A DNA stretch of 64,000 nucleotides from Octopus sinensis (GCF_006345805.1 NC_042997.1:146196001-146260000); one strand, 5' to 3'. Positions 1-64,000 are shown, counted from the first letter of the stretch. Numbers and translations are program-made. Notes: generated from the letters alone by a model not told the origin.

Positions 1-42
<42 letters not shown>

Positions 43-95
43 TAGACAGACAAACGGACGGACAGACGGACAGACAGATGGACAGGCAGACAGGC

Positions 96-138
<43 letters not shown>

Positions 139-231
139 TAAATAGACAGACAGACAGACAGGCAGACGGACGGACAGACGGACGGACGGACAGACAGACA
201 GGCAGACAGACAGGCAGACAGACAGACAGAC

Positions 232-300
<69 letters not shown>

Positions 301-301
301 T

Positions 302-369
<68 letters not shown>
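1..369. repeat. (GATA)n/(GACA)n compound microsatellite
   Basis: Tetranucleotide arrays read directly from the sequence. Confidence 0.98.
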
Positions 370-693
370 GAATTCTATTAATGCTAATAATATTGATGTT
401 TTCTTACATTAACATGAGGCCAGAAACTTTTGTGGGGTGATGTTATTCGATTATATCGGTCCCTGTACGTAGGATGTCTTATTTTACCGAGCTCGGGAAG
501 ATGAAAGGGAAGTAGACCTCGTTGATATTTGAATACTGAAAATAGATAGAGCAGATAGATGGGTGCATATTTGACAAGATATTTGCGTGCCAGTCATTTT
601 GGGAAACTTTGCTTGCGTTGAAGGGGGAAAATGCTGCTTCAGAAAATTTAGAAACATTACGAAAAATCTGGCATTACGAAAACCGTACTAGTG

Positions 694-695
<2 letters not shown>

Positions 696-772
<77 letters not shown>

Positions 773-786
773 TGTGTGTGTGTGTG
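696..786. repeat. (GA)n(GT)n microsatellite
   Basis: Direct; explains the ERERER/SLSLSL pseudo-ORFs. Confidence 0.97.
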
Positions 787-1317
787 AACTGAAGCAAGTT
801 GAAGTTAATGATTGTCTCCCCTCAATTTTCAGATACTGGCTACACGTAACCGACAAGCAACAAGGGCTGTAGCTGAGAAGGGCCAAAAATTTGACTTTTT
901 TAGAATTGGAACACACTGTAGTTAGTTTTCAATGATCGCGACAAACCTCAAGAGAAGAAGAAAAGACTTGAAAACATTGGCTGGAATAAGTATTTAGGGC
1001 GCATTAATTTCTGGGTAATGGAAGTGATATTGTTAGCTCTTGTTGATTTATCTTAAAGTGAACGGAGGTACGTTTCCAATTAGCATTTGATGTTACATAC
1101 ATAGGAGTTACGGAGTAATTAATATCTTTCAATATAACTTCAGCTTTATATATATAGAGATATATTCGACAGTCCATCGATGACTTAGCTGGCTGAAATT
1201 TCAAAGTAGCGGTCAATAATTTTCTTGTTTAAGAATGATAAATTTTTACCTTACAAAAGTATAGAGAAACCCATCAGATTAATGTAAACCTGTTTATATT
1301 ATAACTAACCATAAGAA

Positions 1318-1528
1318 TGCGGTGAGCTTGCAGAATTGTTAGCACGCTGGACGAAATGCTTAGCGGTATTTCGCCCGTCGCTACGTTCAGAGTCCAAATT
1401 CCTCCGAGGTCGGCTTTACCTTTCACACTTTAGGGTTTGATAAATTAAGTACCAGTTGAGTACTGGGGTCGATGTATTCGACTATCGCTCTCCCCCAAAT
1501 TTCAGGCCTTGTGCCTATAATAAAATGG
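1318..1528 (+). mobile_element. tRNA-derived SINE with 20-bp target-site duplication
   Basis: Head GCGGTGAGCTTGCAGAATTGTTAGCAC, body shared with many copies in the window; ATTATAACTAACCATAAGAA at 1298-1317 and 1529-1548. Confidence 0.9.
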
Positions 1529-1595
1529 ATTATAACTAACCATAAGAACAAGTATTAATGTTATATATGTATATATTCAAACACATGTGTGTGTT

Positions 1596-1669
<74 letters not shown>

Positions 1670-1889
1670 GGAAGTTAAGAAATTAAAAAAAAATCTAATT
1701 GAAACTAATAAGAATATCACAGACTTACTGCAGGAGTATTCGGTCAAAGAATCAAGTCAATGAGGAGTATAAGACTAAGCTCTAAATTAAGAGTATACCT
1801 ATTTATATACAACCTATATATACATACAAATATTCATATGTATGTAGGTATGTAGGTATATATATATATACACATATATGTATTTTAAC

Positions 1890-1899
1890 ATATAATACC

Positions 1900-1970
<71 letters not shown>

Positions 1971-1995
1971 ATATACTTATATATAAACATACATC

Positions 1996-2026
<31 letters not shown>

Positions 2027-2100
2027 ATATGTATATATATATATGTATATTATATATATATATATATATATTATATACATATATATATATATATACGTAT
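1890..2100. repeat. (TA)n-rich microsatellite
   Basis: Direct. Confidence 0.95.
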
Positions 2101-2964
2101 GTGCATTCTGAGATACAGGCATCAGTGCGCGTAAAATCCTTATTGTGTACTCTTATTATACACATTTGTATGTTGTTACTGAAAACAAAAATTCATTTAT
2201 TGTGGGAAAAATGGGAATTATACGGTCAACAGATGCTGCTCAAAATTATTTGTAAAGAATAATACAGATACTCACTATAACATATGTATGCGTATGCATG
2301 TTTGTGTGCTTGTATGAATATGTTTATACATATACATACACACGCACACACACGCACACACACACACACACATATATATATATACACACACAAATATGCG
2401 TACGTAATTATATATACTTATACATATACATATATACATGCCCATGTGGAGCTGGAGGAAAGTTTCTTGAAGTACATCTGGCCTCTAATAAACTAAGCAA
2501 CTATCAGAATCTAACAAATGAATTTATCAAATTTTCTAATGACAATAACAACCGCTGTCGTTATACTCCATATGAATTTTATATGCATACATGAAGATGA
2601 TGCTGGCCTTCTCCTAGATACATTCTTTAACAAAAGCTAAGGGTCTTCCAGCACACCGGATAATAACTAAAAACTTTTGAAGGCCTATGTTGCACGATGG
2701 CCGTTGAACCTACACTAGGTTCAGCCATCTTTGTGACATGTGATGCCTTTAAACTTGCTGGTTTTCTTGTAACTTTCCTCATCAGACAAGGCTAATGGGG
2801 GCTACCGGTTTTGTCACCGTTGACCCGACCATGCAACGGGTTGTAGTGGATTCAGCGTTACTAGTAGCCCATATGAGTGACTTCACAAGTGACCTGACAT
2901 ACACTCATACGCACGTACACCACACACACACACACACATACAAACACACACGTGCACACTTATA

Positions 2965-3143
2965 TTGTGAGAGAAGAAGAAAAGAAGAGAAGAAGAAGAA
3001 GAAGAGAAGAAAGAAGAAGAAGAAGAAGGGGAAGAGAAGAGAAGAAGGAGAAGAAAGAAGAAGAAGAAGAAGGGGAAGAAGAAGAAGAAGAAGAAGAAGA
3101 AGAAGAAGAAGAAGAAGAAGAGAAGAAGAAGAAGAAGAAGAAG
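2965..3143. repeat. (GAA)n purine tract
   Basis: Direct. Confidence 0.95.
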
Positions 3144-3145
3144 GA

Positions 3146-3304
3146 TGTTGTGTGGACGCCTCCAGACGACGAAGTAGGCTAGCCCAATACGTAGATATAG
3201 AGGGAGAAGTCTAGAAGTCAGAGTAGAGTAGCAGAGAGAGAGAGAATAGAGTGAGGTTGAGTAGAAGGCATTCGAACGTGCGACATAACAGTGGTGACGA
3301 GGAT
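3146..3304 (+). mobile_element. Short 5' LTR (3146-3290) plus primer-binding site of a Gypsy-like LTR retrotransposon, internal region lost
   Basis: Termini TGTTGTG...CATAACA form an imperfect inverted repeat; 1 nt later is TGGTGACGAGGAT (3292-3304), complementary with one G.U pair to the 3' end of tRNA-Ser(GCU), ...AUCCUCGUCGCCA. Confidence 0.65.
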
Positions 3305-3639
3305 TTTGTAGCTCACACAGTCAATTTAAAGACAACAGGCTTCGTAGATTTCTCTGATTTTTAAAAGTTGAACTAGAAAGGCGATGTGTATGTGTGTGTG
3401 TGTGTGTGCGCGCGCATGCGTGTGTGTGTATGTGTGAGAGATTCTATGTGTGTATTCGTATGTACGCATGGAGAGAAGGCAGGAGTAGAATCAGTAAGTT
3501 GGTTTTCCTTTTGCTCTAAAAGTGCTTCAGCAAACATTGTTTTTGCTTATTTATCTGTAATTTCATATCCTATCCTCATCTTTTTCACCTTCGTCTTTTA
3601 GAACCTGTCAACCTCTTTTACCATTCCATCTTCTTACAT

Positions 3640-5530
3640 CTTGCCGCGCTTATCTTCACTAAGACCCTGTTTTATCACTACTTCGTCTTCCTTAGCCATT
3701 GTCTATAATACAGACTTTCATCTCCAAAGTTTTCCGTCTTCGTTTCCACCCTGCCTCACATCACCTGCTATTCAGCATTTATTCATTTAATGTCCCCAAC
3801 GTCTCATGCAGCTATCCTCCGTTCTACCCAATCGCAACTCCACATCCTAAACCGCTCTTTCCACTACATTTGCTTCTCATTTTCAGCCGTCTACTTCTCG
3901 CCACCCGCACACACCATAAACTGTTTCATCCACAAGCTTAACCGCTTTCAAGTCCTTTCCCGTATGAAGACACTCAACCTCTACTCTTCCTCTCCTCCTC
4001 TGCTGCCACTCACTCTTCTGTTCCTACCCCTTCTAATTCTACTTCATCCACAGACACCACATCTCCCAGTTTCTCTATTCCTAAACATCTTAGCTTCTTT
4101 GTAGTTGTAATCATCATACATCCTGACATTTTTTTTCTGAATTCGATCCCCTACTTCTCTCTTGAGTTCTCTTGTTCAATACCCTCAAAAGTTTCAGACC
4201 CATAACGAGATTGAATAATTCCTGCGATGAGCCAAACTGTATGTCTTTTAACGCGACTGTTTGCCTGAGTTCTACAACTCAGAAAGTTTTATAGATCTTG
4301 GCCACCAATAAGTTAAATGTCCGTCTTCCAATTCGCAATTCTGGACACTGTTATTGATCTGTGCCCTCTCTTGGTGGATCGTGTTGACTTCTTCTGTAAG
4401 CGATCTCATTGTCTCTGCATCACAAAAACTGAACGCCCCGCACTTCGCCAGCTCCAAAACCGAGACACCATTGTGATTAAACCTAGGCGGCGAGCTAGCT
4501 GAATCGTTAGCACGCCGGACGATATGCGTAGCCGTATTTCGTCTGCCGTTACGTTGTGAGTTCAAATTCCACCGAGGTCGACTTTGACTTTCATCCTTTC
4601 GAGGTCGATAAATTAAGTACCAGTTACGCACTGGAGTCGATACAATCGACTTAATCCGTTTGTCTGTCCTTGTTTGTCCTCTCTGTGTTTAGCCCCTTGT
4701 GTGTAGTAAAGAAATAGAAATAGGTATTTCGTCTATTTTTACATTCTGAGTTCAAATTCCGCCGAGGTTTTTTTGCCTTTCATCCTTTCGGGGCCAATAA
4801 ATTAAATACCAGTTGTGTACTGGGTCTGATCTAATCGACTGGCCTCCTCCCCCAAGATTTCGGGCCTTGTGCCTAGAGCAGAAAATAATATTGTGATTAA
4901 ACCAGCTGACAGGACTAGTGCGGTGGTTGTATAGTGGAATGACCTCTATGGAGAAGCATTAAGTCAAGTGAATAACCCACGTTTTCTGATGATAGTCTTC
5001 TCAACCTCAAGTACTTCTTTGACCGATGTACAATCTTCAAGTACAGCGCACCTATTCTCCTTCATTTATTCTTAGCATGTCCTTTCTATGAATTGTTTCT
5101 CTTTGTATGGAGAGGACACGAAAACTAGAATCGACCCTGGCTGCACTAACTTTATTGTAAATTACATCGAGATCCAAATCTTTGCCAGTTCAAATTCCCC
5201 CTCCCCACCGGAACCATACGGTAGGTACATCAAAGATTGCATCTCCCCAACTTACACCTTCCCCCACTTAACTTACCATCCTCATCAACTTCTTCGACTC
5301 CTTTTATTTAGCCTTTGAGTTCACTTCCACTATCTCCTCCTCCTCCTTCTTTAGCATCTTTCTAACCATTGACTAAAACCATTAACTAAAACTCTGTCTT
5401 GGGACGTTTTCAATTAAGCCAACAGACTCCTACACTTACCTCAATTTCACCTATTGCAATTCCAACTACTCTAAATTTTGCCTCACCGTTCTCCTTTCAC
5501 AATTCTTACGCCTTCGCCGTCTTCACCACC
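3640..5530 (+). mobile_element. Degenerate Penelope-like element (N-terminal region plus RT), internally deleted and interrupted by a SINE
   Basis: Frame fragments KVFRLRFH; TIVIK|PADRTSAVVV (IVIKPADKG motif split by the SINE); VLSMNCFS; PEPYGRYIKDCI (RYIDD motif); KPTDSYTYL...SQFLRLRRL (thumb). Confidence 0.85.
4484..4889 (+). mobile_element. Dimeric tRNA-derived SINE with a single 14-bp TSD
   Basis: Full monomer followed by a headless second monomer; ATTGTGATTAAACC at 4470-4483 and 4890-4903. Confidence 0.92.
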
Positions 5531-5962
5531 TTCACCACCTTCGCCGCCTTTGCAGCCATGATAACGTGCATCGAAGTTATTGAAGGAAAATATTGAATAA
5601 TATCATACTGGAAAAGTGTAAATCATAATTTAACGGTAGTAAATTTAAAGTTTGTTAAGCTTAAAAAAATAGATTATCATGAAAAATTCTCCGCAGCCAG
5701 GACTCTTCCCGAACTCTGTGAGCTAGATTTTCTCCTCTTGTCTTCGTAACCCGAGAATAGATTTTAGTCAAAGGTCAGAAACATCCAAAAAGTAAGCGCT
5801 GTTTTTCCTCCTATCTGAAGTAGCCTCACCATAAAATGTTTTCCTGAAAACCTAGCGCTTATACACAACAATACATACCTTCGAACATGTTTCTAAAAAA
5901 ACTTCCTAACCATTTTTGCTTCCTCTTTCTCTAGCTCTCTTTCTACCTGGAGAAGAAGATGC

Positions 5963-7010
5963 ATGAGCGGCAGGTACATTGATGACATTCTTATCCTTAC
6001 GTCCCCCAGGGATGAGGCCATTAATATACACCGGATCTTCAATAACACCAACATAAACATCAAATTCGAGATTGAACATGCAGATGAATTCGGAACCCTC
6101 TCTCTACTCGACTTTCAACTCAGGATCATAAAGGAAGGCTCCATCCATATTTACCAACTTCTACAGAAAAAGCCGCTGGTAGAAAACTTTTCGTCCACTA
6201 CCTGTCAGCCTTACCCATCAGAGCCAAAGCCACATACGTGAAAAACGACATGTCACGTATAAACAACAATTGCTGCGACGTGACCGACAAAGCCGTCAAA
6301 ACCAAGCAGTTCCTTAGAGACCTAACTCTGAGTGGCTACACACCATCTTTAGCAAAACAACAGCACCTAAAGAACATCAGGGTCAAAAAACCACGGAAGA
6401 ATCATTATACTCCCAATTCTGGCACATGTTTTCTAAAGCTACCACAATTTGACGACAGAATTACTGCAGCGATACATCACGCAGTCGGCAGGGAAGGACT
6501 CGACATACAGATAGTGTACACCGGCCATTCCCTGAGGAAAGCTCTGTCCAAGAACAACACCGCTCACTACTCCAAGGAGTGCATATTATCGAACTGCCCC
6601 AACAATGACTTTGAATTGTGCCAGAGGACCTATGTTGTATACGAGATCATCGGTAGCAAATGTGGCCCATCCTACATAGGAAGCTCAACAAGAAAACTGC
6701 ATATACGCATAAAGGAACCCGTGCAGGCAGACACTTCCGTGAAGAACCATCTACGGAAATGCCAGACCCACGAATTCACAGTGCTCAACAAGACAACACA
6801 GCGGAACAGGGGTAACCTTAGAATCCCTGAGGCCATCCTCATACACCAAAAGAAACCTAAGATCAACAATAGAAGAGAGTTACAGGAAGCTAGCTGGTTG
6901 CTATAGCAACACCTTTCTGTGCATGTCCACTCCACACATGCTCAAATACGAGCAAATCGGTAACATTCGTTAATTTCTAGAAAATGGGGTCATAATCCAG
7001 AAATATTGAA
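5963..7010 (+). mobile_element. 5'-truncated Penelope-like element: RT C-terminus plus GIY-YIG endonuclease, frameshifted
   Basis: RYIDDILIL...IKFEIEH...LSLLDF (RT); VVYEIIGSKCGPSYIGSSTRKLHIRIKE...EAILIHQKKPKINNR (GIY-YIG); degenerate HHR-like CTAGAAAATGGGGTCATAATCCAGAAATATT at 6977-7007. Confidence 0.9.
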
Positions 7011-7132
7011 TACAAGGCGAGTCTACATTAATTCATATATTTGTTTACTTGTGATTTGCCTTGCATTTGCTTCACATTGTTGTAGCCTTATCCACGATAC
7101 TTTATACAATATGTTCTACACAAAGCTTCATA

Positions 7133-7171
<39 letters not shown>

Positions 7172-7252
7172 GGATAATAAAGCGAATGATTGTCGTGATT
7201 ATTAAATTCTCGTATATTCCATCTTCCGCCTTTCATTTGCCATATATATATA

Positions 7253-7351
<99 letters not shown>

Positions 7352-8392
7352 TGTATGTATGTATGTATATATGTATGTATGTATGTATGTGTGTATGTAT
7401 GTATGTATGTGTGTATGTATGTATGTATGTATGTATGTGTGTGTCTGTGAGTGCGTGTGTGTGTGCATATACTTAAACACACTCGCACATACACTCACAC
7501 ACATTCATTCTATCTCATCAAAGACTTTGTGAAATTGTTTAATCACAGAAATCAATCAAACAATCTGAATCGTCCTTAATAACAGTTGCCTATAATTGTT
7601 CATTGTAAACAAACATAATTATTATTTTACAAGTAAAATACGATACCTATTGATACCATGCCAAATACTGAGCTGATTTTCTTCACGATTACCTTATAAG
7701 GACATTTGCCTAAATAATTAATACATATGAATATGAAATTTTATTTATACTTATACGTGATCTTTGAGCATTTTATCATTATACTGAAAAATACTTGTAT
7801 TAGATTGGCGGTATCGGTAGAGCGTTTGACAGTATATAGATTGGCAGTAACGGTAGTGTCATGCATTAGTTGTTCAGATTCTTTATGTTTTCATGTTCAA
7901 ATCCAGCCAACGTCACTTTGACTTTCTTGATTCTGTAGTCAATAAAATAAACTACCAGTGAAGTACTTAGTATCAATATCATCGCATTTTTCCTTTCCAA
8001 TAATTGCTGATCCTGTGTCTATTTTTGAATGAATAATTACTAGCAAATATTATTCAAAAAATAATGATTTGTATGTGTTTTCTTAGCTAATATTTACATA
8101 ATTCTAGCGTTCTCACTTTCATTCTTGCAGATATTGTCTGTAATAGGTTATGAAAACGTTACGGGCATAGTTCAACTGTTGTTGATTCTGGATTCCAGAG
8201 AGTTCTTGTAATTGTGTGCATGCATTGATGTATGTTAAGTCTGTCCTATAGCACAATGCGTAAAACGGAGTATTTTACAGGTTTTGCTAATTATTCAAAG
8301 ACCTAGAATATCATAATACTTTGGATCGAAACTTTAGACTCTCGAGTAACACCTGTTATATTTTCAGCTGAAAAACTAGTACCCATATATAT

Positions 8393-8478
<86 letters not shown>

Positions 8479-8483
8479 TCTAC

Positions 8484-8622
8484 ACATAAAATTTTATAAT
8501 TAGGAGTATAATTATAATTAGAGTTCAGCAAAAATTTGCTTCACCACATACCGAAGTTTAGAAATAGCAGTTAAAACTATTTCACTAATTATAATTATAC
8601 TCCTAATTATAAAATTTTATGT
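8484..8622. repeat. Perfect 38-bp inverted repeat with 63-bp spacer
   Basis: ACATAAAATTTTATAATTAGGAGTATAATTATAATTAG (8484-8521) is the exact reverse complement of 8585-8622. Confidence 0.9.
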
Positions 8623-9039
8623 ATAAGATTACCGATAACGGTTCTTTTAACATACCGAACTACTTGGTAAAATTATTAATAATTAATTAATTAATTAATT
8701 AATTTTACCCTTTATTATTATGGATATATATATATATTATATATATATATATATACGTGCACGTGTGTATATATTTGTGAATGTGTGTGTGTGTGTGAGT
8801 GTCTGTTTGTGTATTTATGTGTGTGTGTGTATATGTGTGCGTAAGAGTCTGAGTTTCTCAACAAAAATACAACCGATATTTCTCGAGTGTCTTAAGTTCC
8901 GTTTCAAAGTATCCTGAAATCCTAGATCTTTGAATAATTAACAAAACATAGAATATACTTTGCCGTACGCATCGTCATATTTATCCTGTTTGAAAAAACA
9001 AACTTAGCATACATACATACATACATACATACATACATA

Positions 9040-10744
9040 AAAGAATAGAATTAATGTCACCCACACATTTTTTGTTGAGGACCTAAAATTATATTCTGGT
9101 AATATGATCAACAACAAGAGACAATTAGAACTAGTCACAACATTCTCACGAGATATAGGAGTGGAATTTGGGCAAGATAAACGCACATACACGATAGTCA
9201 ACCGATGAAAGATTGTCGACCAGAGAGAAAACATGTATATCAATGGCTTATTTATCTCCCTTATCTCTAATGTTGAAAGCTAGATGTACCTCGGAATCGA
9301 TGAGAGTGCTGCATACATTGGTGCTGTGACTAAAGCCAGAATAGCAAAAGAGCATTTCTCTAGACTCCGGAAGATACGGAACTCAGGGCTGTTTGTATTT
9401 AACAAGACCATATCTCACAATACTTTCGTAGCACCAGTGCTAGTGCTAACATTTGAGATACTGGACAGAACACTCGGTGAGATACGAAGCCAGAAACGTA
9501 CTGACCACCGCTAGCAACATCCACATTAACAGCGACACTGATAGGATGTATGTGAGATGAAGTGATGGTGGTAGATGCATAAGGTCAGTTCAAACAGCCT
9601 TCGAATGTCGCATTGTATCACTCAAGTAATACCTACTGTACAGTAAAGAAAGAAATAAGCACATTCCATGCATACTCTAAAGTGAGACATCTTCAGACTT
9701 GAAGAAAAACTACTGTGCGGGTACTTTGAGAATACAATTGTCTCATGCAACCCTAAGGGGGCTGGACTAGCTTACCTACACAGAAGCTTGGGAAGAAGCT
9801 GGCATCATATCAACAAAAAGCAATGCATGGATGCATATTTCGTATGCTATAGGGTAACAACAGCATTGACAGGAAGAGCAGACTTTCCTGGACCTGTAAT
9901 AGATAGATTGCATCTCACCTAGAAGGATATACCTTCGCTACCCAGAAACAGCAAACAGCTGCTAAATACCTGATAAATATGAGGGACAAAGATACCAGTA
10001 AACTTACAAAATGTGATTTAAAAAATGTCGGCTCTGCTATACCAGTGCCTCAAAATGTCTGCAGAGTACTACCTGCCCCTCAGGCATGATATATTTGCAA
10101 AGATTATTTACAATGCCATCTGCAGGAAGGACTGCGCTGACGTATACATCAAAGGCTTGTCAGGACCGGCAGGTATTCACACTTTTAAAAACAAAGAATA
10201 CTGTAGAACATCAATTCGGTACAAACATAACGGACCTGATATAGTTTTATATGACAGGGAACAAAAGTCATGCACTGTTGTAGAGGCCAGTTGCTCAGTA
10301 GATGTGAATGTACAATCAAAAGTCCAGGGAAAAGAGAACATTGATGGCGAATTAATGCGGAACTTACAGCTTTGGTACCCCGACAATGAATTCTCATTTG
10401 TACCTATCGTCATAGGTGCTTTAGATTAAGTACCAACAAATTTATACAAAAACCTAGAAATACTCGGTATGACAAAAAAAAAAGCAAAAGAAACTGACGC
10501 AAATTCTCCAAATCCAACCTATTAATGGCTCTTTGAGGATTTGTAAGACATTCCAAAACTTTTCCATGTGCAATTATGTGAATATATACACACACTTGGG
10601 TGTATGTATTGACAACTCAACCAACTCACCAACTCAACCACATGATTACAAACACCTCGAACTCTCTTAACCCAAAAGGTCTAGTCACTTTGTTAGCGAC
10701 GGCTTGAACTCTCTCAAGAACTTAAATAAAACTCAAAGAAAAAT
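9040..10744 (+). mobile_element. 5'-truncated R4/Dong-clade non-LTR retrotransposon (RT, zinc knuckle, restriction-like endonuclease), degenerate
   Basis: HIFFVEDLKLY...FSRDIGVEFGQDK (RT); YLGIDE; CLKMSAEYYLPLRHD; HNGPDIVLYD...VEASC (PD-(D/E)xK); FVPIVIGAL; flanked by (CATA)n on both sides. Confidence 0.88.
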
Positions 10745-10908
10745 CATACATACATACATGTATAAATACATACATACATACATGCATACATACATATATA
10801 TATACATACATACATATATACATACATACATACATACATACATACATACATGCATGTATGTATGTATGTATGTATGTATGTACGTATATGCGTATGTACG
10901 TATGTACG

Positions 10909-10942
<34 letters not shown>

Positions 10943-11632
10943 TGTATGTATGTATGTATGTATGTTAAAATTTAAAACTATTAAAGACGGCGAACTGGTA
11001 GAATCGTCAGCACGTCGAACAAAATACTTAGCTGCATTTCATGTCTTTGCGTTCTGAATTCACATTTCGCCGATGTCGCTTGTGCCCTGGATTTAATCTC
11101 AATAGTTAAGATTGTTTAGTGTGATCCTTCCCATTGTTTCATTATGTTAAAGATTTCGATTTCGTTCTGTAGTGAAGTGCATCACTTGGACGTATGTCGG
11201 AACAAGAGGAATTGTACTTGAGATTGAAAGAGCTGACAATATTAGAATGATATTGTTTACTACAATATACCTTTTATCGTCTTACCTTTTACTTGTTTCA
11301 GTCATTGGACTGCAGCCATCCTAGGACACACCTCGAAGGGTCTTAGTTGAACAAATCGACTCCAGGGTTTATTTTCCTATAGTCTGGTACATATTCTCTT
11401 ATTCAATCGGTCTATTTTAAAGGAGCGCTAAGTTACAGGACGTAAACAAACGCTGATTCTTAATCGGTAGGGAGTTAAACACACACTCATACATATACAC
11501 ACACATACACAAGCATATATTTATATAAATGTATGTATGTAAGTATATATACATATATGTATATATATATATATTACGGAGATGTACTTGCATAGTAAGT
11601 GACCTGATCTGGGATTGTGTGCTGGGACGAAA

Positions 11633-11889
11633 ACAATTGCAGCGTGGAAGGTATTTATAAGCCATTTAAGAAACACACAAAAACCGTTAGACTCACTTCA
11701 ACATTTAAATTTAATTTGCTAAAATATTTTCGTCGCTTTGAGATGCAGCATGGAATTTTGTCAGTGATCAGGTCGCGGTCTCAAAGCGACGAAAATATTT
11801 TGGCAAATTAAATTTAAATGTTGAAGTGAATCTAACGGTTTTTGTGTGTTTCTTAAATGGCTTATAAACACCTTCCACACTGCAATTGT
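11633..11889. repeat. About 110-bp inverted repeat (head-to-head copies of a short HHR-bearing element)
   Basis: 11633-11743 is nearly the reverse complement of 11780-11889; spacer about 36 nt. Confidence 0.9.
11758..11806 (+). ncRNA. Minimal type I hammerhead ribozyme motif with G3/C8 core swap
   Basis: TTGTCA-GTGATCA-G-GTCGC(GGTCTCAAA)GCGAC-GAAA-ATAT-TT-TGGCAA. Helix I TTGTCA/TGGCAA, 5-bp helix II, palindromic helix III AATATT. Confidence 0.6.
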
Positions 11890-11904
11890 ATGTATATATA
11901 TATA

Positions 11905-12402
<498 letters not shown>

Positions 12403-12433
12403 GTATGTATGTATGTATACATATATATATGTG

Positions 12434-12465
<32 letters not shown>

Positions 12466-13814
12466 TGTATGTATAGATAGATAGATATATAGATATACGT
12501 TGGGCTTCATTCAGTTTCCGCCTACCATATCCACTGACAAGGCTTTGATCGGTACAGGACTATAGTAGAAGATAGTTACCCAACATTCCACGCAGTGGAC
12601 TGAATCTGAAACCACGTGGTTTGAAAGTAAACCTCTTACAATACAGGCATGTCTGCGCTTATACTTCATTTCTTCGATTTTATTGTTTCAATCTAGTTTA
12701 TACATATTTATCAGAAAATACACACTCAAACACATACATGCACACACATAAAGAAACACAGACTCATACACAAGCACACACACACACACACAGATACACA
12801 TGATACATGTTTGATTGTTAGTAAAATATTTAGTTGCACCCTCTTGCATACGTTTCATTAACAAATACTAATTATTAGTTATTTCTTACGTTTTCGTATC
12901 TGGTTTGCGAGATTCCTTATGTGATTTCACGTATTGAAACAAATTTTGTTGTGACTGGAGAGAATCCTATTGCCTTAATATAACATACTCACCGGTTCAA
13001 TTTCTACTTGTTTATTTATTCGTTTATTTATTTCAGAAAGCTTTTACGTCACCGCATTTGCGACCGCATCAAAGGATTCTGACTCTGTCCGTTATTGAAG
13101 CTACATTCCTTTTTTTTTGTGAGACTTTGATGCGTGATTTCGTTGTGAGTGTGTGTGTGCGCCATCGTGCTTGGGTACCTGTGTATACATACATTCATAC
13201 ATATATACCTACACACACATATACATAGACAAGCACACACGCACACACATACATATACACACACGCATAACGAAATCTCGGATCAAAATCTCACAAAAAA
13301 CGCAGCTTCAATAACAGACAGAGTGAAAATCCTTTGATACGGTCGGAAATGCAGCGATTAAAAAGCTTTCTGGAGCGAATAAATAAATAAATAAATAAAT
13401 AAATAAATAGTTGCACTGGCAAATGTTCAGGAACGTGTAAAATTCATCCGTAATAGTGACAATTTTGCTATCAGGTGAAAATCCTGTTTTGCTTTCTATC
13501 AGTATTCTATGACATACAACTGCATGTTCTTACCCTGTGGGCAATTATAGAAGTCCTCCTCAGAGCCACCTTTCAGATATACGTGAATATATATGGAGCT
13601 CTAAATACTGATTATTTGCTGAGCATATTGAATTATAAATCTCACTATATATGTGTGTGTCTGTGTTTATGTAGAAGGAATGGGATTGTGGTCAGATGTT
13701 TTTATCTTCCTCTCCTCATATACTATAGTATAATATAGAACTGAGTCAGATGATGGATCTAATTGCCAATCTGTTGGACAATCTTCACTACCTTTTACTC
13801 TTAACTTTGAACTG

Positions 13815-14118
13815 GCACTATGTTTGTTACAACAACGTGGATTCTAGTTGATCCGATTAATGGAACCACTTGTTCGTGAAGTTAACGTGCAAGTGGCAGT
13901 GCACTCTACAGACATGTGCACACTTGACGTAGTTCTCATGGAAATTCAGTGTGACACAGAATATAACAATGCTGGTCCTTTGAAACACAGGTACTAATCA
14001 TTTTTGCCAGCTGAGTGGACCGGCGCAACATAAAATAAAGTGTGTCTTTCTCTATGACGCAATGCGTCGCCAAGAATCAAACTCATGACCTTACGATTGT
14101 GAGCCGAATGCCCTAATC
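13815..14118 (-). mobile_element. tRNA-derived SINE (cephalopod OR/OK-like type), diverged
   Basis: Minus-strand tRNA-like head TGGCTAAGTGATTAGG...GAGTTTGATTC; body homologous to 47670-47985. Confidence 0.8.
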
Positions 14119-14189
14119 ACTTAGCCATTTGCCTTCACCGCTCTTAACTTCAGTCAACATTTAATACTAGCCATCATCTCCGACTATTA

Positions 14190-14403
14190 GGGTGGCGAGC
14201 TAGCAGAATCGTTAGCACGTCGAGCAAAATACTTAGCGCTATTTTGTTTGACGTTACGTTCTGAGTTCAAATTCTGCCGAGGTTGACTTTGCCTTTCATC
14301 CTTTCGGGTTCGATGTAATCGATTTAATCTCTTTGTTTGTCCTTGTTTGTTCCCTCTATGTTTAGCCCCTTGTGGGCAATAAAGAAATAAATAATTATAT
14401 CTC
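14190..14403 (+). mobile_element. tRNA-derived SINE monomer
   Basis: Same family as the left monomer at 4484; short TSD ACTATTA at 14183-14189 and 14404-14410. Confidence 0.85.
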
Positions 14404-14597
14404 ACTATTAAGCAAGCCGCAAGTGCAATATCTCTCTGAGATTAACCTATCTATCATTAACTTGTCTTTGTTTATTAGGATACATGTTATTCTATAATAT
14501 AATTTTTCAAACAGCGGAATCTGCACTTAAGCAGGGATGCACACTCATCACACTATTAATCTTATAGACTTGCACATTAGCAACAATAATTTTGGTG

Positions 14598-14999
14598 GGA
14601 AATGGCGGCGAATGGCAGAAACGTTAGCACGTCGGGCGAAATGCTTAGCGATAATTCATCTGCCGTTATGTTCTGAGTTCAAATCCCGCCGAGGTCGACT
14701 TTGCCTTTCATCCTTTCGGTGTCGATTAAATAAGTACCAGTTACGCACTGGGGTCGATATAATCGACTTAATCCGTTTGTCTGTCCTTGTTTGTCCTCTC
14801 TGTGTTTAGCTCCTTGTGGGTTGTGAAGAAATAGGTATTTCATCTATCTTTATGTTCTGAGTTCAAATTCCGCCGAGGTCGACGTTGCCTTTCATCCTTT
14901 CGGAGTCGATAAATTAAGTGCCAGTTGCGTAACTGAGATCGATCTAATCGACTGGTCCCCTCCCCAAAAATTTCGGGTTTCGTGCTTAGAGTAGAAAAG
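14598..14999 (+). mobile_element. Dimeric tRNA-derived SINE with 13-bp TSD
   Basis: Same dimer layout as 4484-4889; AATAATTTTGGTG at 14585-14597 and 15000-15012. Confidence 0.92.
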
Positions 15000-15053
15000 A
15001 ATAATTTTGGTGAAAAGTACCACTTTATCCATTTATATAGATTAATATACTAC

Positions 15054-16335
15054 TTGGGTTGGCAACTAAGTTCCCGCCATTTTTTAAAATTTTGGAATTT
15101 AATCCGTTTTTAAATTTTGGAATCTATTTTTTTCGAGAATTCTATTTTTGAATTATTTTGAAATCTATTTTGTTTTTTTCAAGTTAATTTTAATTTTTGT
15201 TTATTTTCAGATCATTAAAATGGAATGTCAAGTTAAGAAAAACGATCATTTTCGACACCTCCTTCTTTTTGCTTTTAATCAAGGTTCTAAGGCCGCAAAA
15301 GCTGCTCGCGATATTTGTACTGTGTATGGAGAGGGTGCTATAGCTGAAAGAACCGCTCTTAATTGGTATGCCAAGTTCAAAAATGGAAATTTTGACCTCA
15401 AAAATGCACCTAGTTTTGACCGTCCAGTTGAGTTCGATTAAGAGCGATTAAACCAACTTTTGTAGGAAAATTCTCGTCAAACAACAAGGGAACTGGCAGA
15501 GAGAATGGAATTCTTCCACACTGCTATAGAGAAGCATCTTCACTCGATGGGAGAGGTTCAGAAGTATGAAGCATGGGTTTCGCATGCTTTAAGTGACAAC
15601 AACAAAAATCAATAAGCCACAATCTCCGCTGGTTTGCTTGCTCATCACCGCTCAACTCATGAATATAAGCAACGATTTCTTTACCGAATCGTTACTGGCG
15701 ACGAAAAATGGTGCCTGTGCATCAATATGAAGCAGCGTAAGGAATGGCTTAGTCCCATGCTAAGTGACCGTGCGTGAAACAAGATCTTCATCCGCGTAAA
15801 ACGATATTGTGCGTAAGGTGGGACTGGGAAGGGATTATCTATTACGAATTGATTGAACGAAACCAAACGGTCAACGTGGAATTCTATGTCCAACAGATGG
15901 AACGACACAGCACGGCTATTCAAGAGAAAAGTCCTAATCGGCAGCATGGAGTTCTGTTGCACGACAACGCCCGCCCTCATATCGCCAATATGACCGAGGA
16001 AACCATTCAAACGCATGGATGAGAAGTGGTGCCACACCTACCATACTCTCCTGATTTGGCACCAACGGATTTCTACCTCTTTCAATCTCTTTCAAATGCT
16101 ATGCGTGGAGTTTCGTCCAATACTGATGCAGAATTGAGAGCTTTGTTGGCTCAATTTTTCGAGACAAAATCGGGTGATTTCTACCAATGAGGTATTGAAA
16201 ATTTTGTTGAACATTGGGAAGAAGTTGTAAGCAACAAGGGTGAATACATTATTGATTAATTAGTTGTTATTTTTTATTAAACCTTTTAAAAAATTTAAAT
16301 TTAAAAAAACAGCGGGAACTTAGTTGCCAACCCAA
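15054..16335 (+). mobile_element. Full-length mariner (DD34D) transposon, transposase pseudogene at 15220-16259
   Basis: TIR TTGGGTTGGCAACTAAGTTCCCGC at 15054-15077 and 16312-16335 with TA flank; motifs WVSH, IVTGDEKW, LHDNARPH, YSPDLAPTDF; several stops and frameshifts. Confidence 0.95.
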
Positions 16336-17788
16336 TATTTAACACATTGACAATTCATACTTCACGCTTATACAAATCTAACAATATATATATAAAGTAT
16401 TATTTAACCGTAAGTCAGTAACTGGTTCTAATATTGGTTTGAAATTTGAAAGGAGGAGGAATGGTAGATTATATCAACTCCGGTATTTGAATGGTACTTT
16501 GCTTTATCGACCGCAAAACGAGAAAAATCAATGTTGACTTGGCGAAGGGCGTTACACTCATGATGTCAAAAGAAATACTGAAAGATATTTTTCACCAACA
16601 CTAACAATTCTGCCTATCTTCCATCTTTACTACAGATCAATAGTAAGAACTATTCTTTATCGATAGAGTATGAACAACTTATAACTATAATAACTGCTGA
16701 AGTATAATTTACAATACAAATCGCCAGGAATACAACATCTGTTCTCAAAGCATGAAATCGAAATATGTATGAAATATCTTTATAATGTGATTCCATCGAT
16801 AAGACTAATAATTAGTTTCCCTTTACCTATATTATTTACAGATATCCTGCGTTGTAATGGTAGGAGTGGCAGAAACGAAACAGAATATAGGTAAGCAAGT
16901 ATTAAGAGCTTGTTCGAAGTGAGTGTTTATGTACATTGAGGTGGCCATGTTTACATGCGATTTGAAATTATTATGTGTATAATACCGTTTTAGGTATTAT
17001 ACGCAGAATTTTAATGAGTTATACTTGTAGCTTGTAAATACTCAGACTCTGCTCAGATCTGACGTGTGTACGGGCCCCGAAGACAAGGACTAGGTTTTAG
17101 GTTGTACCTATAACAATATTACAGATTTCTGATCGCCATGGAGTTATCGTCAAAGTGTGGGGGATATACTGAGTTGGTAAAATTTGTGAATGTTTTCCTT
17201 GCCTTTTTATAGTTTATACTTTGATAAATGTATAATTAGAATTATGATTAGAATTGAAGTCTTATTTAATTTCCTGTATATTGTTTCTTTGCCGCCAAGA
17301 ATATTTGATCGCTATTTGGCGTTCATATACAGAAATACTTGAAATCGATTATTAGTGTTTGCAATTGCGTTAAAAATATAATATACGAATTAATTGAGCT
17401 TTGTAGTTTATTTGTGATATATTTCATTCGCTACATCTGTCGTGTAAGAGATAGTTTTGAATAGCGATGGATTACCTTAATATTTCTTTATTGAATTTTT
17501 AAACATTAATAGGACTGAATTTATTGCGCAGTTACACAACTTAAACCCAGTTTTCATGTGCAAATATATAGTTATCACTGACTAGATATAGTTATGTATT
17601 GCATGATGTCTGGCATTTTTCTGTGATTGTCAAGACTGACCGCTGTAAATGATGTGATCGATTACTTCTTTATTTTGATTACTTAGTCTACATTTAATTG
17701 TATCACTGGTTAGCCATTGATCTCTCTGCAAACTAAAATCTAATTTTCTGTTCCAACATTTAGTCTATAACTTTGTGCTCTTGTTAGC

Positions 17789-17833
<45 letters not shown>

Positions 17834-18163
17834 ATATATATATATGTATATTTACAATTTACTTTTCCAGGCTTATAAGTAGAAATTCAGCAATATATAA
17901 TATCATTTTAGCGCTACGCTTTTGAAATCTCCCTCATAAATATATCTTTATCTATTTTATAACAATTTATCATTAGAAATAACTATTGTTATCTTCCTCT
18001 TTGTACATGCTACAATAATTTATTGCCGATACTTCTATATTGGATTTTTCTCCCTTAAGAGTGCATCGATAAAACACCCTTATAACATAACGTGAACTGA
18101 ATACAAATAGATGAATGTAGAAAAATATATGGAAAAATACATGGATATATATATATATATATA

Positions 18164-18217
<54 letters not shown>

Positions 18218-18737
18218 ATGGATGTATGTATATAACACGATGTTGAACAAGAAGTTGTATATAGAAGATATGAATGCTAAAATATAAGGAAGTAGAATAA
18301 AAGTTAGAATTTAACCAAAATCCAGAAACAACAGTTCGCATCGACTATTGCCAAATTTAACCTTTTTCTAAAATCTCAGCAAATAACACTCGAACTTGCA
18401 ATGTTTAAATGCTAATATGATGACACAGGTAAAACATTTTATAGAAATAAAGTCTGTGACGCAAAAAAGCTGATAACGTGGTTACATTTTATTCCGAATT
18501 TAAAGGAGAAACGAAGAGCGCAATGCTTTTCATTTTGTTATTTTCAATAATATTAGAAAACAATTTCTCAGAGCACTTGTAAAATCATGTTGAACTGTTG
18601 GTTGTCTGCTTTGGGACATCAGAACAGTATAACTTTTCGTTGAATCTGATATTCTGAAAAGAAAAAAAAGTTATATATAGGGGGGTTACTCTATAATTTT
18701 GTAGAGCGCAAGTTTATTTTTAAACAAGAATGTTGTT

Positions 18738-19990
18738 GACAGTGACTTCGAGGTTTCAGCCATTTACGCCATCATCGGACAGCGATGCATTAGGAGTTAA
18801 TCTTGGGTTTATTTTGCCTATGTTGAGTTCAGGGCTTCCTTATGTCTGTGGGTTTGAGAGGGGTGGTAATTAGGTTTTAGGGTGAGTTGTTATGGTGAGG
18901 TGTTTGAGAAGAAATTTTTATCGATTAAATTTGGGAATATTGTTTAGAATTTATTTATATATATAGAGCTCTGACAGCAAGTGTGTATGTTTAGTCGCTT
19001 TGTTTGGTAGGCACTGGTTGTGTTAGCAGCTTAGTTATTTTTTGTTTTATTAGATTTAATTCTTTGTTTTGGCAATTTAAAATGAAAGGCAGAAAGTACA
19101 GTATTCAGGACCTTAATAACTTGGTATTCTTTTATTCTTTTACTTGTTTCAGTAATTTGACTGCGGCCATACTGGAGCACTGGCATTAGTCGAACAAATC
19201 AAACCCAGGACTTATTCTTTGTAAGTCTAGTACTTATTCTGTCGGTTTCTTTCGCCGAACCGCCAAGTTACGGGGACGTAAACACGCCAACATCAGTTGT
19301 CAAGTGATGGTGTGAGGACAAGCACAGACACACAAATACATACATACATACATACATATATATATATATATGTGTGTGTGTGTGCGTGTGTGTGTGTACA
19401 TACGATGGGATTCTTCCAATTTCCATCTAACAAATCCACTCACAAGGCTTTCTTTGGTTGGCCCGAGACTATAGTAGAAAACATTTGCCCAAGGTGCCAC
19501 GCAGTGGGATTGAACTTTGAACCATGTGTTTGGAAAGCAAGCGTCTTATCCCACGGCCACTCCTGCAGTATGTCAACTTTGTTGTAATTAAATTTTTTTA
19601 GAGGTTCACAAAAGAAAGTAAGTAGGTGGTATGTGTTAGCAGGTTAATTTCATTACGTGTTGTTGCTTTTATTTAGGGTATTTGCTATTTTTATTTGCAA
19701 GGTGGGGGTCATTACTTGGGCATGTAACGATGTTGTTAGTATAGAAAATTGTTTCTCTCCTGCTTCGAGGTTCAAACAAGGATTTAGTTAGGTGAAGAGG
19801 CTGATCTGTATGTTTCTCCCTAAGTCTTTATTGTTCTGTAAACAATTTCGTTAATATAGAGAGATTCTAGCCTTTGTGTTTTATAGAGGCTGGATTTGTG
19901 GACTGTGTGTTAATAAATATTTCTTTTATTGTTTCAGACGTGGGCATTTTATAAAGTGTTATTTTCATGATGGCGGCTCTATTTCAATAA
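18738..19990 (-). mobile_element. Old Penelope-like remnant (thumb, GIY-YIG C-terminus, 3' hammerhead), interrupted by a SINE
   Basis: Minus strand TVHKSSLYK..LYINEIVYR (about 19800-19920); ..EAL..RQNKPKINS* (about 18790-18850), parallel to EAILIHQKKPKIN at about 6.85 kb; HHR remnant at 18738-18783. Confidence 0.65.
19130..19565 (-). mobile_element. tRNA-derived SINE with internal (TA)/(TG) tract
   Basis: Reverse-complement homology to 24949-25357. Confidence 0.88.
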
Positions 19991-20458
19991 CATTAACTTG
20001 GCAGCAATATATAAACACATGCATGTTATGTGAATAATCAAAAACACATCAGCGCAAATATGCATTCATATATGAATATTAACAAGCACGCGCGCGCGCG
20101 CACACAAACACACCCATACATACATTATAGCACAAAATATATCAAACCAGTAATTTAAATAGTAGAAGATCAATAATTTGTTTAATTCACCAAAACAGAT
20201 TATAAACCGCTGTATTTTGATGCAGCAAAGAGGTCTGCCGTAAATTCCAACGCTGAAGCTGCAGAGAATGTCATTAGGTGACTTTAGATTGAGAAGGCGG
20301 GGATACAGGCTGAGATTTCTTCATCTTCGACTGGGTCAACCGGGCGAGTGTGAGGTCTGATGCTGAAAGACTCAAAATCTCTTATGACTCCTTCACAGGA
20401 ATAAGGAATATTACTGATGATGCGCCCCAGAACATTTGCGTGATGTGTCTTGGAAATA

Positions 20459-20841
20459 TCTATTATATAAAATGCGTTCTTTCTGTGTGTGTATGTCTTC
20501 TAGGATCTCGGGCATCCTCCATCCGATTGCGCTCAAATTTGATATGTAGATACCGACGGTATCAGGGCGTGTATAAGTCTTGAAAAAATTACAAAAATCG
20601 ATTCCAAGTGAGAATGCGATCGATAAAGCCATGGGAACGTGCATTTGTAAAATCGTTTTTTCTTGGAATAGAAAATAGTCTATCTTTATTTCTTCTTTTG
20701 ATGGTGTCTCAAATTTAGGCTAAATCAGTGTTTCTCAAAGGGGAGGACTATGGGACTCTCGGACAAGTTGTTTTGAGAAAATTTGGTTTAAATGTTTGAC
20801 AACTCAGCACCGTCCATTGGACGGGGGGGGCGTTTTGCTCG
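20459..20841 (+). mobile_element. Non-autonomous Helitron-like element
   Basis: A|TCTATTATATAAAATG start; 3' hairpin CCGTCC-ATT-GGACGG (20810-20824); degenerate CTCG|T end at 20838-20842. Confidence 0.6.
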
Positions 20842-20881
20842 TATATATAGCTCATAAATAAGGGCAAAAGAAAAATATTCC

Positions 20882-21220
20882 TATGCCGAGAAATAGACTT
20901 TAAATGGTTAATAACGACATATAATTCAATACTAAAAGCACGCGTCTCGAAGTTAGCTGACAGAAATTTCTAAACAAATCCCGTTATCAACGAATCGGTC
21001 CGATTTCTGAGTTAATTCATAAAGAATTTTCACGTTATCAGCGGCAAATACGTTAAGAAATAAATGAAATACTTACTTGCACACATGGAACAAGCATACA
21101 TAAAGCCATGTGTACACTTAAGTACCCCAAATATATTCAAATAGAAATTTTGCAGCACACGTGCTTTTAGTGACAAATTATATTTGGTTATTGACGATTT
21201 AAAGTCTATTTCTCGGCATA
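20882..21220 (-). mobile_element. Short element with 61-bp terminal inverted repeats and a degenerate hammerhead (copy 1)
   Basis: 20882-20942 is an inverted repeat of 21160-21220; minus-strand CTGATAA...GAAA-TCGGACCGA-TT at 20984-21047; homologous to 25385-25725. Confidence 0.7.
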
Positions 21221-21264
21221 TTTGTCATGCTGGCCACTGATAATTTTTTTGAAACAAGGATATA

Positions 21265-24200
21265 TATATATATATAAAAAAGTTGAGTTGTGGGGCACCG
21301 CACGAGTGGGATTATATAAGAAAAAAGGTTTGAAAATGCAATTTTTCTTCAACAGGTATTTGTGGAAAGACTGGCCGTACTTATATTTGGATTTTTCATA
21401 GATATGTGATTCCAGGTAGGCCATCACCAGGTTTGCATAGGTAGGTGCAACTTTCGTACCCATTGCAGTACCTGAGACCTGTCTGTAAGTGTTGTTGTGG
21501 AAATACATGAAGTTGTTTTGCAGAATAAATTTGAGGCCCTCAATTATGAATTCTTTTTTAATTCTTTCCGGGATCTCATTGGGATATTTATCCAGCCAGA
21601 ATTTATGGCTTCCAGTCCAAATTCATGTGGGATTGTGGTGTAAAGATTAATAACATCAAAAGAAACGATTAAGGTGTCTTTATCGGCATGTTTGGGGAGA
21701 TGGTTTAATAGGTCCAGGTCATCTCTTACAATACTTGGAATGTGTTTCAGTATTGGCTTTAAGATGATATCTATAAAGTTGCTAAGTCTGTGTGTTTCAC
21801 AACTTGGGCCTGCCACTATTGGTCTCAGTTTGAGATCAGTGGGATGTGGTATAGTGATGCAGGTTGAAGTGGACTTTTTGCAAGCTTCTGTGATAATTTG
21901 ACTCTTGTGTATTTTTGGAAGCCCATAGAGTGTGCTGGTTTTGCAATTAAATTTAGTAATGTAGTCGCATTCCTTTGCTGTCAAGTCATTCCGGTGTTGG
22001 TAAATGAGTGCCTTCAGATTGGTCATTGTTTTGGATTGCTGGTAGTCGACTACTCTTTCGTAGTATGCGGTATCCTCTAAAAGGAGAGATACAGAGTTTT
22101 TATATTGCTCAGTATTCATAACAACGACCGTACTACCCTTATCAGCTTCCTTTATTGTGACGTCATGATTGTCTCGTAGCGTATGGATGATTTCCCATTC
22201 TCTTTTACTGGTGTTGGGTTTCAGTTTAGGTTGTGGGAGTTCACCATAAGGGAAGTTGGAGATGTAATCGCAAAATTTGTCTAAGGTTTTGTTTTTGCCT
22301 TTTATGGGATTATAGTTGCTTTTGTTACAGACCATTGAATCGTCGATATTATTAGTTTTCCTGTCAAAAAATTCCTCTGTGAGGCGTAATTTTCTGCAGA
22401 AGTGCGAGATGTCATCCTGTATTTCCCTCAGGTTAGGGTATTGCGGAGTTGGGGTGAATTTTAGTCCTCTTGAAAGGATTTTTATTTGTGGTGTCGACAG
22501 GTTTAGGTTAGAAAGATTCACTATTTTTGGTTTTTCGGGGTTGGTATCTACCATCTGGTGTCGTGGAAACTGATGCCCTTGCCTAAAAAAGGAATCCTGG
22601 GGGTTCTTCTATTTGTGGTATTTTGCTGTATGTGATTCTGTCCCCCGTTGACATGTCTGTTGAAGAGGTTTTGGTTGTTGTGATTCTGTCCCCCGTTGCT
22701 ATGTTGTCTGTTGAGGAGGTTTTGGTTGTTCTAGGGTCTGGGTTGTTGGTGTGGCCTCCTGGAAAAGTTTTGGTTATTCCAGGGTTTGGGTTGTTTGTCC
22801 TGGGTGTAATGTTGGTTCCTTAGAGTGGGTTGGAAACTATATTCATGGTTTAGAAGTGAATCCCTATATGTTGGGGGAGAACTCTGAGTTAGGAGCGGTT
22901 TGGGTTGGAATCTACAATCATAGTTCAGAGATGGGTTTCTAAGTGATGGGTAGGATCTCCGAATCTGGAACGGTTCTTGTGTGGGTTGGGGTCTACGTTG
23001 TCTGGTAAAGTTTTGTCGTGTGATGATGGGTGTCTCGGTTCTTTTGATGGGATTGTGGTGCTGTCTGTAAGTTCTGTTGTTGTTGTTGTCGATGTTAGGG
23101 GTGGTGTGTGTTCGGTGTTTTGTGGTTGGTTTTCTTTGTTTTTGGCGAGGGGTGTGAGTTGAAGTAGATATTTTAAAATATGGGTTGCTAGAAAGGTGTT
23201 CCTTTGTGAACTCTGTTTCATAATTGGTGAACCAGCTGTTTTTTTCCATTCGCTGGAGGGATGTTATTTCTTCATCCTCGCAGTTTTTTCTCCAGAGTTT
23301 GGTGGTTTCATCAAGGAGTGCTCCTTCACAGTGTTTTGAGATTTCAATCTGCATTTCATTGTCAAGGGTCTTGGATTTTTCTTCACTGGCGTTGGCTCTG
23401 AGCCGCAAGAGTTCTACTTCCGTCTTGAATTTTTCAAAAGCTAGTTTCTCCCTGAGGTTTTTTGGTTTTCTGGTTCATTTTGGATGGGTTTTATTTGTAG
23501 TTTTCTGGGTAGGATGATAGGGGTGGAGTTGAGCCACTTTTCATAAATGTCAGCTTTGTTGTTATTTTTTATGAAATTCCAGAAGGCAAACTTACGCGCT
23601 TTGAGATTTTTACTCCAGGTGTTGTTAAGAGAGCTTTTAATTGAGAAGCAGTCTTTAGTTTGCTCCTGCTTTGGGAGCACTGCCGTCTCTATGGATTTCA
23701 TTAGGTTTTGCAGTGTTGGGATGATGTCAGGGATTTGATTGGTTGTTTTGGCCTCCATGAGTCCATTTAGGTATAAGTGCGATTGTTCGACATTGTTTAT
23801 TATGGTTGAAAGTTTCGAGGAGATTTCTTGTAATTCTTTTAGGATATTTTGGTTCATTAAAGATTCTGCTTGTTGTGATTTGGGTGGCATTTTCGGGACT
23901 CGTGTGATGTTTATATATATATAAAAAAGTTGAGTTGTGGGGCACCGCACGAGTGGGATTATATAAGAAAAAAGGTTTGAAAATGCAATTTTTCTTCAAC
24001 AGGTATTTGTGGAAAGACTGGCCGTACTTATATTTGGATTTTTCATAGATATGTGATTCCAGGTAGGCCATCACCAGGTTTGCATAGGTAGGTGCAACTT
24101 TCGTACCCATTGCAGTACCTGAGACCTGTCTGTAAGTGTTGTTGTGGAAATACATGAAGTTGTTTTGATCCCAGAAAGAATTAAAAAAGAATTCATAATT

Positions 24201-24421
24201 GAGGGCCTCAAATTTATTCTGCAAAACAACTTCATGTATTTCCACAACAACACTTACAGACAGGTCTCAGGTACTGCAATGGGTACGAAAGTTGCACCTA
24301 CCTATGCAAACCTGGTGATGGCCTACCTGGAATCACATATCTATGAAAAATCCAAATATAAGTACGGCCAGTCTTTCCACAAATACCTGTTGAAGAAAAA
24401 TTGCATTTTCAAACCTTTTTT

Positions 24422-24429
<8 letters not shown>
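21265..24429 (-). mobile_element. Young internally deleted Penelope-like element with direct and inverted partial terminal repeats, inserted in (TA)n
   Basis: Frameshifted ORF from about 23890 to 21350: NLSNLNL, LSRGLKFTPTP, IKEADKG, LYGLPKIHK, LRPIVAG, SFDVINLYTTIP, YRQVSGTAMGTKVAPTYANL; ends before YxDD, no GIY-YIG. 21265-21520 equals 23912-24167; 24167-24429 is an inverted copy. Confidence 0.93.
22631..22730. repeat. Two-copy tandem repeat of about 50 bp inside the PLE ORF
   Basis: GTGATTCTGTCCCCCGTTG...TGTCTGTTGA.GAGGTTTTGGTTGTT occurs twice. Confidence 0.85.
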
Positions 24430-24504
<75 letters not shown>

Positions 24505-24514
24505 TATATATATA

Positions 24515-24910
24515 ACCCTTAGGGGTTAGCCATATTGAAATGGCAAAAATACGTCACGATGTGTTACCGCTACTGTATATAACTAACTCTGATATTTATC
24601 ATTGTTTGATTTCACTTTTTCAATATCAGCGACAGTGGACGCTGGAAAAAGTATAAGTATTTGTGAAGGAAATCTAATTCTCGGCGACAACTATGATTGT
24701 CACACGCTGACGAGAGGTCAATACCTCGAAACTCGAGTCCGTGTGTATCATAAGTTGAAGACGGAAGGTTGACTTCCCTTTGCAAATACTGACAGGACAC
24801 AGAAAGTGTGTCTATGGCCAGCTGGAGGAGTGTGTCCTCCTGGGGCTAAAAACTACAGTAGCATCCACCCTTAGGGGTTAGCCATATTGAAATGGCAAAA
24901 ATACGTCACG

Positions 24911-24912
<2 letters not shown>
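24515..24912 (+). mobile_element. 352-bp hammerhead-containing unit with 46-bp terminal direct repeat (retrozyme-like non-autonomous element) within (TA)n
   Basis: ACCCTTAGGGGTTAGCCATATTGAAATGGCAAAAATACGTCACGAT identical at 24515-24560 and 24867-24912; TA tracts on both sides; central HHR. Confidence 0.8.
24688..24757 (+). ncRNA. Type I hammerhead ribozyme, intact consensus core
   Basis: CACACG-CTGACGA-GAGGT(CAAT)ACCTC-GAAA-CTCGAG-TC|CGTGTG; helix I extended by CAACT-ATGAT/ATCAT-A-AGTTG; predicted GUC cleavage after 24739. Confidence 0.92.
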
Positions 24913-24941
<29 letters not shown>

Positions 24942-24948
24942 ATATATA

Positions 24949-25357
24949 GGCGCAGGAGTGGCTGTGTGGTAAGTAGCTTGCTAACCAACCACATGGTTCC
25001 CGGTTCAGTCCCACTGCGTGGCATCTTGGGCAAGTGTCTTCTGCTATAGCCCCGGGCCGACCAATGCCTTGTGAGTGGATTTGGTAGACGGAAACTGAAA
25101 GAAGCCTGTCGTATATATGTATATATATATAAGTGTGTGTGTATATGTTTGTGTGTCTGTGTTTGTCCCCTTAGCATTGCTTGACAACCGATGCTGGTGT
25201 GTTTACGTCCCCGTCACTTAGCGGTTCGACAAAAGAGACCGATAGAATAAGTACTGGGCTTACAAAGAATAAGTCCCGGGGCCGATTTGCTCGACTAAAG
25301 GCGGTGCTCCAGCATGGCCGCAGTCAAATGACTGAAACAAGTAAAAGAGTAAAAGAG
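24949..25357 (+). mobile_element. tRNA-derived SINE, near-intact
   Basis: GGCGCAGGAGTGGCTGTGTGGTAAG...GGTTCAGTCCC head; tail GTAAAAGAGTAAAAGAG. Confidence 0.9.
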
Positions 25358-25384
25358 AGAGAGAGAGAGAGAATATACAACTAA

Positions 25385-25725
25385 TAAGTAGGGGCAAATA
25401 TGCCGAAATTAGACACATTGTCCATAACCATTATAATTTTTCGCATACGCACGCTACTAAAAAAAGGTCGACAGAAATTTCTAAAAAATCCATTATTATC
25501 AAATCGGACCAATTTCAGGGTTAGCTCGTAAGAACCCGCCCTTCGTCAGTGATAAATGTGGTAAATAAATAAATGAGATACTTACTCATACCCATGGAAG
25601 AAGCAAACACTAAGTCATGAGCACAATTAAGTACCCCACTTATTTATTAGTTGTTTATAAATGTAACCTTTAAAGGTATTTTTTAATATGCTGGCCATTG
25701 ATAAAAAATTTTTTCGAAAAAAAAA
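25385..25725 (-). mobile_element. Short hammerhead-bearing element (copy 2, diverged homolog of 20882-21220)
   Basis: Shared blocks TATGCCGA.A..TAGAC, GACAGAAATTTCTAAA, AATCGG.CC.ATTTC, TAAGTACCCCA, ATGCTGGCCA.TGATAA. Confidence 0.7.
25496..25555 (-). ncRNA. Minimal type I hammerhead ribozyme motif
   Basis: Minus strand TTATCA-CTGACGA-AGGG(CGGGTTCTTACGAGCTAA)CCCT-GAAA-TTGGTCCGA-TT|TGATAA; 6-bp helix I, intact core, quasi-palindromic helix III. Confidence 0.75.
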
Positions 25726-25742
25726 CCCATTTTATCCTACAT

Positions 25743-25850
<108 letters not shown>

Positions 25851-25851
25851 T

Positions 25852-25885
<34 letters not shown>

Positions 25886-26212
25886 GCAGAGAAAGAAGGA
25901 GGAGGGAGAGAAAAGGAGAGAGAAAAACAGAGAGAGAGACAGAGAGAGAAAAGAGAAAGGTGGAGAGATGGAGAGAATTGGTCATAGATAATCATGGAAA
26001 TCTACACGATTCCGGAGCACATACATTTCTAAGTACTTTACCACTTCGCTCCATGGCCTATTCTACAAAAGCATACTCGCCACTGTCACTCACTTTTCAG
26101 TAAATTTACTAGACATAAGCATTTTGTATCTGCCCTAACCTTTCTCTTGAATTTTGACTGAAACACTTGATAAGAGTATAGTCGAAGAGGAAAAGCCCTT
26201 ACCTCTGCTTTC

Positions 26213-26257
26213 TTAAATAATTTCGTTGCCATAACTCCCACTATTGAGAAAGCATAT
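26213..26257 (-). CDS. Second coding exon of the same peptide (8th Cys and stop)
   Basis: Acceptor CCCTCTTACTTTATTTCCTCAAG|ATATGC; phase-0 reading ICFLNSGSYGNEII*; donor GAG|GTAAGG at 26203/26202; 208-nt intron. Confidence 0.68.
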   Translation of the reverse strand: MCFLNSGSYGNEII

Positions 26258-26465
26258 CTTGAGGAAATAAAGTAAGAGGGTACTTTCTGCAAGTAGTACC
26301 GGGTTGCACAGAATCCTTTTTCTGTGGAAGGACATTCTCTTTAAAGTTTTGCTATTGTCAGCACTTTTGATGGCTTTTATTCAGTCACATGGACAATTAT
26401 GTAGTCAGTGTTTAATAGATTTGACAATTATGTTAATGTAATACGTTTGAAGCTTCGCTACTTAC

Positions 26466-26630
26466 CTTTGCCCTCAAGCATTCACATCTGCAATTATTTT
26501 GGCAAGTAAGGCTAAAGTTTTCCGAGCACTTTGTCACAATACATCTCGAGGTGCAATTCGGCGGAACTGCTTCAGATCCAACGAAGAGGACCAAAGATAT
26601 CAGCATCAGTTTGAAGATTAGATTGTTCAT
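26466..26630 (-). CDS. First coding exon of a small secreted cysteine-rich peptide (signal peptide plus 7 Cys)
   Basis: Acceptor TTTACAG|AAT ATG (exon starts at 26633); MNNLIFKLMLISLVLFVGSEA-VPPNCTSRCIVTKCSENFSLTCQNNCRCECLRAK; consensus donor AAG|GTAAGT at 26466/26465, phase 0. Confidence 0.75.
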
Positions 26631-26686
26631 ATTCTGTAAACATATGTATTAACATAAATATTGAAAATATTACGGGAAAATGTATG

Positions 26687-26720
<34 letters not shown>

Positions 26721-26849
26721 AAGACGACGTATGAACATTCAGCTTTTGTCGAACGACCTGCACAAATGATTTGTTTATAGTGATCAAATCTTCGTGCCGC
26801 ACATTATCTCAATTCCCCCATCGAAACGACGTTGGTTTGAACATATGCA

Positions 26850-26995
26850 CTGTGTACCACGCGTCCGGCGTAAAATTGAGCGCAGAGCAACATGAAATGA
26901 AGCCTTTTGCTCAAGAACACAACGTACCACTCGGTCCAGGAATTGAAGCCACAATCTCGCGATCGTGAGTGCAACACCCTAACCGCTAGGCCATA
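26850..26995 (-). mobile_element. Truncated tRNA-derived SINE
   Basis: Minus-strand head TGGCCTAGCGGTTAGGGTGTTG; homologous to the 13.8 and 47.7 kb copies. Confidence 0.75.
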
Positions 26996-27437
26996 AATAT
27001 ATTTTTGATGACATAAGAATTTATAAACATTCGAGAGAACGCGAAATAATTCTTTTTTGAAATAATGCGTGTCGAAGCATACATGAACTTATAAATAGTA
27101 GCATGTAAATAAATACTGGGTCGTAAAACCCTTTGGGACAGAAAAAGTTGAATGCACGAGTAACCTTCAGCTTTTTCGATCTAAAAGAGTTTTTCAGTCG
27201 AATATTTACATATTATTAGTTATAGCTTTTGCGAAGGCGGTGAACTAGCAGTAATCGTGAGCATACCAGGCGAAATGCTTAGCGTTATTTAAAATTCCGC
27301 CGAGGTTGACTTTGCCTTTCATCCTTTCGGGGTCGATCAATTAAGTACTAGGGTCTGTGTAATCAACTGCCCCCACTCCACCCCACTCCACCCCCAATTT
27401 CAGGCCTTGTGCCTATAGCAGAAAGGATTGTTTATAA

Positions 27438-27674
27438 AGACGGCGAGCTGGCAGAATCGTTAGCACACCGGGCGAAATGCTTATCGGTAGTTCGTCTGCA
27501 ACTACGTTCTGAGTTCAAATTACGCCGAGGGCGACTTTGCCTTTCATCCTTTCGGGGTCGATTAAATAAGTATATGTTACGCACTGGGGTCAATATAATC
27601 GACTTAATCCCTTTGTCTGTCCTTATTTGTCCTCTCTGTGTTTAGCCCCTTGTGGGCTTTAAAGAAATAAGAAG
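27438..27674 (+). mobile_element. SINE inserted in the tail of another SINE (27230-27437), 13-bp TSD
   Basis: GGATTGTTTATAA at 27425-27437 and 27675-27687. Confidence 0.88.
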
Positions 27675-28574
27675 GGATTGTTTATAACTTCTTGTGTACT
27701 TCGACAGTCATTGTTCCAAAAGCGATATAAAAATATTAATTAATACATATATATGAAGCATATTCTTATTATAAGCAAACAATACCAAGCCTTACATACA
27801 GGACGAACAATTAGATCTACATTGTATATTTGTGATGGGTTCATCTGTTTTCTTTCGTTAGGGGAGAAAGAATAGTGTCTAATATATTTAACAATAGTTT
27901 AGCTACAAAAAAATAATTATACCAGTAATTTAGTAAGAGTTGCGTTGGAGAAATTTGATTTTATTTTACATACAGCATAGACGAATAGGAATAACCTTCA
28001 AGCATTATAAGATTTTTATATTTTTTCTAAAGCTATAATAATAATAATAATGATTATAATAATAGGCACAGGGTCTGAAATTTGGTGGAGGGGCCTAGTT
28101 GAAATCGATCCCCAGTGCTCAGTTGGTACTTATTTTATTAACTAAGAAAGGATGAAAGGCAAAGTTGACCACAGCGGAACGTAAAGGCGTAAGAAATGTT
28201 TTCTAGCATTTTATCTGGTGCTGGAAGAACCTTGCCATCTCACTACCTTCGTAAAAATAATAATTCTTTCTACTATAGGCACAAGGCCTAAGATTTCTTG
28301 CGGGCGTGGGCTAGTCGATTAAATCGACCCCAGTGCTTAACTGGTACTTATTCCATCACATTGCGAATTGCTAATATTGGAAAACAACAGGAATAGACAT
28401 GGTCCCCAACTTCGGGCTGAAAACTCATAAACGCATAATAGGTGTATTTAATGAATTACTGAGCCGGCCAAGATTAACACCTGACTGGATGCTGGAGAAG
28501 AAAACCATTCTAAAGCACAAAAGCAAAAACACCATACTCCTCAAAATTATATGCCTATAACATACCTACAGACA

Positions 28575-28975
28575 ACTGTGTGGTAAGAAGCTTGCTTTCC
28601 CAACCCCCAGTTTCCGAGACCAGTGGCACCTTAGGCAAGTGTCTTCTAAAGATTTGTGAGTGGATTTGGTCGGCAGAAACAGAAAGAAGCCCGTCGTATA
28701 TATATGTATGCATGTGTGTGTGTATTTATGTATGTATGTATGTATGTATGTATGTATTTATGTGTGTATGTGTCTGTGTTTGTCATCACTTAACAACCGA
28801 TGCTAGTGTGTTTATGTTCCTGTAACCTAACGGTTCGGCAAAAGAGACTGATAGAATAAGTACTAGGCTTACAAAGACTAAGTCCTGGGGTCGATTTCGT
28901 CGACTAAACCCCTTCAAGGCGGTACTCTAGCATGCCCGCAGTCAACTGACTGAAACAAGTAAAAGAATAAAAGAG
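28575..28975 (+). mobile_element. tRNA-derived SINE, diverged
   Basis: Homologous to 24949-25357. Confidence 0.85.
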
Positions 28976-29992
28976 CATATACAGCGTCAATAATGTGCAG
29001 CCAGTTATTTGCACACCTGGAAAACCGTATTTGACCAGATGAATAAGACGGAAACCGTTAAAATATGTATGGCTGTGAAAAGCAACCACTAATAAATCTA
29101 GCCGCTTATAGAAGATTGTATACAGAAGAAAACAAACCTCAGTATTCTAGATTCATACATATTGGAGTCACTCTACATAAATAAAGTAGTTCTATCGTTG
29201 CTGAGTCAGTCTTATGATCATAAAGCAGAAAACCAGTACAACATTGGAGAGAAAAAATCGGTAGAGAAAGATTATTTAAAATCAGCCCAGTATACGAACA
29301 GCAGAAAAGTGGGAAAGATAATGAATTTCCTTTGAATATTTTTTTGCTTATAATACTTCATTTTGTTACAGGCACAGGGCCTGAAATTTGGAAGAGGAGT
29401 TTAGTTGAAATTGATCCCAGCGCTCAACTGGTTCTTCTTTTATTATTGTTACGAAAAGCGGTGAGAATGCAGAATTCTTACAGCGCTGGACAAAATTCTG
29501 CGAAGCATTTCTTACGCTTTTACGTTCTGAGATCAAATTCCGCAGAGATCAGCTTTGCCTTTCATCATTGGGGGGGGGGGGGGCATAAAATAAGTACCAG
29601 TTGAGCACTGGGGTCGCTTTCAACTAAACCCCTCCTCCAAATTTCAGGCCTTGGGCCTATAACAAAAATGAATTATTATAAGCAAAATATTCAAAGGAAA
29701 CTTGTTATCTTTTCCATTATTAAAACATGCCTGTAGAATGAAACTACCACAAGGTACAGATGCTACGGGAAAAATATAATCTATTTATGTCCATGGACAA
29801 GACAAAAATATTAATGAAAAATATCACTAAAGAAGGAAACATCTTAAAATTTGTCCACAGTATCAGCGAGGCCATAAGGAAGAATACAGGATTAAACAAA
29901 TATGCTAAACGACACCAAGAAGGGACCAAATTAATAAGCACTAAGACTATTACAGTCAACATAGTATATATATATATATATATATATATAAT

Positions 29993-30075
29993 CTCAGACC
30001 AACAAAATCCTTGTCAGTGGATTTGGTAGACGGAAAACTGAATCAAGCCCGTCATATGTATATACATATACATAC

Positions 30076-30149
<74 letters not shown>

Positions 30150-30210
30150 GACGGGTTTGTGTCAGTTTTCCGTCTACCGAATCCACTGACAAGGGTTTTG
30201 TCGGTCTGAG
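29993..30210. repeat. 64-bp inverted repeat of SINE body around a (TA)n core
   Basis: 29993-30056 vs reverse complement of 30147-30210, about 6 mismatches; the minus copy continues to its head at about 30283. Confidence 0.88.
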
Positions 30211-30304
30211 GTTATAGCAGTGAGTCTGAACCTGAAACCATGAAGTTGGGGAACAACCTTCTTACCACTCATCCACTCCTGCGAGTATGTGTGTGTGTGT
30301 GTAA

Positions 30305-30690
30305 AATCTTAGATATACTTAGATATGTTTCGACCAAAGATTGGTCCAGGCCATATCTAACTTAATAGCACCACCTGACAGGATTATCTAAATCCTTTTA
30401 AAGTCAAGTTTTGTTTATGGTCCATTCAAGTAGTGAGTTCTTGTTGAGTGAATTGTATCCAGATATGGGTGGCTTATCTGGTATTCCTTGAAGAAATCTG
30501 TCGAAACTACGTTTAAAGATGATGGGATCCTTTACCTCTTTGATCAGTTTTGGGACAATGTTAGAGGAAAATAAATTATGTCGCACATTACCTATATGTT
30601 GTGATCCTGAATTAGGCTGGGGACGTACGGCCCGTGCTCCCAGCCTTGGATGAACATTGAAACTAATGTTCAAGTTGTTAAAGTTAAAAA
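30305..30690 (-). mobile_element. 3' end of a CR1/L2-group LINE
   Basis: VRHNLFSS..VPKLIKEVKDPIIFKRSFDRFLQGIPDKPPISGYNSLNKNSLLEW*, then a 3' stem-loop and a repeated ATCTAAG tail. Confidence 0.75.
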
Positions 30691-31026
30691 ATGAGAGTAG
30701 AAATTAATATTAATTTATTATCACTTTAAACCAGAACTTTATACACGTTCTCTTTTGGGAGGACGTCTTGTGTCAAGTTCTGTGAATTATGTTTTCCATG
30801 CAACGGCTGCACTGATGAACTACGGACACTTCTATTTGGGAATGTTAATAGCGAAATCTAGGTATATAAAATTTTGCCAAATTTTGTATCTTTTCATTTT
30901 TCTTACTCGTTTTACATTCTGGCGTTTGCTGAAATTTCTTGGGCACACATTCTTTGTGGTAAGACGATTTGGCATCTTCTTCTAGTATATTAGGAATCCA
31001 CCTTGGTGGTTATTCTCTTATATATA

Positions 31027-31077
<51 letters not shown>

Positions 31078-31189
31078 ATGTATGTATATACATACACATA
31101 TATACATATACATATATATAAACATATATATCTGTATGTATGTATGTATGTATGTATGTATGTATGTATGTATGTATGTATGTCTTAAT

Positions 31190-31450
31190 TCCCGCTATTT
31201 CAGCCTGCGGCAGATTTCATGCTGAAAGGAGATAGTTGTACTCCACAGTATTCGATCTTTGATAAGAGCGTTCAGGAAAACTATGTCCAGATAGTCCATA
31301 ATGTGATTTTATTTCTCCATCTCTTAGGTTGCCGACCTCTGTTTTCCATCCATTAATTATGCCTTCCTAACAGACCTTGCTGAATTCACAAACCATTCAT
31401 TTAGTGTGGCCTAGTAGTTTGAGTATTTTATTAATTTTTTTTTTATTTAG
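31190..31450 (-). mobile_element. Degenerate 3' end of an RTE-clade LINE
   Basis: Fragments resembling KLKWFGH...EG...GKQR...KDRILW of RTE C-termini. Confidence 0.5.
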
Positions 31451-31834
31451 AGGTGATCGGTTGTAATCTGGGAGTTTGGGGCTGGTAATAAGTCTCATTA
31501 CATGATTTTGAAAGGCTTTCTGTTTCTGTAATGCGACATAAGACTAGTTAACACGTAGTAGACCATATAAAACTTATCCAAAACAAAACGTATGACAACA
31601 AACAAATTTAATCCGGAGCTCAAACGTACAATGCATGAGAAACCAATAAAACAAATTTCCTAATTGCCCTACCTCAAACACAAACTCTCTTCAAAGAACG
31701 ATAGAATGATAGCTGTGAATCACAGAATCGGATTTGGTCGGTCAGACTTTGATAACAACAAAATTACACTTACTTCAAGATGGATCCCATACCACGTAAA
31801 ATGAAGCATCTACAACACATATGTCCTTCCAGTG

Positions 31835-31909
<75 letters not shown>

Positions 31910-32582
31910 AATGTGTGTGTGTACAAAAAAAAGACACTGGTGTCTGTTGAGATGTTTCATACACACACAAAAAACGAATATTGTTACTATGAACGACGAG
32001 ACGGGTAGAGAATGTTTGTTCTTGGTGTTATTGCAGCAGAGCAAATGATTATATATATATATAATACCTACTGTTTCAATGAGTGTGTATGTACATATAT
32101 ATATAACACGCTTATATGCATTTGTGATTGTCCATATCAGAAATTATCTTTACTTAAACCCGTTTTAGAGATAAAGTTGAAAGCGCTGGTTACTTACGGT
32201 AAGAAATATCAGGTTCGCGATCACTATTCAAATGATCAACAGCTTAAGATCTGAAACAAAATGATAGCCAGCTATATATAAATATATATATACACATAGC
32301 CACTCGCGCTACTCTTAAACAAATATTCATTTGCTTAGGCGTCTGTAGAACTCTCTCTCTCCCTCTCTCTCTCTCTCACCCCTTCTCTCCATCTCTCTCC
32401 TCTTCTCTCTCTCTCTTCATAAACGCATGCATGTGTTAATATACATTTCTGTGTATGAGTGTGAGTGTGTGTATGTGTGTATTGATTGAGTGATTGATTG
32501 AAATGGCAAGACAGCAAAAGAATAAAAGAGACCTCGATATTATGTAAATAGAGGAATTTATCTGTAAATGTAATATGTGACA

Positions 32583-32661
32583 ATTATTCGGTAGCTATGA
32601 TAAAACTCTGAGTTTCCGCCCCGACATCCGAAACTCGGAGTTTTATCATGGCTACCGAATA

Positions 32662-32663
<2 letters not shown>
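32583..32663. repeat. 34-bp stem, 13-nt loop hairpin (head-to-head copies of a short element tail)
   Basis: ATTATTCGGTAGCTATGATAAAACTCTGAGTTTC / GAAACTCGGAGTTTTATCATGGCTACCGAATAAT; both non-Watson-Crick positions are G.U pairs. Confidence 0.9.
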
Positions 32664-32736
<73 letters not shown>

Positions 32737-32795
32737 CTATCTATGTGTGTGTGTGTGTGTTGTGTGTATGTATGTATGTATGTATATATACATAT

Positions 32796-32828
<33 letters not shown>

Positions 32829-33184
32829 CACATACATACATACATACATAAACATAAACACAAACACACACACACACACTCACAGACGCATATACATACA
32901 TATATATACATATACGTATATTCATATATGGATATAAACATCCATATATTCATATACATTTAGATATATGTGTGTGTGTGTGTGTGTGTGTATACGTTTG
33001 TATAAGTGTACGTATGTAAACACATAAACGTACGTGCATACTCATACATATATGTACGTGTACGTGCTTGCGTGTATTTGCATTTGTGTTTATGCATGAC
33101 TATTCGTATTTTAAGTAAATTTGAATATCAGGGATATTATTAGAAAGCTAAAGATAGAAAAAATAAATCACTGTCCAAAGCTTC

Positions 33185-33215
<31 letters not shown>

Positions 33216-34420
33216 CATTTGCTGATACATATTATTTACCTAAGTACTTAGATTCTCTGACACAAACATTTATACATATATATTTATACACACGTGTAAT
33301 GATACATGTTTGAATACATACATAATGCAGAATTTAAGTACAAACAGTAGTAGAAAACATACGTAGATAATGGCAAAGGAACATAAATGCTATGCAAAAA
33401 GTCAGTATGTTTCTGTTTTTTTTTATCTTCTCCTATTGACTTAGGTTTTATGTGGATTCAGATGGTACGTAACCTATCACTCCACGTGTTTATTGAAAAA
33501 GGAATATCGACCGCTTGTAATGCAGATGCTAGCCTTGACTGTTTCCAGGCACGAAAGTTTGAATGTATGTACGTATGTTTTTTTTTGTGTGTGTATGTAT
33601 GTATGTTTGTATGTATATATGTATACACACACACACACACATATGTATATAAACACGCAAACACACACATTCAGGCTTTCGTGTTTACATACAAAAATGT
33701 ATACACGCGCAAAAAATATACATTAGCACATACACACACATACATGTACATACATACATACATACATACATACATACTTACATACATACATACATACATA
33801 CATATATACATGCATACACACACACATACATACATACATACATACATACATACATACATACATACATACATACATACATACGCGAAGAATTCATTAAATT
33901 TTGTTTAATGATTCTGTAATTTTAAGTGCTATTTTGTATGCTAATTTAATATTAAGTGGAAACATTTATCAACAGTACGTCCTAGGTCTTCTCAGTGAGT
34001 TAACTGAGAGATTCAGATTGGAAAATGTATGATATTGAAGGAGCACGATATGTTGGTATGTCATGTTTAGTGTAACGTATGGGTAAAATTTACTGGAGGT
34101 CTATTTATTGGCAAAAAGACAAGAGACACTAATATAAAAAGCGATAGTATTAACTGTGATCTAAGGAAAATTATAGCTATCAGCATTATTGTCATTTTAA
34201 TGTCCACTTTCCTTTGCTTGCCTGGGCTGGAGAGAGATTATTGAGGCAGATTTTGTATGGTTTTCTGCCACCAAGCCTTTCTTGCTTTCAAGCAAGGTAA
34301 TATTTCCCCATGGCAAGACACGTTCTAACAGAATATCGGAAAGGAAAGGCTATCATTTGCAACATTACGTAATGTCAAGACAAGGAAGTACAAACATACA
34401 CACACACACACACACACATA

Positions 34421-34967
34421 CAGGGGGGTGGATGTAGTGGTTTTCTGATTGCATTCCTTCCGTGAAATCTGGCTTTGTGCAGCTCCCGGCGAACAGTTTT
34501 GTGGAAACTAGGTTCTCAAGGTGGTCATTAAGCTCTGCAGTAATTTTGGGAGCTGTACTTCTGTGATCTTTTCTAACAATTCGCATGAGTCCCATGGTCC
34601 CTATCTGAAAGTTTTGGTTTTCTTCTGGAGTTTTTTTTCGACGAGATTTTTCCCTCTTTCTCAAAAGCTGTCATTACTTTTGAGACCACACTTCTTGATA
34701 CACCAAACATTTCGGCTGTTTTCGTTACGCTAGTGCCTGCCATATGAGCACCAACAATTTGACTGGTTTGAAAGTCCGATAGATCTGTCATTTTAATGAA
34801 CTTTAATTACCTTTTTCTGATGATATCTGAAAAGAAATAGTAAGTTTAGCAAAACATATTAAGCAACACCAATAATAAATCAAAATATAAAATTAAACAA
34901 TATTTTGACGGTTTTATAGATATTTCAAAATTATGATGCGTGTTTCCATTAGTTTGTCCAACCGCCG
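34421..34967 (-). mobile_element. Internally deleted Tc1-family transposon
   Basis: HTH region MTDLSDFQTSQIVGAHMAG...LSDRD...TAPKITAELN; TA flanks at 34419-34420 and 34968-34969; right TIR intact, left TIR reduced to about 12 nt. Confidence 0.85.
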
Positions 34968-35657
34968 TATATTATATAAATACACACAGACAACAGCCAG
35001 CTTTCAGTTTTTGTCTACCAAATCCACTCACATGGCTTTGTTTTGGCTCGGAGGTATAATAAAAACACTTGCCCAAGGTGCCATGCAATGTGACTGAGCC
35101 TGAAACTGTGATTGGGAAGCAAACTTAACTACACAGCCATGCCTATTTATATAATCTGTTTGCATAGGATTTCTTCACAGAAAAAATGCAAATCAGCCTT
35201 CAATTATTTCTAACCATAATACATTTCTTATATGCTAAAATGAAATTTTTAAGATAATCTGGAATTTACATGGGTTTTGTAAAACTAATTTGTTTATTGG
35301 TATATTAGGTGTTTGGAACAACACCAAGAAAATTTTGAAATATTTAAATTTTATTTAAATTTCACTCCACAGTACATATCATCAATTGTTCAATTAGCAT
35401 ATCTGACATTTGAAGCATAGGTCAATAAAGTAATTGTACACTTTGTTGGGCTGCCAATACAATAGCATGAAAAACGGAAATGCCTCAATATAAAGAAAAC
35501 TACTCTATTGAATGTGTATTGAACTGTGATCATGCCGGAACACTAGATTCAAGCTAATCATGTTGACTCTCAGTACATAGTCCAGCTTGGTACATTATTA
35601 AATGTTTGTTACTCTTTGATTTAAAGGAATACACAAGGGATTATATATCTATATCTA

Positions 35658-36740
<1,083 letters not shown>

Positions 36741-36759
36741 TTAGTCTATCCCTCCCGCA

Positions 36760-37918
36760 TGTGCACTCGTTTGATATTTGGTACTTCAACATAGTTCGAC
36801 GCAAACCTGGAATCACATGAAAATGGAGAGCCAAAGCGAACAGAATAGACATCTTATACTGTTTTTTTTTTCATATTTTAAAACAGGCAAGAAAATGGTG
36901 AAACCTGGAGTAAAATATGCAATATGTAGGGGGAGGTTGCTGTTACGGAACGTGTGTGCCAGCCTGGTTTTCAAGATTTCGATTGGGAAATTCTTCGATT
37001 CAAGATGCATCTCATTCTGGCTGGTCCTCTAAGATTAACAACGACAAAATGAAGGAGGTAGTTGACACCAGACCCCGTCATACGACCAGGATGGTCGCAG
37101 ACTATTCTCCAGATGTCCAAATCGAGTGTTGGAAAACTAAGTGCATCAATTTGGTTAGTCAGTGGTCTCGATGACTGGATCCCGCAGCAATTGAATGATG
37201 CTAATGTCGTCCAACGAATTTACATCTGCGATTCGTTGCAGAAACATGAGGAAAACGATCCTTTTCTAAAAAAGTGTAATGACAGAGGGCGAAAATGGAT
37301 CGTTTATAAGTGCAAACGATCATGGGAGAAGCGCGGCGAACCGCCAGAAACAACGTCCAAAGGAAATCTTCACCAGAAGAAGATTATGCTTTCAATTTGG
37401 TTGGATTAGAAGGGTGTTATATTCTACGAGCTTCTTCTCACAGACAAAACCATAAATTCGGATGTGTACAATGACAAATAAATTATACTCAGCGATCCAC
37501 CAGAAGCATCCAGCATTTGCTAATCGTAAGGATATTGTATTTTATCACGACATTGCAGACACCACACTTCTTTGCAGACGCGAGAGAAATTACTGAGTCT
37601 TGACTGGGAAGTTTTGCCGCATCCTCTATATTCGCCTGATCTTGAGCCTTCATATTTCCACCTATTATGGTCTCTTCAAAATTGATTGAATGACAGACCT
37701 TCATCTCTGAAGAGGATGTAAAAAATTCCGCTGAAAGAGTCTTTAGCCAGAAAAGATAGGAAATTCTTTGAGTAGGGAATAATGGATTTGACCACAAGAT
37801 GGCAGAAGATACTGGGCCTAAACGGTAACGATATCACTGATTGAATAAATCACTTTGTGTTTAAAACTTTAGTCGTATTTTCGATTAAAAAACTGAACGA
37901 ACTTTTATGATCAACCCA

Positions 37919-37920
<2 letters not shown>
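36760..37920 (+). mobile_element. Mariner transposon, pseudogenised transposase at 36823-37844
   Basis: MESQSEQNRHL, WIPQQL, KWIVY, LHQKKIMLSIW, WEVLPHPLYSPDL; right TIR ends CAACCCAAT at 37920; left TIR not seen. Confidence 0.9.
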
Positions 37921-37962
<42 letters not shown>

Positions 37963-38040
37963 GCATGCAAATCATTACATATTTAAATTTGGGTGTTTTA
38001 ACTTTATGTGTATGTACATATCTGTACATATGAGTGTGCA

Positions 38041-38247
38041 TATGTAAGAAGTGGTATTGTAAAGTTCCTGGCTTTAAGTTGTAACACGAAAGGCCCGACT
38101 GCAGGTCCAAACTACCGAGTTCTTTTACAGGTCTTAGAAAATCTGCAAGACCGCTGCAGTAAGCGTATGAATCTGAAATCATAATTAACTGATTCTCCTG
38201 TATTTTCTTTTACCCAAAGCCAAGCACTTTTTAGCACCCCTTTGTAT
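38041..38247. mobile_element. Mariner-derived MITE
   Basis: TIR-like ends; homologous to 42567-42772 (CCGAGTTCTTTTACA, TATTTTCTTTTACCCAAAGCC). Confidence 0.7.
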
Positions 38248-38934
38248 ACATAGCACAAAGTAAACCTCTATTTTCACATTTCTATTAATGGAAACTATAA
38301 TTTCCTAATTGGCTGGGATCTTTCTTATCATGTGAAGCACAACTGCAATTTTATATTGAAGCCTCAGTTATAGCAGGCATAAATTTGAAGTGATAGCTCT
38401 ATGGTAATATTTGCAGATGTTCCATTAATGAAGAATAGATTTTTTTTTTCCTTTTTCTTTGTCTTCAGCATTATGTTAACATTTATTATCTTCAGCATAA
38501 GGCCAGATGATTGTTTAATCATTATATTTTACATAATGCTGACGTTTGTTTCTTTTAACTTTGAAAACAAATTTCCACAATCATACTTATTTTTCTTTTC
38601 TCTATCTTAGGTCAGTATGCCCTAACTGTTGAATGTATAGATTACAAAGGTTTTAAAAGAATCAATCAATTACTTTCATGTTATACTTGAGATTATTTCC
38701 TACATCGCTATAATTTCTTATATTTTGTTCTTCAAGATTCTCTTTCCTAAATATTGCATTCTATAGTGTTTTGGGCCATTACATTATGTTTCATAAATAA
38801 ATAGTCTTGTGATAACATTTTCAAAACATCAGAGCTGGTTGAGAAAATTTGCGATTCTCTGAATGAAGACCGCCGTGTGTCTATAAAGACAATATGCACA
38901 TAGTTCTACATTAAAGAGATGAGGAATTATGTAC

Positions 38935-39092
38935 TTCATTTACATTATTTACATTTGACGGATATTTGTCCTCATCTTGTTTGTTGTTAACACAACGTTT
39001 CGGCTGATATACCCTCCAGCCTTCATCAAGTGTCTTAGGGGAATTTCGAACCTGAGTTCTCATTCCTAAGGAATTTTTCGGTTTTGTTGTTG

Positions 39093-39129
<37 letters not shown>

Positions 39130-39321
39130 TATTATTATTATCATTATTATTATTATTATTATTATTATCATTATTATTATTATTATTATTATTATCATCA
39201 TCATTATTCAGGTCACTGCCTGGAATCGAACTCGGAATCTTGGGGTTAGTAGCCCGCGCTCTTAACCACTACGCCATATGCCAAGGGCAAATGTAAATAT
39301 GTAAATAATGTAAATAATGAA
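38935..39321 (-). mobile_element. tRNA-headed SINE with (AAT)n linker, PLE-type hammerhead tail and inverted tail copy at its 5' junction
   Basis: Head at 39282-39208 with A box TGGCGTAGTGG and B box GAGTTCGATTCC; HHR at 38989-39034; tail 38935-38957 inverted at 39288-39321. Confidence 0.85.
38989..39034 (-). ncRNA. Minimal type I hammerhead motif (C3U in this copy)
   Basis: GACAC-TTGATGA-A-GGCTG(GAGGGTATAT)CAGCC-GAAA-CG-TT|GTGTT; palindromic ACGT helix III. Confidence 0.7.
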
Positions 39322-39547
39322 TATGCATACAGTTTGAAGTTAGTGTAGTAATTGTGCACAGAATTACTCATCAAAATCTGAATATGCGCAAAATTTGTGA
39401 AAAGTTTGTTCCGAGGGTTAGTCAATGACGAACAAAAGGAAAGACGTGTTGATAGCAGTCGGGAGCTGGTTGAGCTCATTGCCTCCTATTCAAGAGTACT
39501 TAAGTTTCTGATGACGAAAGCTGAATTTACTTTTTCAACTTAATAAA

Positions 39548-39655
39548 TGTATATTATTTACATTATTTACATTTGACGGATATTTGTCCTCATCTTGGTT
39601 CTGATTCCCAAGGTATTTTTCGATGTTGTTATTATTATCATCATTATTTTTATGA

Positions 39656-39710
<55 letters not shown>

Positions 39711-39721
39711 CATTATTATTA

Positions 39722-39774
<53 letters not shown>
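39548..39774 (-). mobile_element. Second copy of the 38.9-kb SINE tail with the hammerhead deleted; head absent where the Dong element abuts its (AAT)n
   Basis: ATTTACATTATTTACATTTGACGGATATTTGTCCTCATCTTG is joined directly to GTTCTGATTCCCAAGGTATTTTTCG. Confidence 0.8.
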
Positions 39775-42500
39775 GCCTTTGCACAGCTTCTAACGCTGGA
39801 GATGTACTACAGTGTCAGCTGTTCACTACCAGTGAACTAGGGTAACACCTCTTATTTTTCGAGCACCTTCCGGAGTATTCGAGCGGTTCCAAGCAGTGCT
39901 GTTTTCTGCAAGTGCTCTACCCTTATTGCAGCCCCTTTTTGTTCCACGTACTTCTCGAGATTTTTGCAGTCTGTTCCCAGGGCTCCGACAATTATTGGTA
40001 ATACTGCTACCTTTTTCATCGACCACAACTACTTAACTTCCCAAGCTAATCTTGTCATATCCCTCAACTTTTCTTTCTTCCTTATCACATACCTTGTTGT
40101 CAGCTGGGCATGCTATATCTATGATCCAGCATAGTTTGTTTTCTTTCTCAATTAAGTCTATGTTCGGCTTCCTATTCTCTATCTCATGGTCGCATTGAAT
40201 CATAAAATCCCATAGGATCTTTGCATTTCTATTTTCGACGATGCCTTCAGGTTTGTGGCCGTAACAATGTTTTGCTCTCTCAAATCCATATTTGTTGCAG
40301 AGTGTCCAATGGACAAGCCTGGCTATATTGTCGTGGCGTTTCTTATATTCCTTCTGGGCTTGTGGCGTATATTGGCTGGTAATATGCCATACGGTCTCAC
40401 CGTTTTGTCCACAGATTCTGTACTTATCACTTTCTGCTGTGTTGTCTATTCTATATTTTATGTAGTTTCCTCTTCGTGCTTGCTCTTGGGCAGCACAGTG
40501 TAGAGCCTCCGTTACCGGTTTAAAATCACTTTTAGTCATCCACAGCCATTTTTTCTCAGTCTGTTTTATCTTCAACATCCCTATGAAATTGACAATGCAT
40601 TCTTTTCTTTACCCACCTATTTTCAGTTTCATCGTTTTCAGTTTTTTGTATATTGCAATCTTTCATCCTACACATGCCTGACCTTCCTACTTCTAATAAT
40701 AGCGGTTCTGTGGCATTTTTTTACATACCATGCTATGGTAAATGGTAAATGCTTAAATGCTGTGTTCGCATCCAGTAAGTCCTCTTCCCCTTCTTTTTCT
40801 TGGTACATACAGTCTGTCTGTGTCACTATTTTTAGTGACCCATATCTAGTTAGCAACTTCCTTGTCTTTCTGTCTAAGCTGTTTAGTTCGTCTGCTGTCC
40901 ATGAGATTACCTCTGCACCACATCTAAGGAGTGAAACCGCCCAGGTGTTGAAAGCTTCGATCTTATTCCGTCTATTTAATTTCGACTTAAGGATCAGTCA
41001 CAGTCCGCGCAATTACTTCACCTTTAATTTTTCTGTCATTTCTTTTTCCATCAATTTATCCATTTACATTTTCCCCAATTACTTATAGCCCGTCTCTTCT
41101 ATGTGCTTCATAATCTCCGTCGACGGTATCGTTAGTCCGTCCATACATTTGATTTTGCTTCTCTTCAAGTCTAACACACCACACTTTCTCAGTCCGAACT
41201 CCATTCTGATATCAGCACTGAAGGTATATACTGTATCAACGAGGGGACTGACTTGGGCTTCATCTTTACCATAAAGTTGGAGGCCATCCATGAATAACAC
41301 TTTTTGCTGGTGGCTTTTGAATACATACCTAGCTTTTGCTTTCCTCAGAATCAGTGTTAGTGATATCAAACACAGTATAAATATCAATGGGGATACGCTG
41401 TCCTCTTGGAAGATGCCCCTCCTAATTTCTACAGTCCCTAAACTTCATCCGTATGCTGTCCGGTCCGTCCTCCAATTCGCCATACTTTTTCCAAGCAATC
41501 GCTCAACATTCGATGCAATACCAAATAGGTTCATGCACTCCATAATCCAAGAATGTGGGATCATATCGTACGCCTTACGATAGTCGATCCATGACATGGC
41601 TAAGTTAGTTTACCTCCTCTTCCAGTCTCTAAGTACATTTTTGTCTATCAGGATTTGATACTTAGTACCTCTGCACTTATGCTTGCAACCCTTCTGCTCA
41701 TGTGGCAGGACTCCATTTTTTTCCAGATGTTCGTACATTGAGTATTCCAGTCAATAACTTCCACATAAGTGGCAGACAGGATATCGGCCTATAATTGTCT
41801 ACCGTATTGCCTTTTTCGATGTTTTTCACAGCACTGTCCTACCCACTCTGGTGTTCCTTGGTCGGCATTTAACAAGGTGTTGAGTTGTGCAGCTATTCGT
41901 GCATGGCATTCACCAAATCTTTTGATCCAGTAACCTTGAACTCTATCTGTTCCGGGGCTTTCCAGTTGCTCATCTTTTTATTTTTTTGGCTGATTTCCTT
42001 CACTTCCTTAACTGAAATGTCTAGTTCTGCCTGTTTTGGACAGACTACTGTTTGTTTCAGTTCTTGCAACCATTCAGCATCCTTCCTGTGCTCCTTGTCT
42101 TTGCTCCAGATGTCACTCCAAAACCTTTGACTTTCAGCACCCTGTATTTTTGTTCGCTTTTAAGCTCCCCTTTCACTTTTCGGTCTAACACAGAAATTTC
42201 CTTCGAGAACATGTCTAACCCTGCCTGGATTCTTCTTTTCCACCATGGATCTTTTCTTTTGTCACTCCCATTATGTTTCGTTTTCATGACATCAACACCT
42301 ACGTTTTCTGCTACAACAATACTTGCTGCCTTGATTAAATTATTTGTTTCCTTGGTGTTGTTTGTTCTGATGTATTTCAGAATTTCATTGACGTCTTTCG
42401 TCTCTTGATTCAATTTCCATAAATGTTGCTATCGTTCTCTTATAGTCTCGCCTTTATTCTGTCGTAGATTGCCATTTGTTCATTTGTCATGTCGCCATTA
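39775..42500 (-). mobile_element. R4/Dong-clade non-LTR retrotransposon, 5'-truncated and degenerate, 3' end in (AAT)n
   Basis: DPWWKRRIQ; [13 protein letters not shown]; WIDYRKAYDMIPHSW; GIFQEDSVSP; LFMDGLQLYG; CRIC-like knuckle...EYKKRHD; RKPNIDL...IIDIACP; C-terminal LGTARILRKVLEK*. Confidence 0.92.
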
Positions 42501-42566
42501 GTTTTATTGACTTATTTTAGAAGACAATAATGGTATATACATATATATATATACACGTACACACAC

Positions 42567-42772
42567 ACGAATGGGTGCTGAAAAGAACCTGACATTAAGG
42601 GTATCGCAAAAGATCTTGTTAGGGGCCCAACCTTCCGAGTTCTTTTACAAGGCTTAGAAAGACTAAAGGACCGTGAATCTGAGAGGGGAATATATTGAAT
42701 AAAATCATAAGTAACGGATCCTCTTGTATTTTCTTTTACCCAAAGCCGGGAATTTTTCAGTACGCCCTCATA
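42567..42772. mobile_element. Mariner-derived MITE
   Basis: Imperfect TIRs (ACGAATGGGTGCTGAAAAG / TTTTTCAGTACGCCCTCATA); homolog of 38041-38247. Confidence 0.75.
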
Positions 42773-42780
42773 TATATGCC

Positions 42781-42870
<90 letters not shown>

Positions 42871-43084
42871 TATGTATGTATGTATGTATGTATGTATGTA
42901 TGTATGTATGTATGTATGTGTGTATGTATGTATGTATGTATGTATACGTGGAACCATTTAACACTAGGTTCTCTCCTGATTCTGATTTCGTACCATTATA
43001 TTACTGATATTTAACCTATTTTGACAAAAAAAGCTAAACCCCGAAACCCCGTCATTTTGGAGCCAGTAATCTTTTTGGGAAAGT

Positions 43085-43160
43085 AATTAACACCGGAACT
43101 AATTAACACAGCAACTAATTAGCACAGAAACTAATCTGTGCAGGAACTAATTTAGCACAG
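43085..43160. repeat. Degenerate tandem repeat of about 15 bp (AACTAATTAGCACAG)
   Basis: About five units read directly. Confidence 0.7.
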
Positions 43161-43460
43161 TTCTTTTATTTTAGGTTAGGAATTTCAAACGTATTTCGCT
43201 TGATTCAATATAGACAAAAGATAGGATGACGTTATAGTTTCTTTAGTTGTTTTTCAACACACCACAGTGTTAAGTACTTTTAGCACTTGTTTCATAATAT
43301 TTTAAAATGAAATAAGAAGCATTGATTTTAAATCTGAAACGTGACTTTAAACATCTGGTAAGTGTTTTTTTTTCTTATTTTTATTTTTAAAGATCGTTTG
43401 TTTTATAAGTTTGTCTTATTTTTATATTTTATTCCTGCAGTTGTTTATTTATTTATCTAT

Positions 43461-43503
<43 letters not shown>

Positions 43504-43752
43504 TCCTGTTGGAAAGAAACTATCGGAGCTGATTTTTTCCGATATGTATAAATGTATGTATGTATGTATGAGTTTGTCTATGTATGTATGTATGTATGTA
43601 TGTATGTATGTATGTATGTATGTATGTATGTATGTATGTATGTATGTATGTATGTATGTATGTATGTACGTATGTATGCATGTACGTATGTATGTATGTT
43701 CGTATGTATGTACCTATCTAGCAACAGCTCTCTCTTTCTCTCTCTTTTTCTG

Positions 43753-43912
<160 letters not shown>

Positions 43913-43993
43913 TATATATATGTGTGTGTGTGTATGTATGTGTGTATATATAGATATATCTGCATGCATATATATATTTATATTTATATATAT

Positions 43994-44024
<31 letters not shown>

Positions 44025-44848
44025 ATGTATGTATGTATGTATGTATGTATGTATGTATGTATGTATAATAAATCGTTGTTTCTGTTGAGCTTTAATCAAT
44101 TTATGCTGTGAACGATAGAATCCAATAAGTTCTTTTGTCAGACTTTAATCAGCAAATTGTTTGATATTGTTTGATTTTGTAAGAATCAGGTGAAAAGTTT
44201 ACATGTACGTATACATTACAGCCTATCCTTTCGTAATGCGCACGCGCTCGTATGCATACACACACAAACACATACACACTTACACATACACACATACACC
44301 CACAGATACATCTGAAGGAGCCAACACATTATAATTCAACCTGCGTGAAATGGCAACCAAATCCTCCTCAAATTGCATCCTGTCATCTTTAATATAGAGA
44401 CTAAATATCAAATAATGTCTTCTAATTTAGGCACAAGGCCAGCAATGTTGAGGGGAGGGTTTGGTCGATATCATCGATCCCACTATTTGACTGAGGCTTT
44501 ATTTCACTGACCCCGAAAGGAAGAACGGTTTAAGTTAACCATTGTTTGTTCGAACGCAGAGTATGAAAACCTGAAACATCTGCCACAAACAATTTTTCTT
44601 CGATGTTGTAATGATTCTGCCATGTAGGCCTAAAAGAATGTATGATCAAAGTTGGAATGATCTTGATCACATGTCTGCCTGATCAATGTCGGCTGAGGGT
44701 TACACAGTAAAAACCACGTATACGCATTCGTTCACACTCTACGAACTGTAACACCTCGGTCAAATTTAGATGTTTGAAATGCAAAAGTAATAAACATCGT
44801 GTTTGTATTATCATTCAAAGTGAACAATAGTTGGGGACCAAATCAACA

Positions 44849-45205
44849 TTATAACCTCCGCCTTAGTGAAGGCGGAAGTATTGTTTTCAGTCGCGTTTGT
44901 TTGTTTGTTTGTCCGTTGACAAGATATCTCAAGAACCGCTGGATGGATTCGGTGAAACTTTCAGGGATGTTGGCCTTGTGACTCACGAACTGATTAGATT
45001 TTGGGACAAGAATTCTGGATTATTTCTCCAGGATTTTTTAAACTTTATTTTTGAGAGTCGTCGGGTTCATTTTTAGTATTCTCGTTTGTGAGTGCAATCG
45101 AGTTTATTTCAGATATTCTCATTTCAAAAATCATCTCTGGCTAATCGTTGCGAGGACGTTGGTGTTGCCCTGGCGGAGGTTTGCGCTCTCTGAGTGCTTC
45201 TGCTT
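44849..45205 (+). mobile_element. Helentron-associated interspersed element (HINE/DINE-1-like)
   Basis: Sub-terminal IR AACCTCCGCC (44853-44862) / GGCGGAGGTT (45172-45181); 5' short IR partner GGCGGAAGT; (GTTT)n tract; 3' stem-loop GCGCTC-TCT-GAGTGC. Confidence 0.85.
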
Positions 45206-46722
45206 ATCGTTAATTCCAAATTATAAATTTGTTTCCAATTTTCGCGGGTCCAATACAAACACCAACTTGGTGCCTGGTACGAATAAGACCACGAAAACCT
45301 GCAATACGAAAACAGTTTGAAAAAATAACCATAGCACTTCGTCCTCTCGCGGGTTAACAAGGGGAGCATGCTGAATTTAAGAAGAGGTGTCTGTTTGAAA
45401 AATATATTGCCGTTTCCACCCAAAAACCGGTACAGCTAGCAATAAGCTTTCGCCTTATTCTGGGTGTCATGGGGTGAGAGTACAAAGAATGCCTGTCCCA
45501 GGACCCTGAAGTAGGTCAAAGAGAGGACAACTGTTAGTAATTGGGAATGGAAAGTATAATTACGGTTGCTTCTGATAGGATCCTGTGGAGGAGGTGCTTG
45601 GGGACACTATGTTCAAAATCCTCTCCAGAATAGTGGATACAATTCCATGGGTGGATGGATTCTAATTTTTCATGCGTAAGCAATATTCACATTATTATTT
45701 AAACCTACTCCGGAGTTTTCAAATCTATCACTTTATATATTTATTTTATTGAACTACTGCCTTTGTCAACCTCTGTAGAATCTGTTTTCGTCTTATTTTT
45801 AAATCTTAATCATTTGTTGACATTAATCCTAAGATTATTATTTTCAACTCATTTAGATATTTGCAATTTCAAACGACGGATTAAATTAGTGTAAATTTTT
45901 TCCCGGTAACAACTATTGTTTGGTGTCTTGCAGAAATTGTTTTCTTTTTGTTTTGAAATCTTAATCATTTTTGAACTTATTTAACCGTATTTTCAAACGG
46001 CGGATTAAATAGTTACAAATTCAATCTGATGACTTCGATTGAACTTGTCAAAATTAAGCGCATTTGAACCATACTAAGACACTTCATCTAGCCAAATGAC
46101 TGTCATAACCGCAGAAACCATAAACTAAAATTATCTAATCTAAATAATAATGTTACTAAGTAACATGAGAGTGAAAACAATGTTTATTGAGTGATATAAG
46201 TTAAAGATGCTAAAGATCCAAAATTATAAACGAAAACGCGTTGCTGTAAGTGAAGTTCGAAAATAAAGAGAAATGACAAAAAAAAAAAAATACATATTGA
46301 TTATATTTATTTGTTTCAGTCACTGGACTATGGCCATGGTGGGGCACCGCCTTAAAAGGTTCGGTCGAGCAAATCGACTCCAAAACTTATTTTTGAGCTT
46401 GGTATTATTTTATCAAGGCGGAGAGCTGACAGAATCGTAAATACGATGAACTGAATGTTCAGCATCATTTCTTCCGGTTGTTTACATTCCGAGTTCAAAT
46501 ACCATCAAGGTAAACTTTGCTTTTCAGCCTTTCCTGATCCGTAAAATAATGTGCCTGTCAGGTACACTTTTCTCCATGTGATCGGCTTGATGAATTGTTA
46601 ATACACTAGGATATATTCCTACTTTTCTTAACATGAAACCAATGGTAGCCTTAATTCAGAAATAAAGAAATTATATCCACCTATGTGGTGTTGAGCACTC
46701 ATTTTCCTCGTTCGACATTTAC

Positions 46723-46766
<44 letters not shown>

Positions 46767-46773
46767 TATATAT

Positions 46774-47079
46774 ATCACGTGATCACGTGACCGACCAGAC
46801 CATCAGATGTTGTTACACATCGCTGGTCACAATGCGTTCGCATTGTTTTAGCCTCCGAATGACGCCACCCCGCTGGCTAAGCGAGCAGGCCAACAGAAGA
46901 AAGAGTGGGAGAAAGAGTGGTGAAAGAGTACAGCAGGGATCACCACCCCCTGCCGGAGCTCGTGGAGCTTTTAGGTGTTTTTGCTCAATAAACTCTCACA
47001 ACGCCCGGTCTGGGAATCGAAACCGCGATCCTACGACCGCGAGTGCGCTGCCCTAACCACTAGGCCATTGCGCCTCCAC
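46774..47079 (-). mobile_element. tRNA-derived SINE (OR-like), near-intact
   Basis: Head TGGCCTAGTGGTTAGGGCAGCG...GGTTTCGATTCCCAG. Confidence 0.88.
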
Positions 47080-47091
47080 ACACACACACAC

Positions 47092-47178
<87 letters not shown>

Positions 47179-47669
47179 ATATATATGTATATTAAGCTGC
47201 ATCTTTTAAAGCTTTATACAAACACAAGTCGATATTAAGAGCTGACAACTTACCCATAATTACTAAAGCGTAAATTACAACAGAAGTTTCTCAGAATTCA
47301 ACTGAAGTGTCAGTAATTGTGATTTACAGACAGAACTTTCTACAAATTAATTACCTTCTTTGTCCATTTAGACGGATATTTAGTTAATTATTTAATCTCA
47401 GATTAGCCCTGGCCGAGCAGAGCTATGATCAGTGATACGCACTATAAACCACGTCGCTATTAGACAGTAATGTGTGATTTCAAACAAATTTAGCTGCTAT
47501 TTTTAGCATATGGAGTGTCCAATAGATGATATAGTGTTGGCCACGGTTGTTTTTCTAGTAATAGATGCTGATGCATATGTAATGCGTAGCACATGGGTGA
47601 GCAAGTTTTATTGGTAAATATAAGTTTGTGAAACTATGAGGTAAATATATGTATAATAACTATACTACT

Positions 47670-47985
47670 TCGGGTAACACTGGCACTCCGTCGCTTGCGA
47701 CGACGAGGATTTCAGTTGATTCGTTCTGCGGAATATCCTGCTCGTGGAATTTACTTTTAATTCGCTGAGCACTCCACAGATAAGAATACCCCTCGAGGAG
47801 ATTCAGCGTAAGACAGAATATAACAAGTCTATCCCTTGAATTATCAGTCATTTTCTCCCGCTGAATGGAATGGAGCAACGTGAAATAAAGTGTGTTGCTC
47901 AAGGACACAACGCGCTGCCGGGAATCGAACTCATGACCTTACGATTGCGATCCGAATATCCCTAACTACTAAGCCACACGCCTTC
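47670..47985 (-). mobile_element. tRNA-derived SINE
   Basis: Homologous to 13815-14118. Confidence 0.82.
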
Positions 47986-49179
47986 GCTTGTTTAGGTATG
48001 TGAACTTTGAAATGTACATTTACCTTGAAAACTGATTGTCTCAGAGCCTGTTCAGATTTGAAGTATATACTGGCTCTGAAGAAAAAGTGTGGCCTTTAGG
48101 ATGCATCTAAGACATTGTTATAAGTATGTGGCCGTTATGAAGGCAAGCTATCGTGAAGATTGGTATTGCGAAAATTCTATGAATGTTTTTCTAACAAAGC
48201 TCTCTTCGTAACCACGTAATTCCGTGGTTTGCATTCAGTCATACAGAATGGAACCTTGGGACAGGTGCCTTCTACAATAGCCCCAAGCCATAGACAGAAA
48301 CTGTGTGGAAACCACTTGTCACATGTGTGTGTGCTGTGCTTGTGTGTTTGCGCGTGTATATGTGTCTTTGTGTTTGTGCTTGCCTCCCATGCCATTTGAT
48401 AACTGGTGTTAATTCGTCTACGTTCCTGTAACATTAGTGGTTCGGCAAAAGAGACCGATAAAATAAGTACCAGACTTGAACCCTTCAAGTTGGTGTCTCA
48501 TCATGGTCGCAGTCCAATGAATGAAACAACTAATAGATAGAAGACAAATTATACTTTTTTTTTCCTTTTTTTGTAATGTAGGATTAGGGTTATGTTCAGA
48601 TTTGAAGGATCTATTTAATTTTCTCTATATTGCCATTTTCCTCCAAGGATATTAGATCTGCATTTAGGTAAATATACATAACTACTTTACTGTTTGTCTG
48701 TTTCTGTTTTCTTTCGTGCATTTCTATGTTGACATTTCTCTTGCAATCGATTATTGGTGTTTGCATTCGTGTTTACAATATAACATAAGCATACGTTGAG
48801 CGCATGTGATTTGTTTGCCATGAATCTAAATCGATATCTCGGTCGTGTGAGAAATTTCTGCTTGCTTCAAAGGCTCACGTTGACATATTTTCGTAGATTA
48901 TTTTAAAATATATTATAGAGGAAATGAAACGGTACCCACTCTTTCTGAGAGCCATGTTATACTAGAGGGATCAATAATTTTTAGTTTGACACGAAAACTG
49001 CTGAGCCAAGAATTTCAAGATTGATAGGTTTGGCAGATTTATCTTTGTTTGTCTTTTATTTGTTTCTATGTTCCATTGCTGCTTTTTGCCGAATCGCTAA
49101 GTTACGAGAAGATAAAGAAACCAATAATGGTTATCAAATTGTGGGAAGGACGAACACAATGACACACACACACACAAAC

Positions 49180-49210
<31 letters not shown>

Positions 49211-49302
49211 TGTATGTATGCAAGTATGTATGTATGTATTTATGTATGCGCACGCGTCTGTGTGTATATACATATATATATATTATATATATATATATTA
49301 TA

Positions 49303-49345
<43 letters not shown>

Positions 49346-49889
49346 ATATATGTATAAATATATATATACATATACATATATATATTCTTTTATTTGTTTC
49401 AGCTATGGTGCTGTGGTCATGCTTGAGCATCACCGTGGATTAATATTGCCCCCGCTTCTTCTCAATTCCCCGCGTGAAAGACGGGGATATTTACCACTTC
49501 ACTACCGAGAAAGCAAAGATGGATGGATGGATGGATGGATGGATAGATTATGTGTGCATGTATATATTGTGTATATATACACAGGACGGGCATTCACGCA
49601 GTTTTCGACTCCCAAATCCTCTCACAAGGCATTGGTCAGTCCGGGTCTATAGAAGACACTTACTCAAGATGCTGTGCATTGGAACTGAACTCGAAACAAC
49701 GTGGTTACAAAGCTAATTACTTAACCACACACCCATTCCTGCTCTTTGTTTAAGTTTCTGGTAAGATTTTTATAGTAGACGTTTTTATATAATTCTGATG
49801 TCAAATATAACAACTTGAAAATAAGAGCTATTGGACACGTGTTGGCGGAATCAATGATTTCTGGACTTATTGGAAATGCAACACAAAAT

Positions 49890-50462
49890 TTGTTCCGGTT
49901 CTTTCCATTCCGAGTTCAAGTACTGCTGAAATAAACTTCGCCTTTCGTTTTTTTAGGGATTATCTAATAAAGTACAAAGTCAGTATTGAGACCCATGTAA
50001 TCAACTAGACCCACCCCCTTGCAAACTTTCAGGTTTTATGCCTACAGGAGAAACAGTTAAAAGGTGGAAAATTGGTAAATTCGTTCGAACGTCGCACAAA
50101 ATTCCTTGTACATCCTGAGTTCAAGACCAACCGAGGTCAATTTTGTTTTTCATCTTTTCAATAAAGTAAGGTGCCAAGACGGCGAGCTGGTAGAATTCTT
50201 ACCGCATCGGACAAAATGTTTAGCGGTATTTCTTCCGACTTAACATTCAAAGTTCAAATATTGCCGGGGTCGACTTTGCCTCTCATCCTCTCGATGTCGG
50301 CAAAATAAGTATCAGTTAACCACTGATTTCGATATAATCGAGTTGGCCGTCTCTCCTCCCAAAATCACTTCCTTGTGTCTAAATAAAAACTCATGGAGTG
50401 GAGGCGAGTTGACAAAAGTATTAGAGCGTGTGGAAATATATATATATATATATATATAATAT

Positions 50463-50505
<43 letters not shown>

Positions 50506-50900
50506 CAGTGTTTATTTCAGCTCCTTATGTTTCAAGATCAAATCAGGCCACTGTAAACTTTACCATGCAGCCTTTCGGACTCGATAAAATAAAGTACCAG
50601 CCAATCACTAGAGCCGCTGGTATCGACTAACCCACTTTCCGCAAAACTACTGGCTTTGCGCTTAAATCAGAAACCATTATTATTATCATTGAGCTAGCAC
50701 AATCATTAGCGCGCCAGGCGAAATGCTAAGCAGCATTTCGTCTGTTCTTACGTTCTGAGTTCAAGTTCCGCCGAGGTCGACTTTGCCTTTCATCTTTTCG
50801 GGATCGATAATTTAAGTACCAGTGGAATACTAATGTCAATGTAATCGACTTAACCCAACCCTTAAAATGTCAGGCTTTGTGCCTATAGTAGAAATGATTA
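49890..50900 (+). mobile_element. Cluster of at least five diverged head-to-tail SINE copies
   Basis: Repeated GAGTTCAA...CCGAGGTCGACTTTGCCTTTCATC motifs at about 49915, 50120, 50275, 50530 and 50760. Confidence 0.8.
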
Positions 50901-50920
50901 TTATTATTATCATTATTATT

Positions 50921-51487
50921 GAAGACGTCTAGCAGTATCCAATATTGTGACGTTGTGGATTGAAGATATTGTACCGAGGGTTTGCATACTCTGTCAATCA
51001 CAGCAAGGACCTCGGACAGACAGTAATCTACACAGTATGCTTGCAGTTCCAAGAAAAGCCGGTTTTTTGCAAGACACCAAGATTGTAGGGTATTTCTAAA
51101 GTGTCCAGATGTTTTTTTAGGTTGGGTGGTATTGAACCCAATGCTCTAAACTCTTGCGGCTGCCACATCTTGGCGATCTCAATTCTCAGGTCTTCTTATT
51201 TGTCGACCTTATCTGTTTCTCTCAAGATAATATGTTGATTTACTGGCACTGTCACGTCAAATATACCCTTTCTGTGCAAGACTTTCACAAGCACTAACAA
51301 TGTGAGTCACATTTTCGACCTTCTTTCCACACATTGGTTCGTTGAACTTGTGTGGTATATATCCCTTTTCATTGAGATATGAGGTCATCACATCACTTGA
51401 CAAGGGCGATAGCAGGCTGCTCTGACTCACACAAATACAACTACTACAACATCAACAACACAGGAAGCAACAATAACGGCAGCGATA

Positions 51488-51490
<3 letters not shown>
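50921..51490 (-). mobile_element. Short internally deleted R4/Dong derivative (zinc knuckle fused to endonuclease C-terminus), 3' end in (AAT)n
   Basis: CGKKVENVTHIVSACESLAQK | DVTVPVNQHI...KVDK*EDLRIEIAKMWQ...ALGSIPPNLKKHL. Confidence 0.8.
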
Positions 51491-51528
<38 letters not shown>

Positions 51529-51590
51529 CACTACTACTACTGCTGCTGCTGCTGCTGTTATAATTATTATTACCATTATTATCATTATCA

Positions 51591-54500
51591 TCCTCTTTCA
51601 ATTTTGTGTCGATTTCTTGCCGAGTGTCTTCCTGACACCCAGGGCATAGAAACTTACTGTATACATCGGTAAACCATTAGAATAAACATACCAGATTGTT
51701 CAGTTACAAAGTCATGTGATACAGAAAATGGGGAAGTAAGACAGAGAAAGGGTAAAAAGAAAAATGAAAATAAATAAAGAACATAAGGGGTGAGAACGGA
51801 AAGAAAATTCACAGCGACAATGCTCTTCTCAGTACACGTGGCGCTCCAATTAAGACAATATTTCTTCTTCCTGCATGGATGATAAGCCAGGGATCATTTT
51901 CAAATATTTTTAGTTCCTTTTTTAATCATTCCAAGTGCTCTTACAATCACTGGTATTGTAACCATCTTGAGATATCACATCTTTTCGATAAGCAAATTTT
52001 TATATTTTCTGAACTTATCAAATTCTTTTGCTGAGGTATTATGGTCACAGGGTATGCTCTTGAGAAATGCCTCTACCTTTCGGTAGTGCATCTTATTGCA
52101 AGTCAGCAGCTTACGGATTTTCCAATCAATCTTCCATATTTCTTTCATATTCCTCTGAAACGGTAAATGCATTGAAACTGTAAATAACAATTGGAACTGC
52201 TTAGGAATTTATAGATAACACCTTGTTAAGTGCATTTAACTCGGATTTTAGGACTGATCAAACTCTCCTGTAACATTCCTTCCTGATTTTTTTCATGCTT
52301 TCATGCTGACTGCAAAAGCCCACATTTATTTTGAGGTATTTATTCCTGCTCGAGTTCTTTTATAACTGTGTCAACATTTAACCACTGAGGTCTTCAATTT
52401 CTCTTTTCTGGAAAGCGTCCATGGCACATTTATCGAGACCAAATTCCATCCCGATGTCATCATTGAATGCTTTCACAGTATGTAGTGGTCCTTCAAGCTC
52501 CCTATCGTCTTTTCCATAGAGTTTTAAGTCATCTATATAAAACAGATGACTTATTTTCTTGTCGCCAATTTTATAATCATACCCTGTTCTATTAAATTCA
52601 CTTGCAATGGATATTAGAGTTATGCAAAAACTTAGAGGTGAAAGTGAGTCACCTTGGAAAATGCCGCAGTTGATATCAATATTGTTTGAGGTCAGTACTC
52701 CATTTGTGTGTTATAATTAGAGATTCGTATACCACACCGAGATGTTGTGCTTCGGGAAGTTTGAAATTACAGGAGAAATTTTGAAGATATCCAGCGATTT
52801 CAAGATCAATAAATGCGGTATGCATTTATAATGAATCCATGCAGAACTGAGATTTCTTCGTTTGTAATTACAGTTTTCAAGGATCCTGTGATTGATTAAT
52901 AGTTGGTCTTTGCATGAGCCTCGTCGGCACCCTTTTTGTTCGGTGGGGAAAATATCGTTCTATTCCATAAATTTGTATATGTTTTCTCCAGGAGGATGGA
53001 TGTTAAAATTTTATATTTTTAGTTCCTTTTTTAATCATTCCAAGTGCTCTTACAATCACTGGTGTTGTAACCATCTTGAGATACCACGTCTTTTCGATAA
53101 GCAAAGAAATTTGGAAGATATCCAGCGATTTCAAGATCAATGAATGCGGTATGCATTTATAATGAATCCATGCAGAACTGAGATTTCTTCGTTTGTAATT
53201 ACAGTTCTCAAGGATCATGTGATTGATTAATAGTTGGTCTTTGCATGAGCCTCGTCGGCACCCTTTTTGTTCGGTGGGGAAAATATCGTTCTATTCCATA
53301 AATTTGTATATGTTTTCTCCAGGAGGATGGATGTTAAAATTTTATATTTTTAGTTCCTTTTTTAATCATTCCAAGTGCTCTTACAATCACTGGTGTTGTA
53401 ACCATCTTGAGATACCACGTCTTTTCGATAAGCAAAGAAATTTGGAAGATATCCAGCGATTTCAAGATCAATGAATGCGGTATGCATTTATAATGAATCC
53501 ATGCAGAACTGAGATTTCTTCGTTTGTAATTACAGTTCTCAAGGATCATGTGATTGATTAATAGTTGGTCTTTGCATGAGCCTCGTCGGCACCCTTTTTG
53601 TTCGGTGGGGAAAATATCGTTCTAGTCCATAAATTTGTATATGTTTTCTCCAGGAGGATGGATGTTAAAATTTTATACGTGGTAGATAGACATGTTATGG
53701 GCCGATAGTTTCGGAAAAATTTGGTTTCATTATTCTTCGGGAGTAGGTAAGTAATACCTCTTGCCAACCAATCAGGATCACTCATAATTTCATTGAGTAG
53801 CTGAACTAACACTTCGCGTGCGCACGGGAGCAATGCGTGCCAGATATCTGGCACCATATCATTGCATGGGGATTTCCATTTATGAGCCTTCGTGAGTGTC
53901 ATCCTTAGGTCTGCTACTGTGATGTCTTCCCATGTTTGTTCTGGTAAATTTTGGTAAGGTCCTTCTGTGCGTCTAATCTAGTCTGCATTTTCATTGTATG
54001 TCTTTTCATCACTTCAAATATTTTCCCAAAAGTTTTCAACTTCTTTGGGAAGGGGCTCTTCAATGGTTACTTTCTCCTTCCTTATTTCTGTGTAGAATGT
54101 TTTCGCATTGGATGTGAACAGCTTATTTTGCTTGTAAAACTTGTTTCCCTTCTCAAATCTTGTTACTCTTTGATCTTTTGCTTGGACTTTTTGTTGCAGT
54201 GTTTCTTTTGTATTTTCTCTTCATCTTTCTTCTTTTCTGGATTTTACATCGTTTCCATAGATTTGTTAATTTAATATTGATATTTCACCTGTCATTATTT
54301 CAATCCCTTTTTCAATTTTACTTTTCCAGGTTGGAATTCTTAGGTCTGTATTTCTTTCTTTTTCTTTTTTTCTTTTCAAAGTTATGCAACTGGTTTCAAT
54401 TGTCTTAGCAGTTGCGCAAATAATTCCGTTTAACTCAGTGAGATCTGGTTTTAGTGCTTGTATGATTTCTCTTGTTACATAGTTGCCAATTTCAATTTGT

Positions 54501-55450
54501 TTTCTATTTTGGATTGTATTTGAGAGTCTATGAAGTGGTTTTCTATCATGCATATATTGGCGTGCTTTACAATTGCAAGTATATTCAGGACTTTCTGCTT
54601 CATTTCTATCATAGATTCTCTATGTTCTTCAGTAAATGTGTAGTCTTCAAATATTGTTTTTTTACCACTTTTCTTCGCTATCTATATCAAGTTCATTACA
54701 AATTATTTCTTCAGACGTTTGCGTGTTCTGGTCACATGGCAGTCTTTCATTTGGGACTTGTGGAGAGTTGCTCTCTTCGTATGGCTCTTTATTTCCTTTG
54801 TCTTGTATTTAGGTCATTTTCCGCTGCATGCTTGATCGTGATTATTTCAAGACATCCCTCCTAACATTTTCTAACTTGTTTTCGTCCAAATACAGTCAGC
54901 TGTCTTGATTTCGTATTCTCCATATTTGATAAGAGCGTACGGTGAGTTTCTCTTCAGATGGCTAACCTAAAGCATTGTAATAGGCGTATATTACTCCTGT
55001 ATACTCTTCTCGGGCTTATTTGATCTTCTTACATTTTCTTTCTGCGGTGGGTGTGGTGGTGGACTTGGAGGGCTTACGTTAAGGCAGTTCCCGTTCTACC
55101 CAGGCTGGCTCTCTCCAAGGTTACCAGATTAACCATAGGACAAGCGATTTGGTGTACTGTTATAGCTTTCCTTTTTGTTTCGAAAGACATATTCGTGCTA
55201 CATTAAAAATATTAGTATTGAGCCCTGTGTAGCAAATGTAGAGACGGTTGTTGTGTTGTTGTCCCTGCCACTATTGTCAACTCCGCTATTAATACCATTA
55301 CAGTTGCTTTAACCTTGCCATTACACCATTGTTCATCGTTTGTTACCACCATAGTGTTTTGATCTGTATCGTTTCAACTAACCCTTGTAGCCAGGGCGAG
55401 AGTATAAACCGTTATTTAGTTAAGTCTGCCATCTTTGCTCCTACTACTGT
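51591..55450 (-). mobile_element. R4/Dong-clade non-LTR retrotransposon with internal deletion and chimeric 331-bp tandem expansion
   Basis: PTWKSKIEK; WLARGITYLLPK; NYRPITCLST; GIFQGDSLSPL; HLFYIDDLKLYG; GMEFGLDKC; C-terminal [13 protein letters not shown]...RVLRRALSL*. Confidence 0.92.
52775..53677. repeat. X-Y-X-Y-X tandem array, period 331 bp
   Basis: X (241 bp) at 52775-53015, 53106-53346 and 53437-53677; Y at 53016-53105 and 53347-53436, matching 51904-51996. Confidence 0.95.
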
Positions 55451-56167
55451 GTGATATTATTAAATGTTGTTTAGTTTCGACTGTTGTCTTGCACTTTAGA
55501 TAATCATAAATACGTGAGAGTTGAAGGGGATAGTAGGAGGACGAGAGGCAGTTTGGTGAATAAACATTGAAATTACAAGAGTCTGTAAATAAGTTCGGCA
55601 GATGGTGAGAAGGAGATCAACAATGAGGCTTCGCATTCCTGTGCGATTAAGAAACAAAAGTAGCGTCACACCCTTGCGGTTAGCAGAGGTCAAATGTGTT
55701 TACTATCACAGCGATAAATGACAACACTGACCTTGACCTTGAAGAGAACTTACTTTGTTCTGTTTTAATTACTGATAAAAAAATAATAATGTTCTGTTGT
55801 GTCTGGAGAGAGTCATTCTCTTTTAGTGCCTTATAATTTAACACATTCGCCGGTAAAATTTCCACTTCTTTTTTATTTTTCTAAAATTTTCGTTGCGTCT
55901 TGCAACCTTTTCAAAGACATAACAGAATATGCTTCAACACACGAACTCATATAAAGAATCTTGCAAACCAAATGCAAAAACGAAATAAAATAATAATATG
56001 TATACTAATATTTACATCGTTGAATTTTTCTTTTCTTTTTATAGGTTTTGCTGTGGTTTACAGCTTTCGTAATTGTGCAGTATATATATTGAAAGTTATC
56101 TCCTTCATGTTTATCGTGCGTTTAATAGAGTTTACATGTTTGAGTAGTCAGGGAGGAAAGAAAAGTA

Positions 56168-56475
56168 AAATATTCACAGAAAATTGCAGGTATCAAAGTT
56201 TGTAAGGTTTTCTAAAGATGATCGTTTGTGTGTCAGACCAGAGAAAACTGAAGAGTTCTTGCAATAGAAGGGACATTTACATTTCCGACTACCCAGGGAA
56301 AAAGGAAAGGATAGATATTCACAGAAAGTTGTAGATATTAAAGTTTTAAAGTTTTAAAGATGATCGTCTGCGTGTTCGACCAGAAAAAACTGTAGATATG
56401 CAAGTTTTAAAACTTAATTTGAAAGTAATTTACAATACTCACAGGAAATTGTAGATATTCCAGTTTTTAGAGTTA
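56168..56475. repeat. Degenerate tandem repeat (ATATTCACAGAAA.TTG.AG.TAT.AAAGTTT...AAAGATGATCGT)
   Basis: Two long and one partial unit at about 56170, 56313 and 56435. Confidence 0.7.
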
Positions 56476-56525
56476 TCTTACAGTTGTTCTGCTAGGTTGT
56501 ATTAGTATTTTTATTTTTATTATTA

Positions 56526-56560
<35 letters not shown>

Positions 56561-57034
56561 TATTATTATTATTATTATATTATTATTATTATTATTATCA
56601 TCACCTAGTTGGAGATGTATTTTTGGAGCGCTGTAGGTTTATGTTTAAATCACTTGTTTCAAAAGGTTCTATACTGCATTTTGTTGGTTGAATTGTTTTG
56701 CAAACCAGCTGCCTTTCTGGTGGGCTGACGTTTGTTAACCAAAGAGATGCAGCTTTTATACTCATTCTAAGGAGTAGCTAAGATGATTACATCGGCCCCA
56801 GTGTTCAACTGGCATTTATTTTATCGATTCCAAAAGGATGAATGGCAAAGTCATCTTTGGTGGAAATTAAAGTCAGAACGTAAGGACCAACCAAATATCG
56901 CTAAACACTTCGCTTGGCGAACTAACAATTCTGCCTTAACATCGGTATTATCAGATAAGAATGAATCTAATATTTATATTTTACTACTCGTTATTTGAGA
57001 TGCCTCACGCATTATATAAATAACTATATATATA

Positions 57035-57090
<56 letters not shown>

Positions 57091-57210
57091 ATCATTTTCT
57101 CATTTTATTAAAATTTTCTTTCATTTGAGCATTCTGCTTTTTTAAAAAAAATTTGTCCTTACTTATCATTTCTCCACGTGCGGTCAACACAACCCCACCA
57201 TTTATTGATC

Positions 57211-57242
<32 letters not shown>

Positions 57243-57823
57243 GAGGTTGAGATGTGTATAAACCCCAACTACACGCCAGAAATAGATGCCCAATGACATT
57301 AAAAACCACTTCCATACGCTATTAATACACGTTGTAAGCGGGCAGATGAAAAATAAATAATATTTCTGGATTAATTGTAAATCAATTTCTAGTTTAGCGC
57401 AGGGAAAACACCTTGCTGTCATCACTACAATTTGTCAAAGTATAAAAATATTTGCATTTATATACTTTGACATAATGTAGAGATGACAGCAAGAAGTTTT
57501 TTCCTGCGCTAATCTAGAAATCGACTTACAATTAATCCAGAAATCTTATTTATTTTTTCATCTACCCGCTTAAAACATTTTGGGGTGATACAAACCTTTT
57601 CATTTTCAAATTTTTCGAAAATTTGTTTCGAAGTAAGTAAATATTGAAGATTGCGACGAAAAGCAGGAGTGAAGAAGGAAAATGGTACAGCAATTTGCAC
57701 GAGAACTTCTCCGTCTTCCCCACCATGATTGGCAGTAGACAGCAAGAAGAGAAGAAAAAAGAATGGAAGAAGAAGTAGAAGAAGAAGAAGAAGAAGAAGA
57801 AGAAGAAGAAGAAGAAGAAGAAG

Positions 57824-57854
<31 letters not shown>

Positions 57855-58029
57855 GAGGAGTCAAGAAAAGAAGAAAGAAGATGAAAAGCAGTAAGAAGGC
57901 GAGAGGAATGAAGGAGTAAAGTCTTCCTCTCAACATGGGGATTGTAGTAGCAAGCAAAACAACATTGAAACGGCTAACATAAATGGAGTTGACAGCGATA
58001 TTTTGCAAATATCACGGCAGCTAAGGAAT

Positions 58030-58420
58030 GAATTAACAAAATAGAAAAGCTAGACAAGGCAGCAAAATTTATGAAAGTGAATGGAAGAAGGGCAGAACTG
58101 ACCCCTCCAAGCGACGTGCTCGAAGCAACAGCCAAACGAACAATCGTCTACAGATGTATCACCCGCAAAATGGGGCTTTGGTTATCAAAGACAAGGAATC
58201 TCGAAAATGCTAACCGCGACCAGGTGGAAAAAGCCTTGAAAGATACATGGCGAGATATCCACCACATTGCGAGAGCGAGGCAGTACGGCGGAGTAGAGGT
58301 CCTTTTTAAACTGAAGAGCTGGTGATACAGAACTTGGTGACCATGCGTCGCACCGAGGAAATCGCCCTCTTCCCAACATACATGGAAGAAGGGCGGTACG
58401 AATTACAGCACTTGCAATCC
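58030..58420 (+). mobile_element. Degenerate LINE ORF1-like fragment (L1/Tx1-type)
   Basis: DQVEKALKDTWRDIHHIARARQYGGVEVLF...IALFPTYM.RRAVRIT resembles an RRM-type ORF1; no database check possible. Confidence 0.4.
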
Positions 58421-58429
58421 AGGCTTGGA

Positions 58430-58700
58430 TCTATGGTTTTGGACTACCTTGTCGTGTCTGCGCTTGTATTCTTTTATGACTTTCACAAGCACTAACAATG
58501 TGAGTCACACTTTCGACCGTCTTTCCACCATATTCTTTCGTTTTAATTTGTGGTATATATCCCTTTTCAAGGAGATATTGAGTTATCACTTGACAACGGT
58601 GACAGAAAGCTGCTCTGACTCACACAAATACAACTACTACAACATCAACAACAACAATACATGAAGCAACAATAACGGCAACGATAACTACTACTACTAT
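58430..58700 (-). mobile_element. Second copy of the short R4/Dong derivative (5' part)
   Basis: Shares about 220 bp with 51280-51490; retains KEYKRRHDKV. Confidence 0.8.
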
Positions 58701-58703
58701 TAT

Positions 58704-58779
58704 TATTGTTTTCAGTCGCGTTTGTTTGTTTGTTTGTTTGTCCGTGGACAAGATTTTTCAAGAACCGCTGGATGGATTC

Positions 58780-58781
<2 letters not shown>
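58704..58781 (+). mobile_element. Truncated HINE fragment
   Basis: TATTGTTTTCAGTCGCGTTTGTTTG...GAACCGCTGGATGGATTCGG matches 44879-44951. Confidence 0.85.
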
Positions 58782-58858
<77 letters not shown>

Positions 58859-59024
58859 GGAGAGGGAGAGATTTAGCAGAAGCAATAGAGTGATTCAAGT
58901 GCTGAGAATTTCGTGCTTTGATAAGGGCCAACACACGAAATCTCCGCCTTTGAGTCATTCTGTTGTTTAATAAAAAATATACATTTACTCATATTTTGCG
59001 CTCTATTCCTCCTGCTTTTCATTA

Positions 59025-59082
<58 letters not shown>

Positions 59083-59360
59083 TTATGTATATATGTATGT
59101 ATGTATGTATGTATGCATGTATAAGACAAGGTATGAATAATGGCTTACAGCTGTTTCCAGTAGTCATTATAGGTACCTTACTGATAGGTTTAGACAATTG
59201 GTCTATTGATCAGTTGAGAAAAATGGAATGATCTAAAAAAAAATTAATGCTACTTTCGTCAGAGCCATTTCTAGTTATCTTTTATATATCATGAAAAAGG
59301 AGATTTTCCGACTGCCTTATTTTCCTTATTACATATATAATACATACATACATACATACA

Positions 59361-59392
<32 letters not shown>

Positions 59393-59405
59393 ATATATAT
59401 ATAAA

Positions 59406-59437
<32 letters not shown>

Positions 59438-59765
59438 AAGTTAATCCAAACAAGAAATCACATAAAAACACAACGCGAGGACGTGGAACAAATATAGTAT
59501 TATTGGACGCTCAGGAAAGAAGGAAAGAAGGAAGGTTTAACATTTCGAGCGGAGCTCTTCGTCGGAAACATAGGAGAAGGAAAATCCAGAGAAGGGAAGA
59601 CACAGGAAAAAAAATCACCAACGGTACACACGAGGTCACACACACACATATATATATATATTTCATAAAATTAATGATTTTATCAAGTGGCCAGTGTGAA
59701 ATAAAAACCTTGTAGGTAACGTTTTATACTAATTCATAATTATATAAAATAATTATATTAAAGGG

Positions 59766-60168
59766 TGCGTATAAACCCCACAGCGCGCTAGAAATAGACG
59801 CCAAATGGCGTTAGAAACCACATCCATACTTCATTAGCACGTGTTTTAAGCGGGTAGATGAAAAAATAAATAAGATTTCTGGATTAATTGTAAGTCGATT
59901 TCTAGATTAGCGCAGGAAAAAAACTTCTTGCTGTCATCACTACATTATGTCAAAGTATATAAATGCAAATATCTTTATACTTTGACAAATTGTAGTGATG
60001 ACAGCAAGGTGTTTTTCCTGCGCTAAACTAGAAATCGATTTACAATTAATCCAGAAATCTTATTTATTTTTTCATCTGCCCGCTTACAACGTGTATTAAT
60101 GGAGTATGGAAGTGGTTTTTAATGTCATTGGGCATCTATTTCTAGCGTGTAGGTGGGGTTTATACGCA
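59766..60168. mobile_element. Fold-back (palindromic) MITE-like element with about 190-bp arms
   Basis: TGCGTATAAACCCCAC...GTGGGGTTTATACGCA termini; centre near 59960-59975; truncated inverted copy at about 57250-57577. Confidence 0.85.
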
Positions 60169-60296
60169 TCTCAATCTCTGTGTGTGTATGTATATATGTA
60201 TATATTTATATATATATATATATATATACTTTATTAAAAAACAGCAGAAATATCACAAAAGCTGTTCACGTTCCATTCGTCGGATAGTTTTGTTTA

Positions 60297-60340
<44 letters not shown>

Positions 60341-60361
60341 TTATATATATATATATATATA

Positions 60362-60397
<36 letters not shown>

Positions 60398-61500
60398 CAT
60401 ACATAACATATATATGTATATATATGTATGTATATATGTATGTATATATATATTATGTCTGTGTATACACACATACACACACAAATTTAGATGCGTGAGA
60501 CATCTCAAATAACGAGTAGTAAATTATAAATATTTGGAAATCATTTACGTAAACCTCTATAAATATTAGATTCATTCTTATCTGATAATATTGATGTTAA
60601 AGCAGAATTGTTAGTTCGCCAAGCGAAGTGTTTAGCGATATTTGGTTCGTCCTTACGTTCTGATTTCAATTTCTGCCGAAGATGACTTTGCTATTCATCC
60701 TTTTCGAATCGATAAAATAAATACCAGTTGAACACTGGGGTCGATGTAATCATCTTAGCTACTCCTTAGAATGAGTATAAAAACTGCATCCCTCTGCCAA
60801 GCCATAGGCTCATAAAACCAGTATGATCACAGGCTCAAATTCATGGACTTCACATCAAACCGTGGTTGGTTAGTGAGAACATGCTGAGGCCCTTGTTCTG
60901 CAGTAGATTGAACATAGTCAATCCAGTCCGAGGTAACAAAAGTTTCTTGTACTATAAGGAGACGAATCCAAGCATTTTGAGCCAAGCCATTTATCGGTGA
61001 GGAAGAGTTGATCAAATTGACGAACGTGTGGTAGACTTATTACATTTAACCATATTGAATGAACAGATAAAGTGGATTACCACCATATCGATTATGGGTT
61101 CATATTCGATGCAGATGTTTCTAGGCTTAACATTTAATTCTGTACGCTTAAATCCATCTAAATGTCGAATATAATTCAATGGGATTGCTAGCCTATTGAT
61201 AGACACATTAGATCGTAAAGATTCAAAACATTGCATCTGTTTACTGAGTGCACTGTTGTGCGTGAGCTGAATATTTTCGAGAGTTACAGCTGTCATCGAT
61301 TTACCACTTGATCATTTAACTCTGCGCATAATATTGTTTTCAGATTTTGGCCTAAGGCCAATAATTCCTGGGAGAGGATAAATTAATTATTTTGATCTCC
61401 ATTACTCAACTGGTACTTATTTTATCGACCCTGAAAGGATGAAACACAAAGTCGACCTCCGCGGAATTTGAACTCAGAACGCAAAGACGGACGAAATGCT

Positions 61501-61713
61501 CTCTTTTACTCTTTTACTCTTTTACTTGTTTCAGTCATTTGACTGTGGCCATGCTGGAGCACCGCCTTTAGTCGAGCAAATCGACCCCAGGACTTATTCT
61601 TTGTAAGCATAGTACTTATTCTATCGGTCTCTTTTGCCGAACCGCTAAGTTACGGGGACGTAAACACACCAGCATCGGTTGTCAGGTGATGCTGGGGGGA
61701 CAAACACAGACAC

Positions 61714-61748
<35 letters not shown>

Positions 61749-61920
61749 CATATATACGACAGGCTTCTTTCAGTTTCCGTCTACCAAATCCATTCACAAT
61801 GCTTTGGTTGGCCCGAGGCTATAGTAGAAGACACTTGCCCAAGGTGCCACGCAGTGGGACTGAACCTGGAACCATGTGGTTCGTAAGCAAGCTACTTAGC
61901 ACAGAGCCACTCCTGCGCCT
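61501..61920 (-). mobile_element. tRNA-derived SINE, near-intact, abutting another SINE fragment (61345-61500)
   Basis: Reverse complement of the 24949-25357 family. Confidence 0.9.
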
Positions 61921-62699
61921 ATAAGCATTTTTTCCGGCGTGTTGCCAATTCTGTCAGCTCACCGCCTTAACTCTGATCATAATATCGCCAGTACTCCATT
62001 ATGACATTGACAAATGCTATCCTCTTAAGCATGTCTCTTCTCATCCTACATTTACCCAAAAGATATTTCAAAGTCCTCTAAGAGAATTACTCATTCTTGT
62101 CCTGTTGCAGTTCAAGCAAAGATCACGGTCAACAATCTTGAATAAAATAACCCAGTCCTACAAAATGAACGGTCATTACGCACAAAGTATTTAAACACTG
62201 CATTCTTTTAACTGTGCCAAATGACAATACTTTGATATGAAGATTTTTCACGAACTAACAAAGGTACCTCTACGATATTACTCAACCAAAATTCCCTTAA
62301 ATCAGACCATGTGAAAGGAAAGACCCATCATTGAATAAAATATTCATAGATATATTCGTTTGCATTATGATGGTATAATGATATACTGAACATTTGATCT
62401 TAGGTTTGTTTGATTAGAGCTGGGCTTGTGCTAAGCATCGGCATATTGTTATATTTGCACTAAGTCATAAATTCGGATGTGGTTGATCGATTGAAGTAGT
62501 CCCGCTACTTTATAAATATATCGATACTTTAAGGATAAATGACAAATTCGATAATGGCTGAAAGTTGTTGTTAGCAGTTATTGCAGTTGTTGTTATGGTT
62601 TGTGGTTGTGGTTTTTGTTGTTTTGCTCCAAGTGTACGACGATCGAGCAGACAAAAGATCACAGAAATTTTCAACAATACTTGTGCGCTCGCGCATGTA

Positions 62700-62735
<36 letters not shown>

Positions 62736-64000
62736 AGTGTGTGTGTTTGTGTGTATGAGTGTGTGTGTGTGTGCATATTGTGTGTGTATGTGTGTGCGCG
62801 CGCGTGTGTGTTGGTGAGAGGAGTTTGATATATGTACCTGTATACAGAAGGCTGGGTGAGGACGCATGGCATAGTGGTTAGGGTGTTGTATTCATGATCT
62901 TATGATAGTGATTTCGATTCCTGGTTCGAGCGATGCATTTTGATCTTGAGCAAAACATTTCATTTGACGTGTTTTTATGCCATGTTAGCTAGAAACAAAG
63001 GGAAATGACAAGATGTCATCTACTTTAATGGTTTTCTGCTAGGCACTCAGGTGTGTGAAAATTCGTTCTCTGTATGGGATACCTTGGGGGAAAACCATGT
63101 TGCAGCCTATTCGAGGCCGTGACGCCGGTGTTCCCAACGTCATACTTGGAAACTCTCATTTCCCTATCAGAACTGACTGGCAACCTAACCAATTTCAGAT
63201 TCTCTGGGACCGTGACTGTCTCTATGTCTCCTCTTTGTATAATTTCAGGGAGCAGTTCTTTATTTTCTTTCTTACGAAATTAGGCGCAACTTGTTTCTAT
63301 TTGCGTGTTTATTCGAACTTGTTTGTTTGCCATATGGTTTCCCTCTTGTATGTTTGTAGTACTTACCAGAGTATGATCCAAAGACTCCACCACAGATGGG
63401 GGTAAGTGCATGATCTTTCTTTCCTGTGATTATATCTGTGATTTTGCATGTAAGTGGTGGGGCTGGTAAACAAGGGCAGGGGAAGAGAGAGAGTAGGGCT
63501 GCGATGTTCCCTGGTGTCCTCTGGGATTCCTCCGATGGACCTCTTCAGTAACGTTACTCGACAGGAAATGCAGCTCGGATATCAGTGAGTCTCTCCGTAT
63601 CGAACCTTTACTTCTGCCATTGAGAAGTCACAGCTCCGGTACTATGGACAAGTGATTAGATTATCGCCGGAAAAATTCGCGAGACGGGCTTCTCAAGCCG
63701 AGTCAGCTAGCAAGAGACCTAACAGTGAACCAAGAACCAGAGGATTGGATATCTATAGTCTCAATTGGTTACGCTTGGGTATTCAGCTGGAAAGCATAAT
63801 GACAGTTGCTTCTGATAGGACCCTATAGAGAATTTGCCTTAGGGATTCTCGCAACGACTTTCCCAGAAATAGACGGCGTAAAAAATGAATGAATTGATCG
63901 ATGGGTTTATAAACTAATCTACTTCTTTCAACTAATGGTGTATACAAACTGAACTTTTCAAAGAATGGTGTTTAAAAGCAACGCATTTTAAGGAATGCAG

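Follow-up and report, generated by a model that had tools for sequence, protein, structure and literature searches.

The gene at the locus

The window (the whole 64,000-nt stretch of Octopus sinensis DNA analysed here, in which position x corresponds to record position x + 146,196,000) carries on its minus strand three coding exons for XP_029640520.1, the 90-aa "uncharacterized protein" of RefSeq gene LOC115215494. The exons were located by tblastn and their borders were read directly from the DNA (Table 1); joined, they make 273 nt and reproduce XP_029640520.1 exactly. The window also matches the O. sinensis chromosome sequence that encodes this protein (CM016859.1, GCA_006345805.1) at 100% identity across 33,225 bp, free of mismatches and gaps. 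By protein search and tblastn, the open reading frame that had been flagged in this stretch is exon 2 of the gene, and the 69-aa model of the original prediction, used as a protein query, returned a single cluster made up of XP_029640520.1 and the 77-aa XP_014779420.1 of Octopus bimaculoides (LOC106875685). What had been put forward as a possibly unannotated gene is already in RefSeq as LOC115215494, with annotated orthologues and paralogues, and nothing is new here at the level of annotation. The core of the prediction stands: exons 2 and 3 of LOC115215494 form a spliced gene for a small, putatively secreted peptide with eight cysteines, the 21-residue signal-like N-terminus is read in exon 2 and has family-conserved positions, and the further upstream exon that was expected to lie elsewhere is exon 1.

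Table 1. Features of LOC115215494 and its surroundings, in window coordinates
Feature	Position	Strand	Remarks
Exon 1, 3' part	31774..31809	-	100% identity to XP_029640520.1 residues 1-12 (tblastn and direct reading)
Exon 2	26466..26633	-	XP_029640520.1 residues 13-68
Predicted signal peptide CDS	26568..26630	-	21 residues, MNNLIFKLMLISLVLFVGSEA
Intron 2	18654..26465	-	7812 nt, phase 0, four residues past Cys7
Proposed 55-nt second coding exon	26203..26257	-	encodes ICFLNSGSYGNEII followed by a stop; judged a chance cryptic exon in intron 2
Exon 3, coding part	18585..18653	-	100% identity to XP_029640520.1 residues 69-90 (tblastn and direct reading)
Candidate polyadenylation signal AATAAA	18488..18493	-	about 92 nt past the stop codon; predicted from sequence

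Exon 2 codes for the signal peptide and for mature residues 1-34, including cysteines 1 to 7. By direct reading, it follows the acceptor tttacAG/AAT, with the AG at 26635-26634 and the first exon base at 26633, and its ATG lies at 26630, 3 nt inside this border. The original prediction had begun its span at 26636; its ATG, reading frame, seven cysteines and translation are all reproduced exactly, but the exon itself begins at 26633. At its other end exon 2 stops at the phase-0 donor AAG/GTAAGT, after 26466. Read through without splicing, the frame gives a 65-aa ORF on the minus strand (26630-26433), which runs MNNLIFKLMLISLVLFVGSEAVPPNCTSRCIVTKCSENFSLTCQNNCRCECLRAK and then VSSEASNVLH. O. bimaculoides keeps both borders of exon 2, as does a more distant octopod represented by the Logan contigs L002-L006, where they read ttattacAG/GATATG and GCTCAG/GTAAAT. 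The flagged segment is single-copy in the window and not a repeat, only a (CA)n tract at ~26680-26720 recurring. By tblastn, there is no paralogue within the 64-kb window.

The N-terminus encoded by exon 2 has the usual parts of a predicted signal peptide, with K7 in a basic n-region, a hydrophobic core of 10 residues, and Ser at -3 and Ala at -1, so placed that cleavage would fall after Ala21. Nine signal-peptide positions (M1, K7, M9, L10, S12, L13, L15, E20 and A21) do not vary within the peptide family described below, and between O. sinensis and O. bimaculoides the region that encodes it has no non-synonymous and one synonymous difference.

In RefSeq, translation starts upstream, at an in-frame ATG in exon 1 (31809-31807) that encodes MLHFTWYGIHLE and is followed by the donor GAA/GTAAGT after 31774. 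Neither the O. bimaculoides model nor the paralogues nor NP1, a relative from the blue-ringed octopus, has the resulting N-terminal extension of 13 residues; the ATG itself is also present in O. bimaculoides, and the O. vulgaris protein P0008 has an unrelated extension. Given that the extension is not common to the O. bimaculoides model, the paralogues or NP1, we infer that the functional start is the exon-2 ATG, giving a precursor of 77 aa (90 aa from the upstream ATG). The 3' part of exon 1 is then most likely 5'UTR.

Exon 3 lies at the far end of a long intron. It is preceded by the acceptor ttttttttcttttcAG, with the AG at 18655-18654, and encodes NIRFNEKLYCSDVPKQTTNSST, which includes Cys8, before a TGA at 18587-18585. 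Intron 2 contains an insertion of ~5.2 kb, made up of transposon-like and microsatellite DNA, that is missing in O. bimaculoides; the homologous intron measures ~2.56 kb in that species and ~1 kb in the paralogue LOC106875686. The O. bimaculoides orthologue (XP_014779420.1 / A0A0L8GNH2) is 90% identical, and its exons 2 and 3 correspond in colinear order, with the frame, cysteine and stop of exon 3 all kept. It is the same gene as LOC115215494, although its model begins at the exon-2 ATG (77 aa), whereas the RefSeq model of O. sinensis begins upstream (90 aa). Use of the distal exon in O. sinensis is predicted from the RefSeq model and from this conservation.

A family of eight-cysteine peptides in octopods

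The predicted mature peptide, VPPNCTSRCIVTKCSENFSLTCQNNCRCECLRAKNIRFNEKLYCSDVPKQTTNSST, has 56 residues (6.35 kDa, pI ~8.7), eight cysteines and three N-x-S/T sequons. It is basic, its cysteines are spaced C-x3-C-x4-C-x7-C-x3-C-x-C-x-C-x13-C, and exon 3 gives it a Ser/Thr-rich tail. As judged from the sequons, the peptide may be N-glycosylated at NCT, NFS and NSS. Between O. sinensis and O. bimaculoides, the mature part has a pN of 0.070 and a pS of 0.106 (ratio 0.66, from small counts), and all eight cysteines are kept. A constant signal peptide and constant cysteines, with the other mature residues changing at a near-neutral rate, are typical of secreted effector peptides.

To find relatives, we built a profile from the two orthologues and ran an exhaustive HMMER search against 1.84 billion protein representatives. 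Five proteins were returned at E<=1e-3: the query cluster, P0003 (3e-11), P0004 (1.1e-5), P0005 (4.5e-5) and the spurious P0006. P0003 is an unspliced ORF call on octopod genomic contigs. P0004 is LOC106875686 of O. bimaculoides, which falls in one cluster with LOC115217762 (O. sinensis) and CAI9716092.1 (O. vulgaris), and P0005 is a third O. bimaculoides protein. A profile search of a collection of 5.8 billion proteins added P0009, which is NP1 of Hapalochlaena maculosa (ACJ22656.1 / B6Z1Y7; E 3.3e-28). Members are thus known from O. sinensis, O. vulgaris, O. bimaculoides, H. maculosa and one more octopod, and among the proteins searched no family member was found outside the octopods. No PDB chain matched, whether searched by sequence or by profile, and the family's accessions, locus names and peptide strings are not mentioned in the literature searched.

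P0006 was set aside. This protein of 226 aa matches the exon-1/exon-2 junction peptide, is a tandem repeat in a contig labelled "crustacean metagenome", and has no DNA similarity to the window.

All members share one framework, C-x3-C-x4-C-x7-C-x3-C-x-C-x-C-x12/13-C, with spacings of 3,4,7,3,1,1,13 in LOC115215494. The seven exon-2 cysteines are invariant in every member, the conserved signal peptide ends in E-A, and Cys8 lies 12-13 residues past Cys7 in every member whose last exon is known. The gene structure is shared as well. In the window, in the O. bimaculoides orthologue and in the paralogue LOC106875686, a phase-0 intron falls four residues past Cys7 and Cys8 lies in the last exon, and the donor at this point is also conserved in L002 of the more distant octopod. 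The last exon of LOC106875686 is homologous to exon 3 of LOC115215494 (EVRLNKENC versus NIRFNEKLYC), and NP1 (ACJ22656.1) carries the same spliced junction. NP1 reportedly comes from a posterior salivary (venom) gland cDNA library. If it is a cDNA product, its junction offers transcript-level support for the exon 2-exon 3 architecture. Its sequence is reported to have been released with a survey of cDNAs from posterior venom glands of cephalopods (Fry, Roelants and Norman, J Mol Evol 2009). Taken as a whole, we consider it quite probable that the flagged reading frame is exon 2 of LOC115215494, that Cys8 comes from the distal exon 3, and that the gene encodes a secreted, NP1-like octopod peptide.

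LOC115215494 and at least one paralogue stand in tandem on a single strand, with a spacing of 44 kb in O. sinensis and 46 kb in O. bimaculoides; the nearest paralogue is ~25 kb past the window's left edge. The branch that contains NP1, LOC106875686, LOC115217762 and CAI9716092.1 shares with LOC115215494 the signal peptide, the eight-cysteine framework, the intron position and a homologous last exon. It is nevertheless a paralogous branch, 36-41% identical to LOC115215494, with x12 rather than x13 before Cys8, a longer C-terminal tail rich in His and Pro, and no N-glycosylation sequons. The picture that emerges is of a tandemly duplicated, fast-evolving family of secreted eight-cysteine peptides, seen here only in octopods, one relative of which is already in GenBank under the name NP1, given for the blue-ringed octopus.

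Structural affinities and possible function

Based on these data, the best-supported reading is that the product of LOC115215494 would be a secreted four-disulfide peptide of a glandular secretion, acting extracellularly. Translation from the exon-2 ATG would yield the 77-aa precursor, removal of the signal peptide after Ala21 would release the basic peptide of 56 residues, and this peptide would form four disulfides, with N-glycosylation possible at its three sequons. Once secreted, it could function as a compact extracellular ligand or inhibitor held together by its disulfides, and it would most likely be a component of the salivary (venom) gland secretion, like NP1. By analogy, the gland source is probably salivary or venom secretion, and a venom-type role is a fair guess because a paralogue has its orthologue in NP1 of the blue-ringed octopus. 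The readings that compete with this one are an antimicrobial and a protease-inhibitor role.

One comparison was made in the original prediction, which likened the peptide to the mussel mytilins and their CS-alpha-beta fold. The product of LOC115215494 would then be an antimicrobial peptide like mytilin or myticin, either a distant relative or a convergent analogue, and we regard this as unlikely. Mytilin-B and the octopus peptide are both secreted, basic, eight-cysteine molluscan peptides with CxxxC and CxCxC motifs, and six of the eight cysteines coincide without a gap (P ~0.0012 against shuffles, under a lenient null and for a comparison chosen post hoc). By hhalign, mytilin-B (verified against PDB 2EEM) aligns over 28 ungapped columns with P 0.0018, but with a probability of only 14.7%, which falls short of significant sequence homology. 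The spacing of the octopus peptide also departs from the mytilin framework, C-x3-C-x3-C-x4-C-x11-C-x-C-x-C-x2-C: Cys1 and Cys8 of mytilin are left without a partner, two octopus cysteines are placed elsewhere, and past Cys7 the octopus peptide has a loop of 13 residues and a tail of 12, whereas mytilin ends after two residues. The Pfam family Myticin-prepro (PF10690) matches three of the seven members (E 6.7e-4), with 20.3 bits for P0001, 20.1 for P0002 and 18.3 for the 69-aa model, all below the gathering cut-off of 28.5; without the signal peptide, the score of the mature peptide falls to 11.3 bits (E 0.41). In addition, the exhaustive HMMER search of 1.84 billion representatives returned no bivalve protein.

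The predicted structures are of too low confidence to reveal a fold. AlphaFold was run on the orthologue with a 2-sequence alignment (pLDDT 52.7) and on the mature peptide with 7 sequences (pLDDT 45.4); the two models conflict in secondary structure, and neither has a confident helix-plus-sheet core. The mytilin or CS-alpha-beta analogy is, in short, a lead drawn from sequence and not a finding.

A second possibility, slightly less likely than the first, is that the peptide is a reduced TIL domain and acts as a protease inhibitor. UniProt names three O. bimaculoides proteins (A0A0L8GNH2, A0A0L8GNV8 and A0A0L8GPL3) "TIL domain-containing protein", the octopus spacings of 3,4,7,3,1,1,13 resemble the 3,3,7,3,3,1,11 of cysteines 2-9 in the bee inhibitor AMCI (1CCV), and the first, low-confidence AlphaFold model (pLDDT 52.7) has a C-terminal beta-hairpin. 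However, all members have eight cysteines and not the ten, in five disulfides, that characterise TIL (PF01826), and the ungapped coincidence of cysteines is not significant (P 0.07). None of the seven members matches the Pfam TIL model at a limit as loose as E<=10, a small profile of solved TIL inhibitors (1CCV and LL-TIL) reached a probability of 0.75% in hhalign, and PDB sequences searched with the family profile yielded no match. The family can be assigned to none of mytilin, myticin and TIL.

The mytilin comparison also has a broader form, in which all NP1-like peptides are CS-alpha/beta host-defence molecules, related to mytilin or convergent with it; in a lesser variant, the exon proposed within intron 2 is a young, species-specific alternative terminal exon with a moved Cys8. 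We think this combined account improbable, about on a par with the TIL reading. If true, the host-defence reading would make these peptides the first such family in cephalopods.

A recent preprint describes 27 superfamilies of short secreted proteins from cephalopod salivary glands whose function is unknown, and families such as this one are candidates for those "unknown function" superfamilies of cephalopod venom work. The accessible parts of the supplements to the O. vulgaris salivary-gland proteome do not mention the family's UniProt identifiers.

The proposed mini-exon in intron 2

The original prediction had taken Cys8 from close by. It joined exon 2 across a phase-0 intron of 208 nt to a 55-nt mini-exon, and arrived at a 69-aa product ending in the 14 residues ICFLNSGSYGNEII. 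The annotated gene instead joins 26466 to 18653. Splicing does supply the eighth cysteine, as proposed, but its source is exon 3, 7.8 kb further on, and the C-terminus, the length and the last spacing of the predicted product are wrong (x5 in place of the actual x13). Of the four consensus splice sites on which the model relied, the acceptor and donor of exon 2 are those of RefSeq and are conserved; the acceptor and donor of the mini-exon find no outside support.

The signals of the mini-exon are present in the O. sinensis sequence: cctcaAG/ATATGC at 26257, a TAA at 26215-26213 and a GT after 26203. Comparison with other octopods tells against their use. At the position of the acceptor, CTCAAG/ATATGC, O. 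bimaculoides has CTCAAAGTATGC, in which the acceptor AG reads AA, an AG stands one base away and the frame is changed, and the TAA of the stop has become GAA. The 208-nt segment and the mini-exon have ~93-94% similarity to O. bimaculoides, the same as exon 2, and so show no sign of coding constraint of their own. Downstream of exon 2 in the L002 contig of the more distant octopod, no counterpart of the mini-exon was found. A collection of ~15 billion catalogued proteins contains neither the 69-aa product nor the ORF of 65 aa that is read without splicing.

How readily does such an exon arise by chance? Of 374 AG sites scanned in intron 2, 20 follow a 20-base stretch in which pyrimidines make up 70% or more. 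At five of these 20, a phase-0 tail of 3-40 residues would contain a single cysteine and no other. Since a quarter of comparable sites yield a single cysteine, the eighth cysteine at 26257 is what chance would be expected to give; where introns span several kilobases, little weight can be put on a cryptic exon close by that happens to make an odd number of cysteines even. We judge the mini-exon to be a chance cryptic exon within intron 2.

Two ways of giving it a role were weighed. It might be a minor alternative exon of O. sinensis and O. vulgaris that brings an early stop and a second C-terminal isoform. All the signals needed are there in O. sinensis, and the stop lies just 10 nt before the donor, so that by its sequence such a transcript need not be degraded. 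Yet no isoform is annotated and no protein is catalogued, the exon is not kept even in the comparison with O. bimaculoides, and nothing sets it apart from the other cryptic sites of the intron, which leaves this a distinctly improbable option, below any of the structural alternatives above. Least credible of all, to the point that we give it almost no weight, is that splicing over the 208-nt intron gives the main product, a 69-aa precursor with Cys8 in the mini-exon: a GT and an AG, a pyrimidine tract of 85% over 20 nt and an in-frame cysteine and stop are indeed present, but the acceptor is an AAG, the weakest common type, where the true site is a run of T followed by CAG, x5 before Cys8 does not fit the x12-13 of the family framework, the acceptor AG and the stop are both lost in O. 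bimaculoides, and the RefSeq model and the orthologous and paralogous genes all use the distal exon.

Exon 1 and the proposed mini-exon in Octopus bimaculoides

In exon 1 of LOC115215494 (window 31774-31809), an in-frame upstream ATG serves as the putative start of the RefSeq model and gives the protein a 13-residue N-terminal extension. The same ATG is found in O. bimaculoides (positions 2756-2791 of L001, the locus of the orthologue LOC106875685), and the extension is missing from the paralogues and from NP1, the family member of Hapalochlaena maculosa. The mini-exon of the original prediction (window 26257-26203, within intron 2) also has an O. bimaculoides counterpart, at L001 ~10375-10430. 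Read from a shifted AG, this counterpart would supply 54 nt (YAFSIVGVVATKLLKKAE) that contain no stop codon and keep the reading frame of exon 3. This open frame is probably a coincidence.

Matches in other sequence collections

Five Logan contigs of a more distant octopod, from five sequencing runs (SRR11869384/85/90/91/94), carry a diverged copy of exon 2 that has ~50% amino-acid identity and retains the MNNL start and the splice borders of exon 2. A further match came from an 809-bp ENA contig labeled "crustacean metagenome" (L009), where P0006, the product of a tandem-repeat ORF, matched GIHLENMNNL, the peptide that spans the exon-1/exon-2 junction. Given that no DNA similarity was found between L009 and the window and that the reading frame of P0006 requires TGA as a sense codon, we rejected this protein as a relative and regard the match as due to chance.

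Extra DNA in intron 2 and repeats around the gene

Within intron 2, ~5.2 kb of O. sinensis DNA (window 20933-26162) has no counterpart in the O. bimaculoides intron. The segment contains long retroelement-like ORFs, for which a Pfam search returned no matches, and these ORFs are bounded both by identical inverted arms and by a direct repeat. The segment is either an assembly artefact or a very recent, rearranged transposon. An interspersed repeat of ~440 nt is present in three copies in and around LOC115215494, with several more in the O. bimaculoides locus, and three microsatellite tracts lie near the exons. A transposase remnant of the mariner type and a nearby ORF were also identified in the window.

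Repeats and mobile-element features in and around LOC115215494
Feature	Window position	Strand	Remark
(CT)n(CA)n microsatellite	31830-31910		directly upstream of exon 1
(CA)n microsatellite	26680-26720		shortly before exon 2
(TA)n/(GATA)n microsatellite	25716-25920		in intron 2
Interspersed repeat copies	28576-28975, 24954-25359, 19128-19564		
Retroelement-like ORFs	21544-24245		
Inverted arms	21313-21575 / 24167-24429		263 nt, 100% identical
Direct repeat	21259-21520 / 23906-24167		99%
Mariner-type transposase remnant	37062-37409	+	Pfam Transposase_1, E 4.4e-8
ORF near transposase remnant	36108-36629	-	weak helix-turn-helix matches
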